Under the pieces are notes generated by a model, which searched no databases, was not told the origin of the DNA, and was given only the letters and a program-made list of their open reading frames with translations. The translations under genes and the position numbers were made by a program. A DNA stretch of 64,000 nt from Myxococcales bacterium (GTDB lineage: Bacteria; Desulfobacterota; Binatia; HRBIN30), in assembly GCA_037445065.1 (NCBI GenBank), contig JBBILD010000012.1:32001-96000 (forward strand), written 5' to 3'. Below, piece after piece: positions 1 to 64,000 of the stretch. Positions within the stretch are counted from its first letter, which is position 1, and each line of letters begins with the position of its first letter.

Positions 1-20
1 CCATGCTCTGATGCAAAGCA

Positions 21-351
21 CAAATCTTCCGCCTTGGGGCTGCTACGTCCGAGGACGTGGTCGCCCAACCCTTAACGTCGAGGTTCACGGAACCCGGCCC
101 ACTGGGTGGCCGTCCAACCACCGAGCTCCCTGCAGTGGGTGTCCGTGGATCAATGGTGGATCAATGATGATGGGTGTCCATGGACCAATGCACTGCAGTG
201 CTGCGCAGCGGCCATCGTCCAGTGGATGTCCGTCGACTCCTGTGGTGTGCAGCGGCCATCATCCAGTGGGTGTCCACGGACTTCTGTCCACGGACTTCTG
301 GACTATCCGTGGACCACTGGCGCACACGGACCGGCTTGCAAGTGGGTGTCC
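21..351 (+). repeat. Cluster 1 of (A)GTGG(G/A)TGTCC motif repeats; includes copy A (about 21-155) of a ~135 bp dispersed direct repeat
   Basis: Motif at 134-144, 171-179, 221-231, 265-275 and 341-351; tandem TGTCCACGGACTTC at 271-298; 21-155 aligns with 3054-3189. Confidence 0.85.
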
Positions 352-475
352 GTCGAAGAACGTGCATCGAAGGCCAATGGACGAACTCTGGGGCACCCGG
401 CCTGGCCGGTCCCAACGCCCGTTTCGGGGAAACCGGGACAATGTCCGGGAGATCAGGCCGAGAGGCAACGGGCTC

Positions 476-1264
476 TTACAGCGTTGGTGGGGGAAAGGGC
501 CAGTTCGAGGTTTCGGTACCGCCGTCGATTTCGAAAACCTTCCCTGTCACCCAGCTCGATGCGGGCGAAACTAAATAGAGTGCCGCAAGCGCAATATCCT
601 CTACGGCGCCCAAACGGCGCATTGGAGTCAGTGCCTCCATTTTCGCCCGCAGGTCATCGTTCAAAAACGGAGTCAAGGCGGACGTTTCCGTGGCGCCGAC
701 CGCGATCGCGTTCACCCGAACTTTCGGAGCAAACTCGTGACCGAGCACCCTCGTCATGTGCGAAAGCGCAGCCTTGGCCGTGCTGTAAGCTACGAATCCC
801 GCCAGCGGAAACCGCCCTGCCGCGGACGAGATGTTGAGCACCACTCCACCACCGGCAGTTCGAAGCATATGGGGAACTGCCAACCGAGTGAGCAGGAACG
901 CCGAAGTCACGTTGAAGTGAAAGGCCTCCTCCAACATCCGTTCGCTCGTGTAAAGAGCCTCGCAGGGCGGGGTTCCGCCAGCATTGTTCACCACAATGTC
1001 GATGCGGCCAAAGTGCCGCAACGTTTCTTCGACCACGCGTTCGAGATCTTCCCTCCGATTGACGTCGCAAGGAACTGCCAGCGCGCGCCCTCCCAACTTC
1101 TGCACCCGAGCTGCGGTGTCCTCGATCTGTTCCCTCGTACGTGCCGCGCAGACGACATTTCCACCCACCTCCGCGAATGCCAGCGCACACCCTTGGCCGA
1201 TTCCTCGGCCTGCGCCCGTAACGATCGCAACTTTTCCGTCCAAACGAAAACGATCTAGGATCAC
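476..1264 (-). CDS. Short-chain dehydrogenase/reductase (classical SDR, hydroxysteroid dehydrogenase-like)
   Basis: TGAGRGIG, NNAG, NISS and YSTAK motifs; GTG at 1264 follows GGAGG (ORF track starts at 1279). Confidence 0.92.
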   Translation of the reverse strand: MILDRFRLDGKVAIVTGAGRGIGQGCALAFAEVGGNVVCAARTREQIEDTAARVQKLGGRALAVPCDVNRREDLERVVEETLRHFGRIDIVVNNAGGTPPCEALYTSERMLEEAFHFNVTSAFLLTRLAVPHMLRTAGGGVVLNISSAAGRFPLAGFVAYSTAKAALSHMTRVLGHEFAPKVRVNAIAVGATETSALTPFLNDDLRAKMEALTPMRRLGAVEDIALAALYLVSPASSWVTGKVFEIDGGTETSNWPFPPPTL

Positions 1265-1285
1265 TTCTCCTCCCTGCACGCCCCA

Positions 1286-2359
1286 TCAGGCCGGAAGCCG
1301 GTAAAACCGCTCCGCATTGAGCGCCAAGATCTTTTCCTTCACCGCCGGGCCTAGATCGGTTCGCTCGCGCAACGGCCGGGTGGATTCCGGCCACTCACTG
1401 TCCCAATGCGGGTAGTCGCTGGCGAACATGATGAAGTCCGAACCCAGGCTGTCGACCGCAAGCGGGATCCCGCACTCGCCCGCCTCGCAGCTAACGTAAA
1501 GCTGCCCGCGCGCAATGTACTCCTTAGGCTCATGTTTGCACTCCGGTGTTAGCCGTCCGCGCTTCTCCAAATGTTCCTCGATCCGCTCCATCAAGTAGGG
1601 CACCCAACCCACGCCCGACTCGAGCAGAGCGACGCGCAATCGCGGATGGCGTTCGAAGACGCCTCCGAGGATCAGCGCTGTCGACGCCACCATCATGTCA
1701 AAAGGAAAGCTGATGACATGGACCTTGAGGTAGTTGTCGAATCGCTCCGTCCCCAGCTTCGGCAAGTGGATTCCGGGAGCGCCATGGATTCCAAGCGGCA
1801 TGTCCATTTCTTCGGCTGCGTCGTAAAACGGATCGAGATCCGGATGGTCCAGATTTCTCTCGCGTAGCACGGCCGGAATCATGGTCACGACAAGTCCCAG
1901 GTCTTTCGCTTCGCGCATGACCGCGATGGCGGACGCCACATCCTCGATGGGAACCAAGGCGGCTCCAAAAAACCTTCCCCGACCCTGCTTACAGTACTCC
2001 GCAAGCCAACGATTGTATGCCCGCGCGAACTCGGCCGCAAAACTCTGATCTACAAAGCCGGGAAGACCCAGGGCAGCACTGGGAAAAAAGACGAGGCGAT
2101 CTATGCCGTCCCTATCCGCGTCCGCCAAAACCCCGTCAGCGGTAAAAGGATTGGCACCGCGTTCCAGGCACATCCCTTCCTCGGCTCTACAGCCCGCACC
2201 CGGGCCGCGCGACTGTGGATACGGCCGACCTTCAATGTACAAGGCCGTGTCTCCATCCCCTGGGTCACTGAAACGGATCTTGTCAGGGAACCGCTCGAGT
2301 AACTCTGCCATCAACTCCCTGCCCTCGATCACATGGGCGTCAGCATCGACCACCTTCAT
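1286..2359 (-). CDS. Amidohydrolase family protein (Amidohydro_2)
   Basis: N-terminal DADAH, DPFYDAAEEMDMPLGIH, C-terminal FASDYPHWD and NAERFY. Confidence 0.92.
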   Translation of the reverse strand: MKVVDADAHVIEGRELMAELLERFPDKIRFSDPGDGDTALYIEGRPYPQSRGPGAGCRAEEGMCLERGANPFTADGVLADADRDGIDRLVFFPSAALGLPGFVDQSFAAEFARAYNRWLAEYCKQGRGRFFGAALVPIEDVASAIAVMREAKDLGLVVTMIPAVLRERNLDHPDLDPFYDAAEEMDMPLGIHGAPGIHLPKLGTERFDNYLKVHVISFPFDMMVASTALILGGVFERHPRLRVALLESGVGWVPYLMERIEEHLEKRGRLTPECKHEPKEYIARGQLYVSCEAGECGIPLAVDSLGSDFIMFASDYPHWDSEWPESTRPLRERTDLGPAVKEKILALNAERFYRLPA

Positions 2360-2490
2360 GCTTGCTTCTCCTCAATCCGTGAACGCTTGTTCACCCAGGA
2401 TTGTCGGAAAACTCCGGGCAGGTCAAGCACGCTGGAACCTCCCCGTGGCCGACGTGCGTGCAAGACTTTGGCCTGCAGACTACTCATGTT

Positions 2491-2511
2491 GTAGGGAGCC
2501 CTGCTCCCTAC
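2491..2511. repeat. Perfect GTAG...CTAC hairpin (REP-like)
   Basis: GTAGGGAGC-CCT-GCTCCCTAC, 9-bp arms. Confidence 0.5.
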
Positions 2512-2911
2512 CGAGGCTGCCAAACTCCCAAACGCTCCCCCGACTCAAGTCCGCTCCTCCCCCAAGTGAGGCACCGCGCCGCTCGCAATCGCTCCAGCGG
2601 TACTCGCGGCGGAGCCGTCCTCGCTCCATCTCTTGCTCCACGACTGGACCGTCGCCCGCTCGGGCGTGCCGAGGACACCGCGCACGGAAAGCGTCGGCTC
2701 GCGTTGCGACCAAAGCCGCGAAATCACACGCGAGGTCTCTATCGCCCTTGCTGGCCTCCCGTCCGCGCAAGGGTCCGCATTAGCCCGGTAACGGAGCGCT
2801 CGTAGGCTCTCTTCTAGGGCTGCTTGAGCCGCAGAAGGCTTCCGGCCCGGCGAGCCAGCCTGTCCCTAGGAGACAACGCTAGCCTCCGGAACGGGCGACA
2901 AACCACCTCAC

Positions 2912-3212
2912 TGGTGTCCATCAGCATCTCCCAACCAACCCGTGATTACTTACCGCTCCATGTTGGCGTCCAACCGAGAGCCCAGGGGTGAGTAAAGTGG
3001 ATGTCCACGCTCAGAGGTGGGCGTCGGAAAAGTGGGTGTCCAAGGAAGAGACTCAAATCTTGCGCCTCGGGGCTCCTACGCCCGAGGAGGTGGTCGCCCA
3101 ACCCTTAACGTCGGGGTCCACTGAACTCGGCCCACTGGGTGGCCGTCAAACCAACAAGCTCCCTGCAGTGGGTGTCCATGGACCAATGCCGTCCAACGGG
3201 CGTCCGTGGACT
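2912..3212 (+). repeat. Cluster 2 of GTGG(G/A)TGTCC motif repeats; includes copy B (3054-3189) of the dispersed direct repeat
   Basis: Motif at 2996-3006, 3031-3041 and 3167-3177; degenerate copies near 2912 and 3198. Confidence 0.85.
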
Positions 3213-3340
3213 TCTCGTCGACAAATTTGGGACCAGCAGCGTAATTTTTTGTCAACAGAAAATTGCGTCCTCCCGGCCGTGGGAGCGCATCAGTCGCGGG
3301 CCTCCCGAGCTGAAAGGACGAAGCGAAAGGAGGTCCGAGG

Positions 3341-5268
3341 ATCGTCAAACGGGGTTCATGGTTTGGGATTCCTTTGTTTCTTCTTTCCGCCGCCTGGGCG
3401 GGGCTGGCCCTGCTGTGGCCGGTGGCGCCATTGGCAGCCGCCCAATCCCAGGTGGGTTTGGCCCAGGCCAAGGTGGCGCTTTCCAGCATGGATCGCGGCT
3501 GGGTGCCCAACGCGGGCCAGTGGGACGAGTAGGCCGCCTTTGCCGCACCGGGTTATTTCGGCACCACGTGGGTCACTAAAGAGGGCGAGCTGCGGCACGT
3601 GTTGGTCCAGAAAGAAGACCGTGAAAAGGCCGAGGACCGCGGGGCCGTGAGAGGCCGCTTCAGCAAGCCCTGCCCCAGCCAGCGCTGGGTGGTTTCGGAG
3701 CGCTTTGCGGGGGGCAAGGTGCAGGCCATCCGTCGGCAGGAGGAGCTTCCCACGCGGGTGAGTTACCTACTTGGCAACGACCCGGCCAAGCACCGTTCCA
3801 ACCTGCCCACCTACCCGCGCGTGTGGTTGGGGGAGGTGTGGCCAGGGGTGGAGGTGGTGCTGGCAGCTCAGCAGAAGACGGTCGAAAAGCTGTTGATCCC
3901 GAAGCCGGGGACGGAAGCAAGCCAGGTCCAGGTGGCCCTTTCTGGGGCTGAGGGTCTGGAGTTGGCAGACCGTGGCGCGCTGAAGGTGCGCACGGGTTTG
4001 GCGGAGGTGGAGCTTTCCCCACCGGTGGCCTGGCAAGAAATCGGCGGCAAACGGGAGCCGATGGTGGTGGGTTACCAGCTTTTGGGGCCCAACCGCTACG
4101 GCTTTGTTCTGGGCGAGCACCGCAAGGACCTGCCGGTGGTCATTGACCCGATCCTGCAGAGCACGTACTTGCGAGAATCAGACGAGGACGACGCCAACTC
4201 GCTTGCCCTATCCTCCACCGGCGAGGTGTACGTGGCGGGGCGGACCGACTCGACCGGCTTCCCCGTCACCGCCGGCGGGGCGGACGACACCTTAGATGGG
4301 TTCTCCGACGCCTTCGTGGCGTGGCTGGACCCCGGGCTCACGAGCATCAACCGAGCCACTTACTTGGGGGCTCGGGCGGCCACGTTGCCACTAGCCTCGC
4401 CCCTTCCTCAACCGGGGAGGTGTACGTGGCGGGAGTTACCGGCTCGACCGACTTCCCCGGTACCAGCGGCGGGGCGCAGGGCACGTACGGGGGTGGCTTG
4501 ACGGACGCCTTTGTCTCGCGGCTGTCGGGCGGGTTGGCGGCGACGCTGGTGGCGGATATGTCGGCGAATGCCCCCAGCGTGCCACCCTCGTTGAGCCCCG
4601 CGGGCGTGTATTCCGGGTTGAGCTTCTCCTGCACCAACGCGGGCCCCGACCCCACCATCAACGCCAACCGCAGCATTGTGGTTTCCGCTGGCACCGTGAG
4701 CGGCGTCAGCTGCACGCCTGGGGTGCCGGTAGCCAGCCTGCCCTCGAGCAGCAGCATCAACTGCAGTTACACCTTCGCCGCCCCAGGCAGCCCGGGCGGT
4801 GGCAACACTTCCCAGCCCGGCGTGGTCTTCACCGTCACCGCCAGCGCGGACAACGACAGCAACGCCGCCAACAACACCGCCAGCTCCGGTGCCAGACCCA
4901 TTCCCCTGGTGGATGCCCTGAACGACAGTGCCACCTTCCCTGCCAACACCGGCCAAACCTTCAACCTGGCCACCAACGACCAGGTGGGCACGGGCGCCCC
5001 ACCAGCGGGCGCAACCTACAGCCTGCAAAGCACCACCTGCGCTGGGGCTTCGGTGAGCGCTTCGGGTGTCGCCACCTTTACCGTGCCTGCTTCCGGCAGG
5101 TGCACCATCACCTACCAGCTTTGTTACATCTCCGGTTGCGACACGGCCCCCTTGACGGTGGCGGTGGCGGCTGAGCCCGTCCCCACCTTGGACCAGTGGG
5201 GGCTTTTGCTGCTCACCCTTGCTCTGGGAGGGACGGGTGTGCTTTTGCTGCGCCGCCTGTGGGCGTAG
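3341..5268 (+). pseudogene. Disrupted secreted SBBP beta-propeller-repeat surface protein with IPTL-CTERM sorting tail
   Basis: Signal-like N-terminus, WVPNAGQWD, SYLLGNDP, LPVVIDP, GEVYVAGxTxSxxFP repeats, C-terminal VPTLDQWGLLLL..RR. Lesions: no start codon (ATC at 3341 after AAGGAGG), in-frame TAG 3530-3532, frameshift in the G-run at about 4366-4370. Confidence 0.85.
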
Positions 5269-5290
5269 GGCAGGCTCGAGCTGATGACAG

Positions 5291-5322
5291 CCGGGGCGGC
5301 ATCCGCCGCCCCGGTTTTTTTT
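5291..5322 (+). terminator. Rho-independent terminator
   Basis: CCGGGGCGGC-ATCC-GCCGCCCCGG followed by T8, just after the stop at 5268. Confidence 0.9.
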
Positions 5323-5430
5323 GCCCGCCGCGTGACGTCGCCGCCCCACCCACGCCATGGCGAGCGGAGCGTCGCGGAGCGAAGTCCGCAGGACGGCGAG
5401 GCCGCACTGCGGCCGTGGCGGGCTTCACGG

Positions 5431-5459
5431 GTCATTGCGAGCGGAGCGAAGCAATCCCC
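5431..5459 (+). repeat. GTCATTGCGAGCGGAGCGAAGCAATCC REP-like palindromic element
   Basis: ATTGC...GCAAT arms; resembles a dispersed intergenic repeat of GC-rich bacteria (from memory); only one copy here. Confidence 0.45.
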
Positions 5460-5520
5460 AGAGAGAGGGAGAGCGGTGACCCACGGTTAGGTGGAGAGCC
5501 CTGGAGGGACCGGGGATGGG

Positions 5521-5534
5521 AAAAGTGGGTGTCC
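5521..5534 (+). repeat. Isolated AAAAGTGGGTGTCC motif copy
   Basis: Exact match to the motif in clusters 2 and 3. Confidence 0.7.
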
Positions 5535-5610
5535 ACGGGAGGCTCACGGGAGGCTCGGGAGGGAAGGGGTGATGGAGGGGGTGGGGCGGGTGCTATAGCG
5601 GGCAGCCGGT

Positions 5611-8586
5611 ATGCGTCGAACACGCGGATTGGTTTCCCGACTTCGGCTCTTTGGTTGTGACCGTAAGGCGAGTCGGGCGGTTGGGATGCTACAAACCGAC
5701 GACGTGTGTCCGCGAGCGGGCTTTCTGCACCACTGCGCCTGGATCCTTGCAGTCGGCCTGATCTTGGCGTCGCTGGATGCGAAAGCGGCGGACGCAGCGC
5801 GCTGGCAAGCTGAATGCCCGCGGTGCACCGCGGCGAAAAACTACATGGCGCAGGCTGCAGCCCGAGAACACCCAGTGGACACACTCCCGCCTGAGCCGCA
5901 AAGCTGCGCCGCTCCAGGGCCGCGGCACTTGCACTCCGGCACAAAGGAGCAGTGCTCCCAGCCGGCGGCGCCCGCAGTAGCGGGATTGGAGACATCCACC
6001 GACCTCGGTCCGTCCAGTGCTGGTGCCGCTCGTCACGCTCCCGCAGTGCAACGGCCTTGCTCAGAGCTCGGCAACGCCGCTTCGCTCGCACCCGCGCCAG
6101 CGGGTTTCCCTGCGAGACCCGTCAGCGGTCGCCGGCTGTCGCAAGACGGAGATCCTGACGCCCGCAAAACCGCTGATCGCGACGAACGTTCCCACTCTGC
6201 CAGTGCGTCCGAGAGAAACCTCGTACCACCGCTTCTGAGCGCACCCAGAGAGGATGTTTCGGAGAGCCCGCGGCACGCTTTGCCGCAACGGGCCTCCGAG
6301 GCCACCGGCCTGGTCACGGACACCAACCGTGTCCCCGATTCCTCGCATGACGTCGGGCGCTGGTACGCGCTGTTGATCAACGGCGGTGGCACGAAGGAGC
6401 AGAATTACCAATCCCACCTCCTTCATCTGCGGCAGATCACCGACCTCTTACTGGCTGCCGGGGTGCCAGCGTCGCGCATTTACGCGTTCAGCAGCGACGG
6501 CAGCGACCCGGGTCGCGACCTTGCCGTGCGCGGCTTGCCCGCACACCAGGATTTCTGGATCGTCCGCGGCACGCGTGCCGAAGGCTACTTGCGGCCAGCG
6601 CTCCTGTTCGAGAATTCCGAGCTCCCTCCCTTGCGCCTGCGCCCCGCAACCCGGTCTGCCCTCAACCAGTGGTTTGCAACCACCGGCCGCGAGCTGCGCC
6701 TGGGCGACGCGCTGCTCGTGTTCGTGACTGACCATGGCACGAAAAACCCGGATGACCCGGACAACAACTGGATTGTGCTCTGGGGACGGGACGAAAAGCT
6801 CTCTGTGGATGACTTTGCTACCCTTCTCGATCGACTCCGGCCCGGAGTCCGCGTTCTCACCATCATGTCGCAGTGCTTTTCCGGGTCCTTCGCCCGCCTC
6901 GCCTGGTCTGGGGCCAGCCGGAGTTCGCCTCCCTACAAGCAGCCACGCGACCGCTGCGGCTTCTTCTCCACCGTCAAGGAGAGGCCCGCGTACGGCTGCT
7001 ACGCTGAAAACCTCGGCCGCAAAAACATCGGCCACGCTTTCCATTACTTACAGGCATGGGCAGAAACCGGCAGTACCATCCGCGCGCACGAAGAAACACT
7101 GGTGCGTGATGCGACGCCCGACGTTCCTTTACGCAGCTCGGATGAGTATTTGCGAACGCTGCTCCTCCAAGCTGCCGGGCAAAACGGCGAGGAGCTGTCC
7201 GCGCTCGTGGACCGCCTGCTCGCCCGCGCCTGGGAAGATGCGACGCGCTGGGAGCCGGAGGTCCGCCTGCTCGATCGGGTCGCAAGCGCGTACGGACTCT
7301 TCACTCCCCGTAGCTTGGCAGAGCTTGAGGAGCGTACCCGCCTCCTGCCCGATATCGCCGAGCAGTTGCGGAACGTGAGTTCCGCATGGCGCGGCGCTTG
7401 GCAGGATGCGAGCGAAGCCAATTGGGGCCGCTTCACCGAGGCGCACCCTGAATGGCAAAAGCGGCTTGCCGCCTTCGACCAGGGACGACTAACCGACCAC
7501 GAGCGCAGGCTGCTCGCCGAAGAACTGATTCCCGACCTGCTCTCCTTCACCCGAGCCTCGGACCAAACGTATCGCACGCTTCGCCTGCTTCGCCGCAAGG
7601 CCAGAGCCGCGGCTGCAGCTAGTTACCGCCTCGAGGTGCGCCAGGGCGCCCTGCTTCGCTTGGAGCGGCAACTCACTCGGATTGCCGGACTCCTTTGGCT
7701 CGAACGACACGCGTCTCACAAGGAGCGTGAGACGTTCGCTTCTCTCGCACGTTGCGAGGAATGGTTGATCCCCGACCGCGAACTGCCCCACCCGCGGTTG
7801 CTTCTTGCCCGCCCGTTTCCCCCGTTCGACCACGACGTTACCCGCGCGCAGCGGGCGTTGCCGGCCTGGATGGGCATCCAATTCCGCGAGCCGCGCGAGA
7901 AGCTTCGTACCGAATTTGCCCTTTCGCGCGGCGCCGCCGCGGTAACCACTGTTTACCCGGATTCCCCGGCTGCGCGGGCTGGTATCCAACAGGGAGACAT
8001 CCTGCTCGGCCCACCGGAGGCGCCCTTTCGCGACAAGGGCGAGGTGCGGCGCTGGATCATGCTGTCCCGCATCGGCGCGCCCAAGCAACTCCAGCTCTTG
8101 CGGGATGGGAAACAACACACGGTGACTCTCACTCCCGCACCGTATCCTTTCAAATGGCCCGAACTTCCTGGCCCGCCTGCAGTGGGTAGCGTCGCCCCTG
8201 CACTTCCTCCGCTCTCGGCATACCGTGGCGAGCTGCCGGCCATTGCCCAAGGCTCTCCCGTGCTTCTCTTTTTCTGGGCAAGTTGGTGCGCCGCTTGTAA
8301 GGCCGCTCTGCCCGAGCTGCTCGCCTTCGAGCGAGAACGCGCCGTGCCGGTGCTGGCGATTACCGACGAGCCGTCGGAGCGGCTCGAAGCATTTTTCCGG
8401 CAACCAGACCTACGCTTCCCCGACCGGGTTGCCATTGACGAGTACCGCAAAGCCTTTGTGGCTTACGGTGTCAGTGGAACCCCGACCTTCGTACTCCTGG
8501 ACGGTGCGGGTCGCGTGCAAGCATCTCATACGGGCTACGACCGCGGCAAGGGCCTACCATTCGAGGGGTGGAAATGGGCGCCGTAA
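5611..8586 (+). CDS. Multidomain protein: peptidase C13/caspase-fold domain + PDZ + TlpA-like thioredoxin domain
   Basis: YALLINGG, LVFVTDHG (His), IMSQCFSGSF (Cys); WMGIQF..VYPDSPAARAGIQQGDIL (PDZ); FWASWCAAC..GTPTFVLLD (TlpA). True start may be the ATG near 5686, which precedes a signal-like stretch. Confidence 0.8.
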   Translation: MRRTRGLVSRLRLFGCDRKASRAVGMLQTDDVCPRAGFLHHCAWILAVGLILASLDAKAADAARWQAECPRCTAAKNYMAQAAAREHPVDTLPPEPQSCAAPGPRHLHSGTKEQCSQPAAPAVAGLETSTDLGPSSAGAARHAPAVQRPCSELGNAASLAPAPAGFPARPVSGRRLSQDGDPDARKTADRDERSHSASASERNLVPPLLSAPREDVSESPRHALPQRASEATGLVTDTNRVPDSSHDVGRWYALLINGGGTKEQNYQSHLLHLRQITDLLLAAGVPASRIYAFSSDGSDPGRDLAVRGLPAHQDFWIVRGTRAEGYLRPALLFENSELPPLRLRPATRSALNQWFATTGRELRLGDALLVFVTDHGTKNPDDPDNNWIVLWGRDEKLSVDDFATLLDRLRPGVRVLTIMSQCFSGSFARLAWSGASRSSPPYKQPRDRCGFFSTVKERPAYGCYAENLGRKNIGHAFHYLQAWAETGSTIRAHEETLVRDATPDVPLRSSDEYLRTLLLQAAGQNGEELSALVDRLLARAWEDATRWEPEVRLLDRVASAYGLFTPRSLAELEERTRLLPDIAEQLRNVSSAWRGAWQDASEANWGRFTEAHPEWQKRLAAFDQGRLTDHERRLLAEELIPDLLSFTRASDQTYRTLRLLRRKARAAAAASYRLEVRQGALLRLERQLTRIAGLLWLERHASHKERETFASLARCEEWLIPDRELPHPRLLLARPFPPFDHDVTRAQRALPAWMGIQFREPREKLRTEFALSRGAAAVTTVYPDSPAARAGIQQGDILLGPPEAPFRDKGEVRRWIMLSRIGAPKQLQLLRDGKQHTVTLTPAPYPFKWPELPGPPAVGSVAPALPPLSAYRGELPAIAQGSPVLLFFWASWCAACKAALPELLAFERERAVPVLAITDEPSERLEAFFRQPDLRFPDRVAIDEYRKAFVAYGVSGTPTFVLLDGAGRVQASHTGYDRGKGLPFEGWKWAP

Positions 8587-9551
8587 ACCCGCGCCCGGCC
8601 CCTGCGCCCGTGTCCCGGGCGACAGCCCGGGCGGCGTACCGCGACGAGCAGCTCGGCATTGCCCTTGCCTTGGCCTGTGCCGTCAACGCCGCCTTCGTCC
8701 CGGCCGTAGCCAAGGTGACCACCGCCTACACGGACGCCGCTACGGTGGCGTTTTTGACCACCGTGATCGGGGCCGCCGTCGCTGTTGTTGTGCTTGCCGT
8801 ACGTGGGATGTTATCGGCACTGTGGGCACCGCACCAGCGCGTGTCCCTCTGCCTGCTCGGCATTCTCGGCACTGGCGTCTCTTTCTACCTCTTCTTTTCG
8901 GGAGCAGAGAAGGCAAGCGCCGTGGAGACGGTTCTCTGCCTGCAAATCGAACCCGTGTACTCGCTCCTCCTCGCGTGGTGGTTCCTAGGCCAGCGCCCCA
9001 CCCGGCAGCGCGCTGGGAGTACAGTGGTGATCCTGCTCGGCCTCGGGCTCGCACTCGGGGTCCGCGACTTCCCTTCTTCAGCAGGAGTGGCGTACTTGCT
9101 CGCCACACCCCTGTGCTGGCAACTCTCTCATCTCATCGTTCTGCGCAAACTTGCCGGCGCTCCGCTCGAGGCCCTCACCGCCGCTCGGTACCTTTGGGGC
9201 GCTTTGGTTTTGGGGCTCCTCTGGCTCGCCACGCCAGCTCGCGGCGGCTCCGTGGTCGAGCTTCCGCCGAGCGCGTGGATTTGGCTCGCGATCCAGGGGG
9301 CCGTACTCAGCTACGGCGGAACCACCCTGTGGTACGGAGCGGTGCGGCGCATTGACCTGGCACGAGCTACCGTGCTGGTGGTGCCAACCGTACCGGTGCT
9401 GGCACTGATCGTGAGCTTTCTGCTTCTCGGCGAGGTGCCCAGCTTCCGCGAACTTGTCGGCGTCTCGCTGACCATTGTCGGGGTCACCACCTTCGCTGCC
9501 CGCCCAGCCCAGCACAGGTGGCCGCGGAAACCCGACGACGTCGGAGCCTGA
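8574..9551 (+). CDS. DMT/EamA family transporter
   Basis: About 10 hydrophobic segments in two repeats; PVYSLLLAWWFLGQR and LIVSFLLLGE. Confidence 0.9.
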   Translation: MGAVNPRPAPAPVSRATARAAYRDEQLGIALALACAVNAAFVPAVAKVTTAYTDAATVAFLTTVIGAAVAVVVLAVRGMLSALWAPHQRVSLCLLGILGTGVSFYLFFSGAEKASAVETVLCLQIEPVYSLLLAWWFLGQRPTRQRAGSTVVILLGLGLALGVRDFPSSAGVAYLLATPLCWQLSHLIVLRKLAGAPLEALTAARYLWGALVLGLLWLATPARGGSVVELPPSAWIWLAIQGAVLSYGGTTLWYGAVRRIDLARATVLVVPTVPVLALIVSFLLLGEVPSFRELVGVSLTIVGVTTFAARPAQHRWPRKPDDVGA

Positions 9552-9726
9552 GCGCGCTTCCATCGTGGGCCCTCGGGTGGGCTTCGCGTGTCGCCTGTCA
9601 GCGACACACTCCGGCAGATCCAGCTGGAGCCGCGCCCCCACTGCCTCGAGCTTCGACCGGGCTGGTTCCGACCCGACCCAGTCGCGCCCGGCTGGTCACG
9701 GCCGCGGCAACTGACCGAGAGGGCAA

Positions 9727-10031
9727 AGCGGATGTCCATGCTTGGACGTGGGCGGGGGAAAAATGGGTGTCCAACGAAGAGAGCACGGTTAGGCGGAGGC
9801 CCGAGGTCGGACCGGCGATCGGCAAAGGGGCGACGGAAAGTATGGGTGTCCACGGGGAGAACTGATCGACGGCAAGGTGCATGAGGCGGAGGGGGGGTAG
9901 AGATGCCTAAGGGGGAGTTACGGACGCCAACGGTAAGAGTGGGTGTCCCAGGAAGGAACCAGCTTCGCGGGCGGTCTGAAAAGTGGGTGTCCACGATAGG
10001 TCTCTCCGGGCGGTCCGAAAAGTGGGTGTCC
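9727..10031 (+). repeat. Cluster 3 of GTGGGTGTCC motif repeats
   Basis: Copies at 9727-9737, 9762-9772, 9843-9851, 9938-9948, 9982-9992 and 10021-10031; 25-bp direct repeat CGGGCGGTCYGAAAAGTGGGTGTCC at 9968 and 10007. Confidence 0.85.
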
Positions 10032-10086
10032 GTGGGAGGTCCCAGGAGGTCCCCACTCTGGACGAGCTTGGCGCGGGCGTCTCCAC

Positions 10087-10345
10087 TTGCCCGCCGAACC
10101 GAGCGAGGTTTCGACCCCCGACGCTCCACCCACGGAGGGTGGGTGCTGTGGTCCCGAGAATCCTCGCCACTGGGCCTGGACCTATCTAATGCGCCGCGTC
10201 TTCGACCTCGACGTGCTCGCCTGCCCCCGCTGTGGCGGTCGCATGTCGGTGCTCGCGTACGACGAGGCGGAGTCCCTAACACTCGCCGCCCCCCGCGCGG
10301 CTCGGCGCGCGCCGTCATCCACGTGCGGCTCGACCGTCCTACCGG
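10087..10345 (+). mobile_element. IS91/ISCR-family transposase C-terminal remnant
   Basis: WAWTYLMRRVFDLDVLACPRCGGRMSVLA matches the W..L.RVF..D...CP.CGG.M tail of IS91-like transposases; no catalytic domain present. Confidence 0.75.
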
Positions 10346-10537
10346 AGCTAACGGCTCCGGGCGGAGCGGCGGCGAAGGTCCGCGTTCGGCGGTTATGTCT
10401 CCACTCGACTGAGAAGGGCGCTGAAATCGCCTATCTTCCGAGCATCCGAGCGCGGCGCTGCGCCCCTAAATCGAGCAGGCGGTGCGCATCTGTCCGCGCC
10501 AGGCGATTTGCATCGTGGAGGATTGAGGGCGCGGCGA

Positions 10538-10858
10538 ATGGGAGGCGCGCACCGGCGCCGCGCACGCATCGCCATTCTGCTGCTGGCCACCGTCCTAACT
10601 GGCCCGGCGCACGCCACCTCACACCACGCGCGCGGGCCATCGTGCACCGCCATTCGCAAAGCAGTGTGGTCGGGACGAACGCTGGAGCAGGTCACCACCG
10701 AGTACGACACGGACGTGGCACAGGCGATGAAATGCCTGCAGACGAAGGGCCACCGCCGCAAAGACCACGCCCCCCGCAAGACCCGCCCGGCACACCAGAC
10801 GAAAAAACCTCCGCCGGCGCCTGCCAGCCGTACGGTGCACGCCCACACGGCACCCTGA
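10538..10858 (+). CDS. Small hypothetical secreted protein
   Basis: Signal peptide (RRRARIAILLLATVLTGPAHA), two Cys, basic Pro-rich tail. Confidence 0.55.
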   Translation: MGGAHRRRARIAILLLATVLTGPAHATSHHARGPSCTAIRKAVWSGRTLEQVTTEYDTDVAQAMKCLQTKGHRRKDHAPRKTRPAHQTKKPPPAPASRTVHAHTAP

Positions 10859-10891
10859 TCGCGACAGAGTGATCCACACCGCCCGCGGCAG

Positions 10892-11917
10892 TCACCGGCT
10901 CACCTGCGCGAAAAGGCGCAGAAAGTTCCCCCCCATGATCCGCGTCACCTCTCCCGCTGAGAGACCGCGCCGGCGCAACCCCTCCGCAATGGACGGGTAC
11001 TGGCGGTGATTGACGACCACCGGACGATAGTTCGCAGCCATGTCGGTTCCGATGCCGACGTGATCGACACCCACCGTCTCGACGAGGCGCAGGATCTCGT
11101 CGAGGAACTGCTCGAAAGTGTCGAGCGTCACGCCGGCTGGCCAGGCGCCGATCAACCCGCCCCCGTCGGCAACCAGGCGGGCGTGCTCCACGCTCAACAG
11201 GCGGGGATGCGCGCGCGCGCGGGCAAGGTGGCTGTGGGAAATCATCACCGGCGCCCGCGAGCGTTCAACGACGGCAGCGGTGGTCGCGAAAGACGCATGC
11301 GCCAGGTCGATCAGCATTCCTAACCGGTTCATCTCCCCGACAACCGCGGCGCCAAAGTCCGACAGGCCCCGATGCTCCGGCGGCTCAGTTTGCACGTCTC
11401 CCACCTCGTTGACGCGATAATGCACCAGCGTGACCGCGCGCACGCCCAGCCAGTACGCTTCGGCGAGTCGCTCGAGCCGCCCCTCGAGAAAGTCAGCGCC
11501 TTCACATCTGAGCAGCACACCAACGCGCTGCTCACGCATCGCTGCCTCCACGTCCGTGGGCGAGAGGACGACGCGGACCTCGCCGGAGGCCGCGAACTGC
11601 CGCAGGGAATCGAGCTGGCGACGGTGATCGGCGTAAGCTTCGCCGGGCTCAAACGGCCGCCGCACGCATAGCAAGCGCTCAGGGTCGGGCCCGAGCACGC
11701 GCAGGTCGCTCACCGTGGAGAACGACGCGACACTGACCCCGCCGGCCTTCAGGTCGGCCACCGCCTCGCCCATCGCCGGCGCCCCCAGAAGAGCAACGAG
11801 CGGATCACCCACCTGGCAGCCGAGGAGGAAGCAGCGACCCGGATGGGCGTGCAGATCCACCCAGGGCCCCATCTCGCAGGCCTCCCGGCGCGGCGGTGAC
11901 TCTTGCCCGTGCGACAT
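10892..11917 (-). CDS. Membrane dipeptidase (peptidase M19 family)
   Basis: VDLHAH, EGADFL, EMNRLGMLIDLAH, ISHS, DHVGIGTD, IMGGNFLR; ATG at 11917 follows GGAGGG. Confidence 0.92.
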   Translation of the reverse strand: MSHGQESPPRREACEMGPWVDLHAHPGRCFLLGCQVGDPLVALLGAPAMGEAVADLKAGGVSVASFSTVSDLRVLGPDPERLLCVRRPFEPGEAYADHRRQLDSLRQFAASGEVRVVLSPTDVEAAMREQRVGVLLRCEGADFLEGRLERLAEAYWLGVRAVTLVHYRVNEVGDVQTEPPEHRGLSDFGAAVVGEMNRLGMLIDLAHASFATTAAVVERSRAPVMISHSHLARARAHPRLLSVEHARLVADGGGLIGAWPAGVTLDTFEQFLDEILRLVETVGVDHVGIGTDMAANYRPVVVNHRQYPSIAEGLRRRGLSAGEVTRIMGGNFLRLFAQVSR

Positions 11918-11930
11918 CGAGCCCTCCTGC

Positions 11931-13562
11931 TCACCGCGGCGGCCGCGGGCTTTGGCTGGCGGCGACGTAGCGCGCCAGGGTGGTGGACATGGCCCCGCGC
12001 CGCAGCATCGCTTCGATGAGGAAGAAGCGGCCGCGGGTGGTAGCAGCGCGTTCGAGCGCCGCCGCCAGCTCCTGGCGCGTCGCCACGCGCACCCCCTCGC
12101 CGCCGAGCACGCGGGCCAGATCGGCGTAGTGCCAGTCGGCAAGGTCGTGGCACCGCGATGCCGGCTGAAAAGCGCGCAGCATCTCCCACCCCGAGTTGTT
12201 GAACACCACCACAATAGGATCCCAGCCGTAGCGCTGGCAGTTGCCGAGTTCGAAGCCGGTCATCTGAAAGGCGCCGTCGCCCACCAGGATCAGCGGCCGC
12301 GTCCCCATTGCCACCTGCAGGCCCAGACCGGCCGGCACGCCGTACCCCATGGTGGCGTAGTAGGCCGGCGCGGTGAGGTGCGTGTAGGCGATGCGCGTGG
12401 CCGTGAACACGCAGTCTCCCATGTCGGCGGCGATCGGCAGCGGCCCGTGCCGGTCCATGAGGTCGTTCACCGCGCAGGCGATATCCTCGGGCGCAATCGG
12501 CGCGGCGTCGGCGGGCAGGCCGCGAGGGTAGCGAACAGGTGGGATCGCCGGGACCGAACGCGGACGCGGCGGCCGGCGCGCGGCGTGCTCGAGGAGCGCG
12601 TCCACGAAGGCTTCCAGCGGCACCGGCGAGTAGGTGTGGAAACCGAGCGTGACGCGGCGGTCGAGCGCCTGGATGGTGCGCCGCAGATCGATCCGCGTCC
12701 GCGAAGCAGCCAGATTGCTGTCGGACAAGATGACTCCGAGGAGCAGGAGGGCATCCGATTCTTCCACCAGACGCGCGATCTCCGCTTCACCGGCTACGCC
12801 GAGGTACGTGCCGAGTGGAGGGACGGGGGCATCGGCAAGCAGACCGCGCCCCATGAAACTCGTCACCACCGGCAACTGCAAGCGGGCCGCCAGCGCCGCC
12901 ACTTTGTCCTCGATGCCGTACCGCTTGACTTCGACGCCCACCATCAGCACTGGCGCCTGCGCCCGGGTGAGGGCCGCGAGCACCTCGACGGCACACGCCT
13001 CCACCATCTCCCGGTCGACGGGAGAAGGCGTCGAGGGCGGCACCGGCGCACACGGGGCGTCGACGAGATCGCGCGGAACTTCGATATACACCGGCTGCGA
13101 GAACTCGCGCGCACTCTGCAGGACGCGGGCTATCGCCACGGGTGCCTGGATGGGTCGTCGAGGACAGCCTGGTCGCAGGTGATCTCGCGGAACACGCGGA
13201 GCTGCGATTCGAGGGTCTTGCCTTGATGGTGCAGCAAGAGGCCGCCGGCGCGTTCGCTGACGCCCGGTGCACCCGAGATGACCACCAGCGGTGATTTTTC
13301 AGCGAGCGCACACGTCGTCGCGTTGACGATGTTCAGTCCGCCGGCACCGTAGGTGACCACCGCCACGCCGAGCCCGCTTCCAGCTCGCGCCGCGGCATCG
13401 GCGGCGAAACCGACGGCGGGCTCGTGGCTCAGCGTGTAAAGAGGCAGGATGGCGCTTTCTTCGATCACCCGGAAGAGGGGTAAGGCGAAGTCCCCGGGAA
13501 TGCCGAACAGCGCTGTCGCGCCGCGCGCGCAGCGCATGCAACAACGTTTCCGCCAGTGTCAT
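11931..13562 (-). pseudogene. ipdC: Indolepyruvate/phenylpyruvate decarboxylase (ThDP enzyme) with two frameshifts
   Basis: MTLAETLLHAL, FGIPGDFALP, SHEPAVGFAADA, LLHHQ, GDGAFQMTG..NN; frame breaks at about 13520-13530 and about 13145. Confidence 0.88.
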
Positions 13563-13899
13563 CGTCGGTACCAGACCCAGCCTTCTGCTTACGCGCTGGC
13601 AGGCACCGGTGCAAGCCACATTGGTCGCCGTTTCGCCGTTCGCGCTCCGGATGCCGTTATAAACCATGGCTGGCGACAGGCCGCGCAATCCTTGCAAGGA
13701 CTGCGCGAGTGATATGCGGCGTGCCAAGATCCTTCGGCTCGGCATGATCCACGTGGCAGCCTTGCTGCTGAACCAACGCACCAAGGGACCGGCCGATGCC
13801 TTCGGAGAACAAGGGGGCAGAGAGACCCGTGACCACGCGGCCACCCATGCCCGCCGGCGCAGGGGGCGCCCTGCCCCACGGCGCCGAGGCCGGGCGTCA

Positions 13900-14195
13900 C
13901 CCACTCGACCGTCTGGTGCGCGAGCTGTCGCTCACCGGCGCGACCATGCTGGTGGTGTCGTCGGTCATCGGAGTGGGGGTTTTTCTCGCCCCGGGTCGCG
14001 TCGCCCAGGTGCTGCCGCCTCCGGTTCTCTTCCTCGCCGCGTGCGTAGGTGGCGGCCTGCTCTCCCTCGCCGAGGCCCTGGCCAACGCCTCGCTCGGGGT
14101 GATGTATCCGCACGCCGGCGGCGACTACGTCTGCCTGCGCCAGGCCTGCCATCCGCTCGCCGGATTTCTGGTCGGGTAGTTGTCGTTCGTCGTCC
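13900..14195 (+). pseudogene. N-terminal fragment of an APC-family amino acid permease
   Basis: LVRELSLTGATMLVVSSVIGVGVF..P and YPHAGGDYV.LR..HPLAGFLVG, then TAG where Trp is expected; remainder absent. Confidence 0.8.
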
Positions 14196-14526
14196 GTCCT
14201 ACCGGAGGTAACGGCTGCGGGCGAAGTGGCGGGGAAGGCCGCGTTCGGCGGTGACGTCACCTCTCGATTGAGAACGCCGCTACAAGCGCCTAGCTGCCTC
14301 GAAGCACGAGGGAGCCGCCGACCAATGCCCGAGACCCTGATCATCCCCTGACGGTTCCGTAGCCCGGAACAGTCCGGAAACAGCGGATACAGGTGCGGCG
14401 TCGTCGCGGTGCTGCTCGACGGGGACGCCGAGGCGGTCGCCCTTGTGCGTTCACGGGTCTCGGAAGTCGTCGTCGAGCGCAAGTAGTCGGATTCCTAGCC
14501 ATAGCGGCTACCAGGGGAACGGGCGC

Positions 14527-16023
14527 TCAACCCTCGAGGCTAACGTACACGTTTTTCACCTGCGTGTATTCCCACAAAGCCTCGCGCCCCGCTTCGCGCC
14601 CGACGCCGCTTTCCCCGAAGCCACCGAACGGAACCGTGTACGGTAGGGTGCCGTACGTATTCACCCACACTGTACCGGCGCGCAGCTGCGCCGCCACTCG
14701 GTGCGCTTGCGCAAGATTGCTCGTCCACACTCCCGCAGCAAGGCCATACCGTGTGTGGTTGGCCAGACGGATCGCCTCCTCCTCGCTGGCGAAAGGGAAC
14801 AGCACCAGCACGGGCCCAAAGATCTCTTCTTGCGCCAGGGGGGAATCCGGGGAGAGTCCGGCGAGAAGCGCAGGCGAAAGAAAGTACCCGTTCGCCAAAC
14901 CGCCGCCCAGCCGCTCGCTGCGACAAATCCACCGCGCGTTCTCACGTTCCGCGATGGCAAGGTAACCCTGGACTTTTCGTAAGTGCTCCGCCGAGATGAG
15001 CGGCCCCAACAAGACCCCGGGCTGAAGCGGGTCGCCGATCGCGAGCCCGGCAACGAAGGCACGCAGGCGCTCCACGAAGGGCTCGAACACCGCCTGCTCC
15101 ACCAACACGCGCGTACCGGCTGCGCACGCTTGCCCGGAAAGGGCCAGGCCACCGAGCGCCACACCCGCCGCGGCGCGATCGAGATCTGCACTGGCAAACA
15201 CGAGTTGCGGGGACTTGCCACCCAGCTCGAGCGTGAGCTTTTTGAGGGTCGCGGCTCCCGCCTCCATAATTTTCTTGCCGGTCGCCGAGCCTCCCGTAAA
15301 GGACACCTTGTCAATGCCAGGATGGCGAAGCATGGCTTCGCCGGTGCGCGGTCCACCGGTGATCACGTTCATCAGTCCGGGCGGCAGATCGGCCTCGAGA
15401 CAGAGTTCCGCGAAGCGCAGGATCGAGAGCGAGCCGAGTTCCGAAGGTTTCACGACCACGGTGTTCCCAGTGGCGAGAGCCGGTGCCACCTTGGAACCAA
15501 GAAACACCAGCGGTGTATTCCAAGCGGTAATTGCGCCCACCACCCCGTACGGCTCGCGCCGCATGTAATCGAGCGCCGCCTCAGAACCCGGCAGCGGCAC
15601 AACCGCTCCGTAAACCTTGTCACACCACGAAGCGTAATACTCGAAATTACGCACCAAGCTACGCGCCGCGAAACCGCGTGCGAGCGTATGCAGCATGCCC
15701 ACATCGAGCGATTCGAGAAGCGCCAGTTCCTCCCGGTGCTTGTCCGCCAATTCGGCCAACTTCAGCAACACGCGCCGGCGCTCCGCGGCAGAACTGCGTT
15801 GCCAGCGACCTTCCCACGCCTGGCGCGCTGCCGCCACCGCCCGTTTCACCTCTTCTTCCCCCGCTTGCGCTATGGCAGCGAAGGACTCGCCCGTACTCGG
15901 GTCCGTCACCGGCAGCAGCGAAGGCTCCTGCGGAGCCACCCACTGCCCGGCGATGTACAGCCCCGGCGCAGGCAACCGCACCGCGGCACGCGCCGCGAAA
16001 TGATCCAGAGCTGCGTTCGTCAT
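14527..16023 (-). CDS. Aldehyde dehydrogenase
   Basis: ITAWN, KPSE, SFTGG, LELGGKSP, GQACAAG, EEIFGPV. Confidence 0.95.
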   Translation of the reverse strand: MTNAALDHFAARAAVRLPAPGLYIAGQWVAPQEPSLLPVTDPSTGESFAAIAQAGEEEVKRAVAAARQAWEGRWQRSSAAERRRVLLKLAELADKHREELALLESLDVGMLHTLARGFAARSLVRNFEYYASWCDKVYGAVVPLPGSEAALDYMRREPYGVVGAITAWNTPLVFLGSKVAPALATGNTVVVKPSELGSLSILRFAELCLEADLPPGLMNVITGGPRTGEAMLRHPGIDKVSFTGGSATGKKIMEAGAATLKKLTLELGGKSPQLVFASADLDRAAAGVALGGLALSGQACAAGTRVLVEQAVFEPFVERLRAFVAGLAIGDPLQPGVLLGPLISAEHLRKVQGYLAIAERENARWICRSERLGGGLANGYFLSPALLAGLSPDSPLAQEEIFGPVLVLFPFASEEEAIRLANHTRYGLAAGVWTSNLAQAHRVAAQLRAGTVWVNTYGTLPYTVPFGGFGESGVGREAGREALWEYTQVKNVYVSLEG

Positions 16024-17177
16024 GGCTTCGCCTCGCCAGCAGAGTCACGGTCGTGTTGGGCGTGGGGACACACTCCAATCCGGGTGGGCACCGCTCCCTG
16101 GGCTCGCGCCACATCGGCCGCCTGAAAGGCGCGGTCAATGTCTTCCAAGGGGAAGGTCGCTCCAGCCAGGCGCGCAAAGGGGAAGCGCTCGCGGTGGCGC
16201 GCCAAGAAACCAATGGCCTCTGTTAATGCGGACGGCGGATACAAAGACACCCCGATGAGCGAGCGGTTCGGCCCGATCAGCAGCGACGGATCGGCGGCGA
16301 ACGTTTGCCCGGGAACAACGCTGCCCAAGGCCAGGTACCGTCCTCCTCGGGCGAGCATGCGGATGCCTTCCGGATACGGCGCGGGACTCCCCGCCACCTC
16401 CACCACAAGGTCCGCACCCCAGCCTCCGGTGAGCTCGAGTACACGCGCGGTCCGCTCGCGCGGATGCGGGTAATCGGTCAAGGACAGCGTGACGTCCGCG
16501 CCCATTTCCCGTGCAAATTCCAGCCGAGCGGGCAGAGCATCAATCACGATGATGGGCTCGGCTCCAGCCACCCGCGCCACAGCCGCTGCGTACAAACCCA
16601 GCCCACCCGCGCCCTGAATGACCACCGACTCTCCCGCCCGCAAGCCGGCGCGCTGGAACCCGAACCACACCTGCGACAGTGCGCAATTGGCGCCGGCTAG
16701 CTCGCTGTCAGACAGCCCTTCGGGAGCGCGGAAAAACGCTTGCCCGGGCTGGATCACGTAATACTCGGCAAAGCCTCCGACAAAGTGCGGCGGCGCTTCA
16801 CAGGGCCGGTACACGCTTGCCAAACTCATCAGGCACGCGTACGGCATGCCCCGCAAGCACACCCGGCAGCGACCACAACTGCGGTAGTAAAGCCAAGCGA
16901 TGCGGTCGCCCTCGCGCACCGGCTGACCGAGGAAGTCGGTGTGCACGCCCTTGCCCAGGGCAGCGATGGTGCCGGTCATCTCGTGCCCCAGAACGGTGGG
17001 GGGCAAGCGGCCCATCTTTTCCATCTCTCCGCGCCAAATGTGCACGTCCGAGCCGCACACATTGGCCTGAGTGATGCGCACCAGGACCTCCCCTGGCAGC
17101 GGCTCCGCGAGGGGAAATTCTCGCAAAGAGAAGGGTTCACCTGGTGCAACGAAGACGGCCGCGCGTGCACTCGACAC
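16020..17177 (-). CDS. Zinc-dependent alcohol dehydrogenase (MDR family)
   Basis: CGSD, GHE, CGRCRVC..C, GAGGLG; GTG at 17177 follows GGAGG. Confidence 0.93.
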   Translation of the reverse strand: MSSARAAVFVAPGEPFSLREFPLAEPLPGEVLVRITQANVCGSDVHIWRGEMEKMGRLPPTVLGHEMTGTIAALGKGVHTDFLGQPVREGDRIAWLYYRSCGRCRVCLRGMPYACLMSLASVYRPCEAPPHFVGGFAEYYVIQPGQAFFRAPEGLSDSELAGANCALSQVWFGFQRAGLRAGESVVIQGAGGLGLYAAAVARVAGAEPIIVIDALPARLEFAREMGADVTLSLTDYPHPRERTARVLELTGGWGADLVVEVAGSPAPYPEGIRMLARGGRYLALGSVVPGQTFAADPSLLIGPNRSLIGVSLYPPSALTEAIGFLARHRERFPFARLAGATFPLEDIDRAFQAADVARAQGAVPTRIGVCPHAQHDRDSAGEAKP

Positions 17178-17187
17178 CGCCCGCCTC

Positions 17188-18381
17188 CTACACTTCGGCA
17201 CCACCAGTAAGCTGGCGGGCCACGATCCGGCGCTGGATGTGACCGGTACCCTCGACGATGTCCATTGCCTTCACATCGCGGAACCACTTTTCTACCAGAT
17301 GGTCGGCGCGCACCCCGGCCTCGGCAAGGATCTCGACCGCGAGGCTCGTCGCCTCCTGCGCCACCCGCGCGCAGTACGCCTTGGCTGCCGATGCTTCCAA
17401 GATGTTGGGATGCCGCTGATCGGCAAGAAACGCCGCCCGCCAGCAAAGCAGGCGGCCGCACTCGATTTTTCGCCTCATCCAGGCAAGCCGGTCGGCAATC
17501 CGCTGCCCCCGTGCCTGCGCGAACCCTTGTCCCCATTGTGCGAGTGCGAACTCGCGTGCGCGATCATAGGCCGCACGCGCGATTCCAATCGCCATTGCCG
17601 CAACGATCGGCCGCGTGGCATTAAAGCTCTGCATCGCACCCCTGAACCCGGCTCGGCCCTCGTAAGCTTGCTCCCCGCCTAGCAAGTTCTCCGCCGGCAC
17701 CCGACACTCCTCGAACACCAGCGCCGCGCTTTCGTAGGCGACCAAACCCATCTTGTCTTCGATCCGCGCAACCCGAAAGCCTGGGGTTCCTTTTTCCACC
17801 ACAAAGGCGCGATGGCCGGCGCGCCCGAGCGCAGGGTCTAGGGTCGCCCACACGACCACCCAATCGGCACGCGCTCCGTTCGAGCAGAACATCTTCTCGC
17901 CGTCGAGAATCCAATGCGAGCCGACGCGACGCGCGCGGGTGCGAATCGCCGCCACATCGGAGCCAGCTCCCGGTTCCGTCATCGCAAAGGCGCCCCAGTG
18001 TGGCCGTTCAGGGTCCGAGAAGATTCCCAAAAAGCGACGCTTTTGTTCCTCGGTGCCGAGAAGCGAGATGGGTGGGCCGCCAAGCCCAGGCCCGGGAAGG
18101 GACACCGCCACGCCGCGATCCCAATACGACATCTCTTCCGCCAGCACCACATTGCGCCGCGCCTCGGTGCGCTCTCCGCCCTGCTCGCTCGTGCCGCCGC
18201 TCCCGAGGCCAGTGCGGCCGAGGCCGAGTTCCCACACTTTGCGGTAGAAAGGATGGTCTGCAGGAACCGGGGCGTGTTGCCGATCTGCCTCGAGGCCGAG
18301 TGGGCGCATATACTCGCGCCCGAGATATCGCACCACCTCCAGCAACGACTGGGTTCGCGCGTCCACCGCGAAAGCGAGCAT
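17188..18381 (-). CDS. Acyl-CoA dehydrogenase
   Basis: FAMTEPGAGSD, LDGEKMFCSNG, EKWFRDVKAMDIVEGT; ATG at 18381. Confidence 0.94.
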   Translation of the reverse strand: MLAFAVDARTQSLLEVVRYLGREYMRPLGLEADRQHAPVPADHPFYRKVWELGLGRTGLGSGGTSEQGGERTEARRNVVLAEEMSYWDRGVAVSLPGPGLGGPPISLLGTEEQKRRFLGIFSDPERPHWGAFAMTEPGAGSDVAAIRTRARRVGSHWILDGEKMFCSNGARADWVVVWATLDPALGRAGHRAFVVEKGTPGFRVARIEDKMGLVAYESAALVFEECRVPAENLLGGEQAYEGRAGFRGAMQSFNATRPIVAAMAIGIARAAYDRAREFALAQWGQGFAQARGQRIADRLAWMRRKIECGRLLCWRAAFLADQRHPNILEASAAKAYCARVAQEATSLAVEILAEAGVRADHLVEKWFRDVKAMDIVEGTGHIQRRIVARQLTGGAEV

Positions 18382-18401
18382 TGCGCGCTCCTCGTCTTTG
18401 C

Positions 18402-19472
18402 CTACGCCGCCGCCCCAACGGGACGTAGCTGCGGAATGACATGCTGCTGCATGAGTTCCATGCTCCGCAGCACCTTGCGATGATCCAGCCCTCCCAGCCG
18501 CGTCCAGCACAGCAGCGTGGTAAAGCCGAACATCTCCTGCATCTGAGTGAGCCGCTGTACGCAGTCCTCCGCCGTACCGCACACCACGGCCCCGGCCATT
18601 TGCAGTTGCTCCCACGTGACCTGCGCGGCCATGTCGCGCACGCCGACGTACGGCTCGTAAGTCTTCACCGGTGGCTCCCCGGGCGGCGGGGCGATGTACT
18701 TGGCAAACGTGCGGTAGTACCAAATCACCGGTTCGGCAAAGTCGCGAGCCGCTTGCTCCGCACTGTCCGCCACGTACACCATGATCAGCGCCGCGATCTC
18801 CTTATCGCGCGGGTCATGCCCGTGCTGGCGCAAGCTTTGCCGGTATAGCTCGAGGTTCTCTACGCCGGAGCGCCCACCGAAGCCGAACACCGGCGCACAC
18901 AGGAGGTGAAATCCGCGCCGCCCCGCTTCGATGAAACTCTCCGGGCTGAGTGCCGCCATCCAAACGGGTGGGTGCGGTTTCTGCAAAGGCTTGGGCCGCA
19001 CCGACACGCCTTCGATCCGGAAGTGGCGGCCGTAGAAGGTCACCGCCTCCTGCGTCCAAGCCTGCAGGATGATGTCTAACGACTCCTGGAACAGGCTGCG
19101 GGACTGTGACTGGTCCACACCGTAGCCGCGAAACTCATGCGGCTGGTAGCCGCGGCCGACTCCGAAATCCACGCGCCCGTTGCTCATCAGGTCGAGCAAC
19201 GCGAACTCCTCGGCCACCCGGATTGGATTGTGGAAGGGAAGAATCACGATTCCCGTGCCGAGGCGGATCCGACGGGTAACCGGCACCAGTGCCGCCAGCA
19301 TGAGCGCGGTGGAGACGCAGTACCCGTACTCGGAAAAGTGGTGTTCTGCAGGCCACACCGAGTCAAAACCCAGATCCTCGGCGGCACGAAGGATTTCCAT
19401 TTGTTCGTCCACCACTTGCTTTTCCGTCTTTCCCCGCGGGTTCTCGAGCAAGTGCAGCATGCCGAATTTCAT
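18402..19472 (-). CDS. LLM-class (luciferase-like) flavin-dependent oxidoreductase
   Basis: MKFG, GFDSVWPAEHHF, PIRVAEEFALLDLMSNGRVDFGVGRG, PKPLQKPHPP. Confidence 0.94.
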   Translation of the reverse strand: MKFGMLHLLENPRGKTEKQVVDEQMEILRAAEDLGFDSVWPAEHHFSEYGYCVSTALMLAALVPVTRRIRLGTGIVILPFHNPIRVAEEFALLDLMSNGRVDFGVGRGYQPHEFRGYGVDQSQSRSLFQESLDIILQAWTQEAVTFYGRHFRIEGVSVRPKPLQKPHPPVWMAALSPESFIEAGRRGFHLLCAPVFGFGGRSGVENLELYRQSLRQHGHDPRDKEIAALIMVYVADSAEQAARDFAEPVIWYYRTFAKYIAPPPGEPPVKTYEPYVGVRDMAAQVTWEQLQMAGAVVCGTAEDCVQRLTQMQEMFGFTTLLCWTRLGGLDHRKVLRSMELMQQHVIPQLRPVGAAA

Positions 19473-19500
19473 CCTTACCTCCTTTCCGCGCGCACCCGAC

Positions 19501-20565
19501 TTACGGGCCCGGGTCACTGGCCTCGACTGCAGTCCAACGCGCCGCGTCGTCGCAAGCAGCGTCGCGCCCGCCCCAAAGCAACGTCAAAGCACGCGCCTCG
19601 CGCATCCATTTTTCGACTGGGTGGTCGCGCAGGAACCCGTGTCCGCCCAAAAGCTGGACCGCATCGCGGGTCGCCCCGAGCGCAAGTTCGGCAGCCTCCA
19701 GGTAAGCGAACGCAGCCAGCAACGGAACCTGGCCTTCCCCTTGATCCCAGGCGGCGGCCGCTCGCCACAGCAGCGCGCGTGCCGCCTCGATGCCGATCCG
19801 CATGTCCGCCAATTCAAAAGCCGGCGCCTGATGATGCGCAATCGGTTTCCCGAACACCACCCGCTCGCAGGCGTATCTCAGCGCGTACTCGTGCGCGGCA
19901 CGCGTGAGGCCGAGCAACAGGGCTGCAAACTCAAGGCGCAAGAGGGCAGAAAAACGCTCCACCATGTCTTCTGCCTCGAGCAGCGCTACCGCTTCTGCCG
20001 CCTCCAGCGACACTTCACTAGCGCCCGCCGCATGCAGCGCTCCTGGCGCCACCGGCTGCAGCACGAGCTCGTGCGCCGAGAAGATGGCTAGCAACGACCC
20101 GCTGCGCAGGATGAGCCAATGAAGCGGATTGGCCGGGAGATACGGGATCCGTCCGTGCCAGCGCGAGGCGCTTCGCTGTACGCAGCCATCGCGGTCCCAG
20201 AACACCGCCGCGCGCAGTTCCGTGCGCAACAGATCCCCCTGCAGCCGCACCTGCGCGCCTTCGGGCAACGCTCCGACAAGCGGAATGAGCCAGCCCCGGC
20301 TCTCCAGCGCGAGCGTGCTCGCCGCATCACCCCAGGCAAGCTCCTCGAGCGCCACCACTTTTTCGACTGCACCGGCCCCGACTCCGCCCTCCGCAACGGG
20401 TGCTTGCATGCGGGGGAAGCCAATCTCTCCGTAGGCGCGCGCACACCCCTCGCTGAGCCCGTGTTGCTCGTGTTCGCGCTGGTGCGCCCGCAGCCGCGAC
20501 TCGGCAAAGGATCGGGCAGTCTCCCGCAGGAGTTCTTGTTCGCTAGTCAACGCAAAGTCGAACAC
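19501..20565 (-). CDS. Acyl-CoA dehydrogenase family protein (short, probably non-catalytic partner subunit)
   Basis: FDFALTSEQ, YACERVVFGKPIAHHQ, AVQLLGGHGF..HPVEKWMREAR; lacks the TEP and C-terminal EG motifs. Confidence 0.88.
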   Translation of the reverse strand: MFDFALTSEQELLRETARSFAESRLRAHQREHEQHGLSEGCARAYGEIGFPRMQAPVAEGGVGAGAVEKVVALEELAWGDAASTLALESRGWLIPLVGALPEGAQVRLQGDLLRTELRAAVFWDRDGCVQRSASRWHGRIPYLPANPLHWLILRSGSLLAIFSAHELVLQPVAPGALHAAGASEVSLEAAEAVALLEAEDMVERFSALLRLEFAALLLGLTRAAHEYALRYACERVVFGKPIAHHQAPAFELADMRIGIEAARALLWRAAAAWDQGEGQVPLLAAFAYLEAAELALGATRDAVQLLGGHGFLRDHPVEKWMREARALTLLWGGRDAACDDAARWTAVEASDPGP

Positions 20566-20585
20566 GCGCTCGCTCCCTTGTCCCC

Positions 20586-21194
20586 TCAGCGCTCGTAGGC
20601 GAACGCACAGATCATGTACATTTGCGCCTCTCCGCTGCCGACGTTCTCCCAGTAGTGCGGCACGTCGCCTTTGAGGTGCAGCACGTCACCTGGTCCTACC
20701 ACGTAACTCCTGCCGCGAATGTCGAAGCGCACCCGGCCCTTGACTCCAATCACGATCTCCTCGCCGCGGTAAACGATCGGCACTTCCCGCCCACTCTTTC
20801 CGCCCGGACCAACGCGAATCAGATACCCCTCCATGCGCGGGTTCACGAGCTTCTCAGCAACGTGCTCGATCACCACTGGCACCCCGCGCACTTCGCTCAC
20901 CCTCGCCTGCCCCCGCGGCACGAAGCGCACGTCGTCGTGCGGCGGATCCTCTTCGGCGAAATAACTGATCGGGCGCCCGAGGGCCTCGGCCAGGCGGATG
21001 CACACCGCCAGCGAGGGGACCAATTTGCTGTTCTCGATCTTCAAGATCGTGCTCGGGGCCAGCCCGGCGCGCTCGCCCAACTCTCGCAGTGTAAGCCCAG
21101 CTTCCTCCCGGGCACGGCGAAACTTCTCTGCCGCCTGCCGCAACGAGGTCCGCACCCGCTGTTCCTCGACCACTCGACGGATCTGCTGCGCCAT
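20586..21194 (-). CDS. XRE-family HTH transcriptional regulator with cupin domain
   Basis: GLTLRELGERAGLAPSTILKIENSKLVPSL; C-terminal GEE..GPGD..PHYWEN. Confidence 0.92.
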   Translation of the reverse strand: MAQQIRRVVEEQRVRTSLRQAAEKFRRAREEAGLTLRELGERAGLAPSTILKIENSKLVPSLAVCIRLAEALGRPISYFAEEDPPHDDVRFVPRGQARVSEVRGVPVVIEHVAEKLVNPRMEGYLIRVGPGGKSGREVPIVYRGEEIVIGVKGRVRFDIRGRSYVVGPGDVLHLKGDVPHYWENVGSGEAQMYMICAFAYER

Positions 21195-21221
21195 GTTTCC
21201 CCTGTACATCATCGGAAACGC

Positions 21222-21239
21222 TGTTGTCAATACGCAACA
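21222..21239. promoter_or_regulatory. Candidate operator (TGTTG-N8-CAACA) overlapping a minus-strand TTGACA
   Basis: TGTTGTCAATACGCAACA in the divergent intergenic region upstream of the XRE regulator. Confidence 0.4.
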
Positions 21240-21339
21240 AGGAACTGACTCCGAGTGGGGGTTCTGTGGGCGTGGACCGAGGCCACATCCCCGACGGCGC
21301 CAAAGCGAGCGCCTCTTCCGGCCCCGCCTCCGCTGCGAT

Positions 21340-22347
21340 ATGGAGCGGCGAACGACGGTCGGGGAGAGACTGGCAGTGGCAAAACCGCGCGAGGAACTGC
21401 AAGTAATCGTCAACCCTGCTGCCGGGGCAGGCCGCACCGCGCGGCGCTGGCCGCGTTTGCGGGAAGAACTCCTTGCCCTCGGCCTGCGCTGCGCGGCCTA
21501 TCTCACCGAGGGGCCCGGTTGGGCGACGCGTAAGGTGCGCGAGCTGTTGCGCGCCGGGGCGCGCGAGATCGCGGTGGTGGGCGGCGACGGAACCGTCAAC
21601 GAAGTGGCGAACGGCTTTTTCGAGAACGGCACACCGCTCGCGCCCGAGGCGGTGTTGTCGGTGTTGCCGTCCGGCACCGGGCACGATTTCGCGCGCAGCC
21701 TGGGGATCTCCTCCTTGCGGGCTGCCCTGCGGGCGTTAGAGAGCGGTGAGGTTCGCTCCATTGACATCGGTGCGGCCACCTTCCGAAACGGTGGCGAGAC
21801 CCGCGCGCGGTACTTCGTGAATGCGGCGGATGTGGGGCTCGGTGCGGCAGCCGCGGCGCGCGTGAACCGGTCGCGCAAGTTGGTGGGTGGACTTCTCACT
21901 TACATCGCCGGGGCCATCGGGGCGCTGGTGTCCTTTCGCTCACAGGCGCTGCGGGTCACGGCGGACGGCGAAACGCTCCTGCAGGGCCCGAGCGACATGG
22001 TTTTGGTTGCCAACGGCCGCTTCCACGCCGGGGGGATGCGGATGGCGCCGGTGGCAGACCTGAGCGACGGCTGGCTCGAAGTGTACGCTCTTCGCCACGT
22101 GTCGCGCTGGAGACTGTTGCTCGAAATCCTGCCACTGGCGGCTCTCGGGCGCCACGTCGGTCACCCGGCGCTTTGTTACCGCCGGGCGCGGCACGTGGAA
22201 GTATCGTGCGCCTCGCCGCTGCTGTTCGAAATGGATGGCGAGCAGCCAGGAACCACGGATGTGCAGATCCGCGTGGTCCCTGCTTCGCTTCGCGTCCGCG
22301 CGGCAGTACTCAATCCGCAGGAAGTGGTTCCCGGTGCGGTAAGCTGA
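21340..22347 (+). CDS. Diacylglycerol kinase family lipid kinase (YegS/BmrU-like)
   Basis: IVNPAAG, VVGGDGTVNEV, PSGTGHDFAR, EMDGE. Confidence 0.93.
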   Translation: MERRTTVGERLAVAKPREELQVIVNPAAGAGRTARRWPRLREELLALGLRCAAYLTEGPGWATRKVRELLRAGAREIAVVGGDGTVNEVANGFFENGTPLAPEAVLSVLPSGTGHDFARSLGISSLRAALRALESGEVRSIDIGAATFRNGGETRARYFVNAADVGLGAAAAARVNRSRKLVGGLLTYIAGAIGALVSFRSQALRVTADGETLLQGPSDMVLVANGRFHAGGMRMAPVADLSDGWLEVYALRHVSRWRLLLEILPLAALGRHVGHPALCYRRARHVEVSCASPLLFEMDGEQPGTTDVQIRVVPASLRVRAAVLNPQEVVPGAVS

Positions 22348-24895
22348 GGAGAAACGTCGCCGCTTCGTGCGCGCGCACGAAGGCACGTAAATACGGAAAA
22401 TCGAAGTCCGCGGTACCGCAGGAAGTGCGGCCATCGAGTCGCGTACGTTCCACGGCGGCGACCGGAAAGCCGAAGCGCACGCGCACTTCCTGCCCGCTGT
22501 CGGTCGGATTCAGGATCCGAAGCATGAGTGCAGACTCTGTCCACGGCCGGAAGGCACTCAACACCACGCTCAACGGCTCGATCTCGAGCAAGCTTTCGCC
22601 TGCAGCAAGGCCGGCGCCGGAACCCGCGATCACCCCCCACAAACCGACTTCCGCGTCCAGTGCTCGGCGCGTGTCCACGCCAGGCAGTAGGTGCAGCGAG
22701 GCGGATTGGCGTCCGCGACACTGCGCCCCTGGCGTGGGAATCATCGGCCCGGCTAGTTCCGCCCGCGTCGCCAGACCAGGTAAGGACAACCAGCCGACGG
22801 CGCGAACGAGTGTGATGGCGATGGTCCCATCGCTGCGCACCTCGGCTTCCGGCAGGCCCGGAGCGACCACGGTGAGACCGTTGGCGTGAACCCAGCCTTG
22901 GTGGGGAATCGTGCACGGTGCGGGGTGAACCCACGTCGCATCGTCGGCCGGCTCGACTTTCCAGCGGGCAATGTCGAACGTCGAGGCAGCCAAGAATTCC
23001 CGGGTCGGCTTTCCGCTCGGAAACAACAGGCGCAGGCGATGGTCGTCCGCCGTGTTGTCCCAAGCGACCTGCACGTCCACCCGCTCGAGTTCAGGCAGGA
23101 GTCGCACCCGGATCCACAGCGGCAGGGTGACCTCTTGCTCGCCCCGCCGCTCGCGATCGGCGGTGAGACCCATGGGTAGGCGCAGAACCTGGGCGATTTC
23201 GAGGATCTGGATTCCACTGCGATGCCGCCGGCGCGTGATGCCCAGCGACTCGAGGGTCACCTTTCCACCAGGGGCGGGGTCGAAATCATACGTGTCGCCG
23301 CGGTCGCCCTGATCTTCGGTGGCGGCCAGCCCGGAAAACACCGTCCCATCGGCAAAGCGCACGCCGAACGTGCCGTCGTCGTCCGCCCAAACGCGCACCA
23401 AACCGTTGGTGATTTCCCGACCCGAGTCCTCCGCGTCCGGTTCTGCTTCGTTGGTCGGTCGAAGCGGCAGCCGCACACAGCCAAAGGGCGGGACGTTGCG
23501 GACGAAACACTCGAGCGCCAGCGGGGAACGATCCACACTGAGGCGCGTGCGAGCCGCCCCCTCCTCGTTCACGAGGCGTGCCGGTTGGCCACATACGCTG
23601 AACCCCGCGTGAACGACCGAGGCGGCCAGCAGCGGATGCACCGCAATCGCGTGCTGGGCGTCGTCGCTGAAGTCAATCCACGGTTCCGCATCGAGCGGAA
23701 TCCGGACCACGTCACTGCGCCAATGCGGCGAAGGGTTGAACACGACGACTTCCCATGGCTCGGTGGCGGGCGTGCGGCGCGCCACAGCATGGCCGGCAAA
23801 GCGCTCGAGGACACGGCGCGTGGTCTCCCGCGCCAACTCTTCGGCGGCCGCAAAGCGATAGCGCATCTGCTCGTGGACCTGGTCTTGCGAGCATCCGCAA
23901 ATGGAGTCGTGGGCGTGATTTTGCAGCAACCAGCGCCAGGCGCAGCGCAGGGCGGCACGTTCGTCGAGCTGCAAGCAGGCTAGGGCCAGTGCGGCCCACG
24001 GCTCCGCCCAAGCAAGCAACAGCGACTCACAACGGCGGTTGTACTGTTTCAAATGAAGGCGGCTAGACCAAACGCCTGGCAGCAGGTTCGCCACGCGCGC
24101 CCCCAACATCGCGCCGCGAACCTGCTCCTGCGGCTCAGGCAACGCGGCTGTGAACTCATCCAGAGTAGCGACCTGCACCGGTGCCCCGAGTTCTGCCGAG
24201 AGCGCCTGCGCGACAGCACGGACGTGCGGGTCCGGCGGCGCGTGGTCAATCCCGTTCATCAGCACAACCGCACCACTGCGGCTCTCGCGCCCCAGACGCT
24301 CCGCTACCGGGACGAGAAAGCGCACCGCCTCGCTCACCTGACTGGGAAGGCGTGCGGCGCTGAAATACCCGAGGCGCAGGTGGTGCGCGCACACCGTGCT
24401 GCCATCCGGGGCCTGCCAGGCGAATTCCGCCGGCAGCCGATCCAGCTCGCTTCCCAACCCTCTCCAAGACACGAACCAACGCAGCCCAAAGCCACGCAAA
24501 ATCTGCGGCAACTGCGCCGGATGGCCGAAGGAGTCGGGTGTATACGCGACCCGAGACGGCGGACCGAAGGCGCGCGCGACGCGCTCGCCTTCTTCTAGAT
24601 TGCGGATCAGCGACTCGCCGCTCGGCAGCAGGGTGTCCGGCTGCACGTACCAGGGCCCGACCGCCAAGCGGCCATCGTGGATGAGGCGCGCCAGCGTCGC
24701 AGCGCGCCGCGGTCGCAGTTCCAGATAATCTTCGAGTACAATGCTTTGGCCGTCGAGCACAAACCGGTCCTCGGGATCGCGTTCCAAGCGCTCCAGGACG
24801 AGCTCCACCGCGTCCACCAAGCGTGCACGAAACTCCTGGAAGGTGCGGTACCACTCGCGGTCCCAATGCGTGTGACTGACCACAAAGTACCGCAT
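22310..24895 (-). CDS. Glycoside hydrolase family 38 (alpha-mannosidase/mannosylglycerate hydrolase-like)
   Basis: SHTHWDREW, LDGQ, GPWYVQPD, PDSFGH, HDSICGCS, DDHRLR. Confidence 0.93.
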   Translation of the reverse strand: MRYFVVSHTHWDREWYRTFQEFRARLVDAVELVLERLERDPEDRFVLDGQSIVLEDYLELRPRRAATLARLIHDGRLAVGPWYVQPDTLLPSGESLIRNLEEGERVARAFGPPSRVAYTPDSFGHPAQLPQILRGFGLRWFVSWRGLGSELDRLPAEFAWQAPDGSTVCAHHLRLGYFSAARLPSQVSEAVRFLVPVAERLGRESRSGAVVLMNGIDHAPPDPHVRAVAQALSAELGAPVQVATLDEFTAALPEPQEQVRGAMLGARVANLLPGVWSSRLHLKQYNRRCESLLLAWAEPWAALALACLQLDERAALRCAWRWLLQNHAHDSICGCSQDQVHEQMRYRFAAAEELARETTRRVLERFAGHAVARRTPATEPWEVVVFNPSPHWRSDVVRIPLDAEPWIDFSDDAQHAIAVHPLLAASVVHAGFSVCGQPARLVNEEGAARTRLSVDRSPLALECFVRNVPPFGCVRLPLRPTNEAEPDAEDSGREITNGLVRVWADDDGTFGVRFADGTVFSGLAATEDQGDRGDTYDFDPAPGGKVTLESLGITRRRHRSGIQILEIAQVLRLPMGLTADRERRGEQEVTLPLWIRVRLLPELERVDVQVAWDNTADDHRLRLLFPSGKPTREFLAASTFDIARWKVEPADDATWVHPAPCTIPHQGWVHANGLTVVAPGLPEAEVRSDGTIAITLVRAVGWLSLPGLATRAELAGPMIPTPGAQCRGRQSASLHLLPGVDTRRALDAEVGLWGVIAGSGAGLAAGESLLEIEPLSVVLSAFRPWTESALMLRILNPTDSGQEVRVRFGFPVAAVERTRLDGRTSCGTADFDFPYLRAFVRAHEAATFLLSLPHREPLPAD

Positions 24896-24913
24896 CGCGC
24901 CTACTACGTCCTC

Positions 24914-26110
24914 TTACTTCAAGCGCGCCACCAGGCGGTGCCCCTGCACCGTCTCCCGCCACGCTTGCTCCACTTGGCTGTGCTCCAGCGCGAGCAAGCG
25001 CGCCCCGACCTCGAGTGGTGAGGGCAGTCCGAGCACGGCGGCCTCTGCCAGCGCACAAGCCAACTCCAGGCGGTCTTCGATCAGCATTGCCTGGCGATAG
25101 CGGACTTTCTTGCGGGCGTGCTCGACTTCCTCGCAACTGAAACCGTCGCGCACCGTCCGCTCACAAATTCCATTCAGGACTTCTTCGAGTTGCCCGACTT
25201 GCTTGAGCGCGGTGCTCGAACCCATGGTCACGACCGCCCAGTCGGGCCCCCACTGCAGAGAACCAGACACATCGTAACCCAGGCCGAACCGCTGGCGGAC
25301 TTCCTGGAAAAGAATGCTGTCGGGACCGCCGGCAATGAGTTCCAAAGCCAAGCTCGTCGCCAGTAGAGCGTCCAATTCCAACGGCGGCGCCAGAAACAGG
25401 ACCACAAAGCCTACGCTCGAGCGACCCCGGTGTTCGACCAGCCCTCCGTTGCCAAGGCCGACGGCCGGCGTTTGCGGCGGATCCGCTGGATCGTGCCTTA
25501 CAAAATGTCTCTCCACCGCTTCCCGCACTTGCTCGAGCCCTACGCCTCCAACCACAGCCAGTACCGTTTTGGCGTGCAAAAAGTGCGTGCGCAGAAATTC
25601 CAACACGGCCGCGCGCGAGGTACGGCGCACGCTGCTCAGCGACCCGCAAATGGGATGAGCAATCGCGCCAGAAAAAAACGTGCACCAGGCGTCGCGGTGC
25701 AGCACCTCTACCGGATCGCTGTTGCGCCCGCGGATTTCGTCCAACACCACCAGTCGCTCGGAGCGAAAGCGCTCGGGCGGCACCTGGCTGTGATAAAACT
25801 GCCCGGCGAGCACCCGCACCCCGGCATCCAGGTTCTCGTTGAACACGTCCAGGGTGAGCGCCATTGTTTCGTAATTGGTGTTCGCATTATGGTTGCCGCC
25901 GAGCCCCGCAGCCAGCCGGTTTAGAGCAAGCTGGTCCAGCTCCGCCGTGCCTTGAAACAGCATGTGCTCGGCCAGGTGCGCAATGCCCGGGTGTAGGCCG
26001 TCGAACCGAGCCCCGGCGCGCACGGTCAGCGACAACGCAGTCAGCGGCCCTGGCTGGTACACGTAAATCACATGCAAGCCATTGTGAAAAAAGCGCTCCT
26101 CCTGCCCCAC
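24914..26110 (-). CDS. M16 family zinc metallopeptidase
   Basis: GIAHLAEHMLFQG (HxxEH), NANT, ERLVVLDEI, LFQEVRQRFGLGY; start taken as the GTG at 26110. Confidence 0.9.
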   Translation of the reverse strand: MGQEERFFHNGLHVIYVYQPGPLTALSLTVRAGARFDGLHPGIAHLAEHMLFQGTAELDQLALNRLAAGLGGNHNANTNYETMALTLDVFNENLDAGVRVLAGQFYHSQVPPERFRSERLVVLDEIRGRNSDPVEVLHRDAWCTFFSGAIAHPICGSLSSVRRTSRAAVLEFLRTHFLHAKTVLAVVGGVGLEQVREAVERHFVRHDPADPPQTPAVGLGNGGLVEHRGRSSVGFVVLFLAPPLELDALLATSLALELIAGGPDSILFQEVRQRFGLGYDVSGSLQWGPDWAVVTMGSSTALKQVGQLEEVLNGICERTVRDGFSCEEVEHARKKVRYRQAMLIEDRLELACALAEAAVLGLPSPLEVGARLLALEHSQVEQAWRETVQGHRLVARLK

Positions 26111-26120
26111 CGTGTACCCT

Positions 26121-26726
26121 TCAGACCTCGCTCTCTTGCAAGTAAGATCGGGCCGCGTTCCACTGTCGTTGGTCAATGTGACCACTGGCCAGCAAGGCCG
26201 CCAGCAACTCATCGACTTTCAGCACGCTGTGCAAGCGCAAGCCGCGTTCGGCCAAAGCGGCGGCTGCGTTGCGCGAGCGGTCCACCACCACGAGAATGTC
26301 TTCCACGACCACGTGGTGCTCACGCAACAGGGCCACGGCCTCCTCCTTTGCTCCGCCGCTGGTAATCACGTCATCAATCACCAATGCCCGATTGCCCGGC
26401 TCGAAGCGGCCCTCGATCGTTCGCGCGGTGCCGTATCCCTTGGCTTCCTTGCGCGGGTAAATCATCGGGCGATCCATCTCCAATGCTGTCGCCAGTGCCA
26501 GTGGTAGGCCGGCGTAAGGAATCCCAGCCAGAACGTCGAACGGGATCGTATTTGCCTTCTCGGCCAGTGCAACCGCGAGCCGGCGCAAGGCACGCGGGTA
26601 CGACACGATGCTTCGCAAGTCAATGTAAAAGGGGGAGGTACGGCCGTCCTTGAGGCGGAAACTGCCGAAGCGCACCGCTCCAATGTCAGCGAGAAGCTGA
26701 GCGACCTCCGCTTGGCTTCCGTTCAT
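26121..26726 (-). CDS. pyrE: Orotate phosphoribosyltransferase
   Basis: FGSFRLKDGRTSPFYIDLR, RKEAKGYG, VIDDVITSG. Confidence 0.94.
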   Translation of the reverse strand: MNGSQAEVAQLLADIGAVRFGSFRLKDGRTSPFYIDLRSIVSYPRALRRLAVALAEKANTIPFDVLAGIPYAGLPLALATALEMDRPMIYPRKEAKGYGTARTIEGRFEPGNRALVIDDVITSGGAKEEAVALLREHHVVVEDILVVVDRSRNAAAALAERGLRLHSVLKVDELLAALLASGHIDQRQWNAARSYLQESEV

Positions 26727-28459
26727 GCTCGACCTTGCGCACGGGCGCGGTAGCGGCCCCAGGCCGCAAAGGCAACCAGCAGCAGGCTTGCGGCCCATCC
26801 GGAAAAAGAGGACGCCTGGTTCGCTCCCTCGATGCGACAACTACAACCTCCACCGCCGTCGCCAGCGGCGGCAGTGCGGGTCGCAGTTGGGGTACTCGTC
26901 GTGGTGGGCACCGGCACGGTTGCTGTGGCCGTGGGGAGAGGCACCGTCGGAGATGCGGTAAAGGTAGGCGCGAGGGTAGCGGTCGGTGAAGCTGTGTGAG
27001 TCAGGGTCGGCGTCCGCAACGACTCGGTCGCTGACGCAGTTGGGGTGGGAGAGGCTTCTGTCGTCGCCGTTGGCACTGCGGTCTCGGTTGGAGTAGGCTC
27101 TTCGAACACCTTGCTGTACAAAGGGTTTTCCGTGACGTAGGCATCCACCACGTTGTCCGGGTCATCTGCCGTGAGGCGAGCGGCAGAAAGAAACGTCACC
27201 CGCCGCCCATCGGCGCTCACCGACGGCAGGAAACTATCTCCGTCCGCGGCACCGCCGGTGGCTGGCTGGCTCAGCAGAACGACTTCGCCGTCGGCCAGGT
27301 CCACCACGAACACGTCTACCCCGGGCCAGCGATCACCCGCCGCCAGGTTGCTGGCCGCAGACTGAAAGACGAGAAACCGTCCGGAGTCGTCGAGACTCGG
27401 GGCCAGGGCGGGTGCGTTGGCCACCTCGCCGCTTTGACTGCGCGAGGCAAGGAAGGTGCGCCCCAGCGCGCGGTCACGCACAAACACCTGCGTGAGGCCG
27501 GTGGTGTCTCCGTCCAGGTTCGACGCACGAGAAAAGAAGGCCACCCAACGGCCATCCGCGCTCATGGCCAAGTTGGCGAGCTCCAGTTGCGACGGCCCAT
27601 TGGCTTCTTCTCCCGCGCTGCTCACACTCACTCGTTCGATCGCGCCTGTGCAGCGATCGCGAACGAACACGTCGCGCACTTGGTTCCGATCGCCCGGCAC
27701 CAGATTCCCCGCATCCGAAGCAAACGCCACCAGACAACCATCTGCGCTGATTGCTGGGCCCAGGCTCGGTCCGTCCGCCGTCCGTGTTTCCGGTGCACCC
27801 AGAGACGTGTAGGTCACGACCTCGATGGCTCCCGTTTCTCGATCGACCACGAAAATGTCGCTGGCTTCGTTGCGGTCGTTGGGAGCAAGATCGTCGGCGC
27901 GCGATGCAAAGGCGATCCAGCGGCCCTCACCGGAGTCAACCGCAGGGGGAAGATCCGGTAAGGCGCCGCCGCCGCGGCCGCTTTGCGATAAGCTCAACGC
28001 ACGCGTACGGCCGCTAGCGCGGTCGAAGAGAAACAGGTCGGGGCTGCTGTTGAAGTCGCCCGTGACCAGGTTATTTGCCGCCGAACCGAACACCGCAAAG
28101 CGCCCGTCGCGGCTCAGCGATCCCGGGAAACTCCCCTCGTTCGCGTCTCCACCCAAAAATGACCCGCTCACACGCTCGATCACGCCCGCTTGCCAGTCGG
28201 CCACGAAGACATCGGATTTCCCATTCCGATCCGCTGGCACAAGGTTGGAAGCGACCGACAAGAACAGCACCAAGCTCCCGTCTCCATTCGGGCGAGCATG
28301 TAAAACCGGGCTGTCGAGGCTGCCGCCGCCCGGTGGGACACTGACACGGCGCACCTGCGGGGCCTCGCTTGCCACTGCCGCGCTTCCGAACACGAAGAGG
28401 CAAGCGAGGCTCACCACTCCGACCCGCCACTCGACTCGCCCCGACCACGCTCGCCACAT
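26723..28459 (-). CDS. Secreted TolB/PD40-like beta-propeller protein with Pro/Thr linker and Gly-rich CxC (MYXO-CTERM-like) anchor
   Basis: Repeated SADGRxVAFxSxAxNLVxGDxN..DVFVRD; PT-rich linker; GGGGCSC + hydrophobic segment + Arg tail. Confidence 0.88.
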   Translation of the reverse strand: MWRAWSGRVEWRVGVVSLACLFVFGSAAVASEAPQVRRVSVPPGGGSLDSPVLHARPNGDGSLVLFLSVASNLVPADRNGKSDVFVADWQAGVIERVSGSFLGGDANEGSFPGSLSRDGRFAVFGSAANNLVTGDFNSSPDLFLFDRASGRTRALSLSQSGRGGGALPDLPPAVDSGEGRWIAFASRADDLAPNDRNEASDIFVVDRETGAIEVVTYTSLGAPETRTADGPSLGPAISADGCLVAFASDAGNLVPGDRNQVRDVFVRDRCTGAIERVSVSSAGEEANGPSQLELANLAMSADGRWVAFFSRASNLDGDTTGLTQVFVRDRALGRTFLASRSQSGEVANAPALAPSLDDSGRFLVFQSAASNLAAGDRWPGVDVFVVDLADGEVVLLSQPATGGAADGDSFLPSVSADGRRVTFLSAARLTADDPDNVVDAYVTENPLYSKVFEEPTPTETAVPTATTEASPTPTASATESLRTPTLTHTASPTATLAPTFTASPTVPLPTATATVPVPTTTSTPTATRTAAAGDGGGGCSCRIEGANQASSFSGWAASLLLVAFAAWGRYRARAQGRA

Positions 28460-28549
28460 AGAGCCCTCCACAAGGATGCGCCGCATAGCACAGCGTGATT
28501 CGCCGGCACAATGTGGCGCGCACGTCGGAAAGCGCTAGTACAAGCCCCG

Positions 28550-29518
28550 ATGCAAGCGCGAAACGTGTGGCCGCGGACGCAAGCGGGCCTCGAGGAGGCG
28601 GTGACGGTGGACCGCCTCGTGCACCGCTACGAAGATCGGGTGGCGCTACAAGAGGTGAGTTTTTCGGTACGCCGGGGCGAGATTTTCGCGCTACTCGGCC
28701 CGAACGGGGGGGGCAAGACGACCCTCTTCCGAATCTTGGCTACGCTGCTGCGGCCGACCGCTGGCAGTTTTTCCATTGCCGGTGTGCCAGCACAGCAGGC
28801 GCATGAGGTGCGCCGCCACTTGGGAGTAGTCTTCCAGAACGCGAGCGTGGATCCGAAACTCACGGTGTGGGAGAACCTGCTTTGCCACGGCCAACTGTAC
28901 GGCCTGCGCCGCACCACGGTGGCGGAACGGGCCAGCGAGTTGCTCGATCGGTTCGCTCTGCGCGAGCGGCGCGACGATTTGCTGGAGACCCTCTCAGGCG
29001 GCATGCAGCGGCGGGTGGAGCTAGCCAAGGCGTTGCTGCACCGGCCACCCGTGTTGCTCCTCGATGAACCGAGCACGGGCTTGGATCCCGGCATCCGGCG
29101 CGAGTTTTTTGCTCTTCTGCAAGAGTTGCGCGCCCACATGGAACTCACCGTCGTGCTCACCACGCACTTTATGGAAGAGGCGGAGCGTTGCGATCGGGTA
29201 GCCATCTTGCACCGCGGCAGCCTGGTCGCGCTCGGAAGCCCAACGGAACTGAAAGCAGCAGTGGGTGGAGACGTGCTGATGCTGCAGGGTTCGGACCCCG
29301 CCCGCCTCGCCGAGCGCCTGCGGCAGGAGTTAGGACTGGCAGCACGCGTGGTGGACGGTGCCGTGCGGGTCGAACGAGCGCAGGTGCATGAACTCGTGCC
29401 GCGCATTGTGGCGGCTCTGGGCGACGATCTCACCTCGGTCACCTACGGCCGCCCGACCTTGGAAGACGTGTTCGTGCACCACACCGGGCAGCGCTTTTGG
29501 ATCGAGGAGCCGCGATGA
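28550..29518 (+). CDS. ABC-2 type transporter ATP-binding protein
   Basis: GPNGGGKT, LSGGMQRR, LLLDEP, TTH; start uncertain (28511, 28550 or 28601). Confidence 0.93.
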   Translation: MQARNVWPRTQAGLEEAVTVDRLVHRYEDRVALQEVSFSVRRGEIFALLGPNGGGKTTLFRILATLLRPTAGSFSIAGVPAQQAHEVRRHLGVVFQNASVDPKLTVWENLLCHGQLYGLRRTTVAERASELLDRFALRERRDDLLETLSGGMQRRVELAKALLHRPPVLLLDEPSTGLDPGIRREFFALLQELRAHMELTVVLTTHFMEEAERCDRVAILHRGSLVALGSPTELKAAVGGDVLMLQGSDPARLAERLRQELGLAARVVDGAVRVERAQVHELVPRIVAALGDDLTSVTYGRPTLEDVFVHHTGQRFWIEEPR

Positions 29519-30312
29519 GTCCGTCTGTCCCGCCGCTGTTTTGGCTCGGAGCGTGGGCACTTTGGCGCCGCGAAATCTTGCGTTTTGTACGCCAGCGCAG
29601 CCGGCTTACTGGCGCCTTTCTCCAACCGCTGGTCTTTTGGCTGCTACTCGGCGGAGGCTTTAACGCCTCCTTTCGCCCCGCAGGCGCCAGTGGGAACCTA
29701 TCGTATGTCTCGTATTTCTTCCCCGGCACCGTGCTGCTTGTGCTCCTCTTCACCGCGATTTTTGCGACGATCTCTACCGTGGAAGACCGCAAATCTGGGT
29801 TCCTCCAAGGCGTGCTGGTCGCGCCTCTGCCGCGCTGGATGATCACTCTCGGGCAAACTGCTGGCGGAGCCACGCTCGCATTACTGCAAGGCGTCATCAT
29901 GCTGAGTCTCGCCCCACTGGCCGGGGTTCCCTTGAGTCCGATGGGCTTTGCTGCGGCAGTCGCAATTCTCGCCGTGTTGGCCACGGCGCTAACCAGCATG
30001 GGGCTGGTCATTGCCTGGCGGATGGATTCTACCCAGGGCTTCCACGCCATTATGAACTTGCTCTTGTTGCCCTCGTGGTTCCTATCCGGCGCCTTTTTCC
30101 CCGAAGCCGGTGCTCCCCTGCCGATCCGGGTATTGATGCACCTAAACCCCCTCACCTACGGCATGGCGGCGCTACGGAGAGCCCTATATTGGTCCGAACC
30201 GCACCTACTGCCCCCCCTACCTGGTTGGCCACTGGCGCTCAGCGTGACCGTGGCCTTTGCCGCAACCAGTTTTGCAGCGGCGGTGTGGAGCTCAGAGCGA
30301 CGCCCGGCTTAA
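29515..30312 (+). CDS. ABC-2 type transporter permease
   Basis: Six TM segments, EDRKSGFL, FLSGAFFP, NPLTY; ATGA overlap with the ATPase gene. Confidence 0.92.
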   Translation: MSPSVPPLFWLGAWALWRREILRFVRQRSRLTGAFLQPLVFWLLLGGGFNASFRPAGASGNLSYVSYFFPGTVLLVLLFTAIFATISTVEDRKSGFLQGVLVAPLPRWMITLGQTAGGATLALLQGVIMLSLAPLAGVPLSPMGFAAAVAILAVLATALTSMGLVIAWRMDSTQGFHAIMNLLLLPSWFLSGAFFPEAGAPLPIRVLMHLNPLTYGMAALRRALYWSEPHLLPPLPGWPLALSVTVAFAATSFAAAVWSSERRPA

Positions 30313-30380
30313 CCGCGGCGCGGCGAGTCCACGCTCAGTGCGCCGTGCGGCTCGCTTGTCTACAACGCAAGCGTTTCCGC

Positions 30381-31574
30381 TCACGCCAACGCCAATGCCA
30401 GACTGTCTGCCAGACGGAGGCCCGCTTGGGTAACCCGCCACGCTTCTGCGTCCGGCCGAAGCAGACCCTTCTCGGCCAGCTCGTGCAGCAGCGGCATCTC
30501 TTCCTCCGGATCTTCTCCAAACCGTTCCCGGTACCGGCGGCGGTCAATCCCATCCACACAGCGCAGGCCGACCATGCAAAACTCCAAACGGGCCTGCTCC
30601 CGAGTGAGGTCCTCCCTCCAGGCATGCGCGCATCCGTTCGAACGCACCAGCTCCAGATAGCGAGGGGGCCACTGCGCATTCTTCCAACGCCAGCCAAAAC
30701 CATGCTTCCCGCCCGGGTAGGCGTAACCGGCGGCACCCGCACCGACGCCCACGTACGGTAACCCATGCCAGTAGCTCAAGTTGTGCCGCGAGCGGTACCC
30801 AGGCTGCGCAAAGTTCGACACCTCGTAATGCTCGAACCCAAACTTCTCCCGGAGGATTGCCGACAAATAGTCGAACAACATCGCTTCATCGCGCTCCGAC
30901 ATCGGTGCGAGCTTCCCATCCTCCTTCAATCGGAAAAAGGGCGTCCCAGGTTTGTAGGTCAACACATACGCCGAAATGTGGGTGGCCCCGAGGCGGACCG
31001 CCGTTTGGACGTCACTCTCTACGCGCCACGTGCCGTCGCCGGGCACGCAATAGATGATGTCCACATTCACCGCATCAAACCCGCATTCTTGCGCCCACAG
31101 CAGAGCCTGAACAGCGTCGCGAGCCTCATGGTCACGCCCCAACAGCGCGAGAACTTCGTTGCGGAAGGACTGGACCCCCACACTCAGCCGATTCACCCCA
31201 ATTTTACGGTATCCGCGCAGCTTCTCGACCGTGAGCGTGCGCGGGTTTGCCTCGAGCGTGATTTCCAAGTCGAAGCGAGTGGGCCAGAGTTGCCGAATCT
31301 TGCGGATGACGGCTGCGAAGGATTCGGGCGCGAATAACGACGGCGTACCGCCGCCAAAGTAAACGCTCCGCACCCACCCAATGCCAAACGGCATCACCTG
31401 CGCGTAATACTCCAGCTCGCGGAGAAGCGCCTCCACGTACTCCTCTTCCGGCCACGCATCCACAGCGAACTTGGGGAAATCGCAGTACGGGCACTCCTTC
31501 AAGCAGTACGGGATGTGCACATATACCCCGAAGTCGCCGTGCGGACCCGTTGGCCCCGCGGGTGTTTCGCTCAC
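30381..31574 (-). CDS. hemW: Radical SAM heme chaperone HemW
   Basis: YVHIPYCLKECPYCDF, YFGGGTPS, EANP, YEVSNFA, HNLSYW. Confidence 0.92.
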   Translation of the reverse strand: MSETPAGPTGPHGDFGVYVHIPYCLKECPYCDFPKFAVDAWPEEEYVEALLRELEYYAQVMPFGIGWVRSVYFGGGTPSLFAPESFAAVIRKIRQLWPTRFDLEITLEANPRTLTVEKLRGYRKIGVNRLSVGVQSFRNEVLALLGRDHEARDAVQALLWAQECGFDAVNVDIIYCVPGDGTWRVESDVQTAVRLGATHISAYVLTYKPGTPFFRLKEDGKLAPMSERDEAMLFDYLSAILREKFGFEHYEVSNFAQPGYRSRHNLSYWHGLPYVGVGAGAAGYAYPGGKHGFGWRWKNAQWPPRYLELVRSNGCAHAWREDLTREQARLEFCMVGLRCVDGIDRRRYRERFGEDPEEEMPLLHELAEKGLLRPDAEAWRVTQAGLRLADSLALALA

Positions 31575-32173
31575 GCGTACCTCCGCAACACGGCAATCAC
31601 CACGCCGCGGATCGCTACGTCTTCAGCCCGGGCGACGATCGGCGGCATCGTGGGATGGGCGGGCACCAAACGCACCTGCCCGTGTCCGTCGTGGTAGAAG
31701 CGCTTTACTGTCGCTTCCCCGCGCACCAAAGCTACCACCGTCTCGCCGTTTTCTGCCGTAGCCCGCTCCTCGACGACGATGTAGTCGCCGTCGAAAATGC
31801 CGTCCTGAATCATCGAATCGCCTCGAACTCGGAGCACGAAGCTGTTCGGACGGCGCACGAATGACTCTGGCACCGCAAACGTATCGTCCTGCTCCAACGG
31901 CTCGATCGGCTGACCAGCCGCCACGTAGCCCAGGAGCGGCAGCTCGACCGCCGCGGCCCGTCCGCCACGCGGCACGATTTCGATGGAGCGGCTCAGGTTG
32001 GAGCGGCGGCGGATCCAGCCCCTTTGCTCGAGGTTCGTGAGGTGTTTGTGTACCGTAGCCACCGAAGAAAGGTGGAAGCGCTGGCCAATTTCTTCCAGGG
32101 TCGGCGCATACCCGTTGCGTTCGATGAACTCGCGGATGAAGTCGTAGATTTCCTTTTGCCGCTTGGTGACCAC
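31571..32173 (-). CDS. lexA: SOS repressor LexA
   Basis: TKRQ..GYAPT..EI HTH, VAAG cleavage site, GDSM (Ser), ATVKR (Lys). Confidence 0.96.
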   Translation of the reverse strand: MVTKRQKEIYDFIREFIERNGYAPTLEEIGQRFHLSSVATVHKHLTNLEQRGWIRRRSNLSRSIEIVPRGGRAAAVELPLLGYVAAGQPIEPLEQDDTFAVPESFVRRPNSFVLRVRGDSMIQDGIFDGDYIVVEERATAENGETVVALVRGEATVKRFYHDGHGQVRLVPAHPTMPPIVARAEDVAIRGVVIAVLRRYA

Positions 32174-32220
32174 GAACCGCCTCTTCTGTACCCTGGCCGC
32201 ACCTGCTGTGCGCTTCGGCT

Positions 32221-32237
32221 AGCGAAGGAACAGCGAA
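32221..32237. promoter_or_regulatory. Candidate LexA operator, direct repeat AGCGAA-N5-AGCGAA
   Basis: 11-bp period direct repeat about 50 bp upstream of the lexA start. Confidence 0.4.
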
Positions 32238-32296
32238 ACCGCAACCAGAACGGCACCGTTGCAGCCTGGCGGGGGCAAAGGTATCGGCCTTGCGCC

Positions 32297-34114
32297 ATGA
32301 CCACAGCCAGCACTCCCGGCTCACGGGCAGCACGCGAACCCCGCTGGGATCTTCGCGCTCTCTACCGCGGACTCGATGACCCCCAATTAGAAAGCGATCT
32401 CGACCACTCGCTGGCTTGGGCCCTCGACTTCCGCCAGCGACTGAGCGGCCGGATGGCCGAACTCGACGCCACCGCTCTGGCGAGGGCGGTGGAGGAACTC
32501 GAGGCCATTTCCGAACTGGTCGGCCGTTACACTGCGTTTGCAGAGCTGTTGCATGCGGCGGACGCCCGTCCTCCGGCGCATGGCGCCCTCTTGTCACGGG
32601 TCCAGACGCGCGCCTCGGAAGTGCGCCAGGCGCTGCTGTTCTTCGAACTCGAATGGATACGCTTGCCTGAGAACCAAAGCCAGGCCTTGCTCGCCGATGA
32701 CGCGCTGGCTCGCTACCGGCACTTCCTGCGCCGGCTGTTGCACTACCGCCCACACGTGCTGAGCGAAGCCGAGGAGCGGATCTTGGAGGAGAAGGCCAAC
32801 ACGGGGGCGCGCGCCTTTGCTCGTTTGTTCGACGAGGAGCTGAGCCTCTCGACGTTCCGTGTGCGTCACGATGGCGGGGAGCGCGAACTCACCGAGAGCG
32901 AGGTGCTGGCCTTGCTCTACGAACCGGATCGCGAGTTGCGCCGCGCGGCGGCCGAGGGACTGAGCCGCGGGCTCGAACAGCAAGCGCGCCGCCTCGCCTA
33001 CATTTGGAACGTGCTGGTGCAAGACCACGCTTCCGACGACCGCTTGCGCGGTTATTCCGACCCCATGCAGGCGCGCCACCTCGCCAACGAAGTCAGCGCA
33101 ACCGTGGTCAACACCCTGCTTTCCACCTGCGAGCAGCATTACGAGCTCGCCCAACGCTATTACCGGCTCAAGCAACGGCTGCTCGGGCTCGACACCCTTT
33201 TCGATTACGACCGCTACGCGCCGGTCGCCGCCGCGTTGCCGAGCGCGGACTGGGAACAGGCGAAGCGCACGGTCCTGTCAGCCTTCGCTCGCTTTTCTCC
33301 AACTATGGCCGACATCGCCCGCCGCTTTTTCGAAGGGCAATGGATTGACGCCGAGCCGCGTCCCGGCAAGCGCGGGGGTGCTTTTAGCTCGGCCACCGTT
33401 CCCTCCGCGCACCCGTTCGTGCTGTTGAATTTTACCGGCCGCCTGCACGACGTCATGACCCTGGCTCATGAACTGGGGCATGGCGTCCACCAGTACCTGG
33501 CGCGCAAGCAAGGGTACTTGCAGATGGATTCGCCCCTTACGCTGGCGGAGACCGCAAGTGTGTTCGGGGAAATGCTCGTGTTCCAGTCGCTCAAGGCGGA
33601 ACTCGAGACCCCCGCGCAACGTTTGGCACTGCTCTGCCACAAACTCGAAGACACCATCGCGACCGTGTTCCGCCAGGTCACCCTCACCCGCTTCGAGCAA
33701 AGGGTGCACGCGGAATATCGGCAACAGGGCGAACTCGCGCCCGAGCGCTTGAGCGAGCTGTGGCAGGAAGAAAACGCCCGCCTGTACGGAGACGCGGTGC
33801 GGCTCAGCGAGGGCTACCGGTGGTGGTGGTCGTACATTCCGCACTTCGTCCACACACCTTTTTACTGTTACGCCTACGCCTTCGGTGAACTGGTCGTGCT
33901 CTCACTCTTCGAACTGTACCAGCAGCAAGGCTCTGACTTTGTGCCCCAGTACCTGGCCCTGTTGGAACGCGGCGGGTCTGCTTCACCCGATGAACTACTC
34001 GAACCGTTCGGCATTCGGCTCGAGCAGCCCGACTGCTGGCGGCTCGGACTCAGGCCCTTGCAGCGCTTGCTAGCCGAGGCCGAGGAGCTGGCCGCGGCAG
34101 TGATGGGCGGCTGA
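32297..34114 (+). CDS. M3B oligoendopeptidase (PepF-like)
   Basis: WDLRALY, GKRGGAF, TLAHELGHGVH, LAETASVFGE, IPHF..PFYCYAY. Confidence 0.93.
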   Translation: MTTASTPGSRAAREPRWDLRALYRGLDDPQLESDLDHSLAWALDFRQRLSGRMAELDATALARAVEELEAISELVGRYTAFAELLHAADARPPAHGALLSRVQTRASEVRQALLFFELEWIRLPENQSQALLADDALARYRHFLRRLLHYRPHVLSEAEERILEEKANTGARAFARLFDEELSLSTFRVRHDGGERELTESEVLALLYEPDRELRRAAAEGLSRGLEQQARRLAYIWNVLVQDHASDDRLRGYSDPMQARHLANEVSATVVNTLLSTCEQHYELAQRYYRLKQRLLGLDTLFDYDRYAPVAAALPSADWEQAKRTVLSAFARFSPTMADIARRFFEGQWIDAEPRPGKRGGAFSSATVPSAHPFVLLNFTGRLHDVMTLAHELGHGVHQYLARKQGYLQMDSPLTLAETASVFGEMLVFQSLKAELETPAQRLALLCHKLEDTIATVFRQVTLTRFEQRVHAEYRQQGELAPERLSELWQEENARLYGDAVRLSEGYRWWWSYIPHFVHTPFYCYAYAFGELVVLSLFELYQQQGSDFVPQYLALLERGGSASPDELLEPFGIRLEQPDCWRLGLRPLQRLLAEAEELAAAVMGG

Positions 34115-34157
34115 GGCAGCTTGTGACTCTGCGCGGCGAGGACTACAGGACACACCC

Positions 34158-34484
34158 ATGCAGATCCTCATGGTCAAGAAGCGCCTTGCGGACGGCTCCG
34201 AGTGCCGCAAGTGCCGAGAGGTGACGGAACTTCTCCAAGGGAAAGGCCTATGGGCCCGCATTGACGAGGTGGTGTGGGCCGACGAGCGCGACCCGCAAAG
34301 CCCTGGCATGCAACTGAGCCGCACGCTCGGAGTTGACCGCGCGCCGTTCTTTGTGGTGCGCGACGACACGACCGAGACGGTCTACACCAACGTCTTGCAA
34401 CTCATCCGGGAACGGCTCCGCACAAGCCTCACCAGCACAGAAAAAGCCTGTGCGATCGACCCGGATGACGTCGGCGGGATCTAA
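34158..34484 (+). CDS. Small hypothetical CxxC (thioredoxin/glutaredoxin-like) protein
   Basis: ECRKC near the N-terminus, GVDRAPFFVV cis-Pro-like motif; RBS AGGA. Confidence 0.75.
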   Translation: MQILMVKKRLADGSECRKCREVTELLQGKGLWARIDEVVWADERDPQSPGMQLSRTLGVDRAPFFVVRDDTTETVYTNVLQLIRERLRTSLTSTEKACAIDPDDVGGI

Positions 34485-34551
34485 CGGGCACGGGCACTAA
34501 CCAGCGGGGAGTGGCGGGGCGGGGCTTCCCCCTGATCCACCCGACCTCCGC

Positions 34552-35280
34552 TCAGCGCACGTTGCCCGCGTGCAGACCGCACTCTTTTTGCGTTTCCTCT
34601 TCCCACCACCAGCGCCCCGCTCGCTCGTGCTCTCCTGGATTGGTCGGGCGAGTGCACGGTTCGCAGCCGATCGAAATGAAGCCGCGGTTGTGCAGCTCGT
34701 TGTAGGGAACGCGGTTCTCGTTGATGTAGGCCCACACCTGCTTCGAGGTCCAGTTCGCGAGCGGATTGAACTTCACGAGAGGCCGCTCCTCTGACCCGAA
34801 CGTGGGGTCCACTTGAATCACCGGCACATCGGCGCGGGTGCCCGGGCTTTGGTCGCGCCGCTGGCCGGTCACCCAAGCTTTGAGCGGTGCTAGTGCGCGT
34901 ACCAAGGGCTCGACCTTGCGAATGCCGCAGCACTCCTTGTGGCCGTCTTTGTAAAAGGAAAACAGCCCTTTTTCGCGGACCAGCTTCTCCACTGCCTCCG
35001 GACGAGGGAAATACACTTCGATCGGAATCCCATAGTGCTCGCGAACCTTCTCCAGAAACCGGTAGGTTTCCGCATGCAGGCGACCGGTGTCCAAACTGAA
35101 CACGCGGAAGTTCCCGCCAATCTTGTGCGCCATGTCCACGAGCACGACGTCTTCCGCACCGCTGAACGAGATCGCAATTTCTCCCGGATACTCTTTCAGC
35201 GCGAGTGCCAAGATGTCGCGCGGATGACGGTCCGCGTACTGTGCTGCCAACGCTGAAATCTGGTTCAACGCAATCGCCAT
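34552..35280 (-). CDS. cysH: Adenosine 5'-phosphosulfate (APS/PAPS) reductase
   Basis: [34 protein letters not shown]; the CC/CxxC pattern indicates the Fe-S APS type; ATG at 35280 follows GGAG. Confidence 0.94.
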
Positions 35281-35602
35281 TCCCTGGACTCCTTCTCCTG
35301 ATCTTCTGCGAGGTTCTCGCCGCTCCAACGAAGGCGTGTTACCTACGCCCGTGCTCCCTCGCAAGGGCCACGCTTCGCCAGTCGTGGATCGCGCAGCCGA
35401 CTCGGTTCGTGGCCCCGCAACGCGGAGGGGCTACTCGGGGTTCGCTGACCCTCTCACGACCGATTTCCACCGCGTTCGCGCTCACGGTAGCCCGGCCGCC
35501 GCCCGCTCTCTGCTTCTCCGACTGCGCCCTCCAGAGACCACCCACTGGGTCTGCTTCCGCGGACGGGCACTCCATCACCTCATGTAAAAATCGGGCATGA
35601 CG

Positions 35603-37756
35603 TTAGCCCCTAGCCTGCTCCCCGCAGCGATCCTGCTGGCCGCCGCATCCCTGCAAAGCGTGCAGCACCGCACAAACGACGTGTGCCACATGGACTTCCC
35701 CGTCAGGAGCCCCGGCTTGGCAGACCGCTGGTGGACTACCGAAAATGCGGTTCACGAGGCGGATGATTTCGTCTACGGTCACGCTGCCGTCCCCGTTGCA
35801 GTCTCCCACGCAGCTCACCCGGTCACCTGGCCCATAGCCGTCGTCCGTGGCTGTCGCACTCGCTGTGGCGACCGGCGAGGGCGTCGGCGAAGCCGGTTCG
35901 ATCGTCGGACTCAGGGTCACAGAGGCAATTAGGGTCGGATGCGATCCGGGCGATGCGCTTGGTGTCTGTGTGGCGATCACGAGCGGTGACTCCACCGCTG
36001 GCGGGGTCGGAGACAGCACCGGCGTCGGCGACCGACGCGGCTCGACGCTCACGAGGCCAGTTCGCTCGCTCACCACCACCCATGCGTTTGCGGGCAGCGG
36101 CCCCCAACTCTCGACCCGCCCGCTCGGCCAGCGGACGCGCAGTTCGTCCACGCGGTGTGCCATTCCCAATCCAAAGTGGGCTTCGGCCGGGTCTTGCGAA
36201 ACGAAGTTGTTCCCACAGCGCAGCTCGCGCATTTGCTGCAAATTGCCGGCTCGAATCCAGACCCGTGCGCCGATCGCTTCGCGGTTTGCACCGGAGCCGC
36301 GCAGGCGCACGGAGAAAAAGTTCCCGGGTGGCGCGTCGTTTCGATAAAAGCGCGCTTCGCCCGCAATGTTGCCGACAAACACATCGAGGTCCCCATCCCG
36401 ATCCGCATCGAAGGCAACGACGGCGCGCCCCTGCCCGCGGTCGTCGAGGCCAAGAGCCTGCGCCTGCTCGATAAAACGGCCGTTCCCTTGATTGACGAAC
36501 AGCCGCGCAGGGTCTGCGTGGAACTCGTGTGCGTTGGGGTCGTCGCTTCGCCAGCCGTTCACGTGAAACAGGTCGAGCCAGCCGTCGTTGTTGAAGTCGG
36601 CAAAGGTGGCAGCCCAGCCCCAGTAGCCTTCCCGCACTCCGGCCAGGTCCGTGACATCGTCAAACGAGCCATCGCCCCGGTTGCGATACAACCGGTTGCC
36701 ACTCACATACCAGTTGTTGCCGCGGTTGTCTTGGTCTGGATCCCAGATGCTACTCACGAACCAGTCCAAATCTCCGTCGTTATCGTAGTCTCCGACCGCG
36801 GCACCCATCCCGTTCTCGTCCGAGATCGTTGCATCGGTGATCTCCGTAAACTGCCCTGCCCCTTGGTTGCGGAACACTTTGCTTTGGCGGAAGTCCCCCG
36901 CCACCAGCAAGTCCAGCCAGCCGTCGCTATCGAGGTCGGCGAAATTGCCAGTAAACGAAAGATCGCCGATCTCTCCGGTCGAGAACGTGTATGCCGCCGT
37001 GATACCGCTCGGCACGCTGATGTCCGTAAACGTGCCATCTCCGTTATTGCGCCACAGATGCTCGCTCGAGCCCGGGGGACGAAACTCGCCCCAGTGGGTG
37101 AGGAACAAGTCCAAGTCACCATCACCGTCCACATCCCCCCAGGAAGCGGAGAACGTATCGCGCGTGGCGCGCAGCCCCGAGCGTTCCGTGACGTCCTCGA
37201 ACGTACCGTTGCCGAGGTTGCGAAACAGCCGGATTTGCCCGCGCTGGGGGGTGCGCACCCCGTCACAAAAACCCGTCTTCTGCGGGCAAACCAGCGCGCC
37301 TACGAAGAGATCCAAGTACCCGTCGCCGTCGAAATCCACAAAGCTCGGGCCCACGCTGATCTGGCCCGACAGGTCAACCCCGGCCTGACGGCCGACCTCG
37401 TCGAAGGTGCCATCGCCGCGGTTGCGGAAGAGCCGATTCGGCGCCGCGCTGCCGCCGACCACGTACAAATCGAGCCAGCCGTCACCATCGTAATCGCCCG
37501 CTGCCGCTCCCCCGCTGCTCCATTCCACACCACTGAGCGTCTCCTCCGCAAAACCGTGAAACGCTACCAAACCACTGGCCGCCGTGTGGTCTTCAAAGCT
37601 CCAGTCCGCACGCGCCACCGGTACTGGAAGAAACTCGAGGCAAATCCACAGCACCTCGCTCGCGAGCGTCCCCGCCACCCGCAGCCGCCCGCGGCGGAAA
37701 CGCTGCGTCGCGCGCAGCATCTGCCCTGCTGGCCAGAGGCGACGTGCCCAGCTCAT
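35603..37756 (-). CDS. CRTAC1/ASPIC-UnbV family FG-GAP repeat protein with C-terminal dockerin-like module
   Basis: Multiple DxDxDGxLDL / LFRNxGDGTF repeats; [20 protein letters not shown]; terminal [17 protein letters not shown]. Confidence 0.9.
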
Positions 37757-37956
37757 GCCACTGCACCCCGCTTCCCGCTTGCATACTCCGCAGGAAGAAC
37801 GGATGGCAAGGAACAAAGTGCAGCCTATGCCACCCCGCACGCCCCCCTGCCGAGCAGCTCCTCACCGTTTCGCCGGCCACGCCCCTCAACCCGGCTGGGA
37901 AACAATTGCGGCCCGGCGCGAAAGCATTTAGATCGCTGGCTCTGCGAGGGAGGAAC

Positions 37957-38586
37957 ATGGCCAATCTCAAGTCGAAGCACGTGGTGTGGCACCCGGGGAT
38001 GGTGACCAAAGAAGACCGCGAGGCCATCACCGGGCATCGCGCGTGTACGATTTGGCTCACGGGGCTTCCCGCCTCTGGCAAATCCACCATTGCCGTGGCA
38101 CTCGAGAAAGCGCTGTGGGAGCGTGGCGTTCACGCTTTTGTGCTCGACGGCGACAACATCCGCCACGGCTTGAACCGTGACCTGGGTTTCTCCCCCAAAG
38201 ATCGCGAGGAAAACATCCGCCGGATCGGCGAAGTCGCCAAGCTGTTCACCACCGCGGGGGTGATCAACATCACGGCCTTCATTTCACCATACCGTGCGGA
38301 TCGTGATCGCGTGCGGGCGCTCATGCAGGCCGGAGAGTTCATCGAAGTGTTCGTGGACTGCCCGCTCGAGGTTTGCGAGCAGCGCGACCCCAAGGGCCAC
38401 TACAAAAAGGCACGTGCTGGAGAGATCCCGGAATTCACAGGAGTCTCTGCACCCTACGAGCCGCCGCTCCACCCCGAACTGATTTTGCACACCGATCGCG
38501 AATCGGAAGCCGAGTGTGTGGCCCGGGTTCTCCGGTACTTAGAAGAGCACCAGTACATCCCCCCAGTAGAGGATGCTCAGCGTTAG
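37957..38586 (+). CDS. cysC: Adenylyl-sulfate kinase
   Basis: [37 protein letters not shown]; strong RBS GGAGG. Confidence 0.96.
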
Positions 38587-38641
38587 GCCGGAAACCAACG
38601 CTCCCTTGACCGCCGCTCACAACGGTTGGTAACGCAAGCGC

Positions 38642-39883
38642 ATGTCCCCACAGCTCGGCAACCTCAGCGGTATCCGCATTCTCGAGCGAAGCGGGGAGTG
38701 CGCCGCGTTAGCTGGAAAGTTTCTCGCGGAACTCGGCGCCGAGGTGATCAAGGTGGAACCACCACAGGGCGAGCCGAGCCGCCGTCGTGGTCCCTTCATC
38801 GGGGAGGAGAACCCTGAACGCTCCGTTCCCTTTCTGGCTTACAACACCAGCAAGCGTGGCATTACGCTGGCTAGCCACCATCCTCGGGCCCGTGCTGTCT
38901 GGCGGGCGTTGGTCGAGAGTGCCGACGTGGTGCTCTACTCCGTAGGCGACGAAGACTCCCGGGCTTGGGGACCTCTCCCCGCCAGCGACGAGGACATGCT
39001 GGCGTGGAACCCGCGACTCGTGGTTTGCCGGGTGAGTCCGTTTGGCCACGGAGGGCCCTACGCAAGCCGCCGCGGCTCCGATCTGACCGTGGTCGCCCTC
39101 GGCGGAAACCTCTATCCAACCGGGAATCCAGACCGTGCTCCGGTGCGTTGCAGCCTTCCCGTTTCCCACTTCCACGGCGGGATCGAAGCCGCCGTGGCGG
39201 TCAGTTTTGGACTCTGGGGAGTCGCCACACGGGGCCACGGCGACACTCTCGATGTCTCGCTGCAAGCGTGCATGGTCATGCCAAACATGACGACACCGAT
39301 GCAGTTCCCGTTTACGGGTTTCGCCGGTAAGCGCGTGGGCGGCGGGTTTCGCGGCGCACGGGCGTTCTTCCGCGAGCTCTGGCCCTGCAAAGACGGCTAC
39401 GTTTCGTTCGCCCTGCGCGGCGGTCCGGCGCGCATTCCTGGCATCAAGGCTCTGGTGCAATACATGGACGAGTGCGGCATGGCCCCACCGGCGCTGCGCG
39501 ACCGCAACTGGGACGAATACAACCACAACGTGATCACACAAGCAGAGGTGGACGAAATCGAAGAGGCTCTGGCCGCGTTCTTTCGCACCAAGACCATGCA
39601 GGAACTGTTCGAGGTTGCCTGCGCGCGGAACTTGCTTTTGGCGCCGGCGAACACGGCGCGCGAAATTGTCTCCTCTCGCCAACTTGCCGCGCGCGAGTTT
39701 TTCGTGCGCATCGAGGACCCCAAACGCTCCCTCACCCTGTTGTACCCGGGCGCTTTTGCCCGCAACAGTTTGGGCAACATCCGCGTGCGCGGTCCTGCGC
39801 CCATGCTTGGCGAGCACAACGCCGAGGTGTATGCCGCTCTCGGCTTTGACCCCGTGGGGCTCGCCAAGGAAGGTGTGATCTGA
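38642..39883 (+). CDS. Family III CoA-transferase (CaiB/BaiF), subunit 1
   Basis: LAELGAEVIKVEPPQG, NTSKR, CKDGY, APMLGEHN. Confidence 0.92.
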   Translation: MSPQLGNLSGIRILERSGECAALAGKFLAELGAEVIKVEPPQGEPSRRRGPFIGEENPERSVPFLAYNTSKRGITLASHHPRARAVWRALVESADVVLYSVGDEDSRAWGPLPASDEDMLAWNPRLVVCRVSPFGHGGPYASRRGSDLTVVALGGNLYPTGNPDRAPVRCSLPVSHFHGGIEAAVAVSFGLWGVATRGHGDTLDVSLQACMVMPNMTTPMQFPFTGFAGKRVGGGFRGARAFFRELWPCKDGYVSFALRGGPARIPGIKALVQYMDECGMAPPALRDRNWDEYNHNVITQAEVDEIEEALAAFFRTKTMQELFEVACARNLLLAPANTAREIVSSRQLAAREFFVRIEDPKRSLTLLYPGAFARNSLGNIRVRGPAPMLGEHNAEVYAALGFDPVGLAKEGVI

Positions 39884-41115
39884 TGGCAGCCGCGCCTTCG
39901 TGGTTCGAAGGGATCAAGATTCTCGAGTTCGGCGGTGGTGCGGCTGGCCCGCTCGCCAGCCGCTACTTTGCCGACTTTGGCGCCACGGTGGTACGCGTAG
40001 AGAGCCGCCTGCGGCCCGACTTTATTCGCTTGCTGCGCTACAAGCCCGGCGATCCGCACGGTTTCGACGGCAGCCACATGTTCGCGATGGTAAATCCGAA
40101 CAAGCTGGGCATTGCCCTCAACATGAATCACCCGCGCGCACGGGAGGTGGCGCTGCGCCTGGTCGATTGGTGCGACGTGTTGGCGGAAAACTTCGCCCCA
40201 GGAATCCTGGCGCGCTGGGGCCTGGATTACCCGACACTGGCCGCGCGCAAGCCCGAGCTGATCATGATCAGTACCTGCCTCAATGGGCAGACCGGTCCGG
40301 ACCGCAACTACCCAGGTTTTGGCGGCCAAGGCTCGGCGCTCGCTGGGTTCAACCATCTCACCGGCTGGCCGGACCGCGAACCGCTCGGCCCCTACGGTAC
40401 GATTACCGACTCGCTCGCACCCCGCTTCGTCGCCCTCCTCGTGGCTTCTGCCCTTCTCTACCGGCAGCGCACTGGCAAGGGGCAGTACATTGACTTTTCC
40501 CAGGTCGAAGGCGGGATCGCCTGCTTGAGCGAGAACATCCTGACCTTCACCGCCACCGGCGAAGTGCTGACCCGCCGCGGAAATCAATCCCGCTACGCAG
40601 CCCCGCACGGGGTTTACCGGTGCGCGCCGCGCGGCGACGACGACGATCGCTGGCTTGCCTTGGCCGTGCACAACGAGGAAGATTGGCGCACGCTGCGCCG
40701 CATCATGGGTGAGCCGGGTTGGGCGCAGGACCGTCGCTTCGACACCGTGGCCGGCCGACTGCAACACGCCGCCGAGTTGGATTGCGCCATCGAAGGCTGG
40801 ACCCGCCAGCACGACAACGAGCGGCTGGCAGCGCAGCTTGCGGAGGCCGGTCTCGACGCAGCACCGGTGTGGAACTTTCCTGAACTGCTGGCAGATCCGC
40901 AACTGGCTCACCGGCGTCACTTCCGTTCCGTGCAGCATCCCGTGATCGGAGAACACCTGTGCGAGCGCCCCGCCTTTCACTCCGCGCGGATGGACGCCGA
41001 GATTCGCCGCCCCGCACCTTGTTTGGGGGAGCACACCGAGCTGGTTTGCCGCGAGCTACTAGGGATGAAGCCCGAAGAGTTCGAAGAGCTGCGCGCCGCT
41101 GGCGTGTTCGAGTGA
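39883..41115 (+). CDS. Family III CoA-transferase (CaiB/BaiF), subunit 2
   Basis: AAGP..ADFGATVVRVE, ENFAPG, GQTGP, TITD, APCLGEHT. Confidence 0.93.
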   Translation: MAAAPSWFEGIKILEFGGGAAGPLASRYFADFGATVVRVESRLRPDFIRLLRYKPGDPHGFDGSHMFAMVNPNKLGIALNMNHPRAREVALRLVDWCDVLAENFAPGILARWGLDYPTLAARKPELIMISTCLNGQTGPDRNYPGFGGQGSALAGFNHLTGWPDREPLGPYGTITDSLAPRFVALLVASALLYRQRTGKGQYIDFSQVEGGIACLSENILTFTATGEVLTRRGNQSRYAAPHGVYRCAPRGDDDDRWLALAVHNEEDWRTLRRIMGEPGWAQDRRFDTVAGRLQHAAELDCAIEGWTRQHDNERLAAQLAEAGLDAAPVWNFPELLADPQLAHRRHFRSVQHPVIGEHLCERPAFHSARMDAEIRRPAPCLGEHTELVCRELLGMKPEEFEELRAAGVFE

Positions 41116-41127
41116 ACGAGAGCGACA

Positions 41128-41784
41128 ATGCCGATGGAAGGAGCCACCTTACAGCCACAGGCGGCCGCGCTGTGCGTGGTCGAAATGCAAAACGACATGG
41201 TGCACGAATCGAACATTGGCCAGCGCGGCATCGGTGCCGCCTTAGCCGGGGCAGTCCAAGAGCGCGGCGTCATCCCGCGCTTGGCGGCGGTGATTCAGGC
41301 AGCGCGCTCGGTAAAGGTTCCGGTCTTTTACATCAACGTCGCGTTGCGGCCCGATTTACCCCGGCCGAACACCCTGCTGCACCGGCGGGCGCAGCGGCGG
41401 CCAACCTTGATCGCGGGTACGTGGGGGGCGTTAACGCACGAGGCACTGGCGCCTCAGGAAGGCGATTTCGTGCTCGAACGCACCGTCGGCATTGACGGCT
41501 CTTACGGCACGCAACTCTACCCCTTGCTGAGCCTTCTGCGCCGCTCGCAACTGGTGGTCGCCGGCGTGTCCACCAATCTCGCGGTCGAAGGGTTGGTGCG
41601 CGCCTCGGTAAACCGGAACTTCGAGGTGTTCGTCATCGAAGACTGCTGTGCCAGCTACCCACCCGAGTGGCACCGCTTCTCAGTGGAAAACATTTTGCCC
41701 CTCATTTCAACTGTGACCAACAGCGACGCCGTGTTGCAGTGCTTCGCAGCGGTAGCTGCCACTACGGTTCCCACTGACTCGTGA
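41128..41784 (+). CDS. Isochorismatase/cysteine hydrolase-fold protein with non-canonical active site
   Basis: VVEMQND, GTWGA, VAGVSTNLAVE, IEDCCAS. Confidence 0.85.
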   Translation: MPMEGATLQPQAAALCVVEMQNDMVHESNIGQRGIGAALAGAVQERGVIPRLAAVIQAARSVKVPVFYINVALRPDLPRPNTLLHRRAQRRPTLIAGTWGALTHEALAPQEGDFVLERTVGIDGSYGTQLYPLLSLLRRSQLVVAGVSTNLAVEGLVRASVNRNFEVFVIEDCCASYPPEWHRFSVENILPLISTVTNSDAVLQCFAAVAATTVPTDS

Positions 41785-41820
41785 CGCGAGGTGCAAGCAT
41801 CTGCTCTGGCTTTGCCGCCT

Positions 41821-42594
41821 TCAGTTGGCACGCGCGCGCAGGGTGAGGTGGTGGACGCTTGCCGGGTCACGCTGTGCCAGTTGAAAAACGACCGCCTGTG
41901 CCGCAGCGTCGGCTTGCAACATCCCGCTACTGCGGCGCAACAAACCCAAGGTTTCCCAGCGGGCCACCGCTTCCTTCATCACGGAAGGATCGAAGTTCGC
42001 GGCAAACCCAGTACCGCCAATGTTGTGCACCTCGAGCGTCATCACCCGGATCCCGTGCTCTGCAACCTCCGCGCGCAGCCCCTGCGAGAGGGCGTGCACC
42101 GCAGCTTTGGTGGCCGCGTACACAGAGAGATACGGCCAAGCTTCGTAAGCCGCTGCCGAGGTGACGTTCAAAATGTCCCCGCTGCCACGCGGCAGCATGT
42201 GGCGGAGGGCGGCGCGGCAAGCGAACAGGACACCGAGGAGATTGGTCTCCACCATCGCCCGCCATTCCTCGGTTCGACCGTCAGCCACTGTGCGCACGTA
42301 CCCCACGGCGGCGTTGTTCACCAGTGCATCCACGCGCCCGTAGCCCTCCACAGCGGTTGTCATCAGATGCTCGACACTTTGCTCGTCACGCAAGTCGAGG
42401 CGCACGGCGGTCGCCTCGCCCCCGCCGGCACGAATCTGTTCGCAAACTCCCCGTAACAGTTCCTCGCGCCGCGCACCGAGTACCACGCGCCCGCCCGCTT
42501 GCGCCACCGCCCGCGCGGCTGCAGCGCCAATGCCAGTGGAGGCACCGGTGATCACGACCACCTTGTCCCTGAGCGGCTGCATGAAGGCGCCCAT
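41821..42594 (-). CDS. SDR family oxidoreductase
   Basis: TGASTGIG, NNAA, YAATK. Confidence 0.92.
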   Translation of the reverse strand: MGAFMQPLRDKVVVITGASTGIGAAAARAVAQAGGRVVLGARREELLRGVCEQIRAGGGEATAVRLDLRDEQSVEHLMTTAVEGYGRVDALVNNAAVGYVRTVADGRTEEWRAMVETNLLGVLFACRAALRHMLPRGSGDILNVTSAAAYEAWPYLSVYAATKAAVHALSQGLRAEVAEHGIRVMTLEVHNIGGTGFAANFDPSVMKEAVARWETLGLLRRSSGMLQADAAAQAVVFQLAQRDPASVHHLTLRARAN

Positions 42595-42711
42595 ACTGGC
42601 TCGAAGGGCAGCGGGTCAAGCGCTTTGCCCCCACCGCGCCCTCCCGCATCCGGGCCACTCCAGGTCTTTGCCTTCCCGTGTCCGCGCACCTTCGGTATGG
42701 TGTGCCGCCCA

Positions 42712-43869
42712 ATGGAGTTGCGAATCGCGGTAGCGGCAGTGCTCGTTATGGCGAGCAGCCTCTTTGCAGGCCCCGCGCGCGGTTGCGCGGGCGATTGCAA
42801 TGGCGACGGAGAGGTAACCGTTGACGAAATCGTTCGTGCGGTGGCCATTGCACTGGGCAGCGTTCCGGTCGAATCGTGCCTGGCTGCTGACGGCAATGGC
42901 GATGTGGAAATTACCGTGGATGAGATTGTTGCGGGCGTAAACGCGGCGCTGCGCGGGTGTGCTACCTCCTCTCCCACGCCGGGCCGCTCGCCCACTGCGA
43001 GCGCCACACCGTCCGCCTCGCCCACACCGCGCCCGAACCGGGCTCCTCGACTCGAACTCCCGTATTGGTACCGCGCCTACGCTGGCTTCGAGATCGCCTA
43101 TGCGGTGCGTGTCGTGGACCCGGACGGCGACCAGGTGCATTGCACGATCTCCGACCTCCCGCACGCCGCGCAGTGGAGCGACGAGGAGAAACTGTTCCGC
43201 TGGCTACCCCGGGAAGCCGATGTGGGCACATACACGCTGCCCGTCCGCTGTGAAGACAGCGGAAGCCCACCGCTTGCCACCGAGGCGGTACTGGGCCTCA
43301 CCGTGGATGCGGTGGACTCGTGCAGCGAGCCCGCTTGCGACGCCGCGGTTGGTTGCTCGCGCCTACTCGCTTCGGTAGCGGCTCCTTGCTGCGGCGCCGC
43401 GCAACCACCGCGGTCTCTGCCCCCGCCGTTGCCCTGCCCAGCTGGGCGAGAACTGTGGGTCAGCGAAGACATTGATGCCGGCTTCCGTGTGCTCCAGGAC
43501 TGCGACCTCAAGTACTTGCAGAACAACCTCCAGCAAAGCGCGCAACTCCGTCTCAAGTTGGGCGGCCGTTGCTTTAGCCTCGACGACCGCATCCGCGTGC
43601 GCGTGCGCCTGGAGACCGCCACTCGTGGCCTCAACGGCACCGAGCCCGCAGTGAACGATGAGTACCTGGTTCGTTTCTCATCAGCCGAGGATGAGCGAGT
43701 CTTCTCGGGGCCGATTGCGTTCAGCATTCGAGGGGCCCGGCCCTATTTCGACTTGCAAGATGCGGAGGCCAACCTCACCGTGCAGGTTCGCGATGCGCTC
43801 AACAACACCGCTGCCGAATCACTGCGCTTGCGCCTCACGTTTACGCCGATCCCGACCCCGGGCCCGTGA
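42712..43869 (+). CDS. Secreted protein with N-terminal dockerin-like module and Ig/cadherin-like domain
   Basis: Signal peptide; CAGDCNGDGEVTVDEI..ADGNGDVEITVDEI; NRAP..DPDGD..FRWLP..DSGSPP. Confidence 0.82.
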   Translation: MELRIAVAAVLVMASSLFAGPARGCAGDCNGDGEVTVDEIVRAVAIALGSVPVESCLAADGNGDVEITVDEIVAGVNAALRGCATSSPTPGRSPTASATPSASPTPRPNRAPRLELPYWYRAYAGFEIAYAVRVVDPDGDQVHCTISDLPHAAQWSDEEKLFRWLPREADVGTYTLPVRCEDSGSPPLATEAVLGLTVDAVDSCSEPACDAAVGCSRLLASVAAPCCGAAQPPRSLPPPLPCPAGRELWVSEDIDAGFRVLQDCDLKYLQNNLQQSAQLRLKLGGRCFSLDDRIRVRVRLETATRGLNGTEPAVNDEYLVRFSSAEDERVFSGPIAFSIRGARPYFDLQDAEANLTVQVRDALNNTAAESLRLRLTFTPIPTPGP

Positions 43870-43878
43870 CTGCAGCCC

Positions 43879-45732
43879 TTATTGGTCGTCGGCACTGGGA
43901 AGCTCGCCCCCGAGGCAGCGTGCGACCTCCATGACCCTACCGTCGCGCACCGCCTGGTACTTCTCCCAAAAAAGCGTGTCAATTTTCTTGAGGGCCGCTT
44001 TGGTATTCGCCCGCCGGTAGCGGGCCAGGTGGCCGGGGCCGCCGTTGTACACGGCGTAGGTGGCGCGTGCCAAGTTATCGAGTCCGCCCGGTTGTTTGTG
44101 CTCGCCGCGTGCCAGGGCAAAGTCGAGCAAGTAGTGGCGCGCGATTTCCGCGCCAGCACGGCCGTTGTAACGGATGTCCCAGCGGATCCCGCGCAGATCG
44201 TACACACCCCGCCACACGCGTTCGTTTACTTGCATGAGTCCGGACGAACCCACCGCGGAGCGGATGTACGTGATCTGTCCGCCGCTTTGCACGAATTGGC
44301 GCCAGCAGCTCTCCTGCCAGGCGGTGGCAAAGACGATGTTGCGGTAAACCACTTGGATCTCCTCCTCCATCCCGCCCAAGCGCAACGCCTCGCTCGCTAC
44401 CTCGTCGAGCAAGGCGCGCACTCGTGGCAAGTACGTCGAAAGGTTGTCTCGGGTCGCGAGCCACTGTGCCAACACCTGCTGAGAGGGCGCATCGGCGGCC
44501 CAAGCCGCGGGCAAAAGCCAGTTCCACCAACTGAGCGGCATCCCACTCAAGTCGGGCGGCGGCAGCGGCGGGCCGAAACCGAGCAGCGTGCGTAGCTCGG
44601 GGTCCACCGCAGTGTCGAAGCGAAGCGGATCGGAAGCGTCGGCCGGGGCAAGCATTCTTGCCAAGCGACGCAGTCCGTCGGCGCTGAGGTCGAGGCCGAC
44701 ACTCGGTCCGATCTCCTGCAACGCAGCCAAGGCATCCCCAGCTTGAATGAAACTCAAGTAGCGCAGCGCCTCTGCCCCGGGCTCCCGCGCGGCAACCTGG
44801 CGCAGGAGGGGAGCCAAGCGCTGCCAGGTTTTCACGAACAGCGCCGGAACTGGATCGGGGGCCCCCGGCTCGCTCGGTGCCAATGCTTCGACAATTTCGT
44901 AGCGGCCCTCCAGCAAAACCTCGGCAAGAGGCTGACGCAACTCGTGGATCAAGGAATCGGCCCAAACGAATTTGATCGTGTACGTGAGAAAGGCATCCCA
45001 GCGATCGACTGCCTCTTGCCAGCGAGCCAGCTCCTCTGGGGTGAGAGTCGGCTCCGCCACCGGAGTCGGGCGATCGAGCAGGGGTACGGTGACGGCAAGG
45101 GCGGCATCCACCCCTTGGGCTGTCACACTGGCGCGCGCAAACCGCAAACTGCTCAGCATCCGCTCGATCGCACTGCGCTCGTGCGCGGGCAAGAAAAGGG
45201 GCAAGACCTGCCGCAGCTCCTCTGCCGACTTCCGCAAATCAATTTCCACGGTCTCGAACTTCGGTTCCACTTGCTCGCGAATGACGTTCCACACACGCCC
45301 CGCGATCCAGGCGCGGCTTCCGTCTTCGTCGTACAACCCAGACTCCACCACTTCGAAACGCACCGCTTTGCCATCGGTGCGCAGCACCGGTTCTTCCAAC
45401 AGCTCCAGCCATCCGTCCCACTGCACCGGCGCCAAGCAGTTGCGACCTACCAAGGTACCCACCCGTATCTCTGCACGCGTGCGCAAGCGCAGCCGGGAGG
45501 CGCGCGAATCCACGTGCGGCTCCCGCAATTTGACGAAGTTGCACCCACTGCCATCGTCCCACACCACCGCCTTGCCGGTGGCTGTCGTGTACAATTGTGC
45601 CAGCAGCGCCTCGCGCACGAAGGCGTGATCCAAGTGCAGGGGCACCTCGATCGTGCGCTCCGCTGCAGCGTACGCTTGCCCGATCGCCAGGAACACCACC
45701 AAGGCAGGGACGAGCCTGCCGAGCCGGCTCAT
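43879..45732 (-). CDS. Secreted protein with C-terminal lytic transglycosylase (SLT) domain
   Basis: Signal peptide; ATAWQESCW, GLMQVN, YAVYNGGPG. Confidence 0.85.
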   Translation of the reverse strand: MSRLGRLVPALVVFLAIGQAYAAAERTIEVPLHLDHAFVREALLAQLYTTATGKAVVWDDGSGCNFVKLREPHVDSRASRLRLRTRAEIRVGTLVGRNCLAPVQWDGWLELLEEPVLRTDGKAVRFEVVESGLYDEDGSRAWIAGRVWNVIREQVEPKFETVEIDLRKSAEELRQVLPLFLPAHERSAIERMLSSLRFARASVTAQGVDAALAVTVPLLDRPTPVAEPTLTPEELARWQEAVDRWDAFLTYTIKFVWADSLIHELRQPLAEVLLEGRYEIVEALAPSEPGAPDPVPALFVKTWQRLAPLLRQVAAREPGAEALRYLSFIQAGDALAALQEIGPSVGLDLSADGLRRLARMLAPADASDPLRFDTAVDPELRTLLGFGPPLPPPDLSGMPLSWWNWLLPAAWAADAPSQQVLAQWLATRDNLSTYLPRVRALLDEVASEALRLGGMEEEIQVVYRNIVFATAWQESCWRQFVQSGGQITYIRSAVGSSGLMQVNERVWRGVYDLRGIRWDIRYNGRAGAEIARHYLLDFALARGEHKQPGGLDNLARATYAVYNGGPGHLARYRRANTKAALKKIDTLFWEKYQAVRDGRVMEVARCLGGELPSADDQ

Positions 45733-45838
45733 ATGTGGGCGCCAAGGTAACCAAGCCGCGCCTGTGGCGATAGGCTTGCACCGCGTGTGGCAAATTGAGA
45801 GAGTACGGGTCCGACTTCGATCCATAGAGGAGAGTTCC

Positions 45839-47026
45839 ATGCGTGAAGCAGCAATCGTAGCAGTGGCTCGCACCGGCTTGGCCAAGTCGTTTCGTGGCTC
45901 GTTCAACAAGACCCGGCCCGACGACATGGCTGCGCATTGCGTGCGCGAGGCACTCAAGAAGGTGCCGCAAATTGACGCGAAAGAGATTGACGATGTGGTG
46001 ATGGGCACCGGTTTCCCCGAGGGACCGCAAGGGTTCAATGTGGGGCGCAATGTGGCGGTCATGGCGGGTCTGCCGGTGGACGTGCCGGGCTGCACGGTGA
46101 GCCGCTTTTGTTCCTCTGGGCTAAACGCAGTGATGGTGGCGGCCCACATGATCCAGATCGAGGGGGCCGACGTAGTGGTGGCTGGCGGGCTCGAATCAAT
46201 CACCATGCTGCAAAACGACTTCAACAAGAAAGACCTTTTCAATCCCTGGCTGCTGGATCACAAGCGAGAGATTTACATGCCCATGGGGCTCACCGCCGAG
46301 GTGGTGGCGGAGCGCTACAAGGTTAGCCGCGAAGCGCAGGACCTGTATGCGTTGACTTCGCAGCAACGCACGGCGGCGGCGCAAGCAGCGGGGAAGTTCA
46401 AAGACGAAATCGTGCCGATGACCGTGCAAATGGAAGTGGTGGACAAAGCCACCGGCGAGCGATCCATGAAGACGGTGACGGTCGACCGCGACGAGTGCAA
46501 CCGGCCTGACACCACCCTAGAGGGTCTGGCGAAGTTGCCGCCGGCCTTCAAAGAGGGCGGTACGGTCACGGCTGGCAACGCCTCGCAATTCGCCGATGGG
46601 GCAGCGGTGGTGGTGATGACATCGCTCGAGCGGGCGAAGGCGCTCGGGATCGAGCCGCTCGGCTTCTTCCGCGGCTGTGTGTACGCTGGCTGCGAGCCGG
46701 ACGAGATGGGCATCGGGCCAGTGTTTGCCGTGCCGAAGCTCCTCAAGCGTCACGGCAAGAAGCTCGACGACATTGACATCATCGAGTTGAACGAGGCGTT
46801 CGCCTCGCAAGTCGTGTACTGCCGCGATCGCTTGGGGATCGATCCGAACAAGCTGAACCCAAATGGCGGGGCGATTTCCATCGGCCACCCGTACGGCATG
46901 ACGGGGGCGCGCCTGGCCGGGCATATCTTGCTCGAGCTGCGTCGCCAGAAGAAGCGCTGGGGCATCGTGACCATGTGCATCGGTGGCGGCATGGGCGCAG
47001 CCGGCCTGTTCGAAGCGAACGTCTAA
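45839..47026 (+). CDS. Acetyl-CoA C-acyltransferase (thiolase)
   Basis: RFCSSG, NEAFA, GHPYGMTG, MCIGGGMG; ATG follows GAGGAG. Confidence 0.96.
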   Translation: MREAAIVAVARTGLAKSFRGSFNKTRPDDMAAHCVREALKKVPQIDAKEIDDVVMGTGFPEGPQGFNVGRNVAVMAGLPVDVPGCTVSRFCSSGLNAVMVAAHMIQIEGADVVVAGGLESITMLQNDFNKKDLFNPWLLDHKREIYMPMGLTAEVVAERYKVSREAQDLYALTSQQRTAAAQAAGKFKDEIVPMTVQMEVVDKATGERSMKTVTVDRDECNRPDTTLEGLAKLPPAFKEGGTVTAGNASQFADGAAVVVMTSLERAKALGIEPLGFFRGCVYAGCEPDEMGIGPVFAVPKLLKRHGKKLDDIDIIELNEAFASQVVYCRDRLGIDPNKLNPNGGAISIGHPYGMTGARLAGHILLELRRQKKRWGIVTMCIGGGMGAAGLFEANV

Positions 47027-47042
47027 GCTCGCGCTCGAGGAA

Positions 47043-47071
47043 CGGGGGGCCGCTATACGGCGGTTCCCCCG
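47043..47071. terminator. GC-rich hairpin between convergent genes (possible terminator)
   Basis: CGGGGGGCCGC-TATACG-GCGGTTCCCCCG, imperfect, no U-tract. Confidence 0.35.
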
Positions 47072-47077
47072 GTGCTC

Positions 47078-47590
47078 TCAACTTGCCGCCTCGTCTACCA
47101 GACGGTGGTAGCGGCCGCGGTAATACAGCAGCGGCCGGCTCGCTGTCGCAGCGCCACCGTCGTCTGCCGCGCACGCCGCATCCACGACCTCACCGATAAA
47201 AATGGTGTGGTCCCCCGCCTCGACGATGTTCTGCAGGCGGCACTCGACGTAAGCCAGGGTGCCCGCCAGCAACGGCGCACCGGTGACACCCTTGCGATAC
47301 GCAACGCCGGCGAACTTGTCTCCTCCGGAGACCGCAAAGCGCCGCGACTGTTCTTCTTGCCCCTCAGCAAGGAAATTCACCGCGAACACCTTAGAAGTGG
47401 CGACGTGTGGGTGTGTCTCGGACTTGCGGTCTACGCACACCAGCACCAGCCGCGGTTCCAGCGACACCGACGTAAAAGCCGTCGCCGTGAGGCCGTAAGG
47501 CCTTCCCTCCGAGTCGGTCGTAGTGACCACCGTTACCCCGGCCGCAAAGTGACCGAGAACGCGCCGAAACGTCTCGCTGCTTACGGGCAC
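47078..47590 (-). CDS. Flavin reductase family protein
   Basis: FRRVLGHFAAGVTVVT, FTSVSLEP, AGDHTIFIGEV, PLLYYRG; GTG follows GGAGG. Confidence 0.93.
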   Translation of the reverse strand: MPVSSETFRRVLGHFAAGVTVVTTTDSEGRPYGLTATAFTSVSLEPRLVLVCVDRKSETHPHVATSKVFAVNFLAEGQEEQSRRFAVSGGDKFAGVAYRKGVTGAPLLAGTLAYVECRLQNIVEAGDHTIFIGEVVDAACAADDGGAATASRPLLYYRGRYHRLVDEAAS

Positions 47591-47612
47591 GACCTCCCTC
47601 CACTCACTGCTT

Positions 47613-48008
47613 TCACCCATGGAACGCCAGCAGGCCGAGTAGAACGGCAGCGAAATACGTCGCCACGACCGCGGCACCCGCGTAGTCTTTGGCCAGGCGC
47701 TGGCCGAAGAGCAGGCACAAGAGAGCCACGCCGCTGAGCACCAGTCCCCACCCAGCCAGGCGTAACCCGGGGGAACGAAAATCGAAGGTGATGATTCCCA
47801 AAGCGCACATGCTGCCCGCAAGCAGCTCGATCACAGTCAGGGCAGTCAGCAGCCCGGGAACGAAGGGCGCGAGCGGAGAATTCCGGAAGTGCTCTTCCAG
47901 GTACGCCCGGTTCCCGTCGCGATCCACCACTTTGTCCAGCCCTGACTGTAAAAAGGTGATGGCAAAAAACGCCGTCGCCAAAAACCGAATCACCAAGGCC
48001 GCGTCCAT
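47613..48008 (-). CDS. DoxX-family membrane protein
   Basis: FLQSGLDK, IEL..G, FGQRLAKDYAGA; four TM segments. Confidence 0.8.
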   Translation of the reverse strand: MDAALVIRFLATAFFAITFLQSGLDKVVDRDGNRAYLEEHFRNSPLAPFVPGLLTALTVIELLAGSMCALGIITFDFRSPGLRLAGWGLVLSGVALLCLLFGQRLAKDYAGAAVVATYFAAVLLGLLAFHG

Positions 48009-48106
48009 CGTTCCTCCCTGTGGCGCGCAGGCTTACGGCACTTTGCCCGGTGGCGCAAGGGGCGCTCCGCGGGACGGCTTCGTGCACCTACACCTTGCAA
48101 AAGGTG

Positions 48107-49693
48107 TTACGGGACCTCGACCGTCAGCGTTTCTGAAGAATCGTTCCAAAAGACGAGCTGGTAGGTGCGGGCATGCCCTGACGGCACCCGCCAGGTCGCA
48201 GCGAGTTCTCCGTCGCCGGGCCAGTCGTCAGCCCCTTGCCCTTGGTCATCGAGTGTGAATGTGCCCGCGTCTTGCACGCTCGGGCGCACCTGCCAGACCT
48301 GAACGCGGAGAGGTCCGTTGCTCGCCGCGCAGGTGACATCCAGAGCGCGCACCGGCAGGACCGTTCCCGGCTCAGCGGTAACGACATCTACGCTCGGCTC
48401 GAGGCGACGCCGCACGCGCTGCCCGCTGCAGGTCAACGAACCATTGCCAGTCGCGCCTGCGGCGAGCACGGCCCGCCCGGTGATGGTAGCCGGCGCGAGG
48501 GATGGACGCGGCAGTCCTCCTGCCAGCAGTAAGTTGCGCAGTGCGATCCACCCGCGGCTTGCATCTTGTGCGGCCAACATGGCGAGCACGGCGGTGGCGT
48601 GGGGCGCGGCAAACGAGGTCCCGCCGGGCATAACGGTTTTCCCCCCGCCAGTCGTGAGCACCGGAATGCGTTGGCCCGGGGCAGCAATGTGGACACTCCG
48701 CTTGCCCTTCCGACCCATCACGTTTCCGTACGGATCCATGCCGGTGACCGCGATCACGTTGGAGCGCGGCAGAGAAGCGGGATACCACGGGCAACCTTGT
48801 GGCGCATCATTGTCCTGGTTGGCGTTGCCCGCCGCCACGACCAGCAACATCCCGCGTTCGCGCAAGCGCTGTACCTCGAAATCCAACTCGCAACTGCAGC
48901 AGGGCCCTCCAAAGGACAGATTCGCCGCCACCACTCGGATGCCCTGCTGCTGAAGCTCGCCGAGCCAGGCCAGGCAAGCGAGGAGGGCGGCATGGCTCGC
49001 AAAGGCAGAGCCCGCCATCTTGCAGGGGACGATGGTGGCGCCCGCCATGGCGCCGTCAATTCCGTAGGGCACAGTGTCGTCGTTGCCGATCAGGGCCGCC
49101 ACAATGCTGCCCACAGCGGTGCCATGGCTCGAGTCGGAACTCGTATCCGCATTCGGCGGAAAAGCGGTGAAGTTGACGCGTTCCGCAGCGACGCGCCCGG
49201 CAAGATCCGGGTGGCCATCGGCAAGACCCGTATCCACCACCGCCACCGCGACCGTGCGCGCATCCAGAGGCACGAGAGGCCAGCCCAACGCTTGCCATCC
49301 TGCCGGAGCGGCGATCGCCTCCAGGTTCCACGCCAAGGGCGCCTCGCCCGGAGCTTGCTGGGAGCTGTACGCGCACAGCGGCTCGAGTGCAGCGACTCCC
49401 GGCAAAGCGCGCACGGCATCTTGTTCGACCTGCCCAGCAAGCGTAAGCGTGTAGCGGTACGTGCTCCCTGAGCCCACGCGCTGGAGGTTGGACGCATGCT
49501 GCTCTACTTGCGCGAGCAGCGAAGCCGTCGGTGTGCCCGAAAGGCGCAGGATGAAGTCGCCAGGACCCTTTGCCACCGGGCGGCAGCGGAGCGGACACCG
49601 GCACGCATCGCCGGCGCTCGCAGCCCAGCACGGAGCCGCGCTCGCTGCAGCCAGCAGAGCGCCGGCCAGCCAGTGCAGCGAGTGCTTGTGCAA
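48107..49693 (-). CDS. S8 subtilisin-like serine peptidase, secreted
   Basis: VAVVDTG, SHGTAV, AAGN, GTSFAAP. Start uncertain: the ORF is open to 49831, and the TTG at 49693 precedes a signal-like stretch. Confidence 0.9.
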   Translation of the reverse strand: MHKHSLHWLAGALLAAASAAPCWAASAGDACRCPLRCRPVAKGPGDFILRLSGTPTASLLAQVEQHASNLQRVGSGSTYRYTLTLAGQVEQDAVRALPGVAALEPLCAYSSQQAPGEAPLAWNLEAIAAPAGWQALGWPLVPLDARTVAVAVVDTGLADGHPDLAGRVAAERVNFTAFPPNADTSSDSSHGTAVGSIVAALIGNDDTVPYGIDGAMAGATIVPCKMAGSAFASHAALLACLAWLGELQQQGIRVVAANLSFGGPCCSCELDFEVQRLRERGMLLVVAAGNANQDNDAPQGCPWYPASLPRSNVIAVTGMDPYGNVMGRKGKRSVHIAAPGQRIPVLTTGGGKTVMPGGTSFAAPHATAVLAMLAAQDASRGWIALRNLLLAGGLPRPSLAPATITGRAVLAAGATGNGSLTCSGQRVRRRLEPSVDVVTAEPGTVLPVRALDVTCAASNGPLRVQVWQVRPSVQDAGTFTLDDQGQGADDWPGDGELAATWRVPSGHARTYQLVFWNDSSETLTVEVP

Positions 49694-49869
49694 CCAATCT
49701 ACCCGGCCGCGCAACCGTACGGGTCTAGGCCCGTACCGCGTCGCGGGCCCCTGCGCACCTGTTGGGCCCAGCAAGCGAAAATAAAGTCGTGTGGCGAGTT
49801 GCCCGTTCATTTCTTCGCATGGTACCTGCACCGGTAACAGCGCACCAAGTGCGGAAAGGAGAAAATCCC

Positions 49870-50547
49870 ATGCCCCTCGGAAACCTGGCTCGCCTGCTCG
49901 AGCGCCTCACCGCTTCTCCTCCCAGTAGCGGCTTGGCCAATCGCAAGGCGTTCAACGCGGACCCTACCACTTATGTCAACGGCCTGCAGGCAGCGGAACT
50001 CAAGGCCCTGCTCAGCTTCGAGAAAGCCAACATCGCGCTCGCGGTGCTCGAGCAAATCGCCCGCCCGGATCCGAGCCTGCGCAGCTCTGGAAACGACGTG
50101 CGCGACTTCATCCTTTGGCTCTATGAGTTGTCCCGCTGGGACTTCGATCCTAGCGAGGAGAGCGAGTACGCTTTCGGCTTCACTCCGCCTGCGGCGGGTC
50201 TTCTTGCCGCATATCCGGACCCCGTTTGCGAAATTACCGCGGTGCGCATTGCCAGCCAAGGCAGCGCTGGCCCCCAGGGAACGCAGCTCGACCTCGAGAT
50301 CTACGGGCAAGGGTTTTTGCCGGGGAAAAGCATTGTCACAATCGTGGCAGAAGGAAGTGGAGCAACAGTTTTCCAACAGCGCATCGAGCCTGACGCCGGG
50401 TCCACCTTCCGTGGCGCACGGATTCAGGTGAACAAGATGACGCTGCCACAAGGCACGTACCGCGCTTCGGTCGGGATTGATCTCGGCGACGGCTCTCTGT
50501 TCCCGATCGAACGCCCAGTTGCCAACACCCGTTTCACTGTGTCGTAA
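49870..50547 (+). CDS. Hypothetical protein: LigA/NHLP-like helical N-terminus + IPT/TIG-like C-terminal domain
   Basis: RBS AAAGGAG; LARLLERL..RKAFNADP..AELKALLS; EITAV..LEIYGQGF..GTYR. Confidence 0.7.
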   Translation: MPLGNLARLLERLTASPPSSGLANRKAFNADPTTYVNGLQAAELKALLSFEKANIALAVLEQIARPDPSLRSSGNDVRDFILWLYELSRWDFDPSEESEYAFGFTPPAAGLLAAYPDPVCEITAVRIASQGSAGPQGTQLDLEIYGQGFLPGKSIVTIVAEGSGATVFQQRIEPDAGSTFRGARIQVNKMTLPQGTYRASVGIDLGDGSLFPIERPVANTRFTVS

Positions 50548-50564
50548 GTCGAATCGGCCGCGCC

Positions 50565-51629
50565 TTGCCTTCCGTCCAGGCCCTGCTCGAGGCGGCGCAG
50601 CCGCTCGTCGGGAAGACCTTGTTGCCGCCGGCGGCATGGGCACACGTCTGGAAAGCTGCGGCGGGGGTGCCGTCGTTTGCCGACGGAGTCGGAGTCGAGT
50701 GCCGCCTGGCAGGCGGGAAGGAGCAAGTGGATTTAGGCGTGGCACTGCACGGGCGTGGTCGCGCCCCGCGCTGCTTGCAGGAGCCAACTGTGCGCCAGGC
50801 GCTGGCCGCCTGCGCCGGGCGCGACCCACGCTGGCAACCCATTCGTGCCTTCCTGCACGAGTGGAGCGAAAAGGGTTCGCCGTTGGCTCAGCGCGTGCCG
50901 TACGTGTTCTTGGAGTTCGACTGCGTCGGGCGCCGTACGGACGGTCCGGCCGGTATGTTCGCCGCACTGGACTGGGCGATGACCGAACTCGCCGCAGAAC
51001 CCGCGGGCAACCGCCGCACGGCGGCGCTGTGCGGCGCAGCGATCAGCAGCATTGGCACACGGCTCGGCTGCAGCCTTAGCGATGCTGAGCGCAGTCTCCT
51101 GGAGCATGCAATCGGCACGCTGCCGGCTGGGGGCCTGGTCGCGAATGCTGGCCTCTTTCTGGGGCGAACGCCACGCTCGCTCCGCCTCTCTCTTCTATTG
51201 CCGCGGCGGAGCGTCCGTACCTATTTGCACGGGCTACAATGGCCCGGGTCGGGGGAATGGATCGAGCGGCACCTAGCCAGGTACGCACCGCTCTGCGGTT
51301 TCGCCGAATCCACTGCGCGCGTGCAAACCGATTTCGACCTGCCGGCTCGAGGATGGGGCTCGGTGGGCGTTTCGCTCTACCCCCGCACGAGCACAGGATG
51401 GCCCTTCTTGCTCGCCCTCTTGGTTGCCGACGGCTCCTGCGACCCAGAAAAACTGCTCGAACTTTTTGCCTGGCCTGGTGTCACGCCAGGCAAACGCGAG
51501 CCCAAATCCACGCTTTGCCGCTATTTGAGCCACGTCAAGCTGAGCCTCTCCCCCAGCGGGGCCCTGAGCGCCAAGGCGTACCTGGGCATCGTGCCAACCT
51601 CCCAGTCCGGCGCCGATCCGTGGCGGTAA
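50565..51629 (+). CDS. Hypothetical protein, possibly aromatic prenyltransferase (ABBA)-like fold
   Basis: 354-aa ORF; GVECRL, VFLEFD, LSHVKL..AKAYLG motifs; fold assignment is inference. Confidence 0.65.
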   Translation: MPSVQALLEAAQPLVGKTLLPPAAWAHVWKAAAGVPSFADGVGVECRLAGGKEQVDLGVALHGRGRAPRCLQEPTVRQALAACAGRDPRWQPIRAFLHEWSEKGSPLAQRVPYVFLEFDCVGRRTDGPAGMFAALDWAMTELAAEPAGNRRTAALCGAAISSIGTRLGCSLSDAERSLLEHAIGTLPAGGLVANAGLFLGRTPRSLRLSLLLPRRSVRTYLHGLQWPGSGEWIERHLARYAPLCGFAESTARVQTDFDLPARGWGSVGVSLYPRTSTGWPFLLALLVADGSCDPEKLLELFAWPGVTPGKREPKSTLCRYLSHVKLSLSPSGALSAKAYLGIVPTSQSGADPWR

Positions 51630-53228
51630 CCGCCAGCCTGTACCTAAAGGCACACGCCACGCACCGGGCGTCCAACCCTACCACCGGCGACCACAAACGC
51701 CGCCCGTCAAATCGGGGCTGACCACTGTGGGCCCTCCTCCCGCTTTCGCGCGGAGCTGTGACGTACTGCTGACCTCGCCGCGCGCCAGGTTGCATCCGCG
51801 TAAGTTCCGTCCGCTCCCCGTCGCAGTTGTCGCAAGCGCCTCCCAACGGAAGCCATGGCCACACGGAGTGCGCAGCTAGCGGTTGGCGTCACCCCTTTGG
51901 TCGCTTGCACCATCTCGCCTACCTTGCAGCGTAGGGCCGCGGCTTGTGCCTTCCGCTGCCGAAGCAGGAAAGAATCAGCGCATTGCAGCCCGGGCAACTA
52001 CCCGGAGTCGTCCTTACGACGTGGTCGGCGCGGCCCACAACAGTTCGCCACGCGAGTTGAACCAGCACATCCCGCAGCAAGCCGGTGCGCGGGGAGCCGG
52101 TGCGAATCTGTGGGCATGGACACAGCATCCTCACAGTTCCCCTACCTCAGCAAAGTTCTACGGGGCTCTTGCACCCACTCTCCGCCGACGACTGCATGAA
52201 TCTCCACAGCGCAGCGCGCGAGTACAACGGTTGCCCACAAGGTTCGCGTTCCGCGCAGGGTGGTTCTCGGCCGTTGCCCGCCACCGCTCGGGCAGGCACT
52301 CGAGTACAGCCGAGTCCCCACGCCAACCTGCCTGCGTTGTGGCATGGTCTTCCATTGTCAGGGCAGGCCCGTGCTTGCCATTGACGCGACGGAACCACTA
52401 CTCCACAACCAGCACCACCGGTGCCCACAGGAGTTGTCCCCACACGCAGCGAGCTTCAGCGATCCACCAGATCTCGTAGACGCACGGATAGGGCCGGCCG
52501 CGTGTACTTCGCCTTGTACATTCACGCTGCTGGCGCGCGAAGGACCGGAAGGCTCGCTCCCATGAGATGGGCAGTGGGCGCGTCGCCTGGAGCGAGGTGA
52601 GTGCATCGAAACGGGCTCTGCGCCCTGTTGCAGCGCCTTCACAAGGGCAACACAGGCAAGCGGGAGAGTTACCCCGACATCGCAGCGGGCCGTTGGTGCA
52701 CGTGGACCCGAAAATCCCAGACGCACTGCCGCGTCCGCAAGGCGCATCTGGACGGAACCTGCTGCTCGAGCGCGCGAGACTGCGGCTCGTCGTGGAACAA
52801 CACAATGCGCGGATCGCAGCAACAAGGCGGCTCTACAGGTCGGCACGACCGGATCTGCGGCGGTTGCGTTGCGGGCTTTTGCCGCAGGCCACTTCGCGCG
52901 CGGCTGTTCCCGGCCGGACCAGAGCCCCGGGCCACTCGGCACACGCGCTCGCTGCCTGTGCGACCAACCGGACTCGGTTGGGCCTCCCAAGCTGCCAGTC
53001 GGGCGTGCTCGTAGCCTTCGGTCTGTTGGCAAGGCGGAGGAACTGTGGCGCAAGGCACCTGGTCTGCCCCAGAAAACGCTCGCCGGAGCCATCGCTGGCG
53101 TACAAAACAACCGGGGCGCGAAGCTCCTCGATCTTAAGCCGCTGCTTCCGGTGTGTGACTCAGCGCCAGCACAGAGCCGACCGCGCACACGTTCACGTAC
53201 GCGGCCGCACCGGCAGCACATCCGTGCC

Positions 53229-54779
53229 TCAGATCTTGCGCTCGCGGCCGGCCCAGTAGGGATCGCGGAGCTTGCGCTTGTACAACTTGCCGTTGGGGTC
53301 GCGCGGCATCTGGTCGATGAAGTCTACCGAGCGCGGGCACTTGTAATTGGCCAGCCGCTCGCGGCAAAAGTGGATCAGCTCCTCAGCGAGTGCGGGGCTG
53401 GGCTCGACACCCGGCGCCGGCTCCACCACTGCCTTCACTTCTTCGCCCCAATCTTCGTGCGGGATTCCGAACACCGCCACGTCGGCAACCTTGGGGTGCG
53501 TGAGCAGCACATTCTCCACTTCGGCCGGGTAAATATTAGCCCCGCCGGAAATGATCATGTCAATCTTGCGGTCGCAGAGAAACAAGTACCCTTCTTCGTT
53601 GAGGTATCCGACGTCGCCTACGGTGAAGAAGCCCTCGCGGCGGTTCGCTTCGGTCTTGGCCTTGTCCTTGTGGTACTCGAAGTCGGCCTGGCCGAGTTTC
53701 ATATACACGGTTCCCGGCACACCCGGTGGGCAGTCACGGCCTTCGTCGTCGAGGACGCGGATCTCTGCGCCTGGCCAAGCGCGGCCAACCGTCCCTGGGT
53801 ACTTGAGCCACTCCTCTGGAGTCACGATCGTGCCGCCCCCCTCGCTGGCAGCGTAGTATTCGTAGATCACCGGGCCCCACCACTCGAGCATCCGTCGCTT
53901 CACTTCCACTGGGCAGGGCGCTGCAGCGTGGATCACGTGCCGCCAAGAAGATACGTCGTAGCGGCGCTTCACTTCCTCGGGCAGCGCGAGCAAGCGATGG
54001 AACTGGGTGGGGACCATATGCGTAGTGGTGGTCCGGTACCTCTCCACCACTTGCAGGCAGCCCTCGGGAGTCCACTTGTCCATCAGCACCACCGCGTGGC
54101 CGAAGTGCAAAGACGCGCCGGCAAAAAGCAGCACTGCGGTGTGGTAAAGGGGCGAGCCGGTGAGGTGGACGTTGTCGTTTTCAGGCTGGATCCCGAACAT
54201 GGCCAAGAACCAGCCGTACATGGAGAACACCGTGTCCGGGTCGTAGGGCGATAGGGGCCGGCGCACGCCTTTGGGCCTGCCCGTGGTGCCCGAGGTGTAG
54301 TTCATGACTTGCCCGGCGGTGCGCTCTTCGGGCAGCGAACTCGGCTGCCCAGCCTCCAAGTCGTAAACGGGGCGAAACCCTGCAATGGTGCCGGCCGCAA
54401 AACAGCGCGCCTCGGGTAGCCCCGCCTCGCTGGCAGCGGCCCGGCAACTGGCAGCAAAGCGCTCGCTCGCAATGAACACGCGGGCCTCGGAGTCCTGCAA
54501 GATGTAGGCGATCTCGCTGGCAGTCAGATGCGTATTGATCGGCACCAGGTACCACCCAGCCTGGCCGGCGGCCAAGTACAGGGCGATCATGTCAGCGGTA
54601 TTCGGCAGCACAACTGCCAGGCAATCCCCCTTTTGCATGCCCGCAGCGCGCAACCCGTGCACTAGCCGGTTGGCACGGGCGAGCAGCTCCGCGGCAGTCC
54701 ACCGCGTACCGTCCGGCTCCACAAGTGCGAGCCGTTCGGGGTTGCGTTGCGCCATGCTCCAAAAGCCGTACTCGGACAT
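53229..54779 (-). CDS. Acyl-CoA synthetase (AMP-binding enzyme)
   Basis: YTSGTTGRPKG, EYYAASE, VGDVG, DMIISGGANIYPAE, NGKL. Confidence 0.95.
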   Translation of the reverse strand: MSEYGFWSMAQRNPERLALVEPDGTRWTAAELLARANRLVHGLRAAGMQKGDCLAVVLPNTADMIALYLAAGQAGWYLVPINTHLTASEIAYILQDSEARVFIASERFAASCRAAASEAGLPEARCFAAGTIAGFRPVYDLEAGQPSSLPEERTAGQVMNYTSGTTGRPKGVRRPLSPYDPDTVFSMYGWFLAMFGIQPENDNVHLTGSPLYHTAVLLFAGASLHFGHAVVLMDKWTPEGCLQVVERYRTTTTHMVPTQFHRLLALPEEVKRRYDVSSWRHVIHAAAPCPVEVKRRMLEWWGPVIYEYYAASEGGGTIVTPEEWLKYPGTVGRAWPGAEIRVLDDEGRDCPPGVPGTVYMKLGQADFEYHKDKAKTEANRREGFFTVGDVGYLNEEGYLFLCDRKIDMIISGGANIYPAEVENVLLTHPKVADVAVFGIPHEDWGEEVKAVVEPAPGVEPSPALAEELIHFCRERLANYKCPRSVDFIDQMPRDPNGKLYKRKLRDPYWAGRERKI

Positions 54780-54810
54780 ATCTCGATTCCCTCCAGCTAA
54801 GAAACGTTTG

Positions 54811-55995
54811 TCACGCGGACCGCGGCAGACCCAAGATCCGTTGCGCGATCACGTTACGCTGGATCTCCGAGGTGCCGCCCATGATCGTTTCGGAACGCGC
54901 GTACAAGTACTCGCGCACCATGCGCTCCCACTCCTTCTCCTCTCCCTCCGGGCAAGCATTGGCCCACGCGCCGAGCACCCGCATGGTTACGTCTTGCAAG
55001 CGCTGGTCGGTCTCGCTGCCCATGACTTTCTCGATCGAACTCTCGCTCCCGGGCTGACCGCTGCGGCACAGCCGCGTCATGCTGCGGTACCCGCTAACGC
55101 GCAGCATTTCGACTTCGATGAAGGCTTGCGCCAGCCACTGCCGAATCAGCGGGTCGGCCCCCAGTTTGTGTCTCCGTACAAAAGCGAGGAGCTGATCCAA
55201 ACTGCGCCGAATCTTGCGCTGGAAGGTAAACGTCCACACCGGACCTCGCTCGTGCGCCAAGATCCCCATCGCAATCGCCCAGCCGCTGCCGGGCTGGCCA
55301 ACGAGATTCTCCGCGGGCACGCGCACGTCTTCGAAAAACACCTCGCAAAACTCCGCTTCACCGGTGATCTGGCGCAGAGGCCGCACCGTGATCCCGGGGG
55401 TGTGCATGTCCACCAACAACAGGCTCAAGCCGCGGTGCTTCGGCGCTTCCGGTTCCGTACGGCAAAGGAGGAAACACCAATCGGCGAGGTCGGCGTGGCT
55501 GGTCCACACTTTCTGCCCGCTCACCACGAACTCATCGCCGTGCCGCTCCGCGCGGGTGCGCAGCGACGCCAGGTCCGAACCAGCGCCGGGCTCCGAGAAA
55601 CCTTGGCACCACAGTTCCTCGCCGGACAGCAGTGGCCGGATGAACCGCTTTTGCTGCGCGGGCGTACCATGCTCGAGCAGCGCGGTGCCGATCAGATCTA
55701 CCGCACCACTGCTCGCAATCGGGCGCGGAGCGCCAATGCGATCTAGCTCCTCCTCGAACAGCCAGCGCTGCACAACGCCTGCACCACGCCCGCCTCGCTC
55801 GCGCGGCCAACTAATGGCAGCCCAGCCGCCCTCGAACAACAATCGTTGCCAGGGACGCGCAATTTCCACCCAAGCTGGGTCGTCCGCTCGGGTCCACAAG
55901 CGGTCCCGGCGCCAAGCCTTCGGCAGGTTGGCCTCCAGCCACGAGCGCGCCTCTTCTGCGAACGCGAGATCCTCCACGGAAAACGACAGGTCCAT
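54811..55995 (-). CDS. Acyl-CoA dehydrogenase
   Basis: MDLSFS, WCQGFSEPGAGSDLA, GQKVWTS, TIMGGTSEIQRN. Confidence 0.94.
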   Translation of the reverse strand: MDLSFSVEDLAFAEEARSWLEANLPKAWRRDRLWTRADDPAWVEIARPWQRLLFEGGWAAISWPRERGGRGAGVVQRWLFEEELDRIGAPRPIASSGAVDLIGTALLEHGTPAQQKRFIRPLLSGEELWCQGFSEPGAGSDLASLRTRAERHGDEFVVSGQKVWTSHADLADWCFLLCRTEPEAPKHRGLSLLLVDMHTPGITVRPLRQITGEAEFCEVFFEDVRVPAENLVGQPGSGWAIAMGILAHERGPVWTFTFQRKIRRSLDQLLAFVRRHKLGADPLIRQWLAQAFIEVEMLRVSGYRSMTRLCRSGQPGSESSIEKVMGSETDQRLQDVTMRVLGAWANACPEGEEKEWERMVREYLYARSETIMGGTSEIQRNVIAQRILGLPRSA

Positions 55996-56012
55996 CGGCA
56001 CGCTTTGTGGCC

Positions 56013-56032
56013 TGACAAACAACTGTTTGTCA
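56013..56032. promoter_or_regulatory. Perfect palindromic operator overlapping a minus-strand TTGACA
   Basis: TGACAAACA-AC-TGTTTGTCA, 17 nt upstream of the ACAD ATG. Confidence 0.65.
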
Positions 56033-56298
56033 AGCACGGCAACCTCGGCCGGCCGCTTTCCCAGCACATCACGGGAGCGCCGGCCCGACCAAGTTGGTTC
56101 GGTCGCGCGCGTGTTCTCCCTTGGCATTCGTCCCGACTCACAGTGAGCCAGAGAGCGCGTGCGAACGAGACCGCCTGCGAGAAGAATCGTTCGCCTGTGG
56201 CCGTTCCCTGCGCCAGATCGTGGGCGCTGCTTTCTTGGCACGGCTTTCGATATAGAGCGGCTGCAAACGGCGATCGCTCAAAACAAGGAGGCAAACAC

Positions 56299-57711
56299 AT
56301 GTCCGGCGATGGAGTTGCGGGAATCGTGCTAGCGGCGGGTCTGGGAACGCGGATGCGGTCTCGGCGTCCCAAGGTGTTACACGAGCTTGCTGGCGAACCG
56401 CTGATTACGTACCCACTGCGCTTGTTGCGGGGGGTGGGGGCAGACCCCATCGTGGTGGTCGTCGGGCCCCATGCCAAGGAAATCCGCCAGGTCGCTGAGC
56501 CGTTCGGGGTGCGCTTTGCCGTACAAAGAGAACCCCGCGGCACCGGGGATGCCGCGGCGGCGGGGATGGCCGCCATTCCGAAGTTTTCCGGGAACGTTGT
56601 CATTCTTCCGAGCGATCTGCCCCTCATCAGCGAGGACACGTTGCAGCGCGTCATCCAAGCACACACCCAGCAACGAGCAGGGTTGACGCTCCTCACCAGC
56701 GTGCTGCTCGACCCAACCGGCTTTGGGCGCGTTGTCCGCGATCAGTTCTCGGGTTTGGTGGCCTGCATCGTCGAAGATGCCGACTGCACTCCGCAGGAGC
56801 GCGCCATTCAGGAGGTAAACGTTGGTGTCTACTGCGTGGAAGCGAACTTCCTCAGAACTGCGCTGACCCAACTCGATGCCGCCAACGCCCAGGGGGAATT
56901 TTATTTGACCGACATTGTCGGCCGCGCGCGCGCTGCCGAACTGCATATCGTTCCCATTACCGCCGAGGAAAAAGAGGTTGCTCAGGTGAGCAACCGGGTG
57001 GACCTCGCGCGCTGCGAGCAACTGTTGCGCGAACGCCTGACCACTCGTTGGATGCACCTGGGGGTCACATTCATTGATCCGTCCTCTGTGACCCTAGGGC
57101 CGCTGGTCGAGATCGGGACCGACGTCGTGATTGGTCCGAACGTCACGATTTATGGCCGCACTTCCATCGGTCCCCTCACGACGATCGATGGTACGGCACG
57201 CATCGGCAACTGCCACATCGGTGCGCGCTGTCACCTCAAGCTGGGGGTCGTCCTGGAGGAAGCCGAAGTTGGGGACGACGCCGTGGTCGGCCCCTTCGCT
57301 CAGCTCCGTCCCGGTACGCGTCTCGGAGCGCGGGTGCGGATCGGCAACTTTGTAGAAACCAAGAACGCGGTCCTGGGCTCGGGAGTCAAAGCTAACCACC
57401 TCGCCTACCTGGGCGACGTGGAAGTGGGAGAGGATACCAACATCGGTGCGGGCACCATCACCTGCAACTACGACGGCTTCCGCAAGCACAAGACGATTAT
57501 CGGCGCCCGCGTGCAAGTGGGGAGCGATTCGCAATTCGTTGCTCCGGTGCGCATCGGGGACGACGCGTACATCGCGACTGCAACCACGGTTCGTAAGGAC
57601 GTGTCTGCGGGCGCGCTGGTCTACAACCCAAGGTCCCAACGAGAACGGGCGGGTTGGGTGGCGGCCCGCCGTGCCAAAGAGCAAAGCGGCGGCGAGCACG
57701 GGGGAGACTAG
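56299..57711 (+). CDS. glmU: Bifunctional UDP-GlcNAc pyrophosphorylase / glucosamine-1-P acetyltransferase
   Basis: LAAGLGTRMRS..PKVLH, GEFYLTD, GNFVETK, HLAYLGD, NIGAGTITCNYDG; RBS AAGGAGG. Confidence 0.96.
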   Translation: MSGDGVAGIVLAAGLGTRMRSRRPKVLHELAGEPLITYPLRLLRGVGADPIVVVVGPHAKEIRQVAEPFGVRFAVQREPRGTGDAAAAGMAAIPKFSGNVVILPSDLPLISEDTLQRVIQAHTQQRAGLTLLTSVLLDPTGFGRVVRDQFSGLVACIVEDADCTPQERAIQEVNVGVYCVEANFLRTALTQLDAANAQGEFYLTDIVGRARAAELHIVPITAEEKEVAQVSNRVDLARCEQLLRERLTTRWMHLGVTFIDPSSVTLGPLVEIGTDVVIGPNVTIYGRTSIGPLTTIDGTARIGNCHIGARCHLKLGVVLEEAEVGDDAVVGPFAQLRPGTRLGARVRIGNFVETKNAVLGSGVKANHLAYLGDVEVGEDTNIGAGTITCNYDGFRKHKTIIGARVQVGSDSQFVAPVRIGDDAYIATATTVRKDVSAGALVYNPRSQRERAGWVAARRAKEQSGGEHGGD

Positions 57712-57845
57712 AAGAAGATTCCACTGCTCGCGTCGGCGGTGATGTTCCTCGCGATCCCACAGCCGTGGCGCAAGAGTGTCGGTGCGAAAAAAAGCGAGCT
57801 GGAGGCACGACGGCAAGCTTTTCCTTTTTCACCTCGAAGAACCGA

Positions 57846-58294
57846 GGAACGGTGGTCCTACTAACCGGAGCAACAGGACAACTCGGCAAGGCAACGATCG
57901 AATTTCTGCTGAAGAAAACCTCGGCAAACCGACTTGGAAGCCGAAGCGGCCCGAAAACCGGCAACAGCGCGGCATACAGGTTCGCATCGCCGAGTACAGG
58001 GAGTACGCGCCCCGTCCAGCCGTTCAAAGACGTCGAGAAACTTCTTCTCTTTTCATTCAACGACGTTCTCTACCGCACGTGGCAGCATCCCAACACCGTG
58101 CGCGCCGCACCGAAAGCCGGCGTGAAGCACGTCGCCTATGCAAGCGTTCAAAGGCGATCAAGCGGATCGCCGGGCTTGCCGTTGTCATGGAAGCACACGT
58201 CCGAACCGGACAGTCATTGAGCGAGTCGGGGCCTCCCTACTCCTTCTTCGAGGACGGCTCCTATATGGGCACGGTGCCGGATCTGATCGGGTGA
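57846..58294 (+). pseudogene. Degenerate NmrA/QOR2-like NAD(P)H-binding oxidoreductase fragment
   Basis: LLTGATGQLGKATI, RGIQVRIAEY, FKDVEKLLL, QH.N..AA..AGVKHVAYAS, spread over different frames. Confidence 0.75.
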
Positions 58295-58339
58295 AACGTT
58301 GTGCAAACGGGCACAACCTTTTTCCCTGCCGCCACCGGT

Positions 58340-58845
58340 GAGCTGAAGTTCCTCCTCCGCCACGACATAGACGAAGGGCTAAGGGCTTCGTTGATGCATC
58401 ATGCGGCACCGCGTTCGACAAAGTAGCCGCGGCTACGAGTACAGGCCGTTGACTTTACTCGGAACGAAAATCTCATCCGCGATGGGAGCGGTACAAACGA
58501 CCGTCCAACCATTCTGCCCCGATCCATCGGGCGACCGATGGAAGAGCACTGGCGCAGGATGAAGCCCGTGCATCAGAAAGATTTTGCTGACGGCTTGGGG
58601 CGTGTCCCACTGGCCGATGCGGGATCGAGCAAGTATCCGAATGCCTCTCGTGAGTGCCCCTGCTCGCCGGTCCTTCCGCAAGAAAACCGGTGGAAGGAAC
58701 GAAACAACAGGAGGGCGGCGACCGCAGCAAGCGGATGAACCGGTCCTGAAAAATGCGTTCGAGCAGACAGTGAACGCAGGCCGGGACTTACCGAGCGCTC
58801 GACGCGTCACACGCTGAGGCACTCGGCCGCGACGCACTGGATTTA
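58340..58845 (+). pseudogene. intI: Degenerate integron integrase (tyrosine recombinase)
   Basis: Translated fragments ASLM.., RLRVQAVDFTRNENLIRDGSGTNDRPTILP, HQKDFADGLGRVPLAD..KYPNASRE..PQENRW (IntI-specific insert), AGLTERSTRHTLRHSAATH; stops and frameshifts. Confidence 0.8.
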
Positions 58846-58862
58846 CGGACACTCGCAGATGA

Positions 58863-59400
58863 GGTCTTTGGTGCCATCGACAAGGACACGGTATTTCAGG
58901 AAGCGCTGAACCTTCTCTTCACGCTCCTGGTGCTCTTACGTTCGGGCTAGCACTGGCACAGTCCGCAACCACCCTGGCCTTTGTCGAGTACGCGCGAGGC
59001 CTCGCTGTCCCCGCGCTTCCCATTGTCGCAGTCGGGCATCTTCTCAGCGACGGGGTCACCACGTACGTATACATCGAACGCGGCATTGGCCGCTCCGCGA
59101 CTCTGGTAGGAGAGAGATTGGTAGGGTTTCTCGAGTTGGCGGGGTTCGTTCGCCTTTCCTGGGACGCCGTCTTTATCTCCGTCATTACCGCCAGCCCTCT
59201 CCTCTTCGTGGGCGTCCTTCTCAGGGGAGGTGCAGTGGTCCCTTTACTCAGCTCGTGCCACCCACCGTTCGGATCGAATGCGTTCCTGCGGCCGGCCTTT
59301 CTGGTTGCTCTGCTGTCGCCGTGCTGATCTTCTTCCCGAGCTACTGGGTCCCAAAGTTCCTGGATCTTTGGGCCTCGATGGCCACTGACCATGGGCCATG
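58863..59400 (+). pseudogene. Remnant of a membrane-protein gene, probable decayed cassette
   Basis: Long open hydrophobic frame 58863-59327 with no start codon at its 5' end, ending shortly before an attC. Confidence 0.4.
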
Positions 59401-59427
59401 CCGACTGGCCAGGCCCATGGTGCAGGT

Positions 59428-59482
59428 GTGCAACAAGACGCTGCAGCCGACACCTCTGCGCGGCTGACCACCGGCGTTAGAT
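59428..59482 (+). mobile_element. Integron attC recombination site 1
   Basis: GTGCAAC (R'') - TGCAGCCG (L'', one extra G) - CGGCTGA (L') - GTTAGAT (R'), 55 bp. Confidence 0.8.
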
Positions 59483-59513
59483 CCGCGAAGCAACGCCAGA
59501 CAGAGGGTAATAC

Positions 59514-60110
59514 GATGCCGCGAAGCTGCTAGCTGTTGCTGCTGCCGCCCCGCACCGGCCCGATGGCAGGCTGTTCCCATAAACCGGACGGTTCCGCCTA
59601 CTTCTGGGCCTCATCAGGATCACGTCAGAGTTATGACGTGAAGGTGCTCATTTCTTTGGTGGAAGTTGTCGAGGGAACTAAGATCGTGCGCGAGGATGGC
59701 ACAGCGAACATCAACGGTAACACCTGTCATAAGATCCTCGCTACCATCGATGAAATTCCGGGTGCTAGCTCCCATTTGTCCTATCTACGTCTCGCAGCAG
59801 ATGGTATTTACTCGTGCCAGTCCACCGACCCGAAGGCGCCCGAGAGCTTGGAGCTCCCTCAGCCCCTGAGGTCGGCCGGAAATGGACATTCGTGCAGGGC
59901 GCCCTGACGATCGAGATGGAGATCTCTGCGAGCGAAGACTGCGACAGTGCCGAGCAGACCTACAGGCGATGCATTACGGCTAATGGGAGCGGAACGACGG
60001 GCCCGCACCCAATCAAGGCCGTTTTCTACTACGCACCGAAGACTGGTCTGGTAAAGATGAACATGGAAGAAGGCCGCTTTCTCACGGATTTGAAACTCCG
60101 GATCGAGTAG
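59514..60110 (+). pseudogene. Integron cassette ORF (putative exported/lipoprotein-like beta-rich protein), disrupted
   Basis: ATG about 30 nt after attC1, early TAG, MAGC-like lipobox, frameshift near 59865 joining LELPQPL to EVGRKW..YYAPKTGLVK; stop 6 nt before attC2. Confidence 0.65.
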
Positions 60111-60116
60111 CCACGC

Positions 60117-60176
60117 ATCTAACAACCGCTTGCAGGGGCCGGCGCTGCGCGCCGGCTTTCAAGCCGCCCGCTATGG
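60117..60176 (+). mobile_element. Integron attC recombination site 2 (R' degenerate)
   Basis: ATCTAAC (R'', exact complement of the upstream GTTAGAT); hairpin TTGCAGGGGCCGGCGC/GCGCCGGCTTTCAA; R' reads GCTATGG. Confidence 0.72.
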
Positions 60177-60212
60177 GGCTTGACCACAACTCCTGCTGAA
60201 CGAGCGGCCAGA

Positions 60213-62300
60213 GTGGCGGGGAAAGATGCTGCAGCCCGGGTCAAGATCGGCAAGCTAATCGCAGCAGCGGGTTGGCGCTTCTTCCCGAACGGCGGTGCGC
60301 CGGCCAACATCCAGCTCGGGCCGACCCTGGCCATCAAAGCCGCCGATCTCGACGCCCTGGGCGAATACTTCGAGAAAGCCACGGGGAGGGTCCCTCGACT
60401 TCCTTCTGCTCCACGCCCGCGGCGTCCCGCTGATCGTCCTGGAGGCCAAAGCGGAGGACAAGAACCCTCTCGTCGGCAAGGAGCAGGCCAGCAAGTACGC
60501 CCGTTCCCAGAATCGCCGTTTCGTCATCCTCCTCCGAGGGCAACCTGCACTAGCTCTGGGATCTGGAACGCAGGAACCCCCACGTCATCGCTTCGTTTCC
60601 GACCTCGGATTCGGTCACTGGCTAGAAGTAGCTCACGCCCAATCCACAGCGCCTGGTCGAGGAGCGCGTCGGAGGATGACCACACCGCCCTGACCCAGCG
60701 ACCGACCTATGGATTCGAGACGGGCTGGACGAATCCGAGCGTGCCGCCCGCATCCAGACCCACAAGCTGCGCTTTTTGCGCCGGACCAGGTCAGGGCCAT
60801 CCACCAACCTCAAGCCGCCGTGCGCGAGGGCAAGAAGCGCTTCCTGTTCGAGATGGCCACCGGCACCGGCAAGACGCTCAGCGCGGCCGCGGTTGTAAAG
60901 CTCTTCCTGTGTTCCGTCAGCGCTCGGCGCGTGCTCTTCCTGGTGGGCCGTCTCGAACTACAAGATCAGGCTGCCAAAGCGGTCGAGGAGTACCTGAAAA
61001 ACGATTCCACCGGCGTCATCTACAAGGAATATTGCGAGGATTGGCACGGCGCCGAACTCGTAACCACGACGGCGCAGTCCGTGCTCTTCCACAACAAGTA
61101 CCGGCGGCTGTCTTCGCCGACGGACTTCGATCTCGAGATCTCGGACGAAAGGCACCGCTCGAGCGGCGGCAACCCCGGCACCGTTTTCGATTACTCCATC
61201 GGCTGCAAACTGGGTCTGGCCGCTGCGCCCAAGAAATACCCGGGCGGCTTCGACGCTATCAAGGGCGCGCACTCGCGACCCGCGAGAAACCGGGCGCCGC
61301 CGGCTTCTCTACACCTACCGTACCTTTGGCTGGGAGAGTGGCCAGCCGACCTTCGGCTGTTCCCTACTGGACTCGGCGGGGTCAGAGACGACTATCCGCT
61401 CAGCCCGACCATCGTAAAGGCGGACACGGGAGTGACGACCCAATTGCTCTGCGAAGAGGGCGTCATCGTCTCCTTCACCAGCGAGGACCAGCAGGACACC
61501 TTCGAACAGCGCGAGTTCGGAAGGCGTTTCTTCTCGCACGCGGCCAACGCCGTGTTCTGCAAGTGCGAGACCTCGTTCGAAAACTCCCTCCGCGACCCGG
61601 TGAGTGCCAAGATCGGTTAGTCTGTGGTCCTCCCAATGAGCGAGAGCCACGTCGCCAAACTGGCCCAGAGCTTCAACCCGATGGCCGCGAGCGTGTTTCC
61701 CGGCAAGTACCAGTCGGATCTCGCCGTGCAGGTCACCTCACCCTTGCCCGAGGCCCAGCAGTTCACCGCCAACTTCGTTAACAACAAAGTGATGGGCTCG
61801 GGCAATTTCATCTTCATCCCGGTGGGCAAGAGCAGCAACGCACGCGTGTGCCCCACCGTGGGCACGATGACCTCCGGCTACGATTGCAGCGCCCTCCTGA
61901 ACCCCAGGCCGTTCCGCCCCGTCCTCTCGCCGGCGGACTTCATCCAGATCAAGGAGCGGGGTACGCGCAAGCACGATTTCCGCAAGCAAGTCTTCGAGGA
62001 CGCGCTGCGCAAGAGCACCCCCCAGCCGCACCACACCGCCTTCAATCTCTTCGACTTTTCCGACCACTGCGAGTACTTCGAGGCCGAGTCCAACCACGAC
62101 GAGGGGTTGAGGCTCCGGGCCCGAACGGCGCCCATCACGAAGGCCGCGGACGCGCGCCTCCGGCTGTGTACTTGGGCGCGTACGAGCACCTCGGCGCCGG
62201 CATCCTCTCGTCTGCGCGGGAAGAGGCCATCGGCTACGATGGCATGAACATCGACCGCATGTTCTCCGGGCGGCTCGAGCAGACGGTTCGCGAGGACAAG
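60213..62300 (+). pseudogene. hsdR: Type I restriction endonuclease R subunit (DEAD/DEAH helicase), multiply disrupted and truncated
   Basis: AGW.., DFLLL..PLIVLEAK..GKEQA.KYA, EMATGTGKT, DERHRS, TSGYD, FIQIKERGTR across several frames; TAG at 61618-61620. Confidence 0.88.
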
Positions 62301-62304
62301 GAAT

Positions 62305-63006
62305 ATGGAAGCAAACTGGATGACAGTAGTGGGCGCCGGCGTGACGCTGGGGTTTAAACACGCGCTCGAAGCGGATCACGTCGCCGCGGTGGCGGTTTTG
62401 GCAAGCGAGCGGCGTACCTTGTGGGGCGCAGCCTTAGTGGGCGCATTTTGGGGCTTCGGCCACACGGTGGCTCTGTTGGGGGCAGGGGTGTGGGTTCTCG
62501 CCTTAGGGCTTCACCTGCCAGAGGACATGGTCCCGTACCTCGAGCTGGTGGTAGCCGTGGTTTTGATCAGCCTTGGCTTCCGTGGGGTACTGCGCTGGTT
62601 GCGCAGTGACCACCTGCACGTGCACACGCATCGGCATGGCGCGCGCGTGCACGTGCACCCGCACCTTCACACACGCGCGGGACAACACTCGGCCAAGCCA
62701 TTTCATCATGGCGAGGCCCGCTTGCGGCCGTTCCTGGTCGGGCTCCTGCATGGCCTCGCCGGTAGTGCCGCCCTCTTTTTGTTTTTGTTGGCAAGTCAGC
62801 CAGCGCCTTGGCTTGCGTGGGCCTACTTGCTCGCTTTTGGGCTAGCCTCCATTGGGGGGATGGCCCTTCTCAGTTGGCTCACCTGCCTGCCTCTGCAACT
62901 CACAGCGATGCGCTTTCACTCCCTCTACCGCGCTCTCCAGCTTACGGCGGCGGTGCTCAGCCTCGTCGTCGGGTTCGGGCTCGCGACAGAGCTGCTCCGC
63001 GCGTGA
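62305..63006 (+). CDS. Nickel/cobalt transporter-like protein (UreH/HoxN-NixA-like)
   Basis: KHALEADHVAAV, WGFGHT, His-rich loop HLHVHTHRH..HVHPHLH, GLLHGLAGS. Confidence 0.88.
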   Translation: MEANWMTVVGAGVTLGFKHALEADHVAAVAVLASERRTLWGAALVGAFWGFGHTVALLGAGVWVLALGLHLPEDMVPYLELVVAVVLISLGFRGVLRWLRSDHLHVHTHRHGARVHVHPHLHTRAGQHSAKPFHHGEARLRPFLVGLLHGLAGSAALFLFLLASQPAPWLAWAYLLAFGLASIGGMALLSWLTCLPLQLTAMRFHSLYRALQLTAAVLSLVVGFGLATELLRA

Positions 63007-63009
63007 GTC

Positions 63010-63963
63010 TTACGAGGTCGCCAGTACCGGTGCCGTGCTGCTGCGGCGGGCTTCGGCGAGCACTGAAGCGGGCGGCTCGCGCAAATCCCACACGAGTCCC
63101 AGCCACGACATAGCTTTGAGGACGTAATGCGTGATGTCTATCTCCCACCAAAAGAACCCCTGACGCTCCGACCCCGGGAAACGGTGGTGGTTGTTGTGCC
63201 AGCCTTCGCCGAAGGTGATCAGTGCCAACAGAAAGCTGTTGCGGCTCGTATCCCGGGTGGCGAAGCGGCGCTTCCCGAACACATGGGCGAGCGAGTTCAC
63301 GCAAAAGGTGACGTGCCAGAGAAGCACCGTGCTGACAAAAAAGCCCCACACGAGCAGTTGCCAGCGCGAGGTCTCGAGCGAGGGGAGCTTCACTTCGAAG
63401 AGCCAGCCAAGGGCAAACAAGCCCACAGCCAAGACGATAGGCGGGAGCAAGTGGAAGCGATTGAGGAAGCGAAGTTCACCAAAGCGGGCGAAATCGCGGA
63501 TCGCTTCGAATCGCGTACGCTCGTACAGCGGCGAAAGAATCCAGCCCACGTGCGCCCACCAAAAGCCCTTGACCGTGGGCGGATGGATGTCCTCCTCAGT
63601 GTCGGCATAGCGGTGGTGGTGCCGGTGCAAGGCTGCCCACCACAACGGTCCTTTTTGCAATGCGGTCGTTCCGAGCAACGCAAAGAGGAATTGCATCGGG
63701 CGGCTCGTTCGGAAGGAACGGTGCGAAAAATAGCGATGGTAGGCGGCCGTCACCGCGAACACGCGCAGCGCGTACAAGATGGCGCAGGCAGCGAGCGCTG
63801 GCCAAGACCAGCCCACCCAGAGCACCGCGACACACGCCACATGCACGCTCCAAAACGGCAACGAGGTAAGCACCGCTCGCCAGCGCGACACGGGAGCCCG
63901 CGCCGGTTCGGAACCCGCTCTGTTTTCCTGCTCGACTAATTGGATTGCTTTCACACTCACCAC
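63010..63963 (-). CDS. Delta-9 acyl-CoA/fatty acid desaturase
   Basis: Three His boxes HRYFSH, HRHHH and GEGWHNNHH; WWEIDITH. Confidence 0.95.
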   Translation of the reverse strand: MVSVKAIQLVEQENRAGSEPARAPVSRWRAVLTSLPFWSVHVACVAVLWVGWSWPALAACAILYALRVFAVTAAYHRYFSHRSFRTSRPMQFLFALLGTTALQKGPLWWAALHRHHHRYADTEEDIHPPTVKGFWWAHVGWILSPLYERTRFEAIRDFARFGELRFLNRFHLLPPIVLAVGLFALGWLFEVKLPSLETSRWQLLVWGFFVSTVLLWHVTFCVNSLAHVFGKRRFATRDTSRNSFLLALITFGEGWHNNHHRFPGSERQGFFWWEIDITHYVLKAMSWLGLVWDLREPPASVLAEARRSSTAPVLATS

Positions 63964-64000
63964 CCTTTCTGACTCGATCTTTGGCGCAGGCTTGCTGCCC

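Follow-up and report, generated by a model that had tools for sequence, protein, structure and literature searches.

The motif (A)AAGTGGGTGTCC, which reads GGACACCCACTTT on the other strand, is a candidate terminal sequence of a TIRtron-type element carrying a subclass 2.3 Y1 transposase gene, and the clusters of this motif in the window (the whole 64-kb stretch of DNA analysed) would be solo ends of the element. We consider this explanation likely. The element would comprise a gene for an HUH/tyrosine Y1 transposase of about 320 amino acids bounded by inverted motif copies. The tie between motif and HUH enzyme is supported by association in the source genome (G000), in its relatives and in genomes from other phyla.

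Motif copies in the window

The 64-kb window contains GTGGRTGTCC 11 times without mismatch, always on the + strand and within positions 135-10031, as compared to a mean of 0.25 and a maximum of 2 in 100 shuffles. If one mismatch is allowed, 14 + strand copies are found in this stretch, the additions being ATGGGTGTCC at 170, 9763 and 9842. A copy with two mismatches, CGGATGTCC at about 9729, is part of a 58-nt repeat common to 2994-3051. The total of about 15 copies (11 exact and 4 degenerate) falls into four clusters, none of the copies lying inside an ORF with Pfam support. A one-mismatch match on the - strand at 6318 is located within a gene and looks like a chance occurrence. The remaining 54 kb contain no exact match and, with one mismatch allowed, four matches, each single and scattered. 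The description given by the sequence-only reading (about 15 copies, all on the + strand, in four clusters outside recognisable genes and absent from the rest of the window) is therefore confirmed. GAAAA stands before 5 of the 15 copies (3032, 5525, 9763, 9983 and 10022), and 3 of the 15 (170, 266 and 3168) are followed by GTCC-NN-GGAC. The clusters and the segments belonging to them are:

21..155, + strand: 135-nt segment ending in the motif copy 135-144 and repeated with 90% identity at 3054-3188; it makes up the outer portion of the left end (5' leader) belonging to the Y1 transposase-like gene
135..351, + strand: array 1, the left-end-side array of the putative element, five copies (135, 170, 222, 266 and 342)
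2994..3051, + strand: array 2a, two copies (2997 and 3032), a 58-nt repeat of 9725-9782
3054..3188, + strand: solo 135-nt left-end segment with the motif copy 3168-3177 and no adjoining transposase gene
5482..5556, + strand: array 3, one copy (5525), the sequence upstream of the motif being related to 9784-9830
9725..10045, + strand: array 4, six copies (about 9729, degenerate; 9763, 9842, 9939, 9983 and 10022)

On the strand of the transposase gene the copies of array 1 read GGACACCCAC and lie upstream of the gene. The clusters are connected by internal repeats, namely 21-155 with 3054-3188, 2994-3051 with 9725-9782 (84% identity) and 5482-5528 with 9784-9830 (77% identity), and array 4 is a composite of pieces that are also present in arrays 2 and 3. 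Directly after the motif copy at 5525, array 3 contains an 11-nt tandem duplication (CACGGGAGGCT twice), and a 10-nt duplication follows the last motif copy of array 4.

As single-stranded DNA, array 1 showed no unusual fold stability (z -1.33 versus shuffles) and array 4 folded no better than shuffles (z -1.82). The arrays are not hairpin-rich, whereas the substrates of all characterised Y1 enzymes are, a point that counts against the explanation preferred here. Scans of the window with Rfam (gathering thresholds) and for tRNA and tmRNA gave no matches; thus, the 135-nt repeat is not a fragment of a known RNA gene. A literature search with the motif word returned primers and unrelated matches only. 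The motif presumably resembles a DnaA box, a CsrA site and the nic site of the F plasmid, and none of these resemblances accounts for the data.

A Y1 transposase-like gene beside the window

A gene for a Y1 transposase-like protein of 323 amino acids is located on the - strand of the contig (C12:30709-31677), its two ends lying 324 and 1292 bases ahead of window position 1. With its start 324 bases away, the earlier statement that no cognate enzyme lies in the window holds. The source genome contains three such genes in all, two of them intact and one with an in-frame stop. The proteins P0001 and P0002 match the NCBIfam family REP_Tyr_transpos (E 8e-13, below the curated cut-off), and score 19.8 and 18.6 bits with Pfam Y1_Tnp, where the cut-off is 23. 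An early result from Pfam searches for Y1_Tnp and Y2_Tnp, according to which the related genome G008 has no HUH enzyme, was a false negative, as NCBIfam and a protein search found the genes; the early miss is explained by subclass 2.3 scoring under the Pfam cut-off.

The HuH motif N-H-u-H is present as SNHLHLV in P0001 and SNHMHLV in P0002, followed by FWEGRF and by YVDLNP in P0001 or YVELNP in P0002. The proteins are 323 and 346 amino acids long, with 104 residues from H65 to Y169. Across 32 homologues no variation is seen at N64, H67, W148, E149, Y169, V170, L172 and N173, and at least 90% retain H65; in the Thiohalocapsa copy the HuH motif reads NHYH. Judged from these sequence features, the predicted protein matches TnpA_Y1 subclass 2.3, an HUH/tyrosine Y1 transposase. 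The AlphaFold model (pLDDT 91.4), which includes a helical C-terminal tail (190-322), has a predicted HUH/Y1 transposase fold. Its best Foldseek match is 4er8_A, the REP-associated tyrosine transposase of E. coli (E 2e-4, TM (target) 0.64). The next matches are 2ec2, 2xm3 and 2vjv, all of these structures having probabilities of 0.99-1.00, and TnpA of ISDra2 and of IS608 rank after 4er8_A. A PDB sequence search with the transposase gave nothing significant (E 0.45).

Linkage of motif and gene in the source genome

Counted genome-wide, as the sequence-only reading had suggested, GTGGGTGTCC occurs in 128 exact copies on both strands of the 3.79-Mb genome. Neither this wide spread nor the occurrence on both strands was noted in the sequence-only reading, and the same is true of the longer repeats that connect the clusters of the window. 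Of these copies, 106 are intergenic, lying in a non-coding portion that amounts to 14% of the genome according to a crude gene caller. They are grouped into about 50 arrays, whose orientation relative to the neighbouring genes shows no bias (15/14/14/8 in 51 arrays), the gene downstream of the array being co-oriented in 22 cases and opposed in 29. Arrays throughout the genome adjoin housekeeping genes such as those for tRNA-Thr, IF3, EngA and AspRS. The motif itself is not self-complementary, and adjacent inverted pairs making GGACACCCAC-N9-GTGGGTGTCC stems were observed only in G012.

All three transposase copies of G000 are preceded by GGACACCCAC-type copies and followed by GTGGGTGTCC-type copies, and are thus flanked by inverted arrays. 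Motif copies within 1.5 kb on both sides were found for 18 of the 2972 predicted genes, including two of the three transposase copies, and within 2.5 kb for only 25 of the 2972. The third transposase copy was missed by the gene caller; its nearest motif copies are about 1.4 and 2.2 kb away. The suggestion that a single-strand-specific, RAYT-like HUH enzyme acts on the motif in trans is consequently backed by association, with flanking copies at 3/3 genes in G000 and matching variants in relatives. For an IS91-type enzyme, named as the other option, the result was negative: Y2_Tnp (PF04986) was found neither in G000 nor in G008, and the region labelled as an IS91 remnant (window 10087-10330) has no Y2_Tnp match at E values up to 10.

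Strains were compared on the basis of contigs, and joints with sides of 20-21 letters were disregarded. Three contig sets from other samples are without one of the two 68-nt tandem units beside the gene. One contig from a related strain joins window position 3053 to 5031, a weak joint with a side of 66 nt and with 'between: not known'; it places the left breakpoint at the inner edge of the 3054-3188 segment. X2 has no depth over L197 7201-8400, which counts only jointly with this one joining contig.

Related genomes and other phyla

A strong homologue is present in each of the four genomes in which AGTGGGTGTCC reaches 20 or more copies, and each of the 19 genomes without a strong homologue has 5 or fewer copies. 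Sixteen homologue loci were inspected, and 12 of them have on both sides inverted copies, either of the motif itself or of a variant. These are GGACACCCAC in G000, G008, G012 and one Acanthopleuribacter locus, AGACACCCA-type flanks in G005, G017, G004, G002 and one Marinomonas locus (where in G002 and Marinomonas a single base of the downstream copy differs), and the variants GACACCCACACAA in G007, GGACACGCA in G018 and GGGACAGCCAC in G027. In G007, GACACCCACACAA was seen to flank the gene on either side, while the scripted search lists no inverted pair there; one exact GGACACCCA copy also lies beside this gene. At two of the 16 loci (G009 and a second Marinomonas locus) the flank was seen on one side only, and at two further loci (G001 and a second Acanthopleuribacter locus) no flanking motif was found. 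The end variants of the relatives correspond to the repeats dispersed through the same genomes, positions 1, 6 and 7 of the motif being the variable ones. The motif variant of G018 is GGACACGCAC; GTGCGTGTCC occurs there in 55 copies genome-wide (control 11) and in 9-23 copies in four other genomes.

The same motif arrays are present at at least 124 loci in many taxa of several phyla. Among the genomes from other phyla that carry such arrays, all five tested gave 4-42 homologue matches, and in four of these five the motif or a close variant is found at the element ends. Homologues of the protein fall into roughly 8000 clusters. In Thiohalocapsa, GGACACCCA forms the exact start of a repeated unit of 1229 bp; the terminal inverted repeat of a second subfamily is 18 bp long and reaches into element-specific sequence, and one subfamily has the motif at the left end only. 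The units of Pseudoalteromonas and Aliiglaciecola are bounded by AGACACCCAC ... GTGGGTGTCT. The motif also marks the start of partial left-end fragments, which measure 87, 135 and 453 nt.

Proposed mechanism and alternative explanations

All four clusters of the window are in the left-end orientation of the neighbouring transposase gene. They would be solo ends and short end-derived units, i.e. non-autonomous relatives of the left end of the element. Since the clusters share pieces, they most likely arose by local spread of the neighbouring element, followed by tandem duplication of units. The enzyme would bind and cut at the motif, probably on single-stranded DNA by analogy to other Y1 enzymes, and might thereby move or copy end fragments in trans. 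Besides the arrays being poor in hairpins, the points that speak against this explanation are the Pfam scores under the cut-off, the incomplete flanking at 4 of the 16 homologue loci, the Thiohalocapsa subfamily with the motif at one end and the published account of subclass 2.3, in which flanking repeats were not found.

The motif could also be the preferred insertion target of the Y1 element, a role which the data fit as well as that of the element's own end. The arrays would then be pre-existing hot spots of other origin and not products of the element. IS200/IS605 elements land beside a short target word that is kept at the left junction, and the elements of Pseudoalteromonas, Aliiglaciecola and Thiohalocapsa lie inside arrays, with extra motif copies just beyond both ends. 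Nevertheless we regard this as improbable, because G008 and G018, two genomes of one genus, differ in the resident gene and, along with it, in the motif variant, the inverted repeat of the second Thiohalocapsa subfamily continues for 18 bp into element-specific sequence, and the left-end fragments begin at the motif. Less probable still is that the arrays provide binding sites, as promoter, operator or terminator elements, to a nucleoid protein or regulator of the host and are unrelated to the transposase. Some arrays do point to a downstream gene, for example the copy at window 5525 before the gene at 5611, and in G008 divergent arrays precede divergent genes. A promoter or terminator role is rejected because of the unbiased array orientation, and a regulatory function in general is contradicted by the patchy distribution within one genus (101 copies versus 1), by the tight linkage of the motif to Y1 genes and by the flanking genes in other taxa, where a Pfam tally of 144 flanking ORFs (of 183 extracted, 80 loci) revealed no recurrent neighbour family.

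In the sequence-only reading, repeated insertion at the motif would give rise to a cassette-like array for gene capture, the genes between the clusters being captured accessory modules. For two of the three modules this is largely refuted, since SDR+amidohydrolase and C13-PDZ-Trx+EamA lie next to each other as conserved neighbours in G008, in 10 kb that contain no motif. Only the third module, the DUF7948/SBBP/IPTL gene, which is flanked by arrays 2 and 3, looks lineage-specific; it is absent from the syntenic place in G008, and the contig joining 3053 to 5031 would agree with its gain or loss. G008 also has a GT87 gene and two arrays where G018 has a gap of about 350 nt between aligned flanks, exact insertion breakpoints being unreadable because the DNA of these two genomes of one genus is only about 70% identical. 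A 454-aa ORF between G008 arrays has no homologue in G000 and belongs to no family, and is thus probably spurious. Against capture as a general mechanism speak the position of arrays beside housekeeping genes genome-wide, their unbiased orientation to flanking genes and the location of the SBBP gene on the outer side of a left-end fragment and not within an element. We therefore attach hardly any probability to a capture device. If the arrays are the DNA partner of the enzyme, most of the 'modules' in the window would simply be conserved genes of an ordinary kind, separated by selfish repeats.

Returning to the motif as the end of a Y1 element, a more far-reaching version would be that subclass 2.3 enzymes from Gammaproteobacteria to Binatia recognise a short non-hairpin end word (GGACACCCAC) and spread by end-initiated one-ended copying, which would result in tandem solo left ends differing in length and in duplications of adjoining flank. 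We offer this version as speculation that is rather unlikely to be correct in full. If true, one-ended copying would be a mode of DNA processing undescribed for Y1 HUH enzymes and could carry or delete neighbouring host DNA, e.g. the SBBP/IPTL gene. Should the arrays be the DNA partner of subclass 2.3, its enzymes would gain a candidate substrate accessible to bench work, a 10-13-nt word instead of a hairpin, which would widen the recognition modes known for Y1 enzymes. The motif, being identical in several phyla, would in that case also be a simple annotation marker and account for assembly breaks at such places.

Comparison with known systems

Subclass 2.3 is the longest and only multicopy class-2 branch of the Y1 HUH superfamily. 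In the cited part of PMC6006769 (Quentin et al. 2018) it is described as multicopy in Chromatiales and Alteromonadales, with the signatures NH-u-H, WE and YVDLNP, a median length of 325, an enlarged HuH-to-Y distance with a median of 110 (Table 1) and a long tail at the C-terminus; it is reported there without REP, no flanking repeats were found and its DNA partner was not identifiable. The protein described here has the same motifs, 323 amino acids and a HuH-to-Y distance of 104, and our homologue search reproduced the multiple copies in Chromatiales and Alteromonadales. In contrast to the published subclass, inverted arrays of a 10-13-nt motif that forms no hairpin accompany each of the copies examined in G000, G008, G012 and G018, and the family extends to Binatia, Acidobacteriota and other phyla. 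A search of later literature on subclass 2.3 ends (TIRYT, TIRtron, TnpAY1) found none.

Several other systems share single features with the element. IS200/IS605 elements have the Y1 HUH core, and the single-gene units of about 1.2 kb in Thiohalocapsa and Alteromonadales are insertion-sequence-like. IS200/IS605 elements lack inverted terminal repeats and have subterminal hairpins and a TnpA of 150 amino acids with Y---Q; membership was rejected in view of Y---NP, 323 amino acids and the inverted terminal motif found here. Another partial likeness is to the Ssn nucleases with their SRM / NTS hairpin repeats, since in both cases mosaic arrays of short repeats lie between genes on either side of the gene for the associated small DNA enzyme. 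The Ssn nucleases are GIY-YIG enzymes, with SRM hairpins of 20-50 nt and the search word HGTCWY... (PMC11893778, cited part), which does not fit TGTCC(A/C), and the enzyme here is HUH and not GIY-YIG. With PF04986 absent as described above, IS91/ISCR (Y2 HUH) was discarded. So was an integron-like cassette array, as the genes between the clusters are on both strands, the arrays occur genome-wide and two of the modules are syntenic in G008 without the motif.

REPtrons are similar in that intergenic repeats dispersed over the genome are linked to a Y1 HUH gene which they flank, that clusters are of mixed orientation, that repeat and enzyme covary and that the fold is that of 4er8; inverted copies of the dispersed repeat flank the gene in G000 (3/3), G008, G012 and G018. 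REPs are palindromes of 20-40 nt with a GTAG or CGTC tag and are recognised as hairpins, whereas the motif here is non-palindromic and arrays 1 and 4 fold no better than shuffles; unlike RAYT genes, the gene is twice as long and multicopy in several hosts.

In architecture the element resembles TIRtrons, in which a Y1-like gene is flanked by terminal inverted repeats and not by REP hairpins, the repeats occurring singly, as dimers and in clusters, with GGGGWSAS as the common TIR motif (Di Nocera et al. 2013, PMC3733652, cited part). Here too, a Y1 gene is bounded by inverted repeats that also form a dispersed family. Of the word that GGGGWSAS overlaps here, GGACAC / GGGGACAC, the GGACAC core is always present and the full GGGGACAC only in Acanthopleuribacter and some G008 copies. 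Of the 26 published TIRYTs, according to the cited part of PMC6006769, 20 belong to subclass 2.1 and the other six to 2.2 and 2.5, and thus none to 2.3. Compared with TIRtrons, the word is longer (GGACACCCAC) and identical across phyla, and the arrays contain up to 14 direct copies with variable spacers. Overall, the element is a variant on the known REP/RAYT and TIRtron kind.

Motif copies in the window and in the source genome

The motif GTGGRTGTCC occurs in 11 exact copies in the window, all on the + strand and all within 135-10031, at a chance level, determined by shuffling, of 0.25 on average and 2 at most. With one mismatch tolerated, ATGGGTGTCC is also found at 170, 9763 and 9842, and a 58-nt repeat leads to a more degenerate copy near 9729, giving about 15 copies in four clusters. 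Thus, the sequence-only reading is confirmed in its motif observation of about 15 + strand copies in four clusters, confined to the first ~10 kb and outside recognisable genes; no copy falls within an ORF having Pfam support. Its term strand-locked is true only locally, since a minus-strand array (C12:29349-29652) is present just upstream of the window on the same contig. Longer repeats are common to the clusters (21-155 and 3054-3188, 90%; 2994-3051 and 9725-9782, 84%; 5482-5528 and 9784-9830, 77%), and no further copy of these three families was found elsewhere in the source genome.

For the assembly of the source genome (G000; 3.79 Mb, 46 contigs, with the window at C12:32001-96000), crude gene calls based on codon usage gave 2972 genes and a coding share of 86%. 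The exact word GTGGGTGTCC is present in 128 copies on both strands, 106 intergenic and 22 coding by these crude calls. Of the variant words, ATGGGTGTCC is real, with 18 intergenic and 5 coding copies, and the A variant GTGGATGTCC (4 intergenic, 17 coding) is mostly chance genome-wide. Copies of the 9-mer core fall into 95 same-strand groups, of which 51 are intergenic and have a gene on either side; 15 of these lie between convergent, 14 and 14 between co-directional (each way) and 8 between divergent genes. This unbiased orientation speaks against the arrays acting as promoters, leaders or terminators. Several arrays are located at contig ends, like repeats that break assemblies.

The densest motif region, C7:190-213 kb (loci L002 and L003), holds ~55 exact copies, some inside long ORFs. 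Transposase copy 2 is located there too, as are several large ORFs (433-946 aa) for which neither Pfam nor NCBIfam gave a match. In arrays on contigs C13, C26, C27 and C33 the motif stands together with CATTCGCCATTCGC-like and GGCCACAAGGGCCGCCCCTAC-like short repeats, suggesting a composite repeat subfamily. The N-terminal module (~60 aa) of a 741-aa protein of the relative G008 has more than 50 matching places in G000.

Genes between the clusters

Genes with Pfam support between and next to the clusters:
476-1279, - strand, SDR
1286-2359, - strand, amidohydrolase
3599-4501, + strand, DUF7948/SBBP
4321-5268, + strand, IPTL-CTERM
5611-8586, + strand, 991-aa PDZ-thioredoxin protein
8568-9551, + strand, EamA
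10892-12214, - strand, M19 dipeptidase

The sequence-only reading had proposed that insertion at the motif builds a cassette-like gene-capture array from unrelated modules. This is not supported: the SDR, amidohydrolase, PDZ-thioredoxin and EamA genes are contiguous in G008 (protein identity 53-90%), in a 10-kb stretch with no motif copy and no SBBP/IPTL gene, and thus form a conserved block and not captured cassettes. The DUF7948/SBBP/IPTL-CTERM gene (3340-5268), between arrays 2 (2994-3188) and 3 (5482-5556), appears lineage-specific and, being split over two overlapping frames, is probably frameshifted. As to module breakpoints at the motif, a single contig from another sample (set X2) joins window 3053 to 5031; its left breakpoint is the inner edge of a solo left-end piece of the element described below. 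This is thin evidence, one side having 66 nt and the right breakpoint lacking a motif. The supposed IS91 remnant (10087-10330, with a CPRCGG peptide) gave no Y2_Tnp match, only weak zinc-ribbon matches (E 0.07-0.12).

After this putative zinc-ribbon remnant, 104 nt (10330-10433) are repeated 3.9 kb downstream at 14190-14292 with 83-84% identity. Relative to the assembly, a source-sample contig has 11 additional letters immediately ahead of the ATG that starts the 991-aa gene (window 5610, position 9610 of the reference stretch L197).

A Y1 transposase gene flanked by the motif

Transposase gene copies in the source genome:
C12:30709-31677, - strand, copy 1, protein P0001, start 324 bases before window position 1
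C7:199768-200808, + strand, copy 2, protein P0002, NCBIfam match
C14:56592-57590, - strand, copy 3, in-frame TGA

Pfam profile searches for Y1/Y2 HUH transposases gave no match in G008 and a single weak fragment in G000, which was misleading for Y1 in light of later NCBIfam and protein matches; the Y1_Tnp scores of P0001 and P0002 (19.8 and 18.6 bits) lie under the cut-off of 23, explaining the miss. Both are weak NCBIfam matches to REP-associated tyrosine transposases (E 8e-13, 48 bits, cut-off 80). They are 52% identical and share SNH(L/M)HLV, FWEGRF and YV(D/E)LNP. N64, H67, W148, E149, Y169 and N173 are invariant in 32 aligned homologues, with H65 conserved in 90% or more of them. The confident AlphaFold model of P0001 (pLDDT 91.4) has as top structural match 4er8_A (E 2e-4), the REP-associated transposase of E. 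coli in complex with a REP hairpin; the next matches are ISDra2, IS608 and Sulfolobus TnpA. With E below 1e-10 as threshold, the family comprises at least 7998 clusters, the majority of the named ones being 'REP element-mobilizing transposase RayT' or 'transposase'. TnpA_Y1 subclass 2.3 is described, in the sections of Quentin et al. (2018, PMC6006769) covered here, by NHYH / WE / YVDLNP, a median of 325 aa and a median HuH-to-Y distance of 110; by signatures, length (323 aa for P0001) and distance (104 residues), the G000 proteins fit this subclass.

In gene orientation, copy 1 is preceded by four GGACACCCA (window 135-351) and followed by two more and then five TGGGTGTCC; copies 2 and 3 are flanked on both sides by the same kinds of motif copies. 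Only 18 of the 2972 predicted genes, including copies 1 and 2, have the motif within 1.5 kb on both sides (25 within 2.5 kb); copy 3 is absent from the crude gene calls, its nearest motif copies being ~1.4 and ~2.2 kb away. G008 contains one homologue, laid out like copy 1.

Among 30 relatives scanned, the 11-mer AGTGGGTGTCC is frequent in G008 (101), G012 (25) and G004 (23), compared to 69 in G000, and at background (0-7) in the remainder; it occurs once in G018, which shares its genus with G008. Full-length homologues are found in 12 of 31 relatives. Each of the four genomes with 20 or more motif copies has a homologue, and in the 19 genomes lacking a strong one the motif count never exceeds five. 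In genomes with few copies of the exact motif, inverted copies of a variant word stand on the two sides of the homologue: AGACACCCA-type in G005, G017, G004 and G002, GACACCCACACAA in G007, GGACACGCA in G018 and GGGACAGCCAC in G027. The G007 word was read by inspection on both gene sides, the automated inverted-pair listing showing none there, and one exact GGACACCCA lies beside that gene. Inverted copies stand on both sides at 12 of 16 homologue loci examined and on one side at two (G009, one Marinomonas locus), and none were found at G001 and one Acanthopleuribacter locus. In G018, GTGCGTGTCC occurs in 55 clustered copies (backwards-read control, 11; four other genomes, 9-23), matching the ends of its gene. 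Thus, the genome-wide repeat follows the end word of the resident gene, even within one genus.

Close inverted pairs GGACACCCAC-N9-GTGGGTGTCC at three G012 loci (L008, L009, L011) could form 10-bp hairpins; they are REPIN-like and were not seen in G000.

Arrays and elements in other phyla

One genome per species was scanned for two motif copies 8-38 nt apart, which yielded at least 124 stretches. Taxa by record title:
Gammaproteobacteria (many): Pseudomonadales, Lysobacterales, Thiohalocapsa, Thioalkalivibrio, Marinomonas, Halomonas, Pseudoalteromonas, Aliiglaciecola, others
Burkholderiales
Acidobacteriota, including Holophagae and Acanthopleuribacter
A Verrucomicrobiales MAG, a Myxococcota MAG and one archaeal MAG

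The 80 fetched loci have a common architecture of A-rich stretch, motif and variable sequence, and no recurrent neighbour family was found among 144 flanking ORFs scanned (of 183 of at least 140 aa). All five array-bearing genomes tested contain homologues (37-56% identity), with match counts, fragments and weaker paralogues included, of 42 in Thiohalocapsa, 20 in Aliiglaciecola, 11 in Pseudoalteromonas, 10 in Acanthopleuribacter and 4 in Marinomonas. Within a genome, the copies have units of ~1.16-1.26 kb in common. The 1229-bp Thiohalocapsa unit begins with GGACACCCA, 72 nt upstream of the start codon, and encodes a 363-aa NHYH / FWEGRF / YVDLNP protein; a second subfamily there is delimited at both ends by the 18-bp inverted repeat GGACACCCACTTAGCTTG. 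Units in Pseudoalteromonas and Aliiglaciecola run from AGACACCCAC to GTGGGTGTCT, with more copies just outside both ends. One Thiohalocapsa locus has, ahead of a full copy, two partial left ends in tandem (453 and 87 nt) that both begin at the motif. An origin of these pieces as halves of nested insertions was ruled out. Window 3054-3188, a solo left-end piece of 135 nt located 3 kb from its parent, is of the same kind.

Linkage, covariation and element boundaries support what the sequence-only reading had suggested, an HUH enzyme that would act at the motif; it is quite likely that the predicted HUH (Y1) protein is its cognate enzyme.

Array dynamics

In G000, the 8 nt following the motif recur within 45 nt for 39 of 128 copies, in 27 cases with no complete motif ahead of the recurrence, as compared to 13 of 128 for control 8-mers placed 25 nt upstream. 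At the other-phylum loci, recurrence is 193/340 (102 without full motif; control 101/340). The periods cluster at 11-14 nt, and the start of the repeats is usually formed by the final 0-4 motif letters. Two 68-nt tandem units, both containing a degenerate motif, are located 0.3 kb from the gene end; one of them is missing in contigs of other samples that are 95-99% identical (L197 2353 joined to 2421 in set X2, 2322 to 2393 in X3/X4). Thus, unit number changes between close strains. G008 arrays take up intergenic space at places where G018 has short gaps; before tRNA-Thr, for example, 760 nt with eight motif copies compare to ~130 nt. The mechanism by which the arrays grow is inferred.

Comparison with known systems

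A literature search that took in passages of Quentin et al. (2018) and Di Nocera et al. (2013) revealed no paper with the motif in a bacterial context, nor any more recent study of the ends in subclass 2.3. In these passages, subclass 2.3 is reported without flanking repeats (PMC6006769), and TIRtrons are Y1 genes flanked by inverted repeats sharing GGGGWSAS, sometimes in clustered families (PMC3733652). The system described here belongs to this known kind, the REP/RAYT REPtrons and TIRtrons. It differs from them in its enzyme branch, subclass 2.3, in a repeat without hairpin, in arrays of up to 14 direct copies, in a 10-nt word identical across phyla and in signs of one-ended partial copies.
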